This document shows, piece by piece, positions 1 through 64,000 of a DNA stretch of 64,000 nt. A program made the position numbers and the translations under genes. Source of the DNA: Cladosporium halotolerans (taxonomy: Eukaryota); the NCBI RefSeq assembly GCF_011745625.1, contig NW_027191462.1:558001-622000 (forward strand). The letters are read 5' to 3'. The notes under the pieces are model-generated. The model saw nothing but the letters and a program-made list of their open reading frames with translations, was not told the DNA's origin and made no database searches. Numbering within the stretch: the first letter of the stretch is position 1; every line of letters starts with the position of its first letter.

Positions 1-234
1 CTCCTGCGGGTCCGAGAGCACCTCGTACGCCGCCTGCACTTCCGCGAAGGTCTTGGTCGCTTGCTCCTCGTTGCCGAAGTTGCGGTCCGGGTGCAGCTCG
101 AGCGCTTTACGCCGGTAGGCTTTTTTCAGCTCGTCTTCGGTCGCGGTTCGCGCGGCGCCGAGGAGTTCGTAGTAGCTCGTTTTGGCTTCTGGGGCGGGCG
201 CCGCGGGCGAGCTGGAGGATTGCGAGGCGCCCAT
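1..234 (-). CDS. JJJ1: DnaJ/J-domain protein, Jjj1/DNAJC21-like (5' part only, runs off window)
   Basis: Manual translation from ATG 234: MGASQSS...KTSYYELLG...[44 protein letters not shown]. This is a J-domain with the HPD motif. Not in the ORF track. Confidence 0.8.
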
Positions 235-683
235 GGTCGTGTCGTGTCCTGCCGGCGAGGGCTGGACTCGAGCAGCCGGGCTGGATGTTGGATCGCTTCG
301 CGCTGGCGGCGCAGGCACAGAAGTATGTTTATGACTTGGCGTGCTTGGTGGAGGGGTCCCAGAGATTGGGAGATCAGACTTCGAGCCAGGATCTACCCGC
401 GTGGGCGGCAAAAACGTGGGCCAGAGCCTCATGGCGGCGGCGGTGGCTCGCCAGGCAGCCAGCCGGTTGGACAGCCTCAGGCGAGCCCCGGGGCGTGCGG
501 GGCCTCAGGCCGAGGGCCGGAGGGCGCGCCGGCCGATCTGGCCAATGCGTGCCGGGGCGTCGTGCGCGTTTTCGCCTGGTGGCGAATCACACGGCGCGCA
601 GGCGAGGGCGTGGTGCCGCTGGCGCGCCACGCGGGCCGTGAAGAGAAGGTGGTCGTGTGGCCTCCTACTCCAAGCGTGCCTGG

Positions 684-690
684 TATATAA
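684..690 (+). promoter_or_regulatory. Putative TATA box of SPX-RING gene
   Basis: TATATAA ~200 nt upstream of ATG 883, followed by a pyrimidine-rich leader. Confidence 0.4.
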
Positions 691-882
691 GATCTCACCC
701 GCCCCGACGCTATGCGCAAACTTTGTCGCCCGCCAGAAATTCACGCAACCGGAATGCCGCACCGCGATCAACACATCCCTCCCTGATCAATCTGCACCCC
801 GCGCCACTGTTGGACTGCGTTCCGACCCCACGCCTCCCCCAACGACATCATCACTGCATGAGCTTCGGCCAGTGAAGCCGAC

Positions 883-2337
883 ATGAAGTTTGGGCAGGAG
901 TACGCCGCCGCGCTGGCCAGGGAGGAGTTTCCTCAGCACTGGCTGGCCTCGGCGATCGAATACAAGCAGCTGAAAAAATGCATCAAGAAGGTGCAACGAG
1001 AGCTTATGGACATCGGGCTGGATGCGCCCACGATCGACAAGCTGGCGACATGGCTGCAGGCGCCGGTAGACGAGAAAGCAGCTGAAGGCGAGAAAGCGAA
1101 AGAGTTCGTTTCGATTGCCAAACCAGAGCTTAACACAATTGAGGAGGAGTTTACGCCGCAGCTGAGGGTCCTGGTTGACAGCCGGACCGGAACTCCGCTC
1201 GATGCCACGCTTGCGCCCGAAACGAGGTCGAATCTTGAGAAGCTCGCGAGGAGTGAGATGCTCATTGCTGGCCGCCACGCCGAGCTGGGTCACGCGCTGC
1301 ACCATGTCGACGCTCTTCACTCGCTGCGAAACGACGAGTCGGCTTCGGATGAGTCAGATAAGGATCTGCCGACCGAAACCAAATGGGTGCAGATCCCTCT
1401 GGTATCCGCCAAGCGCTTCTTCGACACGCTGGAGCCTAAGCTGGATGAGCTGAAGGCCCTGAATGAGGCGGAAGAGAAGAAGCTGGAAATGGAAATCCTC
1501 GATCTGGGAGACATGGTGGAGAACGTCACGGAACCAGTCCGCGAAGGTTTCGAGGCCAAGCGAAAGATGAGCTACAGGGATCTTTATTTCTGGCGGGAGA
1601 TGTTCCGACTGTACATGGAGAAGCCTATCTTCTACTCCGAGGCCGAGCGCAATCGAGGCGCGCTGAGCTTTCAGGAGGCGAAGAGCAACCTGGAAGCCTA
1701 CGACAAGCAGCTTAGAGCGACTGGTCTTCTTGCTAAGATGAAGACGCCACTCGCCCAGAAAGCCGCCCAGCGCTTCCTTGACCTAAACGTGGACATCCTT
1801 CGCATCATGCACTTCCAGGAGATGAATGCCCGTGCGATGCGTAAGATTCTCAAGAAGTTTGACAAGCGCACGCATCTCGAAGGTCAGATCTTCATGGCAG
1901 CAGTGCACAAGAAACACGCGGCGCTGCTCGCCTCAGGCAGCAATTCCGGCAGCTCTTTCGCCAACTCAATCGCGCGAGATCTTCAGGCCGAGCTGTCCAC
2001 GAAAGTCCTCGCCATCGTGCCGCAGATAGAAGACTGGACGTGCCCGGTATGCTTGGGCATGGCGTGGCGTCCCGTGAGCCTGGGTTGCTGCCGCTCGGTC
2101 TTCTGCATCCGCTGCATCATCCAGCTGCAAGATCAGAAGATGACCAGATGCCCGTGTTGCAACGCAGAAGCAGTCATGGGCGCAGACGGACGGAACCTTG
2201 ACTTCGAAACGATGGATTTTCTCGAGAAGTACTTCCCCCTCGAGGTGAAAAAGCGACAGAAGGAAAATGAAAGAGCACTGCTGGAGAGGACTTATGGCGA
2301 GGAGTTTGTCAGGCCGCCATCCTGCACGGTCATGTGA
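883..2337 (+). CDS. SPX-domain + RING finger E3 ubiquitin ligase (Pqr1/NLA-like)
   Basis: SPX signatures MKFG..., IEYKQLKKCIKK and RKILKKFDKRT; C-terminal RING CPVC...CC..VFCIRC...CPCC; intronless, 484 aa. Confidence 0.9.
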   Translation: MKFGQEYAAALAREEFPQHWLASAIEYKQLKKCIKKVQRELMDIGLDAPTIDKLATWLQAPVDEKAAEGEKAKEFVSIAKPELNTIEEEFTPQLRVLVDSRTGTPLDATLAPETRSNLEKLARSEMLIAGRHAELGHALHHVDALHSLRNDESASDESDKDLPTETKWVQIPLVSAKRFFDTLEPKLDELKALNEAEEKKLEMEILDLGDMVENVTEPVREGFEAKRKMSYRDLYFWREMFRLYMEKPIFYSEAERNRGALSFQEAKSNLEAYDKQLRATGLLAKMKTPLAQKAAQRFLDLNVDILRIMHFQEMNARAMRKILKKFDKRTHLEGQIFMAAVHKKHAALLASGSNSGSSFANSIARDLQAELSTKVLAIVPQIEDWTCPVCLGMAWRPVSLGCCRSVFCIRCIIQLQDQKMTRCPCCNAEAVMGADGRNLDFETMDFLEKYFPLEVKKRQKENERALLERTYGEEFVRPPSCTVM

Positions 2338-2643
2338 ACACCTTCTAGTTTCACGAGAGCGATTTGAGCGATCGGCGTCATTCCAAAAGGCGCGTCGGAT
2401 TTTCTTGTTTTGCATTTTGAATCACGGCGTTCTCGGCTTTCATGGGCAAGCGGATGATGATGATACCCCCCCACACCCCTAGCCCCGCATACATGAACGC
2501 TGGTCACGTCAACCCAGATAGATATTATGATTAATAATTGACTACTCCATTCTTCATCATTACGGTCAGCCTTCGACCGTTGAACGTTTACCACAGAATC
2601 CATCTTCCAACACACGCACCTACACAATCGACATCATCCCAAA

Positions 2644-3599
2644 ATGGGCACTCATCCAGATTCCAACCTCCACCCCGTCGCCACCGGGCCGGCCAAAGCA
2701 ATCGTAGACGCCCACCAAGCAGAGCAGCCGCTCAAGCTCTACTCAGGCTGGTTGTAAGTCTCCCATCGATCACAGTCAAATCTTCTAGTAACCCAAAAAA
2801 ATAAAAATACAAAAAGTCACAAAATCTACCCACCATCAGTCTCAACATCCCAACCTCGATTCAATCTAACCAACCGCCCAGCTGCCCCTTCGTCCAACGC
2901 ATCTGGTCCATCCTCGAACACAAGCGCATCCCCTACCAATACATCGAAATCAACCCCTACAACAAAGACCCCTCCTTCCTGGCCCTCAACCCCCGCGGCC
3001 TCGTCCCCACCCTCGAAGTCCAATCGCGCGACGGCCACCCCAAACCCCTCTACGAGTCCACCGTCCTCGCCGAGTTCCTCGACGAAGCCTACCCGAACAC
3101 CGGCCCGCGCTTGCTGCCCGAGGATCCCTACGAGAGGGCCAGAGCGAGGATCTGGGTCGGCTTCTGCACGAGCAGACTGGTGCCGGCTTGGCATCGGTTC
3201 TTGCAGTTCCAGCCTACGAGCGACAGAGAGGGGTTGGAGAAGGTCAGGGGGGAGTTCGTCGGCGTGCTGAGGGAGTTCGCCGCCGAGCTGCCTGCGGGTG
3301 GCAAGGGGCCGTTCTTCCACGGCGCGCAGCCGGGGATGGTCGACTTCGTCGTCGCGCCGTGGGTGGTGCGGCTGTGGGTGTTCGAGCACTTCAAGGGCGG
3401 GCTTGAGATTCCGCGCGAGGGCGAGGGGGGCGTTTGGGAGAGGTTCGCGGCCTGGAAGGAGGCGGTTGAGGACCTGAGGAGCGTGCGGGAGACGTTGAGC
3501 GAGAGGGAGTATTATCTGCCGATCTATCAGCGGTATGCGGATGATACGGCGCAGAGCGAGATGGCGAAGGCGTCGAGGGCCGGTAAGGCTGTGCCTTGA
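2644..3599 (+). CDS. Glutathione S-transferase (omega-like), 2 exons
   Basis: Spliced LKLYSGWFCPFVQRIW...IPYQYIEINPY...NPRGLVPTL...YESTVLAEFLDEAYP; intron ~2754-2881 (GTAAGT...CAG); C-terminal GST domain in ORF 3111-3599. Confidence 0.88.
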
Positions 3600-3645
3600 G
3601 GTCGTGATGGAAGCAGTTGTAGGAAGGGTACCAGCGGCTGGGTTG

Positions 3646-3667
3646 CTAGGGTTAGGGTTGGGGTTAG
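3646..3667 (+). repeat. Short interstitial telomere-like repeat (TTAGGG, ~3.5 imperfect units)
   Basis: ctagggttagggttggggttag. Confidence 0.45.
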
Positions 3668-4232
3668 TGCCGCTGGCTGCTCGAGTGACCCATGAACGAA
3701 TTTTGCTGGATTTATGGTATTAAACGTTGAATTGCAACTTCGAGATAAATCAGTGGCATCTCCTTGTGCAATTTTGCCTTCGTGGTCGAGCTCTGTTGCG
3801 AAGAAATTGAATGTTGGTGTCCATCGCATACTGTGGCGTGCACAATCACAAATTGTCAACCCTTCAACGCCGAATACTCTTCAAAACACCACACCTTTCT
3901 ATACATGTTAATCGAGGCACTTTCGAGGTGTTTCAAATGGACAGCCGTATTTAGATTAATAATCAAGGTTCCAACCCTACCATAATTTCATGGAAGGGCA
4001 TGGATACCATGACAGTTTAGACAGTAACGATTAATCCGACATGGTCTAACACTTGAAAGCTCACAGTGGAATGCACTGAAATATCCATTTCTATACATCT
4101 TTCGTTTTAATCAATCATCATCGAACCGCGCCTGTTTCCGGCGAACATCGTCATCTTTCGCCTCCAGCGCCTACGCTCAACGACACAATCATCTCTCTCG
4201 TAACACCATTAAAGCCCGATGTCAAAACAAAT

Positions 4233-5851
4233 CTATGCCTTGACAAGCAGGGAGTGACCAGTCATCTCCTTGGGCTGGTCGAAGCCCATGACCTCAAGGA
4301 CGGTGGGGGCGACGTCGCCGAGCACGCCGTCGGTCTTCTTGAGCGAGTAGCCGGCGGGGGCGTTGGCCATGACGAAGGGGACCTTGTTGAGCGTGTGGGA
4401 GGTCTTGGGGCCCTTCTGCTCGTTGAGCATCTCCTCGGCGTTGCTGTGAAAAAGTCAGTACTTGTTGAGGCGTCTGAGAAGGAAGAGGTGGAAGCTTACC
4501 CGTGGTCAGAGGTGACGAAAAGAGTGTAGCCGTTGGCCTTGCAGGCCTCGTACACCTTGCCAATGGCCTTGTCGGTCTCAGAGACGCCCTCGACGGCAGC
4601 CTCGTACACGCCGGTGTGGCCGACCATGTCGGGCGGGGCGAAGTTGTTCATGACGAACTCGTACTTGCCCTCGCCGATGCGCTCGGCCATCTTCTCGGCC
4701 ACCTGCATGGCGGACATCTTCGGCTGCTTGTCGTAGGTGGCGACCTTGGGCGACGGAATCATGTCGCGGTCCTCGCCGTCGTACTGCACCTCCTGGCCAC
4801 CGTTGAAGAAGAAGGTGACGTGCGCGTACTTCTCAGTCTCGGCGATGTGGGACTGCTTGACGCCCTTCTGAGAGAGCCAGTCGGCGAGAACGTTGTCCAT
4901 GACTTGCGGGGCGAAGGCGACGGGGAAAGTGAAGTCGGTCTTGTAGCGGGTCATGGTGGTGATGTCCATGTTCTGAGGGTAGGGGAAGTCGGGCTTGGGG
5001 CTGCGGTCCTGGTCACCCATGAGCTGGGTGATCTCACGGACACGGTCGGAGCGGTAGTTGAAGAAGAACAGGGTGTCGTTGTCCTGGACACGGGCCTCCT
5101 TGCCGTTGACGATGATGGGCTTGAGGAACTCATCGGTCTCGCCGGCCTCGTAGCGCTGGGCAATGGTTGCGACAGGGTCGCTGGACTCCTCACCCTCGCC
5201 GGTAACGAGACCCTTCATGCCGACCTCGACGCGGTCCCAGCGCTTGTCACGGTCCATGATGTAGTAACGGCCAACAACCGTCGCAACCTTGCCAAGGCCG
5301 ATGTCCTTGGTGAAGGCGAGAAGGTCCTCCATGTGTCCCTTGCCGCTCTTGGGGTCGCAGTCACGGCCGTCACCAAAGAAGTGGATGTAGACCTCGGGGA
5401 CCTTCATCTCCTTGGCGACCTTGAGCAGCGACTTGAGGTGGTTGATGTGCGAGTGCACACCGCCGTCGGAGACCAGGCCAAGCAGGTGCAGTCTGCCGTT
5501 GCCGTCCACGGCGCGCTTGAAGCTCTTGACGACATTCTCGACCTTGTTCATCTCGCCCTTCTTGATCGTCTGGTCGATACGAACGACATCCTGCCACACG
5601 ACTCTGCCGGCACCAATGTTCAAGTGGCCGACCTCGGAGTTGCCCATGAGGCCCTCAGGCAGGCCGACGGCGAGGGAAGAGGCGTCGATCTCGGTGTAGC
5701 CCTGGGCGTTCTTGCTGCCGTCCTTGGCGAAGTCATCCATCCAGGGAGTGTCGGCATTGAGGATGGCGTTGCCCTCAGGCGGGCTGGTGGCGGAGGGAAT
5801 GCCCCATCCGTCGATGCAGATAAGGGCGACCTTCTGGTTGACGTTGACCAT
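4233..5851 (-). CDS. gpmI: 2,3-bisphosphoglycerate-independent phosphoglycerate mutase
   Basis: Motifs IDGWG, GNSEVGH, SDGGVHSH, ETEKYAHVTFF, DMVGHTG, TSDHGN; one intron 4444-4499. Confidence 0.96.
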
Positions 5852-6319
5852 GGTGGCCAAGATGCGGACTGATGGGTGTTAGCAGGCGAACAATAAGCTG
5901 TTATCAGGGGAGAAGAACAACTCACTCTATGTGTATGGTATGTTCCCAAGAGAGGCTTGAGTGAGTGAATGGGGGTCGCGGGGTGGTCGCAAAAATGTTG
6001 AACCCCGCCAAACATCCACGCGCTCGGCCGCTTGTGCGGGCCCTGTCTCCGTCATCAAAGCCACGCGCAGGGCCGAAGACAACACCGCGCCCACTCCGCG
6101 GCTCTGCATCGCATTGGCCTGCATACCAAATTTCGCGCCGGGTGTAAGTGAGGTGTCACGACCACCGCGCCGCTACGCCCGCACGGAGACCTGGAGACCG
6201 CGGCACGAGGAAAATCCGGAGCGCCCCTCTTCGCACGCGAGAACCGCTCCCCGTCCTGCTCCGCGCTCCATCCCTAGATCACCGTCCGCGAGACCCACAC
6301 GCTGTCAATACCACCCGAC

Positions 6320-6739
6320 ATGGCCTTCACGCAGTCCTTCGGCGCGTCCACGACCGACGCGTCTCGGCCTTCTTCGCAGTCGCAGCCCGAACAGGTTCCG
6401 TTGCCGCCGCCGCAGACCTTCGACATCCTTCCTCCTCTCCACGAGCTGCTCGCGCGCATCGACCATGCCCCGAATGATCCCATCCAGGCCGCTACTGGCG
6501 ACGGGGATGTAGTCTCATATGCGGAGCTGCAGCCACTCGAGCCCAAGGATCTGCCGAACGAGGTTGCCGCGATCAAGTCGAGGATTCGCAAAGCTTTGCG
6601 CGAGCTGGAGAAGCTGCCGGACATGGGCCGAACCACAGAGGAGCAGGAGGAAGAGATCAAACTGCTTGAGGAGAAAGCAGTGAAGCAAAGAGAGGTTTTG
6701 CGAAAGCTCGGAGAGGTTGCAGGGAGCAAGATGCGATGA
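6320..6739 (+). CDS. MED9: Mediator complex subunit 9-like (Med9/Cse2)
   Basis: 139 aa with FDILPPLHELL...IKSRIRKALRELEKLPDMGRTTEEQEEEI coiled coil, typical of fungal Med9. Confidence 0.7.
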   Translation: MAFTQSFGASTTDASRPSSQSQPEQVPLPPPQTFDILPPLHELLARIDHAPNDPIQAATGDGDVVSYAELQPLEPKDLPNEVAAIKSRIRKALRELEKLPDMGRTTEEQEEEIKLLEEKAVKQREVLRKLGEVAGSKMR

Positions 6740-7623
6740 AGCAGTCCAATGCACCGAATGACTGCAGGCGAAACCACGTCTCCAAGCAGTGGTATGGGAA
6801 GCTCAAAAGGCAGCGGACGCACGACGTGCTCTGCGCTGCTATCGTGGTCCACTTGACACAACGGGACGTCGGTGCTGCCTATCATATCTCGCCCTCGTAA
6901 ACCCACGGTTCAGTCATTCAGCAGAATGCTGGGCGTTGGTATTTTCGAAGGCCATACGGATTAAGACTGATTACCGCTCACGATTGCCGCGAGCGAGTAT
7001 TTGGAAACATAATGGACCGTGGGTCCTTCTATTCCCCGGGGTATGGTGGTGGCATGCGCGCCACCTCCCCGCCGGCGTGGCCTGGCCCACCCGGAGCTGA
7101 GTGTCGGCTTGTGAACCGGGATGGAGTCCGCTCGAGCACGAAGGACGAATCTTTGGAGGCATTGCAGCTCTGTTGTACGCCTGACTGTGAAGGAATAATC
7201 TCCCTGTCACTTGGAAAAAACCTCAGAAACCGCAGACATGGCCAATACATCTTAGGGCACAATGCAGTAGGTTACCATTGCAGATGGCAGGGCAAGTCCA
7301 TCGCGTTACCCAACGGGGCATATCGCAACCTCGGCCCTAACTCCTCCATCTATCTGCCGATGCAACTACCCACGTTGCGCATGCATGTCAGCGCATGACA
7401 GGCTAGGCGAATTGCGGGGATACCGCACGTCGATCTCTGGGGAACATGGGAGGGAGCAAAGGCTTGTTGTGGATACCTCTTTGCTGGGCATGTTTGCGGG
7501 GAAAAGCATAGCATGCCGGATACTGCTATCAGAGGCATTTAAGTACCGTTTGAAAACAGAGCCTTCTCGTAACTTCGCAAGCATCTCTCCAGCCCTTGGT
7601 CTCATCACCAAAACATTTCCAAG

Positions 7624-9325
7624 ATGGACACTCACGTTGCGGATGACAAGCTCAAAGAGCTCCACGTTGAAGATGCGACTGTCAAGACGAACAATGAGGC
7701 TCTGGATTACGAGATCGATCCTGTAACCGAGAAGAAGCTCTTGCGAAAGATCGATCTTCATGTGGTGCCGATCCTATGGTTCTTGTTCATGTGTGTGCCA
7801 TCTGCTACTGGTAGTTTTGCTGTACAGGCATGCTGACATTGAAACTTCAGGCTCGCCTTCTTAGACAGGACCAACATTGGTACGATGACCCGTGGCTATT
7901 TGTGCACACCTCCTCGACTGACTCGCGACTCTCAGGCAATGCCAGGATTCAAGGCATGACGGAGGACTTGAACATGACTGGCGATGATTACAATGTGGCA
8001 CTGTTCACCTTCTTCATCACGTACATCCTCTTCGAAGTAGGCCTTGCCAACGACGATCCATCATTGAAGGACTCTGCTGACATTGAATCTACCTTTAGGT
8101 CCCGAGCAACATCATCTTAAAGAAGGTCGCTCCGTCCACTTGGTTAGCAGCAATCATGTTCCTGTGGGGCGTCGTAACCGTCGGACAAGGCCTGATCACC
8201 AATCAAGCCGGACTCGTGGCTATGCGACTGTTGCTCGGCCTGTTCGAGGCTGGCTTCTTCCCCGGCTGCGTGTACCTCATCTCGATGTACTACAAGCGCT
8301 ACGAACTCCAGTGGCGACTGAACTTATTCTTCTGCGGAGCTATCCTGGCCGGAGCTTTCAGTGGTCTGCTCGCCTATGCGCTTGCGAAATTGGACGGCCT
8401 GGGTGGACTCGGAGGGTGGAGATGGATCTTCATCATGTTTGTTGGCTTCCTCCGGGTGCGGGAATGTTCAATGCTGACAATCAATAGCGAGGGCATAATC
8501 ACATGCGGCATAGCCGTGATCGCCAAGTGGCTCATCCCAGACTGGCCCGAGACCGCGAAGTTCCTGAACGAAGAAGAACGACGCCTCCTGATCGCACGCC
8601 TGAGCGCCGACGTAGCAGACGCCAAAATGAACCGCCTCGATGGACCCGCACGCAAACGCGTCTTCAGCGACTGGAAGATCTACTGCGGCATCATCATGTA
8701 CATTGGCATCGTCAACACGGGCTATGCCACCAGCTTCTTCACGCCCACCATCATCCGCGAGCTGGGCTATACCGCACAAGCGGCCCAAGTCCGCAGTATT
8801 CCCGTCTTCGTCGTCGCCACAGTCATCTCCCTTGTCGTTGCCTGGACCGCGGACCGCATGCGCCACCGTTTTGCATTCTGCATCCTCGGCATCTGCATCG
8901 CGTCCGTGGGCTACATCATTCTTTTGTGCCAGGACCAGGTCTCGGTTGGCGTACGCTACTTCGCCATCTTTGTCATTGTCAGTGGAGGCTACACTTGCCA
9001 GCCCGTGACATTGGCCTGGATCCAGAACAACATGACCGGCCACTACAAGCGCTCCATCTCCTCCGCCATGATGGTCGGGTTTGGCAACTGCGGCGGCATC
9101 ATCGCCAGCAACATCTTCATTACCAACCAGGCACCGCACTACACTGTCGGCTACGGCACATCGCTGGGTCTCCTGTGGATGTGTGCGGCGGCTTGCGTCG
9201 TGTTACTACTAGGCGTGCGAATGGAGAACAAGAAGAGGGATAGGGGCGAGCGCGACTGGAGGCTGGATACGATCGATGCGGACAATCTGGGCGACGACCA
9301 CCCTCATTTCAGGTTTACATACTAA
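7624..9325 (+). CDS. MFS transporter, anion:cation symporter family (Dal5/Tna1-like), multi-intron
   Basis: LLRKIDLHVVP, LDRTNIGNARI, EVPSN, RLLLGLFEAGFFPG, GWRWIFI, HPHFRFTY; ~4 introns. Confidence 0.92.
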
Positions 9326-9464
9326 CCTGCAACAAGATGCCCGGTCTCTTCAACAAGGGCATGTCTATCGCTACGACAAACCGAAGGTCCTCAGGGTATA
9401 TTCAATCTACTTCACACTCAACACAGCAACATTAGATGCTCAAATCAAAGCCACTCGCGTGCGC

Positions 9465-9995
9465 CTAGGCCTCCCATGTCGTCTCAACATTCCTCCCTCC
9501 TGAACTCATCCTCTTTTTATACGCGTCCACAATCCTCTGCTCCTCTTCCGGCTCAAGTACGATTCCAAACTCGAACACAGACCGCACCGATTCGCGATGG
9601 AGACAATCCCGCCAGAGCGACGGCTCTTCCGGGCTGTGGCGGTGCTTTTTGTTGGGACGCTTTGGCTTGTTCGGGACGACTTGGTGTCTGCTTGATGTGC
9701 TGGCTGTGGCGCGGTTTTCGGGGCTGCTGATGACGGGCAGGTTGGCGTAGCTGATTGCTCGGCGGAGGAGGGAGCCGCTGTCGGGATTGGAGCTCGAACT
9801 AGAGCTTGCGATGGAACTCGAGGTGGCGTTGGATGGTCCTGCGGCGACTTCGTCCTCTTCTTCGGTATCGCTGGGAGTGGCGGAGTAGCTCAGAGGAGAG
9901 CGGGCGGTTATCGATGGGGCTTGCGAGAGGGCTAGGTTGGCCATGTAGGCCCAGATTCTGATATCCCGCTGGGATGTTGATGTTGATCCGGACAT
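9465..9995 (-). CDS. Hypothetical Ser-rich protein
   Basis: 176 aa ATG-initiated ORF filling the gap between genes; no recognisable domain. Confidence 0.45.
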   Translation of the reverse strand: MSGSTSTSQRDIRIWAYMANLALSQAPSITARSPLSYSATPSDTEEEDEVAAGPSNATSSSIASSSSSSNPDSGSLLRRAISYANLPVISSPENRATASTSSRHQVVPNKPKRPNKKHRHSPEEPSLWRDCLHRESVRSVFEFGIVLEPEEEQRIVDAYKKRMSSGGRNVETTWEA

Positions 9996-10370
9996 GACGC
10001 CTGGTAGGATAGTATGATGGATTTCAAGTCAGAGTGTGGATTGTATGATATGCTGGATCTTGCAGAGCCTGTGAATGAAGGCGAATCGATGGACTTAGAT
10101 GCGATGCAGGTCTCATGTGGATGGGTTGACGATGCATGATGGATGGAATTCAACTCCAATGTTCGGTACTTGAAAGATGGAAGCAGTATTCACTCTAGTC
10201 AATGCTATTGACTTTGAAAGCGTCGCTGTCATCGATGAATGCAAGGGCTTCATTGGACCTACAGTTCGTCGCACCCATCCTATAGGCATCGCCTTATATT
10301 CAGGCTGACTCATCTCAACCAACCAACAAAGCTTATGCATAAAGAATCCCAAGACTTCGTTCAGACATCC

Positions 10371-12076
10371 CTAAGCCGGCACAGCCCCATCACACTTCCC
10401 TTCCAGCCCCGCAATACTCACATCCTTCGCCGCGACCCCGTCGCCAAACTCCCTCACCGTCGCCTCGCCAACAGCCTCATACTCCTTCCACCCCTCACTC
10501 TGCAAGCCGCGCACACCCTCCCTCGCGAACGCAACCCAAGCATCCTGCATCGCATGGCTGGTCTCATACTCCAGCTCCGTGGACTCGCCCCTGAAATTCG
10601 GGTGAGTGCCGAACAGCATCGGCAGCTCGGCGCTGTGGAATGCGCCCAGCCACGGTGCAGGCGATAGATTCGTCCAGTTGCCTGCGTACAGGTAGCGGTA
10701 GGTGTCGAGGCCAGTTTGCTGGCGAAGACGCGCGGATTCGGTTGCCGGGCAGAAGAAGGTGCGCAGGAGGCCTTGTTCGGCGAGCGCGGGGTCGGGGCCG
10801 GAGGGGTCGTAGGGCGCGAAGGGAACGCCGTCTTCGGTGTTGGTGCCGATTATGGCGGGCTGGGAAGGTAGGTATTAGTGAATGTTGGGGAAGGGGGTTG
10901 GGGTGGTCTGGTGATGGGGAACTCACGATTTTGGCTTGCTTTCCTTGGAGCATGCGCTCGCTGTAGTTGGAGAAGACGACCTTGTCATCCACGACGGGTC
11001 GGAATCCAAGTGCGGGTTGCTGAGCGCTCTTCGCGTACGTCGCGATGAAGTCGTTGATCTTGTCGGCGTCAACACCTCGCATGCACGATAGCCTGCCAGA
11101 CGCGTCGTCGTCGAAGCCGCCGCACCCGACGTTCTCAGCGACGAAAGTGAAGTTCGACTGTGCGGTGTCCGCGCTGGTTAGCGCCGACAGACTCGTTCCG
11201 GAGTCGAGAGACATGCCGGCTGCGATCGGGTCTTCTGGGTAAGTGAAGCTGTAGTAATCCACGCTGATGGACCCGGCCGATTGGCCCCAGATGACGATGC
11301 GGCTAGGGTCGCCACCAAAAGCCGCAATGTTGTCCCTAGTCCATTCAACGGCAGCACGCTGGTCGAGAAGGCCCACGTTCTGGTCCTCGAGCCCGGGAGC
11401 ATTGGGGTGGCCGAAGATGTTTACGCGATAGTTGAAGGACACGACAATGTGATCTTGAGTGCGCTGGACCATTTGCGTGGGGATCTGGGCGGGCACGTCC
11501 ATGCCACCGGTGCCTTGAGTATCTCGTCAGTACGCTACCATTGTGTTTTCCCAGATGAGACTCACTGAATCCTCCGCCATAAAAGTAGACCAGAACAGGC
11601 AAAGTCTCAGCTTTACCTCCACGACCATGTTCCTTTCCTCTTCCCCTGCCACGACCACGGTGCCCTCCCTTGTTCGGGGCCCAAACGCTGAGCCTCAAGC
11701 AGTCCTCGCTGATGTCGCCAGTGCGATTCAGACCCTGCAGATTGTACTCCAGGACCTGGTTCAAATACACCGAGCTCGCGTTCGTGTTAAGGAATTGCAT
11801 GCAGCTTGGGCCCAGCTCCTTGGCTTCGACATCTTGATCTGGCTGGGATAAAGGCTGAGGTGCAGCCCAGCGCAAATCTCCCGTCGGTGGATGCGCGAAT
11901 GGGATGCCTAAGAATTGACGGACGTCTGGCTCCGTGGTATCTATCTTGCCGTGGACGCGGCCGGAGCTGGTTTGGACGGTCAAGTCATCGTTGCCAGGAG
12001 GACCGTGGCCACCGTAAGTTGGCGGATGAGCGGCCGCTGAGGCTAACAGAGTGAATAGTGGTAACCTGGCGAGCAT
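10371..12076 (-). CDS. Secreted type-B carboxylesterase (COesterase family)
   Basis: Signal peptide, FLGIPFA, SEDCL, YGGGF, NYR, catalytic GQSAG, GAFHSAEL; 2 introns. Confidence 0.92.
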
Positions 12077-12838
12077 TGTTCTATGATCTGCTCCCAGAGA
12101 AAGTGAGACAGTTGAATCGGCAGGCCATGGTGGGTGCAGCGCTCTCTCTTATACCTCAGCCTTTCCATCGTCGAAAACAGGATCACACGGCACTGGTGGA
12201 CGCCGATCGATTGAACGCTATCCGGCCTCCGGATGCTCCAGCGATTCAGTTGCCGAGAAGTGAGGAGACTTTGTCCTTCCGTCTCCACTCACATCGATCT
12301 TGTTCCGAGGCCAAGGGTATTTGATGGTGTTGGTGCGGCAGTATTGGTGGCATCTCGGGCACAAAGGTCGTCTACAGCAGCCATGTCTTCGCCTTGTCAG
12401 GTATACTGATAAGAGGTGTACCCTTTGTACTCATTATTGGAGAACAAGAAGATCTTCTCCACGCGACGGCTAAAAGCTGGCGATGACAACAGGGTGGAGT
12501 ACCTTACGATAGTCCAGGAGTTTCTCCGCATGCGTCAACGGCGTTTGCGGGGAAAGCTTCTGTTGCTGCTCATGAGGACTCTTTTCGTTTCTTCCTCTTT
12601 CCCTCTGTCGTGTAATGCGGTTCGAGGTGAGGTAAGAAAGAGATGCGAGCATTATTGAGACGTGAAAACATAAGATCACATGGTCTGGCAGATGAGTTAC
12701 GTAAGCATTGTCTGAGCATCTGGCATAACCGCCTGGAATTTTGCTGCCATTGGACTCCTCGATGGATGACGAGGAAATCAAAACAAGATAATCATACAGC
12801 TCCAATTCTCCCCTCAACCCCCATCAGATCATCATCAC

Positions 12839-13240
12839 CTACTTTCCCATCTTCCCCTTCGCCTCCTCATATGCGCCCTTCGCCTTACCCTCCACCTGGC
12901 TCGCAGTGCCCTTCGCCTGTCCCTTCAGCTCCTCAGCTTTGCCCGACGCCTGTCCAGCGACCTCGCTGGCTTTACCCTGCGCTTCGGCAGAGCCGAATCC
13001 AGCGGCCTCCTTGGCTTTCTGTGCGAGCTCCTGAGCTTTGTCGAGGCCTTTGACGGCGGCGCCGGAGAGGGTTTGGTCGGCTTGCTTGCCGCTCTGGATG
13101 GGATGTCAGTTCGGGGATTGATGGGGATGGAGGATGTCAAGGTAGCTACATACCTCTTTGGCGGCGTCGGTGGCGGATTTGCGGAGGGCAGGTGCCGTGG
13201 AAAAGAGGCGGGCGTTGCGGGCGAGAGTTGTGCGGAACAT
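12839..13240 (-). CDS. Small LEA-like hydrophilin with mitochondrial-type presequence, 2 exons
   Basis: Manual splice (intron 13094-13153): MFRTTLARNARLFSTAPALRKSATDAAKE|SGKQADQTLSGAAVKGLDKAQELAQKAKEAAG...AQGKASEVAGQASGKAEELKGQAKG...EAKGKMGK*; 11-mer A/G/K/E repeats. Confidence 0.8.
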
Positions 13241-13783
13241 TGTGGCGGGTGTTGTTGGGTGTATTGTATTGATTTGGCGATGGAGCTGTTTCTGGGAAGC
13301 GTGGGATTGATGATAGACTGCTTTTGTTTCGTTCGATCAGCTCTCGCAGGTAATTGATCGCTTACAGCTAAGGCAATACCTAAACTATATATACAGGTTT
13401 CATGCAAGGAAAGAAGCTTGGTTCGTCAATTCTGACGTCGTCGTGATGGCGAAAGTCTCGTGATGCGCCGATGATGATTCGCAATGCAAGCCACACATCA
13501 CCCCGCTGATACGAGAGTCTCGAGGGTCTAGACCCTAGATCTATCATCTTGACCTTATTGTAGTGCCACAATGAGCTAGAGTGTCCGTGTATTATACTGC
13601 TCAATCCACTTCTTCTGCTCAATCATCTTGACTTTTAATCTCGATTTAGACGAATATCATGTAAGCTCAATGGCAATATACAACACGGATCTGCTTCAAT
13701 TGACCAACGTGGATTCCAAAAGTCATTTTGTCGAAACTGAATACATGTAGCCTCGACCATGATCGACTAATCCCCTCAGGAGC

Positions 13784-15711
13784 CTACACATACAAGGCCT
13801 TCTGCCACCAGCGACACCTCTCATTCGCCGCGGGATCCCTCATCTCATGAATGCTCGTAACATTCAGATTCTGCACCGTCGCGTTCGGCCCATACATGTC
13901 GAAATGCGGCACGCCCTGCCCGTTCGGCTGGCCCTTCATGGCGAAGTTCGTGATGTACTCCTGCAGCGCGACGGCGACCTTGGGGCTTATCACACCGGTC
14001 ATGTCATCGTCGGACGTTGCGTTGGCGTTGTAGAAGGTGTAGCGGACGTCGAGGCCGTGCAGGGCCGGCGGTACGGAGAACAGGTAGTTGTAGGTTTGGT
14101 TGAGGAGGGCGGTCGAGAGGTAGAAGGTGTTGCAGGTGAAGGAGAGCTCGGCGGTCAGGGCGCTGGCGCGCTCGATTTCGGTCGTGTAGTTTTGCGCTTG
14201 GCTGCCGTCGAAGATGGGCGGGTAGAGGGTGTTGACGATGTAGGAGAGGACGTCGGGGAATGCGCGCACGGAGGGTAGGATACTGGAGAGCTGAGTCTTG
14301 ATGTCGGTGGTTGACTTGGTGAAAGGCGAGGTGAACAAGAGGCCCTGGGAGGGTGTCAGCGGGAATGGTGATTTGGAGGGATCTTTCAAGATTGAGCATA
14401 CCTCGTCGGCATTGTGTCCAACCATGACTTTCACGCTCTTGTCGAATTTGCCGTGCAGGAGAGCTTCGCCGGGGAGGACTGGCAGGAAGTCGCCATCGAC
14501 TACAGGCCCGTAGGTGAAGCCACCGTATGCGGCCAAGCCGACCGTGACAGCATTGGCCATTTGCAAAATCGAGCTGTTCAGCTTACGAGCTTCCTCGATG
14601 GTAGAGACGTTGAGCAGCTTAAGGTAGTTCTGGAAGACCTGCTCCTGCTGGTTGCGAGAGACGACTGGGATGAAGCCAGGAGATTGCGGGATGGCCTGCC
14701 AGAGGTGTCAATAAGAGTCTTCCAAAGTTTTCCCTTGGATTGAAAATCATTCTCACCTGACTGAAAGGAGCAGGGCCCTTAAGCCCGTTGTAAGCAGTGA
14801 TCTGGCTCATGATACTGCCGCCACCGGCACTCTCGCCCATGACCGTGACACGCTTAGGATCGCCGCCGAATTTCTCAATGTGCTTCTGAACCCACTCAAG
14901 AGCAAAGCGCTGATCGCGAAGCCCGGCGTTCGAAGCGCCGTCTTCTTGGAAAGTAGGACCGGACAACCAACCGAAAGCTCCCAAGCGGTAGTTTAGCGCG
15001 ACGTAGATTACACCATCGTCACCACCGTTTTGGCTTGCTGCCAGCAGACCTGATGGGTCGAAGTTCGCCGCCTTGGAGCCGGCAGTGTATCTGTGAGACA
15101 AGGCAGGTTAGTGATTGCAATTGATTGAAATCGTTCGTCGGACGACATTGGAGATGGACATACCCGCCACCGTAGATCCAGACAAGCACCGGCGCACCCT
15201 TGCCGTGCTTAGATTTCTCGAAAAGGTGCTCCGGAACAACTACGTCAAGGAACAAGCAGTCTTCCGTCGTTCCCGGAGCAGCGGGAGGGATGATTGAGGA
15301 GTTGAAAGTTGCAAGGTTGACATCACTGACAGAAAAGTTCGCCGGCAATACAGAGTCGAAATCCGATCGATTGAACGACGTTTCGCCCATGAAATAGCCC
15401 ATGAGGAACTGCTGTGTAGTTTTACTCCAGAGAGCGTTCGCTTGCGGGCAGATGGGGTCGGGTCTGGGGTCTTGGACGGCGGTGCGGTTCTTCGCCGGCG
15501 GTTGAGGGGCACGGAAGCGGTTCTCGCCAGTGGGAGGAGCGGCGTAGCGGATGTTGTTGAAGCGGTACAGCTTCGTTGTGTCGTTCAGCGAGCTGGCGCG
15601 GTAGATTTCGTAGCCGAGATCAACTTTGGGTAGTCCTCCATCCTTTGAGGTGGGAGTGGTTGAGGCTACGCTCAGCAGCGACAGAGCCGCTGCGACTGTG
15701 GTGAATCTCAT
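13784..15711 (-). CDS. Secreted type-B carboxylesterase/lipase
   Basis: Signal peptide, NIRYAAPP, TEDCLFLDV, WIYGGGY, NYRLG, GESAGG, LHGLDV; 3 introns. Confidence 0.93.
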
Positions 15712-16844
15712 TGTATCGGTATATTGTTATTAAGCCCAGGTCAAGGTTGTGTCTACTATTAGATTTAAAGGCAAGACCGTCAATACACGCTTAGACCGTC
15801 TCACCCGGCAGTCAAGCGTCCAGTGCGCGAAAGAGTCGCTCAGGCAAGAGAGAAAGGAATCGAAATGCACTCCAGTACGCTCCGCCCAAGGACCTACATG
15901 GTATTATACCGCCGGCTCGCTCGGCATTAAACTTTCGTACCAGCGAAGCGTATTGCCGTCATCTCCAGACAATCGTGGAGTCAGCCCCAACCTCGAGTAA
16001 GGTTAGTCCGGGTTAGGTGGCACAGTAACGGCTATCATCAACCGAGGCACACAGCTTAACGCCTGCTCGCAACGATGCACGACGATGGCCTCGAAGCAGA
16101 CGTGGCGTCGCCCAATGCAGCATCTTGACCGCCGTCGCACCTCTTCGCCAGCCAGCCGGACGAGCCAGCGCAGCAAATGCTCCAGCAGCGGTAACGGGCG
16201 GATCGATTTGACGCATGACGCGCACCAACCCGCGGTGCACGTTCCCGCGGGCGGCAGCTTCTTGCACTTCCTTATATTGGGCAGGTGGATTAGGCGCATC
16301 GATCGAGCTCGCGTGGCTCAGCTCGCTTACGAATGTGCAAATGAGAAAAAGAGGAGAAGTTGCGGAGAAGCGAGGAGGTAGTTCTCCAGAGCCGAGGCAC
16401 CGGGCGACCAGCTGGATTGGGGTGAGGTCAGCGAGTTGTTGGCAGAGCTACTGATGAGAAGTGTACTGTAGGTTTTTGAGGCGGTGATAAGCTTCTGCGA
16501 CTTGGGGCTTTGTATGCGCCTCCATGTAATTGCTCGCTACCTGGGTACAAAGGAGCGGCTGGCAGACTCGTGATCGCGGTGCGACCGACGTTCTGAAGAA
16601 ATCGGAATGACCAGGGCACCCTTGCTGTCGGTCGAGACGGGAACCCGGCGCGAACCCCTTGTTTGCCACGCAACGTGGAAATGGGTAAGGAAGTGAGCAC
16701 GGACTGTGGCTTTGGCAGCGTCGGCACCATCAATCTGGTGCCGTGTTGATGGGCGGAGACGAAGATCTTGGAGTTTTGTTTGAGATAAAGATTGTAACCA
16801 AGGTAGGATGGGATTCTCTGCAGCGGCCGATGGGACAGGTACTT

Positions 16845-17670
16845 ATCCACCAACCACGAAGTAATCAATCAATTCCACCATCCACCATCCAACATCCACA
16901 AATGCACATCCACAAATTCACCGTGGATTTTGTGGATGAAACGACCTTGCCCAACTGACCTCACCACCATCAGGACTCAGGCTACCCGCTTGCCACCAAG
17001 GTAGACCGAAGACGATGATAGCCAGTGTCTTCAATGATCTAGCGTGAAAACAGATAAAATCAGAGCCTGCAGGTTTGCTGACCGTAAATGAACGATCTCT
17101 GAAATCCACAAATCCACAATCCACAGAATCCAAAATCCACAGATCCACGGTGGCTTTCGTGGATGGAACGGCCTTGCACCACCACTAATACCACCACCAA
17201 CAAGATCTATTCCAACAAGATCTGTTCAAAAAATTGAACCGCATTCAAACCAAATGAGAATCAGATCGCCAATGGTAATAGGTTTAACTGAATCATCAGA
17301 GATCATTTTGGCGTGATGGATCAGTCACTGAAATCCACAATCCACGTCCACAATTACGTCCACAATCCACGGTGGATTTTGTGGATGAAACGACCATATA
17401 CCACCACCACCAGTCTCACCATCAAAACATGTCTTTCAAAGGTGATCCGCAATCAAGCCAATGAGAACAAAGCTACCTATCGTCAAAGCCTCGGTGAAGC
17501 ATCTGGGAACTTTGTGGCGTGGTGGATGAATACCTAACAAAACTCCACAATCCACGATCCACATCCACAAATCCACGGTAGATCCACGGTGATTGTAAAT
17601 CGACATCACATCCACACCCACGGTGGATTGAACTTCACGCTCCATGGCCATGGGCATGGATCACCACCAC
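16845..17670. repeat. Degenerate tandem array: ~4 units, ~205-227 bp period, ATCCAC-rich with palindromic core
   Basis: Cores at ~16908, 17135, 17358 and 17563; identical 24-mer GTGGATTTTGTGGATGAAACGACC at 16923 and 17372; about 18 ATCCAC hexamers by manual count. Confidence 0.85.
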
Positions 17671-17968
17671 AGCTGGAATGATACTTTCGAGTACTGCTTC
17701 GCCCTTGCGATTTCGATGACGCTTGCTGAGGTGAATCGTATTTGGAGGTGCTTTTGATAGGGATGCTGACTCATCTCGATACGGCATACGGCATACAGCA
17801 TAACACGCTTTTTCCCTAACCCAGAGCACAACCATGCCGCATCACATCGCATCGTCCCTCGTCCCTCGTGTCGTATCATTCGTGTCCTTTCCCTCTTCAC
17901 GAAATCTTCCACTCGCAACAATACCTAATATCAAGTACCCAGACTCTAGCTCGAAAGACGTAACGTAA

Positions 17969-19510
17969 TTACATGATCTGCACCCATAAGTCAGCACATC
18001 ATCACCCAATCAGCCAAGAATGCTTTCGGGAAACTTACAAACAACAAATCGGTGTCCAGCGGGTGACTGCAGCTCAGCTGCGGCTTCTGGTCGTACTTGC
18101 CCTCGAGCTCGTCGCGGATGCTGTTGAGCAGCTGCACGTAGCTCTGCTGCGGGTTCTTGCGCAGCGCCGCCATGAAGGCGTACGACATGGCGCCGGTCGC
18201 TTTGCCCGCGATGTTGGCGTCGGCCCTGTTCGTGCATTACGCGGTTAGCGGAGGGGTTGGAAAGGGGGGATGGTTGGGGCTTCTTTTGATGAACTTACGA
18301 TGTCTGATCGTCCTTGCTGCCACTCCACATGATGACGTCGGCGGGACTGGTCTTGGTCTTGAGGTTCTTCTGGTAGACGTCGTCGCCCGTCGTGGCTTTC
18401 TTGAAGAACGACATCGCCGTCGACGCCATGCCGCCGATGTCGCCGCGCGCGTACGAAGACACGATACCCAGCAGGCCCTGGCCGGCCTCTTTCGCGAGGT
18501 TGGGCTCCTTGAGCACGCCTTGCGTCGAGTAGACGTACGGCAGGTCGAGCGCGGTGCCGGAGTGGCAGGAGTCGAAGATGGCGGTCAGGCGCACGCCGGG
18601 CTGCAGGGGGCGGACCATGATCTCGTGCATCTGGTCGTCGACGATGTGGCCTGTCTGTCGGAAGTCGACGGGGTAGATGACTTCGTCGTAGCCGTCGTCT
18701 TCGTCGCCCGTCAGGTCCTCTGTCTGCCCGCCGTGGCCGGAGTAGTGGAAGACGAGGGAATCGTTAGGCCGGGCGTCTTTCACTAGCCAGTGCATGGCGC
18801 GGAGGATGTTGGCTTTGGTCGGCTGGCTCATCGGGTTCTGCTGGTCGTCGGTTAGGCACACCATGTCTTCTCTCGCGTAGTTGTGGACCTGGTTGAGGTA
18901 AGTCGACAGGTTCTTAACACTGGCAGTTGTTAGTATGAGGGTTTCCTCCAACACGCAACTGATCCGACATACTCGTTGATACACCCTCTCAGCTGTCCCT
19001 TCTGTCCAAAGTAGTTAATACCAATGAGCAGCGCCTTGCGCCGACCCGTACACGCGGAGTAGGTGAAGCCGTAGTTGCTGGGAGCGCCGTGCCCGAATTG
19101 CTGCTGGCCCTGCGGCGGAGGCGGCGGTCTGCCATAACCACCTGCATACCGATTAGGAGCAGCGCGGGAGGCGTAGTGTCCCTGCCCATACCCACCTTGA
19201 TTGTACATCTGCTGTTGCTGCTGCTGGAAGGGTGTCACGGCCTGGCCGTACTGCTGCGGCGCATTGTTGTACTGCTGGGGCGGAGGAGGCTGCTGGTAGT
19301 GGCCGTAGCTCGGTTGGGGAGCACCGTATCCATAGCCGGGTTGAGGGGGAGGGGCACCGTACTGTCTGGGATTGTCTGTCAGTATGATGTTCAACATGGG
19401 CCACGTGAGAGGGAGTGAACTGACGGTTGCTGATAACCACCGTATCCTTGCTGCGGCGGAGGGCCGTAGTTGTGGTGCTGGTTGTGGTAGCCCTGTCCCG
19501 GGAAGGCCAT
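17969..19510 (-). CDS. MCA1: Metacaspase type I
   Basis: Q/P/Y/G-rich N-terminus, [11 protein letters not shown], catalytic HYSGHG and [18 protein letters not shown]; several introns, last micro-exon IM*. Confidence 0.96.
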
Positions 19511-20434
19511 GGCTTAGGAGGATGCGGCGGTGTTCCAGGTGTGAACGCGCCAGGCAAGAAGTGTGACACCGGGTCTGACGACACAGACGGATGCTCTAGG
19601 TGTAGAACCGTGCTGAGGACGGCGGTATGTAGAAAGTGGCGTGTGTGTGTGGTGTTCGGGCAGCGGCAGGCGTGAGCTGATTGCTTGCTACGCGATACTG
19701 TACAGCGAATGCGCGGCGGGAGATCGGCTGGAGCGGGCGTGCGGGGCTTAGCGGATTGGCTGCGATGCGGGCGGCTATTTTTGAGGCGCAAAGCGAGCGA
19801 AGGCGTGCAGATGGATGTGTTGTCGAGGCGTGGGTGACAGGGAGATGTACGCAGCAGGAGTGAGGATATCACCAGCAATTCAAGAGGAGAGAGGCGGCGT
19901 AAGACAAGTATGGGAGTCCGGCACACCGGCACTTGGCAGATCCATCCTATGTACATCACCGACTCCAAGTCATCCCATCGCGGGGCTGGGCGGATGCCGG
20001 GAAGGGTGGTTGTCGGTTTCACTCACGTTTTCTGACTGATAGCCATGCGATTTTTGACATGCTCGTGTGCTTGGCAAAAACATTCTGAAACTGATGACCG
20101 CCATATGCAATGCACGACAGCATTCGTTTTCAGTCCCCTGCTATGTAATATTGTACACCTCGCGACCGCCGGCATCGCCGAACTACGTGGAGTACCTCAA
20201 ACAGGCAGTGGCGCGTGCGCGCGCAGGGCTGAGTTGACGCACTCGTCGCCGGCCTTGGCAGGCCAGCCCTACAGCTACCGAGTCTTGAAAGCCTGAGGCG
20301 TCAGAATCCCGACCCAAGCCACGGCTTACCTGCCGCTTACAGTCCGCTTGGCTCCCCCCGAGGTCGCACCGCGTCGGTGCCAGGCGGAAAAGGACTCGCG
20401 CCTAGCAAAAAGGCGGAAAAAGAAATCGCGAATC

Positions 20435-20529
20435 TGGCTCTGCCGTGAATCGAACACGGATCTACACGGACTTGTACGCCCATCGCTGGGCTGCCACAAC
20501 GTGTTATTCTGCCATTAAACCACAGAACC
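20435..20529 (-). tRNA. tRNA-His(GUG) with 24-nt intron
   Basis: Reverse complement: GGTTCTG acceptor / CAGAGCC-A; anticodon stem ACACG/CGTGT with loop TT-GTG-G; intron 20470-20493 after position 37; T-loop GTTCGATTC; downstream T-run terminator (~20417-20421). Confidence 0.92.
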
Positions 20530-20645
20530 TTTGATTGATGAAAGCCTTCGGCATCTTCAACATTATATACCTTAAACTCTTTCACAACCACAGATCTCGA
20601 GCGATCCGAGATCATACACCGCAATGTCATTCAACGAAGATCGAT

Positions 20646-22181
20646 TCACATAGTACCAGAATCGCTAAAATCAAAAGACCACACATGAATACCACAGCTA
20701 GCCTTCAAACCTGCCCCCCCCCCCCCCCCCCCCAACCCAACACCACCAACAAACCTCGCCCTCCGCCCCTCAACCTCCACCCTCCCCACAAACATCGCCC
20801 GCACCCTCCCCTGCTCCGCCGCAACCCTCGCATGAAACACGATATTCCACCTCCCCTCCCCGTCCGCTAACAGCCCCGCCGACCCCGGCGCGTGCAGGCC
20901 CCAGTCCCCCGTCTGCAGCAAGGGACGCTCCGCCCGCGTGTACGGCCCGCGGATGTCGGTCGCCGTCGCGTACTTCAGGTCGTAGCTCGGCGCCCGCGTG
21001 CACCCGGACGAGAAGAAGAGGAAGTAGATCCCCTCGTGCGAGCGGATGAGGTCTGGGGCTTCGACTAGGGGCCCGTCGGACGCGGTGCGGTTGAGGATTG
21101 CGATGGGGCTGTCGACGGGTTCGAGGCCGGAGGCGGAGAGCTTTTGCAGCATTATGGGCGTGGGAATGCGCGGGCGCACAGTGTTGCCGCATTCGCCGCC
21201 GTGCCCGATGTTGTTGCCGTCGACTTTATAGAGGAGGTAAGGCGTGTGGTCGTGGTCGGTGAAGGCGGCGGGGTCGATGGCGCCGCCCTGCGCGATGGGG
21301 CAGGCGATGGGGGTTGGGAGTGGGGAGTAGGGGCCCATTGGAGAGGAGGCGGTGGCGGCGCCGATGCAGTGCGGTGCTGGGTGGCGAGGGAGGAAGGCGG
21401 ATTCATCGGCGCCTTTTTGTTTGTCGTCTTTGAGGTCTTCGCGTGCGAGCCGGTTGCGGGCTGCAGTGTAGTACATGATGTACTTGCCGTCCTTGGATGG
21501 TTGTCGGGCGACGCTGGGCGCCCATACGTTTGCTCGTGGGATTGGCGGGTGGGTGCGATTGTCGCGTCCCTGAACGGCCCAGAGTCCTGTGTCGGGTAAT
21601 GGGTCATGCGTAGAGTTCAAGAGTGTCCAGTTGAGGAAGTTTGTCGAGGTAGCGACTTGTATGTTTGAGACGCCGTATTCGTAGCTCGAAGCATTGTCTG
21701 GACGCTGAAGGATGCCAGCTGCATTGTTGGTTGCGAATGCATACCACGTCTTGCCATCTTTCCACAATGCTGGGTCCGGGAAGTTGTCATCCAGGACCAT
21801 GCGTACTAATGAGGGATGGTCGGGTGTGCTCTTGTAGCGTTGGTGTGAGCGCGTGAGAGTCACGCCTACAGCAGCACCGACCACACCGAGTAAGATCAGT
21901 ATCATAACACAAGCGGTAGCGAGAGCGCCGCGCGAGCGGAATGAAAATGCACGATTGTCTTTGGCATGCTGCTTGTCGGAATCAGGATCGATTGGCTTGG
22001 TGAAGTGCCGCTGAAAGAAGGTCAGGCCGACAGCCTGGTCTGCTGCCCCAGTGTCATGCTTGTCTTGGAGATTTGATTCGGCCATAGGTTGCCATGACGG
22101 GGTGGATGCTTGCGTTTGCTGCTCACTCTGTGATGTGTGCGAGTCTCCATGATGGGTGTCAGGAGGCTGATGGGTTGTCAT
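20646..22181 (-). CDS. Glycoside hydrolase family 43 with N-terminal transmembrane anchor
   Basis: NFPDPAL, VWAPSV, GAIDPAAF, LVEAPDL five-blade propeller motifs; hydrophobic ALATACVMILILLGVVGAAVGV helix; first ATG 22181. Confidence 0.88.
   Translation of the reverse strand: MTTHQPPDTHHGDSHTSQSEQQTQASTPSWQPMAESNLQDKHDTGAADQAVGLTFFQRHFTKPIDPDSDKQHAKDNRAFSFRSRGALATACVMILILLGVVGAAVGVTLTRSHQRYKSTPDHPSLVRMVLDDNFPDPALWKDGKTWYAFATNNAAGILQRPDNASSYEYGVSNIQVATSTNFLNWTLLNSTHDPLPDTGLWAVQGRDNRTHPPIPRANVWAPSVARQPSKDGKYIMYYTAARNRLAREDLKDDKQKGADESAFLPRHPAPHCIGAATASSPMGPYSPLPTPIACPIAQGGAIDPAAFTDHDHTPYLLYKVDGNNIGHGGECGNTVRPRIPTPIMLQKLSASGLEPVDSPIAILNRTASDGPLVEAPDLIRSHEGIYFLFFSSGCTRAPSYDLKYATATDIRGPYTRAERPLLQTGDWGLHAPGSAGLLADGEGRWNIVFHARVAAEQGRVRAMFVGRVEVEGRRARFVGGVGLGGGGGGAGLKASCGIHVWSFDFSDSGTM
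20714..20733. repeat. Poly-C homopolymer (20 nt) in the 3' end of GH43 CDS
   Basis: Run of 20 C, read as poly-Gly on the minus strand. Confidence 0.9.
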
Positions 22182-23835
22182 TTTCGTAATGATCGTTTTG
22201 GAAAGAACGAGACGCTGACCCCTGGTTCCTGCCCAAGGAGGTCTACATGAAAGTGTGCTTGCTTCTATGAAGGATGGGGCGATGCGCTGACTTGTGACGA
22301 GGGTGTCTCTATTCACTGACACGGTGTAAGGTATCGATGTCGCAGAGCAACGGTGCACGATTGACGCTCAGTGCGCCTTGACCTGGGATGGTATCATTTC
22401 GTGAGAATTGCAAGGCAATGGTGGAAGGGGCGACGGTAGGTCTGCAGCACGTGAAATGCAGACGGTTGATCAGCAGCTGAGCGAAGGATGAGAAAGATGA
22501 AGTAGTGGTGAGCATGCAACGAGGGTGTGCCTGACCGCAGGACGGTCAAGGAGGATAAGGTACGATACGATGCGCCTGCGCGCGGCACTGGCGCGCGCGG
22601 CAGATACGAGAGGGTTACGCAAGCACGTGGCCGGGTGTTGGTGGTCTCTGAGAGTCTCTGGGGATTGCTGTGCGATCTGCAGCGCGAGCAGGCGCCATTC
22701 CATTGGCACGATTGGCCCTTCCCCACCAGGGGCTGAAGCTGGGCCGCCGCTGTTTGTTGCTTCGCCGCACTTCAGCGCTGCGTCTAGACCACCTCACGTG
22801 ACCACTGCTGGGCTTGGGGGCCGCGGGCCCGAAGGAACGCGGATCTTGCGGCATTGCCGGGTCAGGCCGCATAGAACGCGATTGGATCTGTATACGATGC
22901 AGGCAGCGTGCTGAACAAGCTCGAAGACATCTCTTAGCGCTTATGGTCTGTACCTCGAAGGGCTGCCTGATGACTCCCGCCTCCGGCATTGCCGGCAGGC
23001 CGGGGCTGATGAATACTCAGCACGACTGTATGTGTGTGTGCATCAGTGGCATAAGTGCCGTGTCTTGTGTAGAATATAGAAAAGCTATCGAAATCATTCT
23101 TAACGAGATTGCGAAATCCGATTGCCGGCCCTCACCTCTCGAGCCATGGATTCTATCATCGTTTATGCCTCGGGCTTGCTCATATACCAGACAATGCGGA
23201 CCCTCGAGCGCGAGCGAGCAATGTATCATCTCAAGCGATTTGTCGACGAGGCGCACCTAGTGACAAGACGATTGGAAGTAGGCATTGTCAAGCCTTGAGG
23301 AAACGATACAACAGGTTTGTGAAGCCGAATCGGAACAACCAGACGAAGGGTCGATTTAATAATACTTCATTAGGTGCGGCAGCGAAAGCGCTCGCTCTTA
23401 TGTTTATACAAGCCCCATGAAAAGCTCTGCGGGTTGTTGACGCGGTATCCTTCGTGGCGAGCCACGGTCCTGTCGCTGGCCCTCAACATGCTCCAGCGGG
23501 ACCATTTGCAGTTGACGAGAGGAGCAAATCTCGACAATAGGCATAGAAGGACATGGAATACCCAGCCGGACAGCTGAATCGACTAGATCAAGCTCTTGGC
23601 GGGATCGCGTTGACCGCGCGCTGAATTGTTCGCGCGGCACTTGAGAGCTACTCTCCGTGGCGGCGGCGTCGTATGCTCACATCTCTTGAAACCCACAGGA
23701 CAAAGGTGCCCAAGACTGAGATGCGTCGATTGTTGAGCCTTCCCGCTTCACGCGTTGGCCAAACTCATTAAATGTTCTTGGATGATAGAAGAAGAAAACA
23801 ACAAATGCCCAGGAAACAGAACTTTTTGCCCCCCT

Positions 23836-25242
23836 TCAAACACCATTATTCGCACAGCTCCAAGTAGCACTACTCTCATCCTGCGAGATCGCCAACCCGC
23901 TCGCCCAAAGCCCAAGCCCGCACGATGCAGCCCCAATAATAAAACAGATCACATTGACCACCGTCAACCCCACTTTCTTCCAGTTCTTCGTCAACTGGCC
24001 CCAGTTCAGGTAAATCCACATGAACCCCGCCAGCCCGTACGTGAACCAGCTCGCGAACAGCGCCGCGATCAGCCCCACCAGGTTGTTGAACACCGGCACG
24101 CTCTCCGCGATGATCCACGCGATGATCCAGAGCACCGTCAGGATCGCCGTCCAACTGCCCCACGACAGCCATGTGCGCTCGTGCATGTGTCGCGTGCCCC
24201 GGAAGAGCCGCACGTAGACGTATTTCGACGCGACGTGCGCGTAGATCACGCCGGCCACGACGATCGTGGGGAGGGAAATGCCGTAGGTGATTTTGCGCAC
24301 GACGTGAGAGGCGGAGCCCAGCGCGGGAGAGGCGACGCTGGGGCCGGCGAAGCGGTAGATCACGACGGCCGAGATGATGTAGAGGGATGTGTTGACGAGC
24401 TGCAGGGTGTAGAGGGCTTTGGGAAATTCGCGTGGGTCTTTCAGCTCCGAGATGAAGGAGAAGAAGGCCACGTGCCCGCCGAAGGCGAAGATGATGTTCA
24501 TCACGGAGCCGAAGGCGGACGCGAAGCTGACCGCTACGGTTGCTTGGACGTGAGGGTCGGGACGTGAGATGCCGACGGAGATCATGGTGATCATGACGGC
24601 GGAGAAGATGGAGATGAAGGCGCCAATGGAGAGGTAGGAGACGTTTTTGAGCGTGCGCGGGAATGTGAGGATGGCGTGCAGGATGAGGCCGACCACACTC
24701 CAGACGATCGTGCAGGTCGCATGGCCGGTGATGGTGTTCAAGGCGATCGTCCATGTCAGAAGGTGGCTGCCCATGATGAATACCAGGTAGACGTTTTGAA
24801 GGAAGCCACCAAGTTCGCGTCCTATAGGGCCCAGGAAAATTTCTCCGACGTCTGCCATGTTGTGTACATGCGGGTATCGCATCTTGAACTGCCAGAACAC
24901 ATAGCCGGTGTAGGTAGACACGGCACCGAGACCCACAATCAGGATGATACCAGGAACCAGACCGACCGCAGCAAGGGTCGAAGGCAAAGACAGGATACCC
25001 AAGCTGATCGTTTCCGCGATCATGACGAGCGCAGCATGCCACCACTTCATCGTCCGGTATTTGACCTGCTTGTCCGTCTCATCCCCGAAGACTTCGCCTG
25101 TGTTCGCCATTCCATCATAGCCTTGCGGTTCGCCAGCATCGCGGTTGGCGTGCTTCTCTTCGTCCACGGTATGGTCTCTAGGCAAGTCGCTGTCCGTCGA
25201 GGACGGATAGCTCGCCTTGTAGATATTTCGTTCGGCCGCCAT
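23836..25242 (-). CDS. Neutral amino acid permease (Aa_trans family, Mtr-like)
   Basis: YRTMKWWHAALVMIAETISLGILSLP, FAFGGHVAFF, SPALGS; ~11 TM segments; intronless. Confidence 0.92.
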   Translation of the reverse strand: MAAERNIYKASYPSSTDSDLPRDHTVDEEKHANRDAGEPQGYDGMANTGEVFGDETDKQVKYRTMKWWHAALVMIAETISLGILSLPSTLAAVGLVPGIILIVGLGAVSTYTGYVFWQFKMRYPHVHNMADVGEIFLGPIGRELGGFLQNVYLVFIMGSHLLTWTIALNTITGHATCTIVWSVVGLILHAILTFPRTLKNVSYLSIGAFISIFSAVMITMISVGISRPDPHVQATVAVSFASAFGSVMNIIFAFGGHVAFFSFISELKDPREFPKALYTLQLVNTSLYIISAVVIYRFAGPSVASPALGSASHVVRKITYGISLPTIVVAGVIYAHVASKYVYVRLFRGTRHMHERTWLSWGSWTAILTVLWIIAWIIAESVPVFNNLVGLIAALFASWFTYGLAGFMWIYLNWGQLTKNWKKVGLTVVNVICFIIGAASCGLGLWASGLAISQDESSATWSCANNGV

Positions 25243-27233
25243 GGCTCCGTGCAACAGTCCACCTACTTCCACCAAGCCCGTCTCTTGACCCAGAGGTTCC
25301 GCCTAGGTTCTGCTCTCCAATGACCAGCCAAAATGTCGAAAGGCGTGATCGTAAGACAGTAGGCGATTTGTTAAACGACGTAACAACAACGCTCAAAAAA
25401 TGCACCTGTTAAAAAGGAAATGCGACAGGAACAGAGTCAAAGTCAAAGAGAAAGAAACATTACCAACCTACCTTCGCCCCTCGTAAAAGCATCCCACTCA
25501 CCGAGTAATACTTCGAAACAACCAAGACCCCAAACTGCTCCGCGATCGGCAACGGTGGAAGGCAGACGTTGGAAAAAAGGGCCCTTGCGGGCGTAGCCAC
25601 GCGACGGTCAAGTCACCGCCGACGCTCACGTTCCAGCATCCGACGCTAGAAGCCTTTCCGATGTGTCAGCGGTCCGTTCTGGAGGCACGTCCGCGCCTCC
25701 GATGTCCGGAGCGGTTGGTCATGGAGTATTGGCGTTCGGGCGGTGGTTGAGCCTGGACTTGAGTCTTTGCTCTTTCGCCTGAGGCTCGCGCACGTGGGGG
25801 TTTGGTTGTTGTCGCTTGCAGGATCATTGATGGGGTATCCGCCCTACGAGGCGTTGACGACAAGCCTCGAAGCCAAACGTGCGATCATGGCGCAAAGCTT
25901 GCGCGAGGGATCTGCGGTGCGGACTTGTGGCGACCTTTAGCTTTTTCTGACTGCTGGGGTGGCGTTGACGTCTTGGCTACCTTGCCGACACTCGGATTCT
26001 TGAGATGGATCATCCTTTGATAGCACGAAGGTAGACGCGGTCAATTGACACGACTGTGGTTGAAGATCTCTTGATAACTCCGGAAAACCGCTTTTGTTCC
26101 ATGATCAAAAACCGCTGGCAGTAATTAGTGCTGTCTGTCGTACGAGATCACTTTGAATGTTTGATGATCTTGGGGAGCCGGCACGCTCGGCATATATAAG
26201 ATAATATGCCACTTGCAAATGCTTGAGCAACCACTGTGAACAATCCCAAAAATTCATTGCATGTTGCCTCCCTCGCGCAACAAACAGCGACGGAAAGACG
26301 TGCAACTACATCACGTGACAAGTGATCAATCACTTACAGGCAGCCCGCAGCTAGCGCCGGGCTCGGCCGAGCCAATCAGAGACCTGGATGAGAAAACTTC
26401 CAGCATCGCATCACATGTGAACCGCAAAGATGGCGGAATGAAATCTGCTGACTTGAATTATCTTACATGCTGAGAATACCAATTCGTCGAATTGGCATTG
26501 AGCTTAAATTGATGTTTGCATCGGACGATAACTTCGTGCATCAGTTTTGGACAAATGCTATAGACTTCTAATGTCGAACAGTAGCTTATCTGTATGGCAT
26601 TGTTTCTATGGTATCATGATCGAACAGAAGGAGAGGTAGACAGTGGGATTGAGTAGCATTCATTTGACTCTTCGCTCATTCTACGAAGCTCCCATTTCTT
26701 TCACCAAGAAGCTGTACTAAATCATTCCATCGCGAGTCTACCTCCGACGCTCCAGCCAAAGTCCAGAAAATCCCGACCAACCAGCTGGTTCTCGCAACAG
26801 CACCTCCGATAAAAACCAAAGCCATGTACCGTCTGCTCTTGCCCTCCAAGAGCAGATACAGCGAGAATCATCCACAGAAATAGCAAAGAGTACAAGAACA
26901 CGCAAGAAGCAAGATTGACAGAGAGTAAAGTGGGAAGAGAAAGGGAGGAAATCCGCTCGAAAGCAAATTCAATGTCGATCGGTCGGAAAGGAGTAAATTC
27001 ACAAAGGGGGCTTGTGTGTAAAAGCAATGTGCAAGAAAAAAGAAGTCGAGCGAATCAACCAGAACAACCAAACAAATCCGAGGTACCCGGGGTATAGAGC
27101 CTTTTTTTCTTTCTCCCTTTCCCATCCCCACCCTTTCATTCAGGGCGGTCAAAACAATGGCGAGAATGCCTCCAGCTTCGCTTGAAATCCCCTCGCCAGC
27201 TTAATGTGCAATCCGCTTCCTTACTCGATATTC

Positions 27234-30200
27234 CTAATTCGCAGTTAGACTCTCCGGGCTGAGCATAGCGCCGTCGGCATGGCCGTCGCCCTTCTCTGGT
27301 TCGGCGCCGTTCTCCCTCGCATCTGGCATCTGCAGCTTGAGTTTGCCGACCGGCGGCGCGAGCTTCGAATCCTCTTCCAGCTTGCGCTTCTTCTTTGCCG
27401 CCTGCTGCTGTTCGCGAATGGGTCGCTTGCGAGGCGATGAGATCTTGCCGGTGGGCGGCAGGCGGGGCTTGGGAAAGCGTTGCTTCTGCGGGAGGTCTTC
27501 GTCTTCGACGAGAGTCTCGTCGTGATTCTTGCGCAGCTTTTCCCGGAAGAAATCTTGCACCAGCCCGATGTGGTTGGGGAGGGTTTCGACGCTGATGGCG
27601 TCGTAGGCGGGCGGTGGAGTGAAGAGCATGCCTGTCGCGGAGACTGGGCCTTGGTTCTGTGCCTGGTAGCCGCTGTGGAGGCGGTTTTGGAGCAGATGTA
27701 AGGGCACGCTGAGGGTTTCGAGCCCCAGTTCGTCGGCCAGACCGAGCTCGCGGAAGCCGAAGAAGTCTTCGTCCAGATCTTCCGCGAAGTCACCTCCGAC
27801 AAATTGTTCGCTGCCATCGTTGAAGGCGCCGACGCCGTCGGCTCCTGCATGGTCGCCAAGAGCAGGTCGCTGTCATGTGTAAGTAAAGGTATTTTGCGGA
27901 GTGCGGATTCGTTATGCCACTTACCAACAAGTCCGCAAGGTGCGCCTTCATCCTCTCGTGCACCACACTCAACTTGGTCGTCAACCTCTCAACGTCGTCC
28001 TTAACGTAAGTTTCCAGGCCTTCCAAATCGATGCCACTTTCATGCAGCGAATGCAAGACTTGCTCTTCGTAGTTGAATTTCGGCGTCACGGCGTCAATCT
28101 TCGGCTGCTCACGAAAGCAGTTAAAATTCTCGGCGAGCTTCCTGAAATACTCTCCAGCGACGTCCGTCACAGCATCAAGTGCAGAAGGCTGGAAGTCCTC
28201 GAAGCCAGCGTGGTAGAAGACCTTACCAACCGAGCGCTTCAAAGCCGCGCGGCAGACCCAAGGGGCCATGAGCGGTCCTTCCTCACTGACAACGACGGGA
28301 CCAATGTCGGCTTCTGCAAAAGGCTCCGGGTCGTATTTCTGGAATTGATTCTGGTACGTCTGAGCTTGAATTTGCATCTGCTTGACAATGCCAATTTTTG
28401 CGCAGATCTTTCGAGTCTCTTGCATTTGCCGGATGTTGCCTTCGATTCTCCCGGCGAGGGCGCCACCAGGGGTTCTGAAGGTGTCTTTGGGGAACATGCG
28501 CATGTATTCCTCGGTCTGAGGGACCACGTAGCCTTCAGAGTCGGTGATCCAGGCCCAGTTGGAGTTCATGTCAGGGATCGAGGAGAGAGGGTGGTAATAG
28601 TCAGGCAATGTTGAGTCCTCATCCTTTTCGATACCTTCGGCGAGGGTTTCACTTGTCGCTCCAACGCCATCGTCCGCAGCATCATCGGCATCTTGTGCTG
28701 ACTTGTCGGCCGAGAGCATCTTTTGCTGTCGCATCCAACGCCTCATGCCAGCTTTACTGCGCAATATCGCTGGCTCATCAGGGTTCAAATGCTCGCCACG
28801 GAACAACCGATTCCGCTCAGCGGCAGCAGCTGCGCGATCTTTCATGGTGACCTGCTTCCACGTCTTGAAGTCTGCATCATCCTCATCCGCATCCTCTTGC
28901 TGAGTTCCGAGCGCGGAGCCTCCAATGCCGTCAATTTCCATTACATCGGCCTGACTACCGTGTGCACCACTGCCACCGTTCATACCTGGTGTAGAAGTGC
29001 CGGCAGGAGGAGGCGTATTGAAGCCGGCGGAGCTCACATCCTGGGCTTCAGAGTCGGCGCGCAAATACTCATTGCGCAAACCCGAAGCAGACGCATGTAT
29101 AGGAGGTTTGGTGTCAGGTTGTGGTGTTGATTGATCGTCTACCTCCACAGAGGGAGGTGCTTTGCGAGCAGCGGAAGGCCCGCTCTTGCCACCCTTCTTA
29201 GGAGCTTTCCGACCACGAGATGCCATGATTGGCTCGTCCTCCTCGTCACTCTCATCCGCCTCTGCAGCTCTCGCGCGTCGCTCTTCTGCTTCAAGCTCTG
29301 CGCGGTCTCTGACGGTGATGTCCGGAATGAGAGGTGTGAGTTTGTCCGTTTCCTTTCGCATATGCAACGCTTTCCGTCGGATTGGCAGCTCTGGTGCAGT
29401 GTTGTATTTGAGACAGTTGTTCCAGATAAGGCTAAGGTCGTCGACGAATTCTTTCTTGCTCTTGTAGGTAAACTGTTTGAGTTTCTTGATCATAGTGCCG
29501 ATGTCCATGGGAGTTTTGATGACATTGTAGTAATCGGGTGCTTCACGCTTGCTGACACGCTGCAAGAAAGGTTGTACCGAGTCCGTCTGGGCCTTGAGTT
29601 CCATAAGCACCTTTTCTGCCGCCTCATACAGCTCTTCCTGACCAACGCGATCTTCACTTGCCCACTTGCTTCGCCCTTTGCGCACTTCTGAAATCAAAGT
29701 GCGGAGCTGGTTATCTGATGCTCGCACCATGTCTCTCTTCAAGTCAATTCGGGCAATGAGATGCTTGAGGGTCAAGCTTGACGCGCCTAGGTCTGCGCTG
29801 CCGAGTGTGCCTTGGGTAGTAGCCGCAGGCGCGGATGTCGCTTGCGCGTTGGGAGACGCGTTCGTATCCCCAGAGATCTCGTTTTCCACCTCGCGATCCA
29901 GTTCATCCAGCTTTTGTTGTTCCAGCATGGCGTCTCTATCATTTTCAAAGGTAAAGAACATAGTCTGGAACGCCCGCTTGGCATTTTCCGCGGCGGCCTG
30001 CTTGTCTTCCTCCAGTTGTTTGCGCACATCTTCCGAGCTCTTCGCCTGCTCAGTTGATGCAGAGGTATTTGTTCGCGCGATATGTGGGAGGCTGGCCGGC
30101 GCGGGAGACCGCATGGCGGCGGGGATGACACCATTGGGCAACGCGGCCTTTCCCTTCGTCTTGAGCGGGCTCTGCTGTTCGGCTTCATCCTCATCCTCAT

Positions 30201-30582
30201 CGTCGTCGTCTCCATAGTCGTCCTCATCGATGGTCCTGGCCGCTTTCTTCGGCGGAGCAGAAGTCTTGGCACTGTCATCGGGCCCGGGCTGGGTAGGCGC
30301 ATGAGCTTCCGAGGGCGATGGCGCAGCGGTCCGCGCGCGTTGTCCATCGTGTCCGAAGAGCGCGGCGATGTCGGTTTCGGCCTGGGCGAAGCGCGCCTTC
30401 AGCATAATCTGCACCGGGTCGTCCTCGCGCTCCTCCTCATCTCCGGGCGCGGCGGGCGCGCCAAGACTGCCGGCGGCGGAGGCATCTCTGCTCAGGCTGG
30501 GAGCGCGACGGGCGAAGCCATTGAGCGCAGAGGCGGCGCGGTGCAGACCATTAGGGAGAGGGCGCTGGGGTGTCTGGCTCAT
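27234..30582 (-). CDS. SPT7: SAGA complex subunit Spt7 (bromodomain + histone fold)
   Basis: [18 protein letters not shown], bromodomain [15 protein letters not shown]...PMDIGT...[19 protein letters not shown]; intron 27870-27924; C-terminal [11 protein letters not shown]. Confidence 0.93.
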
Positions 30583-30998
30583 CGCCGGCGAGAGGGGCGC
30601 GCGATGTCGATCAGGCAAGGCGAGCGCAAGGATGCTGCGCCCGGGTGCTCGCAGTGCGTCGCAATGTTGGGACCATTGAAATGCGCGGCGCGAGACGGAG
30701 CGGACGGGGGCGTCGCGGTGATGGCGGCGACGACGTGGTGATGGCGGGCGACGGCTCTCTGCGCTCTCGTAGGCGACGTGACGTTGGGTGTTGGCGCGGA
30801 GGGCAGCACGGGGCGGGCGCGGAAGTGTGGAGAGCTGCTGGAGGTTGCGTGCGCTAGCAGAGTGAGCTGCGCGCTGGAGACGATCAAGTGTCTCGCGGGC
30901 GGCCGGTGTCGTTCAATTGCACTCTACTACACCTTCTAACCGAAATACCACGGCAAAACCTGCAACATACACGGCGCCGGTCGGAGATGCACCTGCTC

Positions 30999-31827
30999 AT
31001 GCCGCAAATACGCGTGCGCAAGCCGTTCGCCGGTGCGTCCATTTCGAAACGCAGTCCAGCAAGAGAGACACCGCTAACCAATGCTGATCTACAGCTGCCT
31101 TCGTCGCCCTCTGTCTGGCCGCCGCATACTTGGGCCTCACTCCTAACAAGATCCCTCAATATGGCCAGAGCGACAAAGGCCTGCATTTTGTCACCTTCTT
31201 CCTCTTGACCGTAAGCCTTCCTCGCCTGCACACCGCCGTCTTCACAACCGCACAACCGCATCCCTCCCGCCGCAGGGCCTCACCGTCCCGCGGCCCACCC
31301 CCGACTACACATCCTCCTACTACTCCAATCTCGAAATCAAGAACACTAATCCGCCCACCCAGGTTTCCTTCTACTGGATCCTCGAGACCTCCCGCCGCCG
31401 CCTCATCCACCTGACCCTCCTCTTCATAACCGGCTTCCTGGCCATCGGCTCCGAGATCCTGCAGGCGCTCCTGCCCAACGACCGCGACTTCGACCCCTTC
31501 GACATCCTCGCCAACGTCGTCGGCTCCGGCCTCGCTCTCGCCCTCTGCTCCTGGTACCACCGCCGCATGCTCGAGCGCCGCCGCCGCAATAAGCACTACG
31601 ATGCTGTGCCGGCTGACGAGGAGCCGGATCTTGAGCTCGGCGAGGGTGTGGGGTTGGGGCAGCAGGAGACGGGGAGGGTTGAGGGCGAGGGTGAGGCGCA
31701 GGCGGGTGAGGGCGCGAAGAGAACGGTTACGGAGGAGTTGGATAATTGGGATGAGAATGCGGAGGACGAGTGGGAGGAGGCTGGGGAGGAGCAGAACAAG
31801 GGTCCAGAGGGGAGCGGGAAGAAGTGA
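30999..31827 (+). CDS. VanZ-like family membrane protein, 3 exons
   Basis: Spliced: AYLGL...SDKGLHFVTFFLLT|VSFYWILETSRRR...GSEILQALLPNDRDFDPFDILANVVGS; acidic tail; alternative in-frame ATG at 30987. Confidence 0.82.
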
Positions 31828-32113
31828 GTGTGTGAGCGGTAGAGGGAACGGGATTGGGAGGGAAAACGAAGATGAAAGAAGCTAATTGCATGTATTATGA
31901 TCATTAATGGCTTGAATGAACGACTGTACGGGTATCATCATTTTCAGTCGTCGTTTTCCTTTCATTTCCATTTTTCCCGCCTGGAAACTCCGCTGTCCGA
32001 AATCGCTTCGGCAAAAGCTCATTGCCACTGAGAGACCAAAAAGAGAAGAGCAGAGATCACCGGTTCCCAACACATTAACCATTTCATCATAAACGGAGCA
32101 ACGCCAAACTCCA

Positions 32114-32911
32114 TCACCCAACACCCTCAAACCTGACAGCTCTCCGCTGCCCTTCTGCGCCACCACTCGCATCCAACGAACAGCCCTGCCGCTTCTCGAA
32201 CCGTCTCTGCCTCGCCTCCTTTGCCTCACGTGCCCGCCAAGCGCTTACCTGCTGCTTGCGCTTCTGGCTGCGAGCCTGAGCGATTGCGGGCGTCGGCCGG
32301 AAACCAATGCCATTGATGCCTTCACCGTCGTCGCCGAGGGAAGCGTCGATCTCGTGACCTGTGATCTCGGAGTCTTGCCACGTCATGGATGTGGCGTCGT
32401 TGGCGGCTGGGTTGTGGGTTGGTGAGGTGATGGGTGAGGTCGAGGTCAGAGTGAAGGGTGATACTTGGGCTTGAGGTGGCGGAGGTGGCGAGCGCATTCT
32501 TTTAGGGCTGGGTTTGATTTTGGATGATGTGTTTGCTGGAGTTGATGATTCTGCGTGGTGAGCTAGGGGTGAAGGCGTGGATGGGCGAGCGAATTCGAAC
32601 TTGCAGCCGGGCGTCTCTGCGATTTCCACGGTGGGAGATTTGGCGCGGTTGAGAGCCAGAGTTTGATGATACGAGCGATTTGGCGTCATGTCGGTTGCAG
32701 TAGTTTCATTGTTACGATCGCGGTCTTCGGTAACAATAGTCTTCTTCAGTCGTTTTCGCGGACCCTCTTCGGATTGATCGATGTCGAGCGCCTGAAACCT
32801 CTCGGCCACCTTGCTCCGTGGACTATCGCACTTCGCCTCGGAAACGCCGTCGCCATTGTCAGGTTTGGAAACATTCATATTGAGAGTGGGCACCCGTTCC
32901 CGGAATGTCAT
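32114..32911 (-). CDS. Conserved fungal hypothetical protein (start uncertain)
   Basis: C-terminal block WQDSEITGH...DDGEGINGIGFRPTPAIAQARSQKRKQQVSAWRAREAKEAR resembles a conserved ascomycete protein of unknown function. Confidence 0.7.
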   Translation of the reverse strand: MTFRERVPTLNMNVSKPDNGDGVSEAKCDSPRSKVAERFQALDIDQSEEGPRKRLKKTIVTEDRDRNNETTATDMTPNRSYHQTLALNRAKSPTVEIAETPGCKFEFARPSTPSPLAHHAESSTPANTSSKIKPSPKRMRSPPPPPQAQVSPFTLTSTSPITSPTHNPAANDATSMTWQDSEITGHEIDASLGDDGEGINGIGFRPTPAIAQARSQKRKQQVSAWRAREAKEARQRRFEKRQGCSLDASGGAEGQRRAVRFEGVG

Positions 32912-34561
32912 AGCTTCGGCGACGGTGCGTTTGGGCGACTTGCAGGCAGCGGTAGCGGACGAGCAGCTACAGGGAGTTGGGGTCGACGTGCAGTCAGGTG
33001 AGCAAGGGCTAGATTGTCGATGGCGCTGGTGCGCGCATTCGAGGCAAGGAATCCGTGCGCGGTAGATGTTGGCAGTCTGCTGCGGGAGATGAGGCTGGCC
33101 CTCCGTGAGACCTGTGAGGTTGGACGGCGGGAGTGGCGTGGAGAGTGGGATGTGCTGCTTGGAAGTGGGGCAGACGCAGGCGCAGGCAGTCGCAGGCTGG
33201 TTTGCTGCTCAGGCTCAGGCCAGCCGATCCGACGGCCAACTGCACGGTGATTGATTGACAGATACGCGAGAATATCACATGCTTGCCATCTGTGCTTGCT
33301 GGTGCCCCAATGCCACCATTACCGCTCACTCGCTAGAGGCATCGGTGAGGCTGACGACTTATCGCATGGCGTCCTGGAGCAGTGCACAAGTCACCTCACC
33401 CTTCATTGTCCTGATCAAGCGAGCATGTTCAGCAACCCCGGATCACAAGGCGCGGCGTCACACAAATGATGGCCGCATCTGCACGTGATTGCCAATCTAT
33501 CCACAGCTCCCCTATGATCTGAGTGCAAGGATGTCTGGACGTCGCTGCGACTTTGCTGCTATGGGACGCTCCGGCGGAGGAACGCAACCGGCGAGGCCAC
33601 AACACCAAGCGCGCGGCTCCGGCGTGCTTGCACGTGCTGCGGTGATTTAGCCTGTTCTAGACGCCTTCAAGTCAAGACGACGTCCCATCCTCAGTCGGAT
33701 GTACCCTCATCACGTCCGCCTCGCTTCTGTGGGCTGCTGGGAACCGCATCCACCGTTCTGCCCTCCCGAAGATGAGCCGCGCAGTGCAGCAGGAATAATG
33801 CACCGAAGACGACAGGCGCCCAAGGTGGACGCAAGGCCGTGCAGCGGTTGGAGCAGACGCGTGTCCGGCACCGTGGCAGAGATCCCGTTCGCTGCAAGCC
33901 AGCGCGAGCGACAGCCTGCAGGGACTGAGTCGCCGCCCTGCGGCATCGCGCGGTATGGCCGCGACTGGCAATGGTCGGAGCAATAGCAGTGATGCTCATG
34001 CCTGGCCAGCCTGGGGGATCCCCGCGCCCGCAGTGCGTCTCCGGCATCCCAGACATCGGCATCGCTTGGCCAAGGCTGCGCCCGCGCGCTGCTCACGGCA
34101 TTCGGGCCTCCATCGCGAGCGCGTGTGGGGTTGATGCTTCGGAGCCTCCACCTCTCGCTTTTACCCAGCTGCTCTCATGACGACCCCAGCGCATCCGCTC
34201 CAGGGCCAACGCCTTTCCAGCCTCTGCCGCCGGCCGCCTGCCAATAGACACAGGGCCAGGCCTCTTATCCAGTCCCAAGCATTGCGGCGCATGCACCGCG
34301 GCCTTTGCCTCCAAATGGGTGGGCCGCCTCACGTGTGGCGGCGCGTGTCAATCAATGCGAAGCGGAACGGGACCAGAGCCTCCGGCTATACCTTCACGCT
34401 GATGTCTTAAATGTGCTGCCTGTCCGCCTCGTCGTGTATCCTTTCGAGGTAGTCTCACGTCCTCTTGTTGCTGCTTGGCTCTGCGTGGTGGGTATATTTA
34501 CACTCGCTTGGCCTGTGACACCCTCCAGCTCATTCAGCAACATTGCTACCACTTTTCAACC

Positions 34562-37167
34562 ATGCCTGCCGCCTCGCTCCCTGAGAAACAAATTCTGAAC
34601 GGCAACTCAAAATCAGCAAAAGATTTCGATGTTGATGATGTGCTCAAAAGGCTTACCACACCGGAGAAGATTTCCCTCATCTCTGGAACCGACTTCTGGC
34701 ACACTGCTTCGGTACACAGACTAGGCATTCCAGCGATCCGGACAACAGATGGTCCCAACGGTGTCAGAGGTACCAGGTTCTTCGACGGAGTCCCGGCGGC
34801 ATGCTTGCCTTGCGGTAAGGCTTTTTGTGAATTTCATACACACACGGACCGTCAGCTCACGCCAATTTAGGTACTGCCCTTGCAGCAACATGGGATGTCG
34901 ACCTCATTCGACAGGGTGGCGAACTGCAAGGCAAAGAAGCCATTGCAAAAGGCGCATCCGTGATTCTCGGACCGACCACCAACATGCAGCGCTCACCCTT
35001 GGGAGGCAGAGGCTTCGAGTCTTTCAGCGAGGATCCAGTCTTGGCCGGTCAGATGTCCATCGCTACCGTGAAAGGCATCCAATCGACAGGCGTTGCCGCC
35101 ACTCTGAAGCACTACGCTTGCAACGACTTGGAAGACAAGCGTCTCTCGAGCAACAGCATCGTCACGGAGCGAGCCCTTCGGGAGATCTACCTGATGCCCT
35201 TCCAGATGGCGCAGAGGGACGCAAAGCCCATGTGCTTTATGACTGCCTACAACCTCGTCAATGGTACCCACGCAAGCGAGAGCCCGAAATTGTTGCAGCA
35301 GATTCTCAGGGATGAGTGGGGATTCGACGGCATGGTCATGTCGGATTGGTTCGGAGTGTATTCAACTTCGGAGTCGATCAAAGCCGGTCTGGATTTGGAA
35401 ATGCCGGGCCCGACTTATGTTCGCGGAGCACAGGTTGACCTTGCTCTGAGGTGCGGCAAGCTGCTCATTCACCATATCGATGCTAGGGTGAAGGAGGTGC
35501 TGAAGTTGGTGAAAAGGGTTATGCCACTTGGTATCCCTGAAGATGCGGAAGAGCGAACCATTGATTCTCCGGAAACAGCCGCTCTGCTGCGCAAGCTTGC
35601 ATCGGAGTCCACGGTGCTGATGAAGAATGAGAAGAACGTCCTCCCTTTCAGCAAGGAGAAGACCACTGCTGTTATTGGACCTAATGGTGCATTTGCTGCT
35701 TACTGCGGTGGTGGCTCTGCAGCACTCCCAGCATACTACACCGTCACGCCCTACGAAGGTGTCAAAGCCAAAGTGCCAAACGCAGAGTACGAGCTTGGTG
35801 TCCCGGCGTGGAAGAGAATGCCTCTGCTTTCGAACATGACCAAGACCGAAGGCGGCAAGCAAGGCCTAAGCATGAAGTTCTTCCTTGACCCACCGTCAGT
35901 AAAAGGCAGGCAGCCCGTCGACCAACTGAGGGTGCGTGATAGCTACATCCACCTGTCAGACTACAAGCATCCCCGCATTGCTACCGACCTCTTCTGGTGC
36001 GACTTCGACGGCAAGTTCACTCCGAGCGAGACGGCGGAGTACGAATTCAGCTGCTCTGTCGCTGGAACCGCCAAAGTCTTCGTCGATGGCGAGCTGGTCG
36101 TGGACAACATGACCAAGCAGCGCCCGGGTGACTCGTTCTTCGGAATCGGCACTGTCGAAGAGATTGGATCAATCCATTTGGAAGGCGGCCGTGAATACAA
36201 CGTCCACGTCGACTTCGGCACCATGCCCACCCTGACCTACAAGAAAGATGGTGTCACCGCTTTCGGCGCCGGCGGCGTTCGACTAGGCTGCTACCGCAAG
36301 ATCTGCTTCGAGACCGAAGTCGCCCGCGCCGTCGCCCTGGCCAAGAAAGTTGACCAAGTCATCCTATGCGCTGGCCTGAATGGCGACTGGGAATCTGAAG
36401 GCTACGACCGTCCCCACATGGACCTCCCTCCGGGCTCTGACGAGCTCATCAAAGCCGTCCTCGCCGCCAATCCCAACACCGCCGTCATCATCCAGTCTGG
36501 CACGCCCGTCACCATGCCTTGGCGCGACCAGGCGGCCGCTCTCGTGCAAGCCTGGTACGGCGGCAACGAGACAGGCAACGCGATCGCCGACGTCGTCTTC
36601 GGCGACGTCAACCCCAGCGGCAAACTACCGCTCTCCTTCCCCGTTCGCAACGAAGACAACCCCGCTTTCCTCAACTACGTCTCCGATGACAACCGCGTCC
36701 TCTACGGCGAAGACGTCTACGTTGGGTACCGCTTCTACGACAAGACCAAGCGTGCTCCGGCCTTCCCTTTCGGCCATGGCTTGAGTTACACTACTTTCTC
36801 CCTCTCTGACCTCCGAATCACTTCTGAAGAAGACGAAGACCTCCTCATCTCCCTCACAGTAACCAACACCGGCACCTTCCCCGGCGCCGAAGTTGTCCAA
36901 GCCTACATCTCGCCGCGCGCGCCCAGCATCGCGCGCCCGGTCAAGGAGCTCAAGGGTTTCACGAAACTCTTCTTGGCAGCTGGCGAGCGCGGCTCGGCTG
37001 AGATCCGCATCCCGCGCAAGTACGCGACGAGCTTCTACCACGAGGGCCGCGGCGCGTGGGCGAGCGAGAAGGGAGTTTACGATGTGCTGGTTGGCACTTC
37101 GAGTGCGGAGTTGCCGCTGAGGGGAGAATTCGACGTGCGGGAGACGACGTACTGGACTGGGCTTTGA
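34562..37167 (+). CDS. GH3 beta-glucosidase with PA14 and Fn3-like domains (intracellular type)
   Basis: [23 protein letters not shown], nucleophile [21 protein letters not shown]; intron 34815-34870; no signal peptide. Confidence 0.95.
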
Positions 37168-37853
37168 GGTATGAGATTGGGAGAGGGGGAAGCTGGTTGA
37201 AGACTGAGCAGCAGTTTGTCTTTGCTCTTTCTCCCAAAGAAGAGGATTATTTGATCCGGTTGCTTCGGGCTTGTTTCTGTGGGCGGTCCATCTCACGATT
37301 TTGACGATCTCTTTTTGTCTCGTCCGTGGACGTTGTCTTTCTTCGCGTCTCGAACACAGATTTCTTGGCCCTTTTGCGGGTGCGAAGCACGACGCTTATT
37401 TGTGATAGAATCATGGTATGATCGGATTTAGGTTGAGCTGCAACTCTCATTCCTTTCTTGCCGTTACACTTCTCATCTGACAGTTGTTGACCGCGACGAT
37501 TTGGTAGGTTGGAAAGGTGCACGGGAGACTTCTTCAACAAGAGAAGGAAGCTCGCGTGATATGGCATACGAAATACAGTGAACAACTTAACGTTCCTTAC
37601 AGTAGTTTGAGTCTTTGAACACGTGACTTACGCCACCCCACCGACAAAATCAAGCTTGCAAAAACAGAAAAGGTGTTATTGAAGAATTGAGAAAGCGAAC
37701 TACGAACGCTCCACAACTGGCCATGCCAAAGTTTTCCCTCCCATCTTGTTCATTCCGTTCGTTTGCTAAAGCCGCGACTTGTGACCGCCTATCCATGTCT
37801 TTCTACCCTGTCTATCGTGAAAACGTCCATCCATTACAACGCCTAGCGATTCT

Positions 37854-40800
37854 CTAACCAAAGAAGGCGCGCACGGTCTTCTGAGTATCGGGCGACAGGG
37901 TGCTGAGGAGCTGGTCGGCATTGAGACCCGTGGCTTGCACCAACTTGCGGGTCGAGTCGACAATCCGCTGGGCCATGTTGCCTTGCAGCGTTTCGGCTTC
38001 GAGCGCGTGAGCAACGTAAGTGAAGCACTGGGCCGCCTTGGCGTGTACGGCGGGATTGGCCCTGGAGAAATGTTAGTTATCGCCTGAGGGTAGTTCGACG
38101 AATGGCAAGACTTACTGCTCGATCAGCTCGGCGAGGAAAGAGTACGCGTAAGGCGCGGCTTCCTCGTCATTGGTGACGGGAAGCGTGTCGATCCAGGCGT
38201 TGACGACCTCGGGGACGTTGGGCACCTTGCTGCTGTTGAAGTGCAGGATCTTGGCGATACTGGCGCAGGCGTTCTCGGTGGCGAAGGCGTCGTCGTCGCT
38301 GCGGGCGTTGGGTCGCTGGGTCACCTGGAACAAGATCGGCAAGCTGCCGGCTGCGAACTCAGACCAGGCCTCTGCACCCTTCTGTGCGGCAACACCAGCA
38401 CCGTAGCAGGCTGCTTGCCGGTTGGCGGGAGCATCGTCACGCATACCGTCAATCAAAGGCTGGACGATGTGTGTGTGGTAGTTCCAGGAGGCGGGGCCGC
38501 AGAACTCGAGCACGTCGTCGAGAATGCAGAGCGCCCATTGACGTTGCGTGGGGTCTGTGGAGGTGACGAAGAGATCGTAGTAGTTGAGAAGGCGCTCCCA
38601 GTGAGGGAGGAAAGACTGACCCTGGTGCTTGAAGATCGTGTGGAAGGCTTTGTTCATGTCGGACAGCAAAGTTTGGTCGTCCTCGATGGCAAACTGCAGC
38701 TCCTCGTCCAGCTCGTCGCCTTCCTCACGCTCGGCGGCATCCTCAAGGCGCTGCTTGACACGCTCTTGGTAGTCTTTCAGCACGGTCTCGGCCGAAGTGA
38801 TGAAAGTGGCCATGTGCTGGTTCGAGAGGCTGTCCTTGCCAGAAACCTCAACCGACTCGTAGAAACACTGGTACATCTCCGCTAGAGTCTCGATCGCGGG
38901 CTCCGTCTCGAGGACCTCCAGAACCTTTTCCAGGGTCTTGTTCCACATGGCAGCATACTCTTGCGAGGTGACGCCGTGAGCAGCCTTGAATGAGTTGAGG
39001 AGCTGGGGAACGGCCTTCGCAGAAGCAACACGCACAGGGTCGTGGAAGAAGAAAGCAAGACCAGGGAATGCAACTTTTTCGAGGATGTCGGCAGCGAACC
39101 TTGCAAAGCCAGCCTCGAGGTTTTGTGCGTAGACGGTGATGAGCTCGATGGCCATGAACTTGTCGTCGAGAGTGCTGGTCTTGATGCCGATGTACTTGCC
39201 CTTGAGCGGGACAAGCTCCCAGCCCTCCTCCTGCTCAATCTGAGCGACGTTCTCCTCGTCGTCGAGAAGCTGGATGTCTGCCTTTGCAGTCGCAAGCTTA
39301 GTGAGCGGCGGCATGACTGCGTCGAGGTAAGGCACGAAGTCTTGGCCGAGGACACGACACATGCGGCCCCAGCAGTGGAGCAGGTACTGTTCTTGAGGGT
39401 CGTCATCGTCAATCAGATTCGCCTGCACAGTACCCAGGATCTGAACAAGGTTGACAGCGTCCTGGCCCATGCGGTCCTTGCCAACGGCAAGAGCGATGAG
39501 AGTAGCGCACTCCATAGCCTTAGCTCTCAGTAGTCTCAGATCGCGCTCATTGGGCTGCGTGAGCACGTTAAACAGCAGCGGCATGAGGCGGTCGTACCAC
39601 TTGCCGAACGCCGACTCAGCAGAGTCTGCGACAGTGGCGATAGTTGAGAGAGCCTGCTCCTGCACAAAGCGCTTAGGGTTTTGCAGGAGTGCCATCAGCT
39701 GCTGCAATAATGTGTCGAGGTAAGGCTCGAGAATATCTTTCTCTGCCTCCTCACAGAAGTTGACGAGCGCAGCGGCAGCGTGGGACTGTACCCTGGGTTC
39801 AGGGGCACCAAGTACTGGGATCAAGGCCTGAAGAACGACCTGGTGGTACTTCGTCTGCATTGTACCCTTGAAGTCGGTGCTCATCTGACCAAGAGCGTTG
39901 CAACCTGCCCAGCGCACGCGAGGGTGAGGGTCGTTGAGAGCAGGGACAACAAGCTCCAGAACTTTGTCGAGTTCACCCTCCATGAGCTCCTGGCAGCCCT
40001 CCGAGATGGCGGAAATAGCCATGAGCGCAGCGTGCCTGTCTCTCCAGTTGGTCGATGTGATCATCCTCGGAAGCCAAGTGAATGTCGGGGGCAGGACAAT
40101 TTGACCACCAAGCTTGTTTGCGAGACGATCCATGCACTGCTCGCCAGCTACGTGGTTGGAGTCGCTCTCATCAAGATCCAGATCCTCCTGTGCGTTCCAT
40201 TCCTCGGCGTTCTCATCGTCGGCACCAACGTCTGTCATCAAAGACAGGCACTGGGTGACCATGTTCTCAATGTAGGCAGGCTCCTTCCTGCACATCGTGG
40301 GGTTGCAGTCGGCGAACGTTGCCATGAGCTCCAGAGCGTTCTGCCTGGTCTGGTCCTCCAAATCCTTATCCGAGATCATGCTGATGGCTAGAGTAACCAG
40401 CTGGGAGAAGACGCCCTTGAACATCTTTGAGGAGGCTTCAGCAAGGTCGATGATGGTAACAAGTGCCTTGGTGAGCTGATCGGAGTCGTTGGCCTCCTTC
40501 AAAGGGACCAGGGTGTTCAGGATCTCCGGAATCAAGGCGTAGTACTTCTGCTGGCTCTTCTTGGTCAAGCTGACGAAGAAGGCCGAGAACGCAGACATGG
40601 TCGCTAACCGCACGTCCGCTTCGGGGTCCTTGATGCCGCGGTTGAAGACCTCCAGCACAGCGTTCTCGTGTTGCTTTTCTATAATGCCGGGTGTGCTCTC
40701 GAAGATCTTGAACGCGCTTTCCCTCATACCAGCCTCAGGCGAGTTGCTCGCCTGGAAGAGCGCGCCCAGCAGCTCTGGCCAGGTGTCCCTCGATCCGTCT

Positions 40801-41280
40801 GGGTTCATGACCTCCTCGTCCGTGTATTGTCTGGCAAGCTCGGCCACCGCGTCGCCAATCTTGTTCCTGACACTCGTCTTCGGCTCTTGCGCGTGGGCTT
40901 GCAACAGTTTGCCGCGAATCTGGCCCCTCGCCTCGCTGCTCAGGTGAAGGAAGATTTCCTTGGACTCACCCGAGCTGGCTTCCTTGATCGTGCGGGCGGA
41001 CATGCGTCTGAAGAGCACGGCGGAGAAGGCTCGCGTCTGCGGTTCACGTCAGCAGGTACCTTGAGCGCAATTCACATGAGCTTTGGTTGTCACTCACACC
41101 CTCGTCCTGCGATCCTTGCATCTGCTCCGCCAAACCCATGAGCAGCATGTCGGGTCGCTGGTTGATCCACTCATCGTTGAGGGTTTTCTCGGCCTGGGTT
41201 CTGACGGTGTTGTCGGTGCTCTGAAGTGCCTGCAGCACTTGGTTCAAGGCGCTGTGCACCTCGGCGGGGAGGACAGACAT
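37854..41280 (-). CDS. PSE1: Importin beta-3 / karyopherin Kap121 (IPO5 orthologue)
   Basis: HEAT-repeat protein with EQCMDRLANKLGG, WRDRHAALMAISAISEGC, GIKTSTLDDK, ATENACASIAKI; 2 introns. Confidence 0.93.
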
Positions 41281-41873
41281 CTTCGCAAAGGGCGGGCGCC
41301 GAAAGGGTCGCTGTGTTGTTTGTGTGGGGAAAGAAGCGCCTTCAGCCCGGAAGCATGCGCCTGATCTCCCTGTGCGAGGCGATTTTTGGCGAGAAAGAGG
41401 TAGTGGTGCTCAGAGGCTTTAAGTGAACGATCCGCCGGTGGACAATCAGACGGGTGGTGGTTTTGGGAGTTGTATGTGCAGTGGTCGTCCGGCTGGCATG
41501 CAAGTATGGATTCTTTGGTGGGACCTGACATTTTCCCGTCGAGGGTCCCTTAGAAAAGAAGGCACGGACCGCGGGATCTGCCGTCGCGGTACCGATGCCT
41601 TGTACCATCTGCCCCGCCAACCCCGTCATAATAACATAGATGCGTCGGGCAGAGACAGGCGAAACATTGTCTTATTGTCAAAGACGCTTAAGCATTACGT
41701 ACTTATTTACTGCAAGATACTGGTATTCTACTGCTACACGCTCTTAAAAATCTCGCGGCTAGAGGGGAATTGTCGCTTTGCAGCATTGCTGTTCCAAGGA
41801 AAATTACTCAAGCTCGCCGGGCAGAAACAAAGAAGAAACACTAGGGAAACACAATCGAACGTAAGAAAGCAAA

Positions 41874-43978
41874 TCATCTGCTCGAGGCACGGCCGATGGC
41901 GAACGTGACGATGATCACACCAGCCAGTACAGCAATCGCGCCAGGCAGAAGCAGCTCATTGGGCACACCCTGAATGACCTGTGGCTGCTCTTGGTTCTTG
42001 GCCGCATTCGCCTTGCGCTCTCTCGGGCGAAGGCTGGGCGACTCTTCCTCATCCTCGTCGTCGAAACGTCTGCGCCTGATGTGGCTCTCAGGGGGAGTGA
42101 GTGGGGCAGCAAGAGGTTGAGGCTCGGTCGTTGGCGGGATTGCCGGCTTTTCAGGATCGTGAACGAAGAGGTCGACCTTGTCTTTGCGTGCTTGACGAGC
42201 CAGCATGATAGCCTCGAGGAGATCACCATCAGTGGTGATACTTACGATGTCGCCCTCGTTATCCATGTAAGCCATTGCGAAGCCTGCGTGGCTCAGCTTG
42301 CCGTCCTCGAAGGTCGGGACGCCCCCAAGACCCTCGGCCTCGCTACCAAGCTTTTCGGCCACGACAGACAGAAGTTCAGCCAGACCGGCAGATGCTACAA
42401 TCTGAAGTCTGTGCACTCTGCCACCTGGAGCCTTGAACTTGAAAGTAAAAGGATGATCTTCTGAGGCTCCAGCAAGTTGCGAGTGTTCGGGAGATTCGGG
42501 AACACCGGCGTGAGAAGCCGAGTCGGTGGGGAGGACACTATCCAGGCGGTCGATCATTCCAGGTCGGGCTTCGCTCGGTGACATCAAAGACCGTGCATCG
42601 GGTGTGTGCGGGTGATGGCTGCTCCCTTCTCCGGACATCATAGACTCCGTTTCATCTCCCATCGACATCCAGAACTTGTTCCACGCAGGACCTTCTCCAT
42701 CGCCAGTCGACATACTGTTGATCTGCGTCAAGTTAGAAAGTGTACTTTGTACGGTCGGTCGTCGCGATCAATCTTACCTGGTCAAGCGTGGCGTATGTCA
42801 GCTTCAAGACATCGACCATGCCGACAATCTCGTCGCTCTCCTTGTTCATAACAGGAAGGTTGAGGTAGTGGCCATCGTGCATCTTTCGAAGGGCTTGCTG
42901 AATGCTCATGTCCGCCGGAGCAAAGTCGGGGTGGGGAGTCATGACACGGATGACACTGCAATTGGCAGGGTCGAGGCCAGCAGCAATGACACGCAGGACA
43001 ACGTCCTTGGATGTGAAGATACCAGTAATCTGGCCTTGGTCCTGAACGAGAACAGCGGTGGTGTGGTTCTCCTTCATCGCCTGCGCCGCCTCCTTGACGC
43101 TGGTTCGCACAGAGACGGTGGTAGGAGGCAGGCCGTTCAGGACAGACTCGAGGGTAGGCCCAGACATCCTCGATCTGACAGCTTCGACGTATTGGATGAT
43201 TTGCTGCGGCTGGCTAGAACCGAGCTCTGCCTGAACACCTTCCAGCGCATCGTATAGCTTCTTGGACGAGGCGTAAGCGCGCTCGAGCTTCTCCATCGCG
43301 TCGTAAAAGCACTTGGTAATGTCCAAAATACCAGAGATGTCGTGGTTCTCGTCCATGACCGGCAAGTGTCGGAAGCCCTTGCGCACCATCAGGTCCAGGG
43401 CATCGGTGGCGCTGGTGTCCGTCTTTGCGCAGAGAGGGTTCTTGGTCATGATTTCCGCGATTGTCACATTGTTCGCCTTGAGCCCAGCGCCAACAACCCT
43501 GAAAGCCAGATCCTTTGCCGTAAAGATACCAGCAATTCTGTCATCGTCGTCGGTGACCAAAACGCAGTCCTCGCGCTTGGCGGCCATCAATTGAGAGGCC
43601 TCGGTCACGGTCATGTTTGGCTTAATTTGGAGGGCCTGATTCGGGCGGAGGGCGAGGACGGTTCCTGGAGGGACCTTGCGGCTCTGACGAGAGCGGTTTC
43701 CGCCCGCACGTTTCTTACTAAGGTCCTTCTCGAGCTTGGTACGGAGGGCCTACAGAAAGCCAAGTCAGACGGTGTTTGTATTCCAACCCGCACTTGTGTG
43801 ATCATACTTCATCTCTCTTCGATTGCTTCGCTCTTACGGCGCTGTGGCTAGTGTTGGCTTCACTCTGTGCCGATTCCAGCTTCGGTCTCGGGATATTCGA
43901 CGCCAGGGACGGGCTCTCCGAGTACACGCTCTGAGGACGGCCCTTGGGCGTGCCTCTGAAGGTGCCGGTAGAAGACAT
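41874..43978 (-). CDS. CBS-domain + PB1-domain protein with C-terminal TM (Mug70-like)
   Basis: Four CBS motifs (GIFTAKDLAFRVV, GFRHLPV, GIFTSKDVVLRV, HYLNLPV), PB1 (FKFKAPGGRVHR...YMDNEGDIVSITTDGDL), tail anchor; 2 introns. Confidence 0.9.
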
Positions 43979-44391
43979 GGTGGTGTTCGGAGACGCAGTG
44001 GAGTGCTGCACGAGGGGTTGTGTTGGTGCCGCGCAGGAGCAGCAGTCCAGGTGCGGGATCAATCACAAGGGCAGGGCGAAACAGCGCTGCTACCCAAGCT
44101 TTGAAACCAGGGAGTAAACATGGGGTTCCAGATGGGCTGCCTGACGTCTGCATGGTTGCCTGAGGGAAAAGCTTCTGGCGGTGGCGTCGAAGACGGCAGG
44201 TCCGGCGAGCGCGTCTGCCAAGCCGGAGTCGACCTCTGTGCGGTGGGTGGAAATTGAGAGTGGCAGCGCACGCTAGTGACCTGCAAACCGACCACTCCAC
44301 CACCACCGCCGACAATACTAACCTCACAGCACTCGAGCAGCTTCAGCAGGTAGAACATACCCGCTGATCCCACTCGTCGCAAGTCGCAAAG

Positions 44392-45017
44392 ATGGTCAAG
44401 AAGCGCGCGTCCAAGTACGACACCCCGAGCGCATCCAAATGCCAACACTTCTTCCGGGCCGACGAGGGACATGGCTAACATCTGGTTTGCAGCGGCCGCA
44501 ACAAGAACGGCAGGGGCCACGTCAAGCCCGTCCGTTGCTCCAACTGCTCGAGATGCACCCCTAAGGACAAGGCCATCAAGAGATTCACCATCCGCAACAT
44601 GGTCGAGTCCGCCGCCATCCGTACGTCGACCCGAATCACCCTTATGCATATGCAGCCGAAAACGAGAGTGGAGGATACAAAAGGAGTCGACGGGAAGGGA
44701 ACAATGGACTGACGGTCTACACGCACAGGTGACATCTCTGACGCCTCCGTCTTCGCTGAGTACTCTGTCCCCAAGATGTACCTCAAGCTCCAGTACTGCG
44801 TCTCCTGCGCCATCCACGGCAAGATCGTCCGGTACGTTCTCAGCGAAACAGCGCGAGCGCCACTCGCAGCGCGCAAAACACATCTACTAACACACCACCA
44901 AGTGTCCGCTCCCGCGAGGGCCGCCGTAACCGCGCTCCCCCGCCCCGCGTGCGTTTCAACAAGGACGGCAAGAAGATCAACCCCCTTCAGACCGGCAAGA
45001 CCGCCGGTGGCGCCTAA
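44392..45017 (+). CDS. RPS26: 40S ribosomal protein S26 (eS26), 4 exons
   Basis: [39 protein letters not shown]...[31 protein letters not shown]. Confidence 0.97.
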
Positions 45018-45818
45018 GCACGACGCATGACCGGAAATAGCCAAAAGACGAAGTTCATTTTCATGCATCACGGCGATTGAGGGAGTATGGGGCGTCTGTC
45101 TCTCGGTTGAGAAGAGGGCACGGGGAAAAGCTTGATTGCAGCGGATGAAATACCCCGTGCCGGCCATCTGATGCGCTCGGTAGCTGCAGATAGCTCAGAA
45201 TCCAGAACACCTTGAAAGTCGACGTGTTTTGACGCCACGCTGTTCTACGCCCTCCCGCGCGATTCAGAACGAATATCCATCGCGACAATGCTTTCAACAC
45301 GCCGGATCGCCACTTTCATACCAGCCCTCACGTGATGGACACCCGCACACAACTCAGTCCTCCCTCGACGACCAACGTCTTAGCACTCATGTCAAATTGC
45401 AACTACTGCCACAAACAATTCCAATGGCTTCTTGTTGTGCCGAAGATGTGCTTAAAGCAACAGACCTCCCGTCTCGAGACTAGCTCTCGTTTCACCCTCG
45501 CCTTTGCGCTTCTGTGCGGATGGCGGATTGGGCGGGAGGCGGACATCCGATTGTTTTGTTGACGTCCAGCGTGAAATTATATTATTTACCTAGGTACAAT
45601 GTTGTGTGTAAAATACCATTTTTTCAGAACTGTATGAACTTTTCACAAAAGTCGCTTTATTCTCGCTTTCGATCAGTTTGGAAATTCAAAAAGGGAATAA
45701 AGACTGTACCTCACTGCACTGATCGCAGCATTTCTTTTCATCATGTCCGAGACTGGTTCATTTATGTACACGGGCTTTCTATACTTTTACAAGGACATCC
45801 ATCACCGGTCCGGAATTT

Positions 45819-47805
45819 CTATTCGAACCCACTTTCGTGCACATCACCATCCTCCTCATCCTGCCCTGAAGCCATATTAGCTTCCGACAGCGCCAACTCC
45901 AACCTTGACGGTCTAAAGGGCCACTCAAAGAAAGCTTTCACCAGCTTCCTCCACATCTCCGGCGTCAGCATGCGCACAGAGAGATTTTTCGGATCCAACC
46001 TGCCGCCCCGTCTCGGGTCCGCGAGCTCTGGGACCTGAGGGATCAGGTCCTGTGCCGCGTTAGGCGCCAGTCGATCCAGCGCCGCGGGCAGGGGGTGCGC
46101 CGACATGAGGAACATGTTCCTCAGCATCCTTTGACACACTTTGACGCCGTCCAGCTGGGAGGCGACGTCTGGAACCGAGAGGTCTTCGGAATGTGGAGTG
46201 AAGTCGAGCAGTGTCAGGTTGTAGTTCGGCCAGAACTCGTCTGGCTTGATAAGGAGGGGCTCGTAGGATCGGCGGTCGCGATTGAGGGTAGGGGGTTGGG
46301 CTGCGCAGGAGACGTAGTCTTCGAGTATCATCTGTATGTAATATTGGGATGATTGACCGGTGTATTCCTCGACAAGCTCGTCGGTGGACGTGCCGCAGGC
46401 TAAGACCTCGGCGCGAAGCGTGGAGAGCTGCGGCGGAGAGTCAGGGTTGGCCTCGGCGACGGCGGCGTAGTTGGCTTCGAGGTTGATAAGGCGGGCGTAG
46501 AAATCCATGACGAGCATCGCGCGGGTCAGGGTCGAGGTGCCGCAGTGGAAAGCGACTACTTTCTTCTCTCTGACATTAGCTATGCATTGCGGGTAGCGAA
46601 TGTGGGTTGCCAGGAATCGATCGCCCGCGGCTCCTCGGAATTCGGCCTTGTTCTCGTGACTCTTCGAGCGAGTTCGAGCTAGGATGTCTTTCAAGGCACT
46701 CGCATGAGTTCGGAAGTCCTCGATGGCTTCTTCTAGATCGGCGATACTCGTGCACGTCGTTGCCATCATTTCTCGGTACGGAGAGGAATCCCCTTCCTCG
46801 TTGTTAAAAGGCATCTCGCGGCCAGGTGGAATTTTCGTGCCATTCTCAGCCATACTGCTCCTAACCTGCTCAGCTACAATCCTATCAAGCAACGATGGAC
46901 GTGATTGATTTCTGCCGGATGGCCTGTTCTCCAGCCGCTCGGTTCCTGCAACCTCCGTGACGTTTGCCCCAAGTGCGAGGCCGACGGAGAAACTCCTGTT
47001 GAAACGGGTGAGTCCGGGGAGCGCCAATGGCTTGGAAGCCTCTGGCACCCACCACAGCATGCGAACCAAGCTGTTGCCATGGATGGTCTCGTTCAATTGC
47101 GCCGCGTAAGTCATATGCTGCATGATCAGAGGGGCATAGTCCACGTGGCCAGCGATTGCTTGAATTTCGTATCTCCTCCACATATTTCCGATCAAGAGCA
47201 AATTCGTGTCGAGTTCGCGCAATTTAGGGTCGTCCCGCTCGAGAGTTGGCTGGGGGGCCAGATCTGGATCGTTCATTATTGTTTTGTAATTGTTCCAGTA
47301 CTCTCGCGGGTGAGCTCCTGTCAGTTCCGTGTGCCGATACGTCGACCCGGGCTTCTCCAGAAGAGGTTTTATAAAAGGCTTGTAGTAGCGCTGTTCCGGC
47401 TCCATGAGGACGTGACGCTTAGGTTTGAGGTACTCGTGCAGTTTTGACGACCACAGGCACGCACCTGGGTGCACATCGATGATTGTGCATCCTTTGTAAG
47501 GCTCAAGCGACGGGGCCAAGTAGTTGATCAGGTCACCTACGTAAACGCATTAGTTTATCGTCGGGTGATTCACAAACATACGCGAATCGCCACTCACCAC
47601 AGAGTTTCTCGCTGACGACTTCCGCTCGTCTTCCTGGATGCCTGTCATGCGATTCCTCTAATTTGGTTCGTCGTGCGGATTTGATTGACTTGTAACCACC
47701 GAAGACATCGGTCAGGGTTTGTGTAATTGGGTACCGTGGGTCAATGTATTGTTGAGGGATTTGTCGTTTCCGGGCAGGACTACACAAGCGTAAAGATGCC
47801 CTCAT
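45819..47805 (-). CDS. MTF1: Mitochondrial transcription factor Mtf1-like (rRNA adenine methyltransferase fold)
   Basis: Basic presequence, VVSEKLC|DDLINYL, IIDVHPGACLWS, LLLIGN, AFFEWPFRP; 1 intron. Confidence 0.75.
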
Positions 47806-48311
47806 CAGCGTGGAGAAGAAGACGAGGTCACTTTGGGATTCAGTGTAGCGTCAGGTATCGTGGCTTGGAAATTGCAGTGCATAAATGCTCGCGACGGGGA
47901 TTAAATATTACTAAAAAGGGCGTCGAAGGAGAACAAGGTGGTGGAAGCAGATGCCGCCAGACGTTCCTCAGGCTCTGCTTAGGAGAACAGCGGGCGGCCT
48001 CGTGGCAAGCAGGGATTCTCTGCGGACTCCGGGCCCGACGGCGGCTGCCGCTTGGCAACGTCGCTCCACCCCAAGCAGGCAGCGACAGCGAGGTGAAACA
48101 GCCCTGCTCACCCGCCTCGCCTTGCAATAACAACGGCGGGATCTGTCCACCAACTTCACTCAACCACAACCACTTACGTCGATAAATTCCCTTGTCTCCC
48201 ACCAGGCTTTGCGCCTATTGCTAGAACACGCCCTCTCTGCTGTGGTGCTCACAGATCGGTTGGGCATCGACACAAGCTCACGAACATATTGATGCGATAC
48301 CCGTGGCAATT

Positions 48312-49883
48312 ATGGCTCTCTCGAGGCACCATGCCTCTATTACCCGACCCCTGAATGTGCAAGAAATTGTCGAACAAGCTCAAGATTTTGATTTCTCTCC
48401 CTCCCGCGATTTGCGAGCATGGCTACGCGCCGCCCGCATGCTGTTGACTGAGGCGGCCATCTGTGAGCAGGATGGCAATCTGCAGATGGCTTACCTGTAC
48501 CTCTACCGCCATGCCGAGCTCATTATTGGCAAGATCCCGACTCACCCCGATGTGAAGAACCCAAAGTGCAAGGCGGATTTGAACTCGGCGCGAAAGGTCG
48601 TCCACAAGAATCTGGTCAAGCTGGAGCAATGGAAGCCGAGGATTACGCAGCAGTACCAGCGCTACAGTAAAGCAATGGAGCATCGCAATGCTGAGAAGCA
48701 GCGTATCTACGATGAGCATCGCCATGCACGTTTTTCAGAAGATCTTGGACGCAGGCCTTCGCTCCCCAACGTCGAGGCTTATCAAGATCCCGCCGAAGCC
48801 CTGGATGCATCGGAAAATAGGGACCTTGCCGTAGATTTGGCGCGGCATGAGCTTCGGCGGCGCGACATCAACAGACAAACGACCAGGCAAGCTGGTGTCT
48901 CGCCTGGCACTGTTGCTTCACGACGACAAGGCCTTGTGATGGACCCCGAGGAGCCATGCCAGGTCACCGATCAGCCGGTACCTGAACCTGACGGGATATC
49001 TGAAGGTATCAGAGAGGCTGGCAGCTACCTTTACCAACGCGAGCAGCAATACCGTCAAAGCAGAACGCACGACTCTGCCGACCAACAGCGGTTTCAATAT
49101 CCGACAGTCCCTGCAAAGGAAGGTACAATGCAATGGAATTCGGCACCGTTGCAACCCCGCAACTCGCAGATTCCTCACGACCTGCCACCTACTATACCAG
49201 CAAAGGACGGATCTCACGACGCTGCGCCGCCAGTACCTGCAAAGCACACCGAGCAAACAGCTTCAAGTGCTCCTCCCAAAAACCAGGCATCGAAGGTGAC
49301 CTTCAAACCAAACGCTTTCACGGAAGGAGGTGTTCCACTGCGCACAGTCTTTCTCCCGCCAACCTTGCGAACTACCTTCCTCAACCTTGCTCACGCGAAC
49401 ACGCTGCGCAATCTAGAGACCTGCGGCATTCTGTGCGGCACCGTGATATCGAATGCTCTTTTCATCAGCCATCTGGTGATTCCGGATCAACAAAGCACAA
49501 GTGATACTTGCGACACCACGGAGGAAGGCGACAATGAGTTGTTCGACTTCTGCGACGGCAACGACCTGCTCGTCTGTGGCTGGATACATACGCACCCGTC
49601 GCAATCCTGCTTCCTCTCCTCCCGCGATCTACACACCAGTTCTGGTTACCAAGTCATGCTCCCAGAAGCGATCGCAATCGTTTGCGCGCCGCGCTCAAAT
49701 CCAGACTGGGGTATTTTCAGGCTGACTGATCCACCGGGTCTGCCAGCCGTGCTCAACTGCCAGCAGAAAGGGCTCTTCCATCCGCATAGCGAGACAAATC
49801 TCTACACGGATGCGCTGAGGCCAGGGCACGTTATCGAGGGCCCAGGGCTCAAGTTTCAGACCGTCGATCTGAGGAAAGCTTAA
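48312..49883 (+). CDS. AMSH/STAMBP-like JAMM deubiquitinase with N-terminal MIT/USP8-dimer domain
   Basis: ETCGILCG, JAMM motif WIHTHPSQSCFLSSRDLHT, FHPH. Confidence 0.93.
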   Translation: MALSRHHASITRPLNVQEIVEQAQDFDFSPSRDLRAWLRAARMLLTEAAICEQDGNLQMAYLYLYRHAELIIGKIPTHPDVKNPKCKADLNSARKVVHKNLVKLEQWKPRITQQYQRYSKAMEHRNAEKQRIYDEHRHARFSEDLGRRPSLPNVEAYQDPAEALDASENRDLAVDLARHELRRRDINRQTTRQAGVSPGTVASRRQGLVMDPEEPCQVTDQPVPEPDGISEGIREAGSYLYQREQQYRQSRTHDSADQQRFQYPTVPAKEGTMQWNSAPLQPRNSQIPHDLPPTIPAKDGSHDAAPPVPAKHTEQTASSAPPKNQASKVTFKPNAFTEGGVPLRTVFLPPTLRTTFLNLAHANTLRNLETCGILCGTVISNALFISHLVIPDQQSTSDTCDTTEEGDNELFDFCDGNDLLVCGWIHTHPSQSCFLSSRDLHTSSGYQVMLPEAIAIVCAPRSNPDWGIFRLTDPPGLPAVLNCQQKGLFHPHSETNLYTDALRPGHVIEGPGLKFQTVDLRKA

Positions 49884-50439
49884 GCGATGCAGGGATGCGA
49901 AAAGGATAAGGCGTGCCGTTGCTCGAAATTCCGATGCTGTATGTACATATGCGTCGTGGCAATAGAGGAGCACAAGTATACTTCCATGGCGCTAGTCTGA
50001 TGCCATGAAGATCTGTCAAATGATGTGCATATATCTCATCAGTAGGTTCAAATGGCAGAAAGGTACCTGTTGCGGGGCCCGCAATAAACGTGAGCAACCC
50101 CGGACCCTGAGACGTCACCGTGCAGCGGGCTGGACTCCCTTGGGCCACTCACGGCCGGCGGCTTGGAGAGCACCGCCTGAAGAAACGGCAGCTCTCATTT
50201 ACCTTCTATTCAACTTCACCACCGCCCACGCTTTCCCACAAATACACATTACCGCCCCTTCTACACTGAGTTGCATCTGCCCCGTCATTCCGGTCTCGCT
50301 GTTCCCCGCAATATCTCGCAAGCTTCTCACGCGCCCCTCAATCGCAACCCCACCAAGAAAGAAGAGCTCTCTTCTATCGAGACGCGCCCAGACACCGTCT
50401 AGGGGTATCCGTACCGCAAACTCACGCCAAAATACCACC

Positions 50440-51326
50440 ATGTCCAACGCGCCAACCCTCATCAACCTCCCTCCGCCGCCGTCGGACCCTGTGACTCCGT
50501 CGGACATCCCGTAAGTCCCTCCATCCCACACGTACCTCGCTCCAACGCTCACAGCTAACCACCCAGGTCCCGAAGCGGCACGCCCAACTCCACGGCAACC
50601 TCGATGTCCGAACTGTCCACTGTCGCAATCAAAGACGGTCACCGAGGCCACCTTCCCCACCACCACACCCAAGCACCGTCAGGCCTCAGCCACCAGCTCG
50701 ATGCCGAGCGTGCCGACCGCATCTCGCGCCTCGCAGGCCTCGAGCGCGTCACCACCGCCCGCAATCCCACCCCTATCGGCCAGCTCACGCCAGGTGCCGC
50801 TGCGCCCGCTCAGCCTCCGCATAGCTACTTCGACGCCCAAGGCAACCCCGTCATGGGCCGCGAGCGTAGCACCGTCGGCAGCGCGTCTGCAACCGGCAGT
50901 GTAGGCGGCCGCACGACCTGGGCAGGCAGCGAAGCTGGCGACGCCGACAAGATGAGCGAAAGCCAGGACATGGACATGGACGCCTCGTCGGTGGGCGGGA
51001 TGTCCGAGGAAGGCACAGGCAGCCTGGTCGGCTTCGGCGAGAGCGGCGCCCGCACGCCTGCCCGCCAGAGCGTCATCAGCAACCCCGGCGCTGGCTCTGT
51101 TAAGGCTACCACCCCGACCGCCCGCGACGCCCGCATGATCGACGGCATGACTTACGACCGCGATGTCATCGACACGACTGCTGCCCAGAGGCCCGTGAGC
51201 GGGACTGCGACGGAGCAGGCGGAACGCATCATGCGCGACAACATGGATACGACGAGTAACGACCGCATGCGCGGGGGTGGTAGTGCGCGAGCGGGCGACC
51301 TGGGGAAGTTCGAGTTTGAGAAGTAG
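50440..51326 (+). CDS. Conserved fungal hypothetical protein, 2 exons
   Basis: MSNAPTLINLPPPPSDPVTPS|...GTPNSTATSMSELSTVAIKDGH, ERADRISRLAGLERV; strong coding codon bias. Confidence 0.75.
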
Positions 51327-51776
51327 AAGGAGAGATTCGTGATCACGGCGATCGCTTTTCGTTTTACTCTCTGCTTGTTCGGATTATGGTTGCTGCGCTG
51401 GGTTGCTGCTGCTGAGTTCTGGGCTCATTCGGTGTTTCTGTGAGGGCTGTTTTCTCTTCTTTGTTTTGATGACGAGCACAGTTTACGATGATACCAACTG
51501 AAAAAGAACATCTTTTGGACCATGGCAGGTTCCAGGTCAACAGTGCAGATGATCATCTTATCTGACAAGAGCTAGAAGCAAGGTAAGGGCAAGCTCACCA
51601 GACAATATGGAGATGGAGGAACCGAACAACGAGGAAGGAGACAGAGACATGTTCCACAAGCTGAGTATATTCCATCCCACCGCCCCAAGCCCAAGAACAT
51701 CTAATTTCATTCATTCATCGCGTTCGTAAATCATCAGTCAATTCCAAATATCCCTCGCGCAGGACACAGCTCAGTA

Positions 51777-52959
51777 TTATATCACCGCTCTCTCCTTCCC
51801 TCCCTTCCTCCCGAAAATTCTCTCCCAAACACCCTTCTTCCTCTCCTCACCCCCTGCTCCAGCTGCTGCTCCAACAACAGGCCACCCCTCCTCCAGCGCC
51901 TTGCGATTCGCCTCTTCGGCCGCTTCGATATCCCATGGAACCGCCCACTTGTGCATCGGGATCTCGCCGAGCTTCGTACTGCCCGTTTGCGCGGAAGCTA
52001 TACTGTAGAGAGTCGTGGGACGGGGCGCTTGGGTGCGCGAGGGTTTGTGGTTTAGAGCTGGTAGGGGAGCTGATGGTTTGTGGCCCAGCCGGGGTTTGGG
52101 TTTGCTGAGTGAGGCGCTGGAGACGTGGTGACGTGGTTGGATTGGTCTTACGTCCTGGTTGGGTGGAGGGAGAGGGAGAGGGTCGGAAGGGAAGTAGGGC
52201 GGCGGTGGTGGGGAGGTCGGGCGGAGAGCTGAGTTAGATGATTGGTGTATGAGCGATTGGTAAGACTGAGTCCGGGAGCGTTGCCTTTTGATCTCAGATG
52301 GCCGAACGAGTGCTATTTGTGAGGGCACGGAAGAGTTTTCGATGAAGACTCGAGCGAGGGTTGGGTGGTTCCGGGGCTTGAAATTCTTTGACGAGGAGCG
52401 ATGGCGCGGATTGACCTGCTTTCTGCGTGGCTGGGCCGGAGCAGTGGATGTCAAGGGTTTGGAGAGGATCCGGTGGTAAAGCTGGCGAAGAGTCGTGATG
52501 CTCTGGGTCCGCGATTGTTCGGAGAGTTCAGTCAGTGATTGATAGTCCAGAACGACTTTTTCGCGCTTGTCGCAGTTGAGAAAAGAGGTGAAAACGGAGA
52601 TGAGGCCGGTGTTAAACTTGACCAAGATCTCAGCGAGGGAGTTCTGTGCGGTGGCTGAGATGCTGGTCAGCTACTTCTGCTCGTGGGTTTGCCGCGGGCT
52701 CTTAGCATATACCGTCTCCTACTGCGAAACGCTCAACGTCGCAGTGCCTGCTTGCTTCCTGGTACTCACGGCCAATGTCGTGCATGCCTCTGCGCAGACT
52801 ACGAGACAGTCGTAGCTCGTCGTCTTGATTCCGCTTGCTTGCCTGGGACCATACCGCTCCCTTCCTCTTCGAATTCTTCAGCTTCTGCAGGACCTCGAGA
52901 CCGTTCGCAAACGACGTGATGATAGTGAGAATGCTGCTGGAGACATTCGCCGGCGCCAT
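51777..52959 (-). CDS. Conserved fungal hypothetical protein (Pro/Ser-rich C-terminus), 2 exons
   Basis: Exon 1 ORF 52702-52959 (...RFAVGD, then GTATGC donor) joined to ORF 51777-52625 (STKLGEIPMHKW). Confidence 0.7.
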
Positions 52960-53526
52960 GTCGGTGGTCGCTATTCTATCGCGGTCTGTTGCGCTCAGAC
53001 GCTCAATAACAAAACGCGTCGAGAACTATAGACATGACAGACGCACTGGACGACACCGCGTAGGCACAGCCTCACGGGCGAACATCGAAGGCTGGATCAT
53101 CGAGCGGCACGCAAGACGAGCCTTGAGACTCTAATCTTACGGCACAAGCGAAGTATAGGCGCCGCCCCACCCTCGCTTGTTGTACAGGCAGCATCACACG
53201 AGACTGAAACACCAATCGAAGCTTGGCGGGCGCATACGGAGACTCATCAGTCGAGCAGTGGATTGGTCGACTCGTGCTCGTGCTTGGGCTCGCGCCTTTG
53301 CTTGTAGCATCTTGCCCGTCGCGTGAAGACGGGGCATTAGCCTCCAAATGGGAAGGAATGGTGTCTGCAGCAAGTGCTAGGTAGACTCTCCAAAAGTGCA
53401 TATCATAAGGTAAAGTCTCTTGAGGGTAGGAACTTCTCGTGCTTAGCAACCACTTTCCTCAATACCCGACCGCTCATCGTCTTGCTTCCATCTCACACCC
53501 TCCAACGCCGATCACATGAAGGGAAG

Positions 53527-54508
53527 ATGTCATCAACGACTACTGAAAGAAGCTCATTTGATCGCACTGCTTTCACCGCGGGTAAGTACTGGCGCCTTAT
53601 TGTCCGATCGCCCACTGACAAAACCGAGGGCTTCGGCTGCTAAGTGAATGTATCGATCAATCTCCAACTTTCAAAGATGTGCCCCGACCTGTAGAGATGG
53701 TCGCAAGCGGTGGCTTCGTTTCGGTTATGTAAGGCAATAGCGATGTGTTGACTGCAGGGAGACTCATCAAGTATGACAGGTTTTTCAACAACAGAAGCTC
53801 TTCACAAGACCTCGACTACTTCCTCAACAGTGCCTCTTTCGGCAATAAATATGAAGGCATCAGAGCAGAGATGCAGCGACTTATTGGCATCACCGCCAGG
53901 ACCCTCAAGTACGACATCCGGTGGGCAAATGACGAAGTTCGAGCTTTCTTGTCTCTCCTCAACAGACCAGACCGCCTATTTGCGCAGTCGAAGGCGCAGA
54001 ATATCGTCCTGTACGGAGATGGTATACTCGTGGTGTATGCTGTGCAAATGGAGTGGGCGCTTTGTCGAAAGATGAAGCGCTTACAGATGGAAAACCAGGT
54101 GCCGCGACGGGAAGATTGGAGCGACTGTGTTGCGATCGCGAAGTTCCTCCTTGATAAGGCTGGCCACGTACTGAGCCCGAGACTGTTCAAACAGTTCGAT
54201 GATACCTCTCGCGAACCCCCAGTCTTCACGAAGACCATAGTCGCATTGAAGCATCATGTGTCAAGAATTCATCAGCGAGATGCATTTCCCAAGATCGGTT
54301 GGGTCTACAGGACTTCTTCAAATTCGCTAGAGTACAAGTGGCTCGACAGCGACGGAACTCAAATTGATGCTTCCATCAACCCAGACCGAACCGGAACTCG
54401 TCAGGTCGTTCGAATTGAGGAAAGGCAAATCGGATGGTACAACTTCGACAAAAGTGCTTGGGAAACCCCACCGGAGACTTCAGAGGCCTCAAGAAGGGAC
54501 AGTAGTGA

Positions 54509-54541
<33 letters not shown>

Positions 54542-54554
54542 TGATGATGACTGA
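53527..54554 (+). CDS. Nucleotidyltransferase-like protein (AbiEii/MenT/DUF1814-type motifs), 3 exons, poly-Asp tail
   Basis: Predicted introns 53582-53628 and 53729-53779 give ...VEMVASGGFVSVMFFNNRSSSQDLDYF...WAND...WALCRKMKRL...RREDWSD: GG...RxSxDLD, a conserved K and a DxxD in NTase order. Confidence 0.75.
54507..54551 (+). repeat. (GAY)15 trinucleotide microsatellite encoding poly-Asp
   Basis: GAT (GAC)10 (GAT)3 GAC immediately before TGA. Confidence 0.95.
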
Positions 54555-55137
54555 AGAAACAAGGCCATGGCGAGACGGTGGAGCCAAATTGAAGTTATGG
54601 CAGCATAGAAGACGACCTGACTACAGGGCAGTGTTATCGGGAGTTGACGGGCAAGGGTTGTGAACGAAATATCGAAGCCTTCGTTCCACCCCAACTCTTG
54701 TGTGCTTTCCAATTATTTAGACTCGAGTGTCTGTTGGGCCGGGTGAGAGCGTCGACATAATGTCATAGCATCACTTGACCTTTCTTACGCGACTCAGACC
54801 GCTCAATAACATTTTGCACAAGTCATGACAACTAGAGCGCTACATTTCGGCGTGTTCAAATCAGGATCCTGCTTTTCTATGTTGTGGTGACGCGCTCGGC
54901 GACGCGCGGAAATCCCCCGCTCTCGAGGAAAGTAAAGGGGTTGTAGAGGCCCGCTTCTTGGCAGCTGAGTGCTCGGCCTTGTTATGCATAAGCTACCTCA
55001 CCATCATAACCTTCGGCGTCAAGTTATTGACTTGCTTCTCCCACGTGCTTGCGAATTCTGGCTCATTCACTGATATCCTGATCTGTTCGCAACTCAGTAG
55101 TGATTTGCAAATGCGCTCTGTGATCCGACATCAGACA

Positions 55138-55770
55138 ATGTCGCCTGCCGGAGACGGTCTGAAAATACCGCCGGGGCATATTAGCTATGCACACGCAAGA
55201 CCTCGCCATCTGGATCCGCCTCTCTCTAGCGGAGTGACTCTACCAAAACCTTTACCAAGTCCCAGGCAATTCCAAGATGACCCCAACCTATTATGGCATC
55301 GCTACGACGGCATAGCTTTGCTCCGACAGTGTCCACAGTTCACTCAAAACGACTGTCCTATAGCCTCGTTGTATCGCCTCTGCGAGTTCATCTGCGCGGA
55401 CGAATCGAATCAAGTTATGCTCGAGACAGACTATTTCTGGTTCCGCGATTCTTGGAGCCTTTGCTCGATTCCTGACCCCTGCGACGATAACACCGAGCGA
55501 TATGCCATTCTCGCAAGTCTGGTCGAGAGCCTGGTATACGCGTTCAATTACCGGCTGAGCCTGGGACTGCGCCGTAGTGACACTGCCGATGCCCAAAGCG
55601 AGAGTTGTCCGCCCTGGGTTTCGAAAGTGCCTGCATTACGCGACCTACTTCGTTTGAAGCGGGACAACGAATTCGATTTCGAGAGCGACGAATTTGTGAC
55701 TTCGACGGCAGCTGACCCTTTCTCAAAACGGAATATCGTAGCAAATGCTGGGAACCTATTTTCCTTCTAA
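55138..55770 (+). CDS. Uncharacterised ~210 aa protein, candidate partner/antitoxin of the upstream NTase
   Basis: Intronless ORF with ACAATG start; SLYRLCE...ETDYFW...W...IPDPCDDNTERYAILASLVESLVYAFNYRLSLGLRR...PPWVSKVPAL...FSKRNI. Confidence 0.72.
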   Translation: MSPAGDGLKIPPGHISYAHARPRHLDPPLSSGVTLPKPLPSPRQFQDDPNLLWHRYDGIALLRQCPQFTQNDCPIASLYRLCEFICADESNQVMLETDYFWFRDSWSLCSIPDPCDDNTERYAILASLVESLVYAFNYRLSLGLRRSDTADAQSESCPPWVSKVPALRDLLRLKRDNEFDFESDEFVTSTAADPFSKRNIVANAGNLFSF

Positions 55771-56392
55771 GTGGCTCGCTCAGGATAGTGCAAGGCCCTC
55801 AGTGGTGTACGAAGGAATCTACTTCATACTTCGTTCCTCCTGTCTCTCCTTGAAATACTAATTAACTTCGACTCATCGTCTTCTTTACCTATTACTTACA
55901 ATGCGCCTGTTACCTGTAGGCGCAATTACGCACCGACAAACGTCAGCTTCAACATTCCAGCCGGAACACGTCGGGCATGAAGATGTTCCTGTTGTCTAGA
56001 TGCCGCCAGTGCGCAAGTCGCTATGCGACTGGTAAAGCCGGAATTGTGGCTGTTACTGGTCAGACGACCGCGTACTAACATAATCGTATGTGCATTAGAA
56101 CTTCTTCGCATAGCATCAATCGTCACTCGGCTTTCGTAGCGCCATATGATCAATAGCGGCAGGGCCTTGTCCTGTCAGACCTCGTTTACGATGGCCAACG
56201 AAAAATCGCTCCCATTCGGTCGTTGGTGTTTTGAAGCCACCTCGCCAGTGCCATTCGAAAGTCGACCATGGTGAAGCTCAAACCTTCTGCGGTGTTCAAT
56301 TGGCTGCTTTGCAGCATTCTTTGATATATTTACGCGTTATACATGCCATTTCACGGCCTTATTATCGTACACTACGCATGTGTTCAACCAGC

Positions 56393-57625
56393 TCAACCTT
56401 GGTTCGAGCCGATCCAAGCATTAGGTCTGTACGTAGTCAGCTGCCCACCCAGCAACAAACCCTCAATAACGTGTTTAACTCACCTCCTGAATAACATCTC
56501 AATCACGGCCCAGCCCCTTCCTTCGTCATCCCTCTGTTTCTTAATCCAGCCCGCCAATTCCGCCCTCAACTTCTCCTCCGGCTTGCCCAGAACGTCAATG
56601 CCTCGTTCCTCGCAAGCAATCACTAACTCATTACTGCTCAATCCAGTCGGTCCTCCCGACTGTACAAGTAGTAAATCGTCCAGCGCAAGATACTGCACGC
56701 GCGCCCCAACGCTCCGCCTCAACAACCCAGCCGGCGGCGCAAGCTGCACCCGGTCCCAAACTCGACTGTGCTGGTTCAGCACGCACGACAAATGCATCAG
56801 CTGCACCGGCGTCATATTCTTCAACACCTCTTTCACATTCTCGGCTTCCGTCATGCGCCACTTCCCTCCTTCAACAGCCACCTGCCCAGCCTGAGGCTCC
56901 TCCACTCCCGACCGGAAACTCCACCTCCTTCTCTCCTCGCTCTTCTCCCGCATCCCGTTCACCTGCTTCGGGATCCGGCACGTCCCAGGCACTCTGTTTG
57001 GGATGAACGGCACCAGCAACGGCAGCCACTCACCCAGCAGCAGCACCAGCAGCCCAAACAGCGGCAATTTCCCAATGTCCCGTGCGTTGCGCTCCAGCTG
57101 CTGAAACTCCGCGCGCGTCACCACACCCTTGCGCGCAGCTTCATCGCGGAAATTGCGCCAGCGGTTCGAGGCGCTGACGGGCGATGCGAGGTCCGGTTTG
57201 CGCGCGTTGAGCTCGGCTGCCACGCGCTTTTTCAGCGCCGAGGCGGCTTTGTGGTTGTTCCAGACGGCCTTGAGCCCGTCCTTGTAGAAGCCTCCGTACG
57301 CGCGGCCGAGGCGGTAGAGGTAGATGAGGGTCGAGAGGTCGCCGCGCGAGGGCAGGTCGAGGGGCGGGGGGAGCGTGGAGGTCGGCGGGTTGAGGGCTGC
57401 GGATTGCGTGGCGGTTTGGCGGCGGGACGGGCTGAGGGTGATTTGGGGAGGGGGAGGGGTCGGTTTCGTGGCTTTCGTGCGGGCGGAGGATTTGGTGAAG
57501 GTGTAGGGGCGCGAGTAGGCGGGTTGGTGGCGGAGGACTATGGTGGTGAGCTTGGAGGATGCATGTTGGGTGCGCGGGAGGCACGAGACAGCTTGGAAAC
57601 AGCTGCTCGGGTAGCGTGTGGTCAT
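56393..57625 (-). CDS. LETM1-like mitochondrial protein
   Basis: FYKDGLKAVWNN, TRAEFQ...DIGKLPLFGLLVLLLGEWLPL, YLALDDLLL, ACEERGIDV; terminal intron ~56427-56483, last exon RPNAWIGSNQG*. Confidence 0.82.
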
Positions 57626-58685
57626 CTCATGTGAGGTCTGGAGGATGTAATGCAAAGTATAGAAAGTGAATCAAAGGAGTGGATGGAGGTTAGCGAAACA
57701 TTTGTGACATGCACGTTTCGAGATCTGGGAATAAGCTTTTGCGGGAGTGAGATCGCCAGGGACCGGATTCACGTCACCATTTGCGCTGTGCGCATCGGAT
57801 CCGGAATCCTGGGAGACAACTCTTGATCAGATTTTTGGGAAAGCGCTACTTTTGACGGGAAGATGACGGTATCCAGTCATATCATTCAGTCTGTACTCTT
57901 TCCACATTATTACATGGCAACTTCGTCAGAGAGTTCATGTAGGATGGGGTTTGGGAAGTTTGGGACAGAGTGTCTCATCGATCAAGCAGTTCATGGTCGT
58001 AAACTTACCAGGTATAATGACTGGATATCGATTTTGACCAGGCAAGGCCTAGTCTACATCAGTCAGCTATAGCTATTCATCGATGTAGCCCAAGTGTCCA
58101 ATCAAAGTAACTTGCTCACAAGGACGGTGACATGTTCCGGATCAGTTACGAACAGATCACAGCAAACATGTCTAGATGCCGTAAGGTCAGATCGCTTTTG
58201 TAGCGGACAACGTCGTCATCTTGATATCAAATAAGACGTTTCTCGAAGAGGCTACTCGGCAATGTTATTGTAATAGCTGCAAAGGATGCCATGGGTTGTC
58301 GTTGCGCTGTTCGTGCTACCCCAACCCTAACCCTTGAGGTCGCCACGCACATGTCAGCACCGCGCCGTTTCTCCAGACCAAAGGGCGCGCGCCAAGCAGA
58401 GAGCGATCCGTGAAACGTGGGGCGGCGCATTCTGGCTTTATCACAAGGGCCGCCTATCCGAGATAGGAAGCCATTGGCGGCGCTGTCGGAACGTCGAAGG
58501 CGACATATCGCGTGCGTAGTCATCTCCATTGCCTGTCTGCACTTCTCTTACACCACCATCTTCACTGTGCCACTAGCAAGTCGCGTTGGCATTGGTATCA
58601 AGCGGTATTTTGGTCTTTGAAAAGCTATCTCCATTGGATCCACGAACCTAGTCCTTGGCCAAGCGACACATTCACATTTCCCCAA

Positions 58686-59588
58686 ATGGCGCAAGCCCTG
58701 GAAGAGGCCAACGTCGGCCTCAACGAGACCTTCAAGGACCTCCTCTCCGGCGCCGTCGGCGGCATTGCCCAGGTTCTCATCGGCCAGCCTTTCGACATCG
58801 TCAAAGTCCGCCTGCAAACCACCTCAGACTACAAGGGCGCCGCCGACTGTGCTACCAAGATCCTCAAAAACGAAGGCCCCGCCGCTTTCTATAAGGGCAC
58901 TCTTACGCCTCTCATCGGCATCGGAGCTTGCGTCTCTGTCCAGTTCGGCGCGTACAACTATGCCCGCCGCGCTTTCGAGGCCCGTAACAATGCCGCTGGT
59001 GGCAAGCCAATGAGCTACGCTCAGTACTACTGCGCAGGCGCTTTCGCTGGTCTGGCCAACACCGTTCTCTCCTCCCCCATCGAGCACATTCGAATCCGCT
59101 TGCAGACGCAGCCCCACGGCGCCGGAAGGCTGTACGCCGGCCCGCTGGATTGCATCGCCAAACTCTCCAAATCCCCCAGTGTCGCTCGCGGCCTGTACCG
59201 CGGCACGTCCGTGACACTACTCCGTGAGGCGCAGGCGTACGGCTGCTGGTTCCTGGCTTTCGAGTACCTGATGAATGCGGACGCCGCGCGGGCGGGCGTG
59301 GCGCGCACCGAAATTCCGACGTGGAAGGTTGCTTTCTATGGCGCTATGGCTGGCGAGGCGCTATGGTTGAGCTCGTATCCCTTTGACGTTGTCAAGTCGA
59401 AGATGCAGACTGACGGCTTCGGCGAGAAGCAGAAGTATAAGACTATGAGGGATGCGTTCGCGCAGACGTTCAGGAAGGAGGGCTTAGGTGGCTTCTGGAG
59501 GGGTGTTGGCCCGACGCTGCTCAGGGCTGCGCCGGTCAGTGGTGGTACTTTTGCGACGGTCGAGTTGACTATGAAGCTGCTGAGTTGA
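58686..59588 (+). CDS. Mitochondrial carrier (SLC25, Ymc1/carnitine-ornithine subgroup)
   Basis: Three PxDxxK/R repeats: PFDIVKVRLQ, PIEHIRIRLQ, PFDVVKSKMQ. Confidence 0.94.
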   Translation: MAQALEEANVGLNETFKDLLSGAVGGIAQVLIGQPFDIVKVRLQTTSDYKGAADCATKILKNEGPAAFYKGTLTPLIGIGACVSVQFGAYNYARRAFEARNNAAGGKPMSYAQYYCAGAFAGLANTVLSSPIEHIRIRLQTQPHGAGRLYAGPLDCIAKLSKSPSVARGLYRGTSVTLLREAQAYGCWFLAFEYLMNADAARAGVARTEIPTWKVAFYGAMAGEALWLSSYPFDVVKSKMQTDGFGEKQKYKTMRDAFAQTFRKEGLGGFWRGVGPTLLRAAPVSGGTFATVELTMKLLS

Positions 59589-59953
59589 GATAGGAAAAGA
59601 TGAAGGGGATAGAGGCGGCGGGTGATGAGAAAGTTAGCCAGGGAGATTAAATCTATTTGACTCTACATCGGCGAATGGATCATTTACGCAGCGAACGCGG
59701 AAGAAGGACAAGGAAAACATAGAATGCGTTGGAAACAGCAATGCGGGATCAGTGTGGACTACAGTTATGGTCAAGTATGTGTGCAATTTGTCTCGAGAAC
59801 TTCACTTTGCACAGACAAAATAAACCCTAAGACCGTTAAGATACTGAAATATAAAGAAACCAGTACACTTTTCAAGAGACTATACTCCAATGTGGTGTCT
59901 AGAGAATATTCCTTTAGCTACCACGCCTAATCAGCTCGTCAGATCATGACACT

Positions 59954-60793
59954 TCAGATCCAGCCCAAACTGTTGACCTTCTTCACTCCGTCGAGCCAGA
60001 TGTTCGCCATCTTCTTGAAACCCTGGTCGTTGGGGTGAAGAGAATCGCTGAGATCCGAGGCAGCATTCAGAGTGCTCATGTCGACCACGCTGACTCTCTT
60101 GCCAGCGTTGGCACGCTGGCTCACCACACCTGCAAGGACAGTATCAGCATCGGCTTTCCCAACTGCAACATGGCACTTCAGAAGAAGAGGAAGAGGTCGG
60201 TGAGCTTACTTTGCACCCTCGAATTGAATGCCTGGATGTTCTTCTGCGTGTTCGCGCTCTGTGCCGGAATGATCTTGGCCACCACCACCGCCGCCTGCGG
60301 CCACGCAGCAACAACCTTATCGATCAAGCTCCCAAGTCTGACGTAAGCAGTCTCCGACCCGTACGTGTTACAGTCATTAGTGCCAGCGTGCACGAGGACA
60401 ACATTGGGCGCGATCCCGGCGTTCTTGACGTTCGTCACGGCGCCGGAGATCTGGTCGATCGTCCATCCGGGGTGGCCTTCGTTGTCTTTGTCGGACATCG
60501 TGCCGCTGCGCACTGTACCGACATAGTCTACGGAGGCACCGGCGGATTGCAGCGAGCTGAGTAGGAACTGGCGATAGCTGTTGCTTGAGGAGCTGCCGAT
60601 TCCGTACTAGAAGAGCGTTAGATACGAAATTTTGGAAACTTGCTGATCTATTTCATACGGTGATGCTGTCCCCGAGCGGCAGGATAGTGAGCTTTTTGCC
60701 GGATAGGGTGGTCTGGCGGGCTTCATGTTGGGTCGGTGCAGCGAGCGCCGAAGCCGCTGTGCATAGGGCTATGAGGCTGGAGAAGAAACGCAT
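59954..60793 (-). CDS. Secreted SGNH hydrolase, carbohydrate esterase family 3-like
   Basis: Signal peptide; ILPLGDSIT|YG, NEGHPGWTI, HAGTND, DSLHPNDQG; 2 introns. Confidence 0.9.
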
Positions 60794-61739
60794 GTTGACC
60801 TTGGGTTCCTTTGACCTGTTCACTAAGACCGAGAGTAGGGCAAGTTTTTAGCCGAGTTTAGGGTTGGTATAAGACGGCCGAGTTCCCGAGAGCAGACGAA
60901 CGCACCTTCTTATGCGCCTGCGCCTGTTACCTCGTCCAACTTCAAATAACCGGACTGGGGAGTTTCACTCCACATACTATCCAGCTTGGCGTTTGTTTAT
61001 TCCAGAGGCTTGACTAAAGCAGACGTCTCGGCGGCCATTACGTTTCTTGTAAAGCAAATAATAGCGCGTGCTCTCCACCTTCCGAAGGTTCAGCGATGCA
61101 ACAATCGCTGTGTCGCCAAGAAGAGCAGACGATGTGCTCCGGGCTTGAAACAAACAATCCTCCGCTCGGTTAGGCACTAAGAAACAGCGTGGCTTGAGCG
61201 GATCCGGTCAATTGGCGGAAGTGTACTTAGCGCTGAGGGGAAGCTCATACTTTCGAAACGACGGTTACATTGTTTGAAGCACTGCGCTTGGCGGGGATTT
61301 AGGAAGTTATACGGCTTATTGACGGAGGGTGTGAGACCTGGAACATAGCCTGAAAGCTCGGTGATTGTCGTCCGGACTGTTTCTCGCTATGTGTTCCTAG
61401 GTTACATTCGGGGATTGACAAAGGGTGCAGGCGCTAAGATGTACGGACAATTGACCTGCGGAATGCTGACACCCAGATGATTCGCCATGTAGTCGTGACA
61501 GAGAACAAGACGAGAGTATGGCGGTAGCCAACCATGAGTGATTAATCAGAGTGCTGGTCCGGCTATCGAAGTCGACGCGACGCTCGTAGCCTCCGCCGTG
61601 GCGACTCGGGCGGATGATCTCTTCACGTTGGTGCTCAGACGACTGCTGCCATGCGCAAAATGTCATGAGCCGTCTTGCATTCAACAGATGCCAATTTCAG
61701 CTTCTGGTCAAGCTTTCGCTCAAATTCTGAACCATTTAT

Positions 61740-62657
61740 TCAAGGCCCGCCGTCTGCTCCCCTCCTTCCCTTGCCTCCACTGCCAACTCCCCGCATACCC
61801 ACAGCATACTGCACATGCCTATCCCATCCCTCCAGCCTCTCGTAGGGACTCCTCAGCCAAGCATCCAGCTCGTGCAAAAGCAATCTCGCATCCTCTCTTC
61901 CCAGGAAATCTTTCAACAGCTCTTCCGCTTGCCCGTCCGCACCTTTGGGGTCGTGCGTCTTGAGCACCGCGACCAGGTACTCGATCAGAAACTCACGGTT
62001 CGCTCCTGCGGGGCGCCGGTCGAGGAAGGAAAAGACGCGTAAGTCGCGGCGGAGGAAGATCCGGGCGCGAGTTTGCAGGGCGGATGAGGCTGCGAAGGAG
62101 GCGGGCGTGAAGTTCTGGTATTGCGAGATGCGATTTGCTCCGATGTGCAGGGAGGGAGTTTGTCGCGAGTATACTTCGCGGCGCCGTGCTAGGGACGGAT
62201 CCTCGTGGTTGCGCGCGGTGCTGCTGCTGGGGCCGGCGGCTGGATGGCCGCCCCAGGGAACGTCGTTGCGCCTACGTCTTGCAGCCGCATGCGGACGAGC
62301 ATCCAGTCGCTGAGTGGAATGAGTTTTCCGAGCGGCCTGTTGCTCGACGGTGTAGATCTTGTAATCATGCGGGGCGCGCCAGTCGTAGTGCACCTCTTTC
62401 AGTTCTGCTTTGCACAGCGGACATGTCGTATGCTCTTGCAGCCATTGTACCAGGCATAAGAAGTCGAAGCTCAGGTGGTTGCAGGGCGCTGCCACGGCGC
62501 GCTCTTGGATCGCCTCGAGGCAGATAGTGCAGGGCTCGGGCCCTGCATCGTTGCGTTTGCGTTTCAAGGCGGCGGCGGCCGCGGCGCCTCTTATTCGAAA
62601 GTCATCCACGGGCGGCGGTTGCGTGTTGTTCAGCCCATCATTCTCTTTGGTGTCCAT
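61740..62657 (-). CDS. RING (C3HC4-type) E3 ligase, Topors-like
   Basis: CTICLEAI...PCNHLSFDFLCLVQWL...CPLCK; FLHEL-like LLLHELDAWLRSPY...WDRHVQY; start uncertain. Confidence 0.82.
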   Translation of the reverse strand: MDTKENDGLNNTQPPPVDDFRIRGAAAAAALKRKRNDAGPEPCTICLEAIQERAVAAPCNHLSFDFLCLVQWLQEHTTCPLCKAELKEVHYDWRAPHDYKIYTVEQQAARKTHSTQRLDARPHAAARRRRNDVPWGGHPAAGPSSSTARNHEDPSLARRREVYSRQTPSLHIGANRISQYQNFTPASFAASSALQTRARIFLRRDLRVFSFLDRRPAGANREFLIEYLVAVLKTHDPKGADGQAEELLKDFLGREDARLLLHELDAWLRSPYERLEGWDRHVQYAVGMRGVGSGGKGRRGADGGP

Positions 62658-62975
62658 CCACTGTGAGGCATGCTCTGGTTGTGGTGATCGATGTTCTCCC
62701 AAGGCTGCGACGAATATTCAAGTTGATGATTGTTGGAAGCGGCTGTGCCACGACTTTTGCCACGGCTAGTCTCGTACGTCACCTTCACATTGCGCGAGTG
62801 TGACCTCTTTTGAGGATAAATAATAACCAAGTCAGATAACTTGAATTGTTTACTTGCTGAACCTCATTAGAGAGATGGTTACTAATTGAGAGATATGAAA
62901 TATTACAAGCTCTACATACGACATCGCCAATCACCGCAAGCAGATTCTTGACGAATATCTTACATCCCGCTTCCT

Positions 62976-64000
62976 TCAAGCGAAATATCTCGGCTCGTCA
63001 AAGACGTGATATCTGTGGCCCCTGACGCCCTGGCCCTTGAAAAGCGCAGGGAAGCGCAAGTCCTCAGGTACCTGGTCTTCAGAAATGATATCGTCAGTGC
63101 CCTCGGGTTGACCGACGACAAACTTGCCGACCTGCAGATCTCTTGTTAGTATCATGCCTTTGTTTACGACCTCAGATGATGGAACACATACCTGAAGTTC
63201 AGTATCGGTGATGGTCGACCGCGAAATGCGGGCATAACCAGCGCGGCGCATGCCCTTGTACAAGATGTACTCGCACCATCTGTCCCAGTCGCTGGGGTCG
63301 ATGTCGCGCATGCCACTGCGCGGGCTGACCCATCCGTTGTAGTTGCCCTGCTTGGGCTTCGTAACCAGGTACGAGAGGAGGATGCTGGGGCGAGATGAGG
63401 AGCCCATGAGAGCGGTCAGATACTCCATCTGCAGCTGCCTATCCTCTGGGTCTTCTTCCTGGCCAGAGTGGAAGACGTAGACATCGATGAGCTCGTCATA
63501 AGCCAGAATCGTGGCTGCGATTGCGGGAGCGAGCTCGCCGTGCGGTGAGGGCAGCAGGTGATGCGTTGAGTTCATGATGGGGAACTTGGACAGGAGAGCG
63601 CAGCCCCAGGTGTGCTTGTTGGGGCCAGGGCCGGCATCGACGTACATGCCGAGCTGCTCGGCGAGGTACTGGGTTGAATCGCGGTTGCCCATGATGATGC
63701 GCTGCTGGTCGCTTTCAAGCAGACCGATGATGTCCAGCTCGGATTCCCGAATGAGGGACTCCATGCGTTTCTCAGACGACCACATGTCATTGTCGAGACT
63801 GAAGTGAATAGTCCAGATGCCAGCATTGAGGGACTTGGATTCTGGGTGGTAAGGAGTGTAGTCGTACGACGGGAAGCGAAGATAAGCAACCGCCATGCTG
63901 ACTAGCTGGAGGGCGAGCAGGATGTAGATGTAGTAGCTTCGCTGCTTTCGCGCTGCCGGGTTGGGCGGCGGCCTCATGCTCTTCTGGCGCTTCGGGGCAT
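62976..64000 (-). CDS. CWH43: Cwh43/PGAP2IP GPI lipid-remodelling protein, C-terminal part
   Basis: [76 protein letters not shown]. Confidence 0.94.

Follow-up and report, generated by a model that had tools for sequence, protein, structure and literature searches.

A lineage-specific array of ATCCAC-rich tandem repeat units in the metacaspase-carboxylesterase spacer of Cladosporium halotolerans

In a window of 64 kb from the genome of Cladosporium halotolerans (the whole stretch of DNA that was analysed), an array of non-coding units of about 220 bp, rich in the hexamer ATCCAC and its reverse complement GTGGAT, was found between a metacaspase gene and a carboxylesterase gene. The orthologous spacer of the nearest relatives recovered does not contain it. 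The array is most likely young repetitive DNA rather than a conserved control element or an RNA gene. With modest confidence, it is here regarded as neutral or selfish lineage-specific repeat DNA with no demonstrated host function, whether a complex minisatellite or an element of foldback/MITE type that became tandemised. The contrast between the conserved cores of its units and their diverged interiors is unusually clean, for an ordinary kind of feature.

Hexamer content and unit anatomy

The region from 16845 to 17670 (826 bp) contains 18 copies of ATCCAC on the plus strand and 7 copies of GTGGAT, i.e. copies on the minus strand, which are exactly the numbers that had been estimated in the original prediction. 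These 25 hexamers represent nearly half of the 55 copies present in the window, in 1.3% of its length. In dinucleotide-shuffled versions of the 64-kb window, 30.6 copies were present on average and 44 at most, and a single motif is thus over-represented locally, with 25 copies in 826 bp as compared to the shuffle mean for 64 kb. Clusters with three TCCAC/GTGGA or more in 40 bp are confined to the array (21/21), and no other such cluster was found in the remainder of the window. The hexamers are mostly still exact, since 18 of the 22 TCCAC copies on the plus strand are part of ATCCAC. Their spacings are irregular (6, 7, 8, 9, 12, 14 and 16 bp) and resemble those of a slipping microsatellite, and the plus strand of the array consists of 62% A+C.

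The hexamers are grouped in four clusters, the palindromic centres of which (ATCCAC-G/C-GTGGAT) are 227, 222 and 206 bp apart, in agreement with the offsets of about 227, 223 and 205 bp expected beforehand. Cutting at the palindrome centres delimited three full head-to-tail units of about 220 bp (227, 222 and 206 bp) and two decayed ones. The array is therewith slightly longer than first described, with decayed unit remnants from about 16696 to 17670 and possibly further to the right. The units are as follows.

16696..16921, plus strand: decayed leftmost unit, only the right end of which is recognisable (from unit alignment and hexamer positions)
16922..17148, plus strand: full unit U2, 227 bp, with GTGGATTTTGTGGATGAAACGACC and a CAC-rich tract at its start
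17149..17370, plus strand: full unit U3, 222 bp, with an interior homologous to that of U4
17371..17576, plus strand: full unit U4, 206 bp, with a left-core 24-mer identical to that of U2
17577..17670, plus strand: degenerate last unit, with three CCACGGT(G/A) centres (17571, 17582 and 17616) and a CACCACCAC tract at its end

At the start of each unit stand two inverted hexamers (GTGGAT TTT GTGGAT); GAAACGACC and a tract rich in CAC come next. The middle is formed by an interior of about 115 bp, and the end by CTGAA and 5-6 copies of ATCCAC at irregular spacings of 6-16 bp, which form a heptamer/octamer microsatellite of the type (ATCCAC A1-3)n. Inverted repeats at the unit ends are thereby combined with subterminal short repeats, the start being GTGGATTTTGTGGAT and the end (ATCCAC N1-3)n ATCCAC. 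As the units repeat head-to-tail, a palindrome ATCCAC-G-GTGGAT is located at every junction. The inverted-repeat form originally proposed for these junctions holds overall, with two corrections: the left arm of palindromic unit 1 carries one decayed hexamer (ATCCACAAATTCAC), and the right arm of palindromic unit 2, which is the left core of U3, reads GTGGCTTTCGTGGATGGAACGGCC and differs at 4 of 24 positions. The run of ATCCAC, ATCCAA and TTCCAC at 16845-16921 is the left arm of palindrome 1 and belongs to the right end of the leftmost unit. In U2, the interior of about 115 bp is unrelated to the interiors of U3 and U4 and is followed by CTGAA and (ATCCAC N1-3)x6 at the end of the unit.

The 24-mer GTGGATTTTGTGGATGAAACGACC, described before as identical between the first and the third palindromic unit, is indeed present in exact copies at 16923 and 17372; a search of the 64-kb window with up to 3 mismatches revealed no further copy (0 expected). 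For the palindrome ATCCACGGTGGAT, 11 matches with up to 2 mismatches on both strands were obtained, as compared to 1.5 expected in the window, and all of them are located inside the array at six places (16916, 17143, 17365, 17571, 17582 and 17616). Tandem Repeats Finder, which had been suggested as a check, reported the sub-arrays of 7, 8, 12 and 16 bp only and not the period of about 222 bp. The period of about 220 bp was missed because the units are too diverged, with a whole-unit identity of 51-68%.

Cores and interiors were compared by alignment against shuffles. A strong likeness was found among the left cores (37 nt) of U2, U3 and U4 (z 13.7-14.4, local alignment, 300 shuffles), and U3 and U4 also have clearly homologous interiors (z 14.9 in local and 17.6 in semi-global alignment). 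The interior of U2 showed no detectable similarity to those of U3 and U4 (z 1.2 and 0.6 local, -0.8 and -0.1 semi-global), nor to the positions common to both (z 0.4). That the cores are far more conserved than the intervening DNA was hence correctly noticed from the letters alone (z 13.7-14.4 for the cores versus -0.8 to 1.2 for the U2 interior). Of the further proposal that this conservation is selective, the contrast itself stands, whereas selection is disfavoured by the absence of the array from all eight nearest relatives (see below). The pattern is not tree-like, as the 24-mer is exact in U2 and U4, while U3, the interior of which is nearest to that of U4, has 4 changes. Plain neutral tree-like decay after duplication cannot yield this pattern, which requires very short conversion tracts or slippage, selection, or transposon ends that arrived independently. 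Gene conversion would not usually leave edges as sharp as those of the identical tract.

Gene neighbourhood and the orthologous spacer

The array is located in a terminator-to-promoter spacer between the 3' end of the metacaspase gene and the promoter of the carboxylesterase gene, both of which are encoded on the minus strand; a GH43 gene (Pfam) is located beyond the metacaspase gene. The array lies 1,134-1,959 bp upstream of the carboxylesterase ATG. The following features define the neighbourhood.

13784..15726, minus strand: carboxylesterase gene (Pfam COesterase at 13784-14707 and 15019-15726)
15019..15711, minus strand: first coding exon of the carboxylesterase gene, with the ATG at 15711-15709 (Pfam COesterase, translation)
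16306..16329, minus strand: conserved anchor motif TAAGCGAGCTGAGCCACGCGAGCT in the upstream region of the carboxylesterase gene
17773..17977, minus strand: last exon of the metacaspase gene (spliced RNA contig of run X17, Peptidase_C14, reading frame)
18295..19014, minus strand: metacaspase (Pfam Peptidase_C14)

The RNA contig of run X17 represents spliced metacaspase mRNA with the joints 17977/18039 and 18224/18299, i.e. with introns at 17978-18038 and 18225-18298. The last exon encodes Ile-Met followed by the stop codon TAA at 17971-17969 and has a 3' UTR of at least 196 nt; the contig stops at 17773 and falls short of the array by about 100 bp. In this one RNA run, which was available as assembled contigs, no contig covers 15600-17772 and the carboxylesterase exon is likewise uncovered, so that the run is silent on transcription there. 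The last coding exon of the metacaspase gene (17969-18039, minus strand) contributes only two codons and the stop after a 61-nt intron, the splice being confirmed by the RNA contig, and the junction CAG|(A/G)TCATGTAA is kept in the relatives L007, L008 and L010.

In order to recover relatives, metagenome loci were scanned with the metacaspase exon, which resulted in 80 loci, the best at 91-92% protein identity. Four of these (L007, L008, L010 and L023) contain the metacaspase gene followed by the carboxylesterase gene in the same order and orientation as here, the last long metacaspase exon being 86-89% and the first esterase exon 68-72% identical. Their spacers have a length of 1,495-1,735 bp versus 2,416 bp here, and they contain 0-1 copies of ATCCAC/GTGGAT versus 26 here and no CCAC[CG]GTGG versus three here. 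The anchor CCACGCGAGCT is present in the window and in the four relatives (5/5 sequences). From the stop-codon context to the anchor, the distance is 1,659 bp here versus 599-759 bp in the relatives, and from the anchor to the esterase gene 682 bp here versus 828-967 bp. The extra 900-1,060 bp correspond to the array, because they are located on the metacaspase side of the anchor and match the array in length.

The same was observed in all relatives bearing the anchor (8/8), in which it is located 658-817 bp after the last long metacaspase exon with 0-2 hexamers, and in all loci with at least 700 bases downstream (34/34), in which no more than 4 hexamers were counted over up to 2,500 bp. Since the eight nearest relatives keep the spacer and the anchor and yet are without the array, the array is lineage-specific. 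Among the signs that the original prediction had named for a neutral, decaying minisatellite, absence from relatives was thus found, as far as the syntenic spacers of these eight are concerned. In the spacers of three relatives, no tandem repeats beyond trivial doublets of 7-14 bp and no seed of the array were detected. Allowing up to 5 mismatches, the 24-mer was not found anywhere in the relatives' loci (363,685 bases), and a scan of the metagenome contigs with a degenerate form of it gave 0 matches, which means no more than that the fungus or the core is absent from that collection. A sensitive BLAST search of the window spacer against the relatives' spacers returned nothing at E<=0.01, and in global alignments the spacer was effectively unalignable outside the short start of the 3' UTR and the anchor motif. 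Because the rest of the spacer is unalignable, these relatives are distant enough for neutral DNA to be saturated; the array could therefore be old in its own lineage and yet not shared with them.

Within the species, contigs of the DNA runs X7, X8 and X11 were compared, which represent near-identical strains at low depth and not divergent relatives. Together, these contigs cover 16756-17553 collinearly, with 0 gaps and 0-5 differences per piece. The array is thus present and structurally unchanged in other samples of the species. With 5 differences in 341 nt inside the array versus 3 in 185 nt of the flanking spacer (16584-16768), the array as a whole is no more conserved between strains than its flank. 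A copy-number difference was not seen in these contigs, which are short pieces from few strains, none spanning the whole array. Being specific among the relatives recovered and collinear in the strain contigs examined, the array might serve as a lineage marker.

Coding potential, RNA structure and RIP

The array is non-coding. As had been predicted, no credible open reading frame overlaps it: the longest stop-to-stop frame comprises 89 aa, and Pfam searches gave no match at E<=0.1 for five array frames and one flank frame, nor was there a match for the 146-aa frame at 16428-16868.

The processed hairpin ncRNA array that had also been proposed would be a cluster of structured non-coding RNAs, for which a transcript would be cut at ATCCAC/GTGGAT hairpins into miRNA-like or polycistronic snoRNA-type small RNAs. 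Inverted repeats at each junction speak for it, yet it is now very improbable. A search of 15500-19000 against Rfam at E<=10 found no family within the array, its sole match being a sub-threshold one outside of it, and a tRNA search of the same region found none. Each of the four cores was folded as a 59-mer under DNA parameters and compared to shuffles on both strands; only core 1 formed a hairpin beyond expectation (one of four per strand; z -4.0 and -3.9), while cores 2-4 showed no excess stability on either strand (z +0.6 to -1.6). The arm changes in palindromic units 2 and 3 lead to mismatches and bulges and are not compensated. The hairpin is therefore not maintained: the hexamer persists, the helix does not. 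The predicted stems of 14-15 bp with bulges are moreover short for substrates of Dicer or RNase III. In favour of an RNA, shuffled sequences are somewhat less stable than the array folded as a whole (z -2.6 on the plus and -3.1 on the minus strand); as only 20 shuffles were used for each strand and the long stems in the predicted folds pair arms of different units, these scores say little about a defined RNA.

A scan for box C/D motifs revealed no exact RUGAUGA on either strand of the array, and the candidates at one mismatch are scattered and inconsistent between the units. One of them, in U3 at 17250-17307 on the minus strand, has a box C/D-like layout with an 8-bp terminal stem containing one bulge, UGAUGA, 29 nt and CUGA. 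Although this neat layout would speak for an RNA, it is probably due to chance, as judged from the homologous U4, in which both boxes are lost.

The sub-threshold Rfam match mentioned above, an sR11-like (C/D box) snoRNA at 17950-18009 on the minus strand, reaches 18.3 bits versus a gathering score of 39 and overlaps the last intron of the metacaspase gene. It was judged spurious because its CUGAC (the 'D-prime box', GCUGAC) is likely the branch site of that intron.

A signature of repeat-induced point mutation (RIP) is absent. U3 and U4 differ by 17 transitions and 28 transversions, and the TpA/ApT index is not raised (0.29 versus 0.56 in the window).

Origin and possible function

The reading as lineage-specific repeat DNA agrees with the head-to-tail repetition of a non-coding unit, by which minisatellites and complex tandem repeats are recognised. 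According to this reading, the array would have arisen after the lineage split from the nearest sampled relatives, when unequal exchange or replication slippage may have multiplied a palindromic seed on the spot, the seed being either a stretch of local sequence or the inverted ends of a non-autonomous transposon of the foldback/MITE type. Ordinary point mutation would afterwards have made the unit interiors diverge, while the cores may be kept similar by slippage in the runs of hexamers and by conversion of short tracts between palindromic junctions; alternatively, the cores might be transposon ends that were constrained before tandemisation. How the array arose, by what means it is homogenised and that it lacks a function are what we infer. 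Observations that speak against such repeat DNA include the identity of the 24-mer in U2 and U4 despite an unrecognisable U2 interior and the exactness of most hexamers.

As to its source, a minisatellite born in place can be proposed tentatively. Intergenic complex minisatellites likewise consist of species-specific, head-to-tail non-coding units with internal micro-repeats and cores homogenised by slippage or conversion. Unlike in typical members of that class, the unit here is at its long end with about 220 bp, the units are diverged (51-68%), and no length polymorphism was observed in the strain contigs examined, which differs from a hypervariable minisatellite.

A derivation from tandemised ends of a foldback/MITE-like element, as raised in the original prediction, is possible, if somewhat doubtful. 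It would account for the inverted hexamer termini, for the many irregularly spaced subterminal hexamers and for the conserved ends around unrelated interiors. hAT-type elements carry subterminal transposase-binding hexamer repeats, e.g. AAACGG in Ac/Ds, and their interiors can be unrelated; the array resembles them in having one hexamer in both orientations at irregular spacings of 6-16 bp at both ends of a unit of about 200 bp. Unlike in hAT elements, successive units are directly adjacent, only one base separating their inverted ends, which speaks against a transposon origin, and neither host DNA nor target-site duplications are located between them; the hexamer is a different one, and neither a transposase gene nor dispersed copies were found with the array. 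No second copy was detected in the 64-kb window, in the 363,685 bases of the relatives' loci or in the metagenome contigs. A target-site duplication is not definable, since the array is decayed at its outer edges and the spacer of the relatives is unalignable. Of the earlier suggestion of transposon ends, inverted ends with subterminal repeats are upheld.

The foldback element Tetris of Drosophila virilis is described with tandem repeats of about 220 bp, TIR-220 (PMC4079207). The likeness concerns non-coding tandem units of about 220 bp tied to inverted-repeat termini, as well as repeats of a non-autonomous element serving as building blocks of tandem arrays (PMC4079207). Compared to Tetris, the array of C. 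halotolerans differs in comprising 3-5 units of unrelated sequence at one euchromatic intergenic site of a fungus, and in that no long flanking inverted repeats, dispersed family or partner MITE are known for it.

The main rival of repeat DNA is a selected platform of iterated, putative binding sites for a sequence-specific DNA-binding protein, which we consider rather unlikely. Each core would then offer 5-8 ATCCAC sites, direct and inverted, together with GAAACGACC and CAC-tract modules, and the whole would activate or repress the carboxylesterase gene from an upstream position, or serve as a roadblock or insulator against metacaspase read-through into the esterase promoter. Such a platform would explain the sharp-edged identical 24-mer in U2 and U4, the interiors of which are unrelated, and the intact hexamers, the likeness of the cores being much greater than that of the interiors. 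The extreme and local enrichment of the hexamer, its persistence where the hairpin geometry is lost, and the position of the array, which begins some 100 bp beyond the point where the metacaspase RNA contig stops and lies 1.1-2.0 kb from the esterase ATG on its upstream side, are likewise consistent with it. In its dense short motif in both orientations upstream of a gene, the array resembles homotypic clusters of transcription factor sites. Unlike these, it is not conserved in the relatives' orthologous spacer and is embedded in a tandem duplication. As the eight nearest relatives, which keep both genes and the anchor, are all without the array, any function of it would be new and dispensable in the clade. 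Further points against protein binding under selection are the lack of a second such cluster in the 64-kb window, the 4 changes tolerated in the 24-mer of U3 and the strain differences, which are no fewer in the array (5/341 nt) than in its flank (3/185 nt). Full-text literature searches for ATCCAC, GTGGAT and longer core strings returned no matching transcription factor motif, and to our knowledge no cognate factor is known for an ATCCAC/GTGGAT array. Consequently, of the iterated protein-binding sites originally considered, the dense motif and the alike cores are upheld, while absence from relatives and lack of a matching factor motif oppose the interpretation. The nucleosome spacing that had been suggested together with them is not supported, since nucleosome repeat lengths of fungi are about 155-175 bp and are exceeded by the 206-227 bp measured here.

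A newly born platform, i.e. a lineage-specific repeat co-opted as a roadblock or insulator or as an upstream regulatory region under selection, is unlikely. If true, it would be a case of de novo regulatory DNA caught in the act of emerging from repeat expansion in a fungus, and cores that prove to be protein-bound would show regulatory DNA born from a repeat. As it stands, the array is a well-delimited example of species-specific intergenic repeat DNA and carries very little wider weight. Given searches of the genome and of closer relatives, its identical cores and saturated interiors would provide a compact test case for concerted evolution versus transposon ends versus selection.

Two features outside the array were observed in addition. 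The anchor is part of a conserved double motif, (T)A(C/A)GCGAG...CCACGCGAGCT(C), at 16306-16329 on the minus strand, which is found in the window and in eight relatives (L003, L006-L011 and L023), there about 660-820 bases after the last long metacaspase exon. It contains ACGCG cores, which we take to resemble MCB/StuA-type sites, and the double motif is probably a real promoter element of the esterase gene. The single match of the window at the Rfam gathering threshold is a tRNA gene of 95 nt at 20435-20529 on the minus strand (50.6 bits), upstream of the metacaspase gene; it probably has an intron, because ARAGORN assigned it an odd anticodon of four bases.
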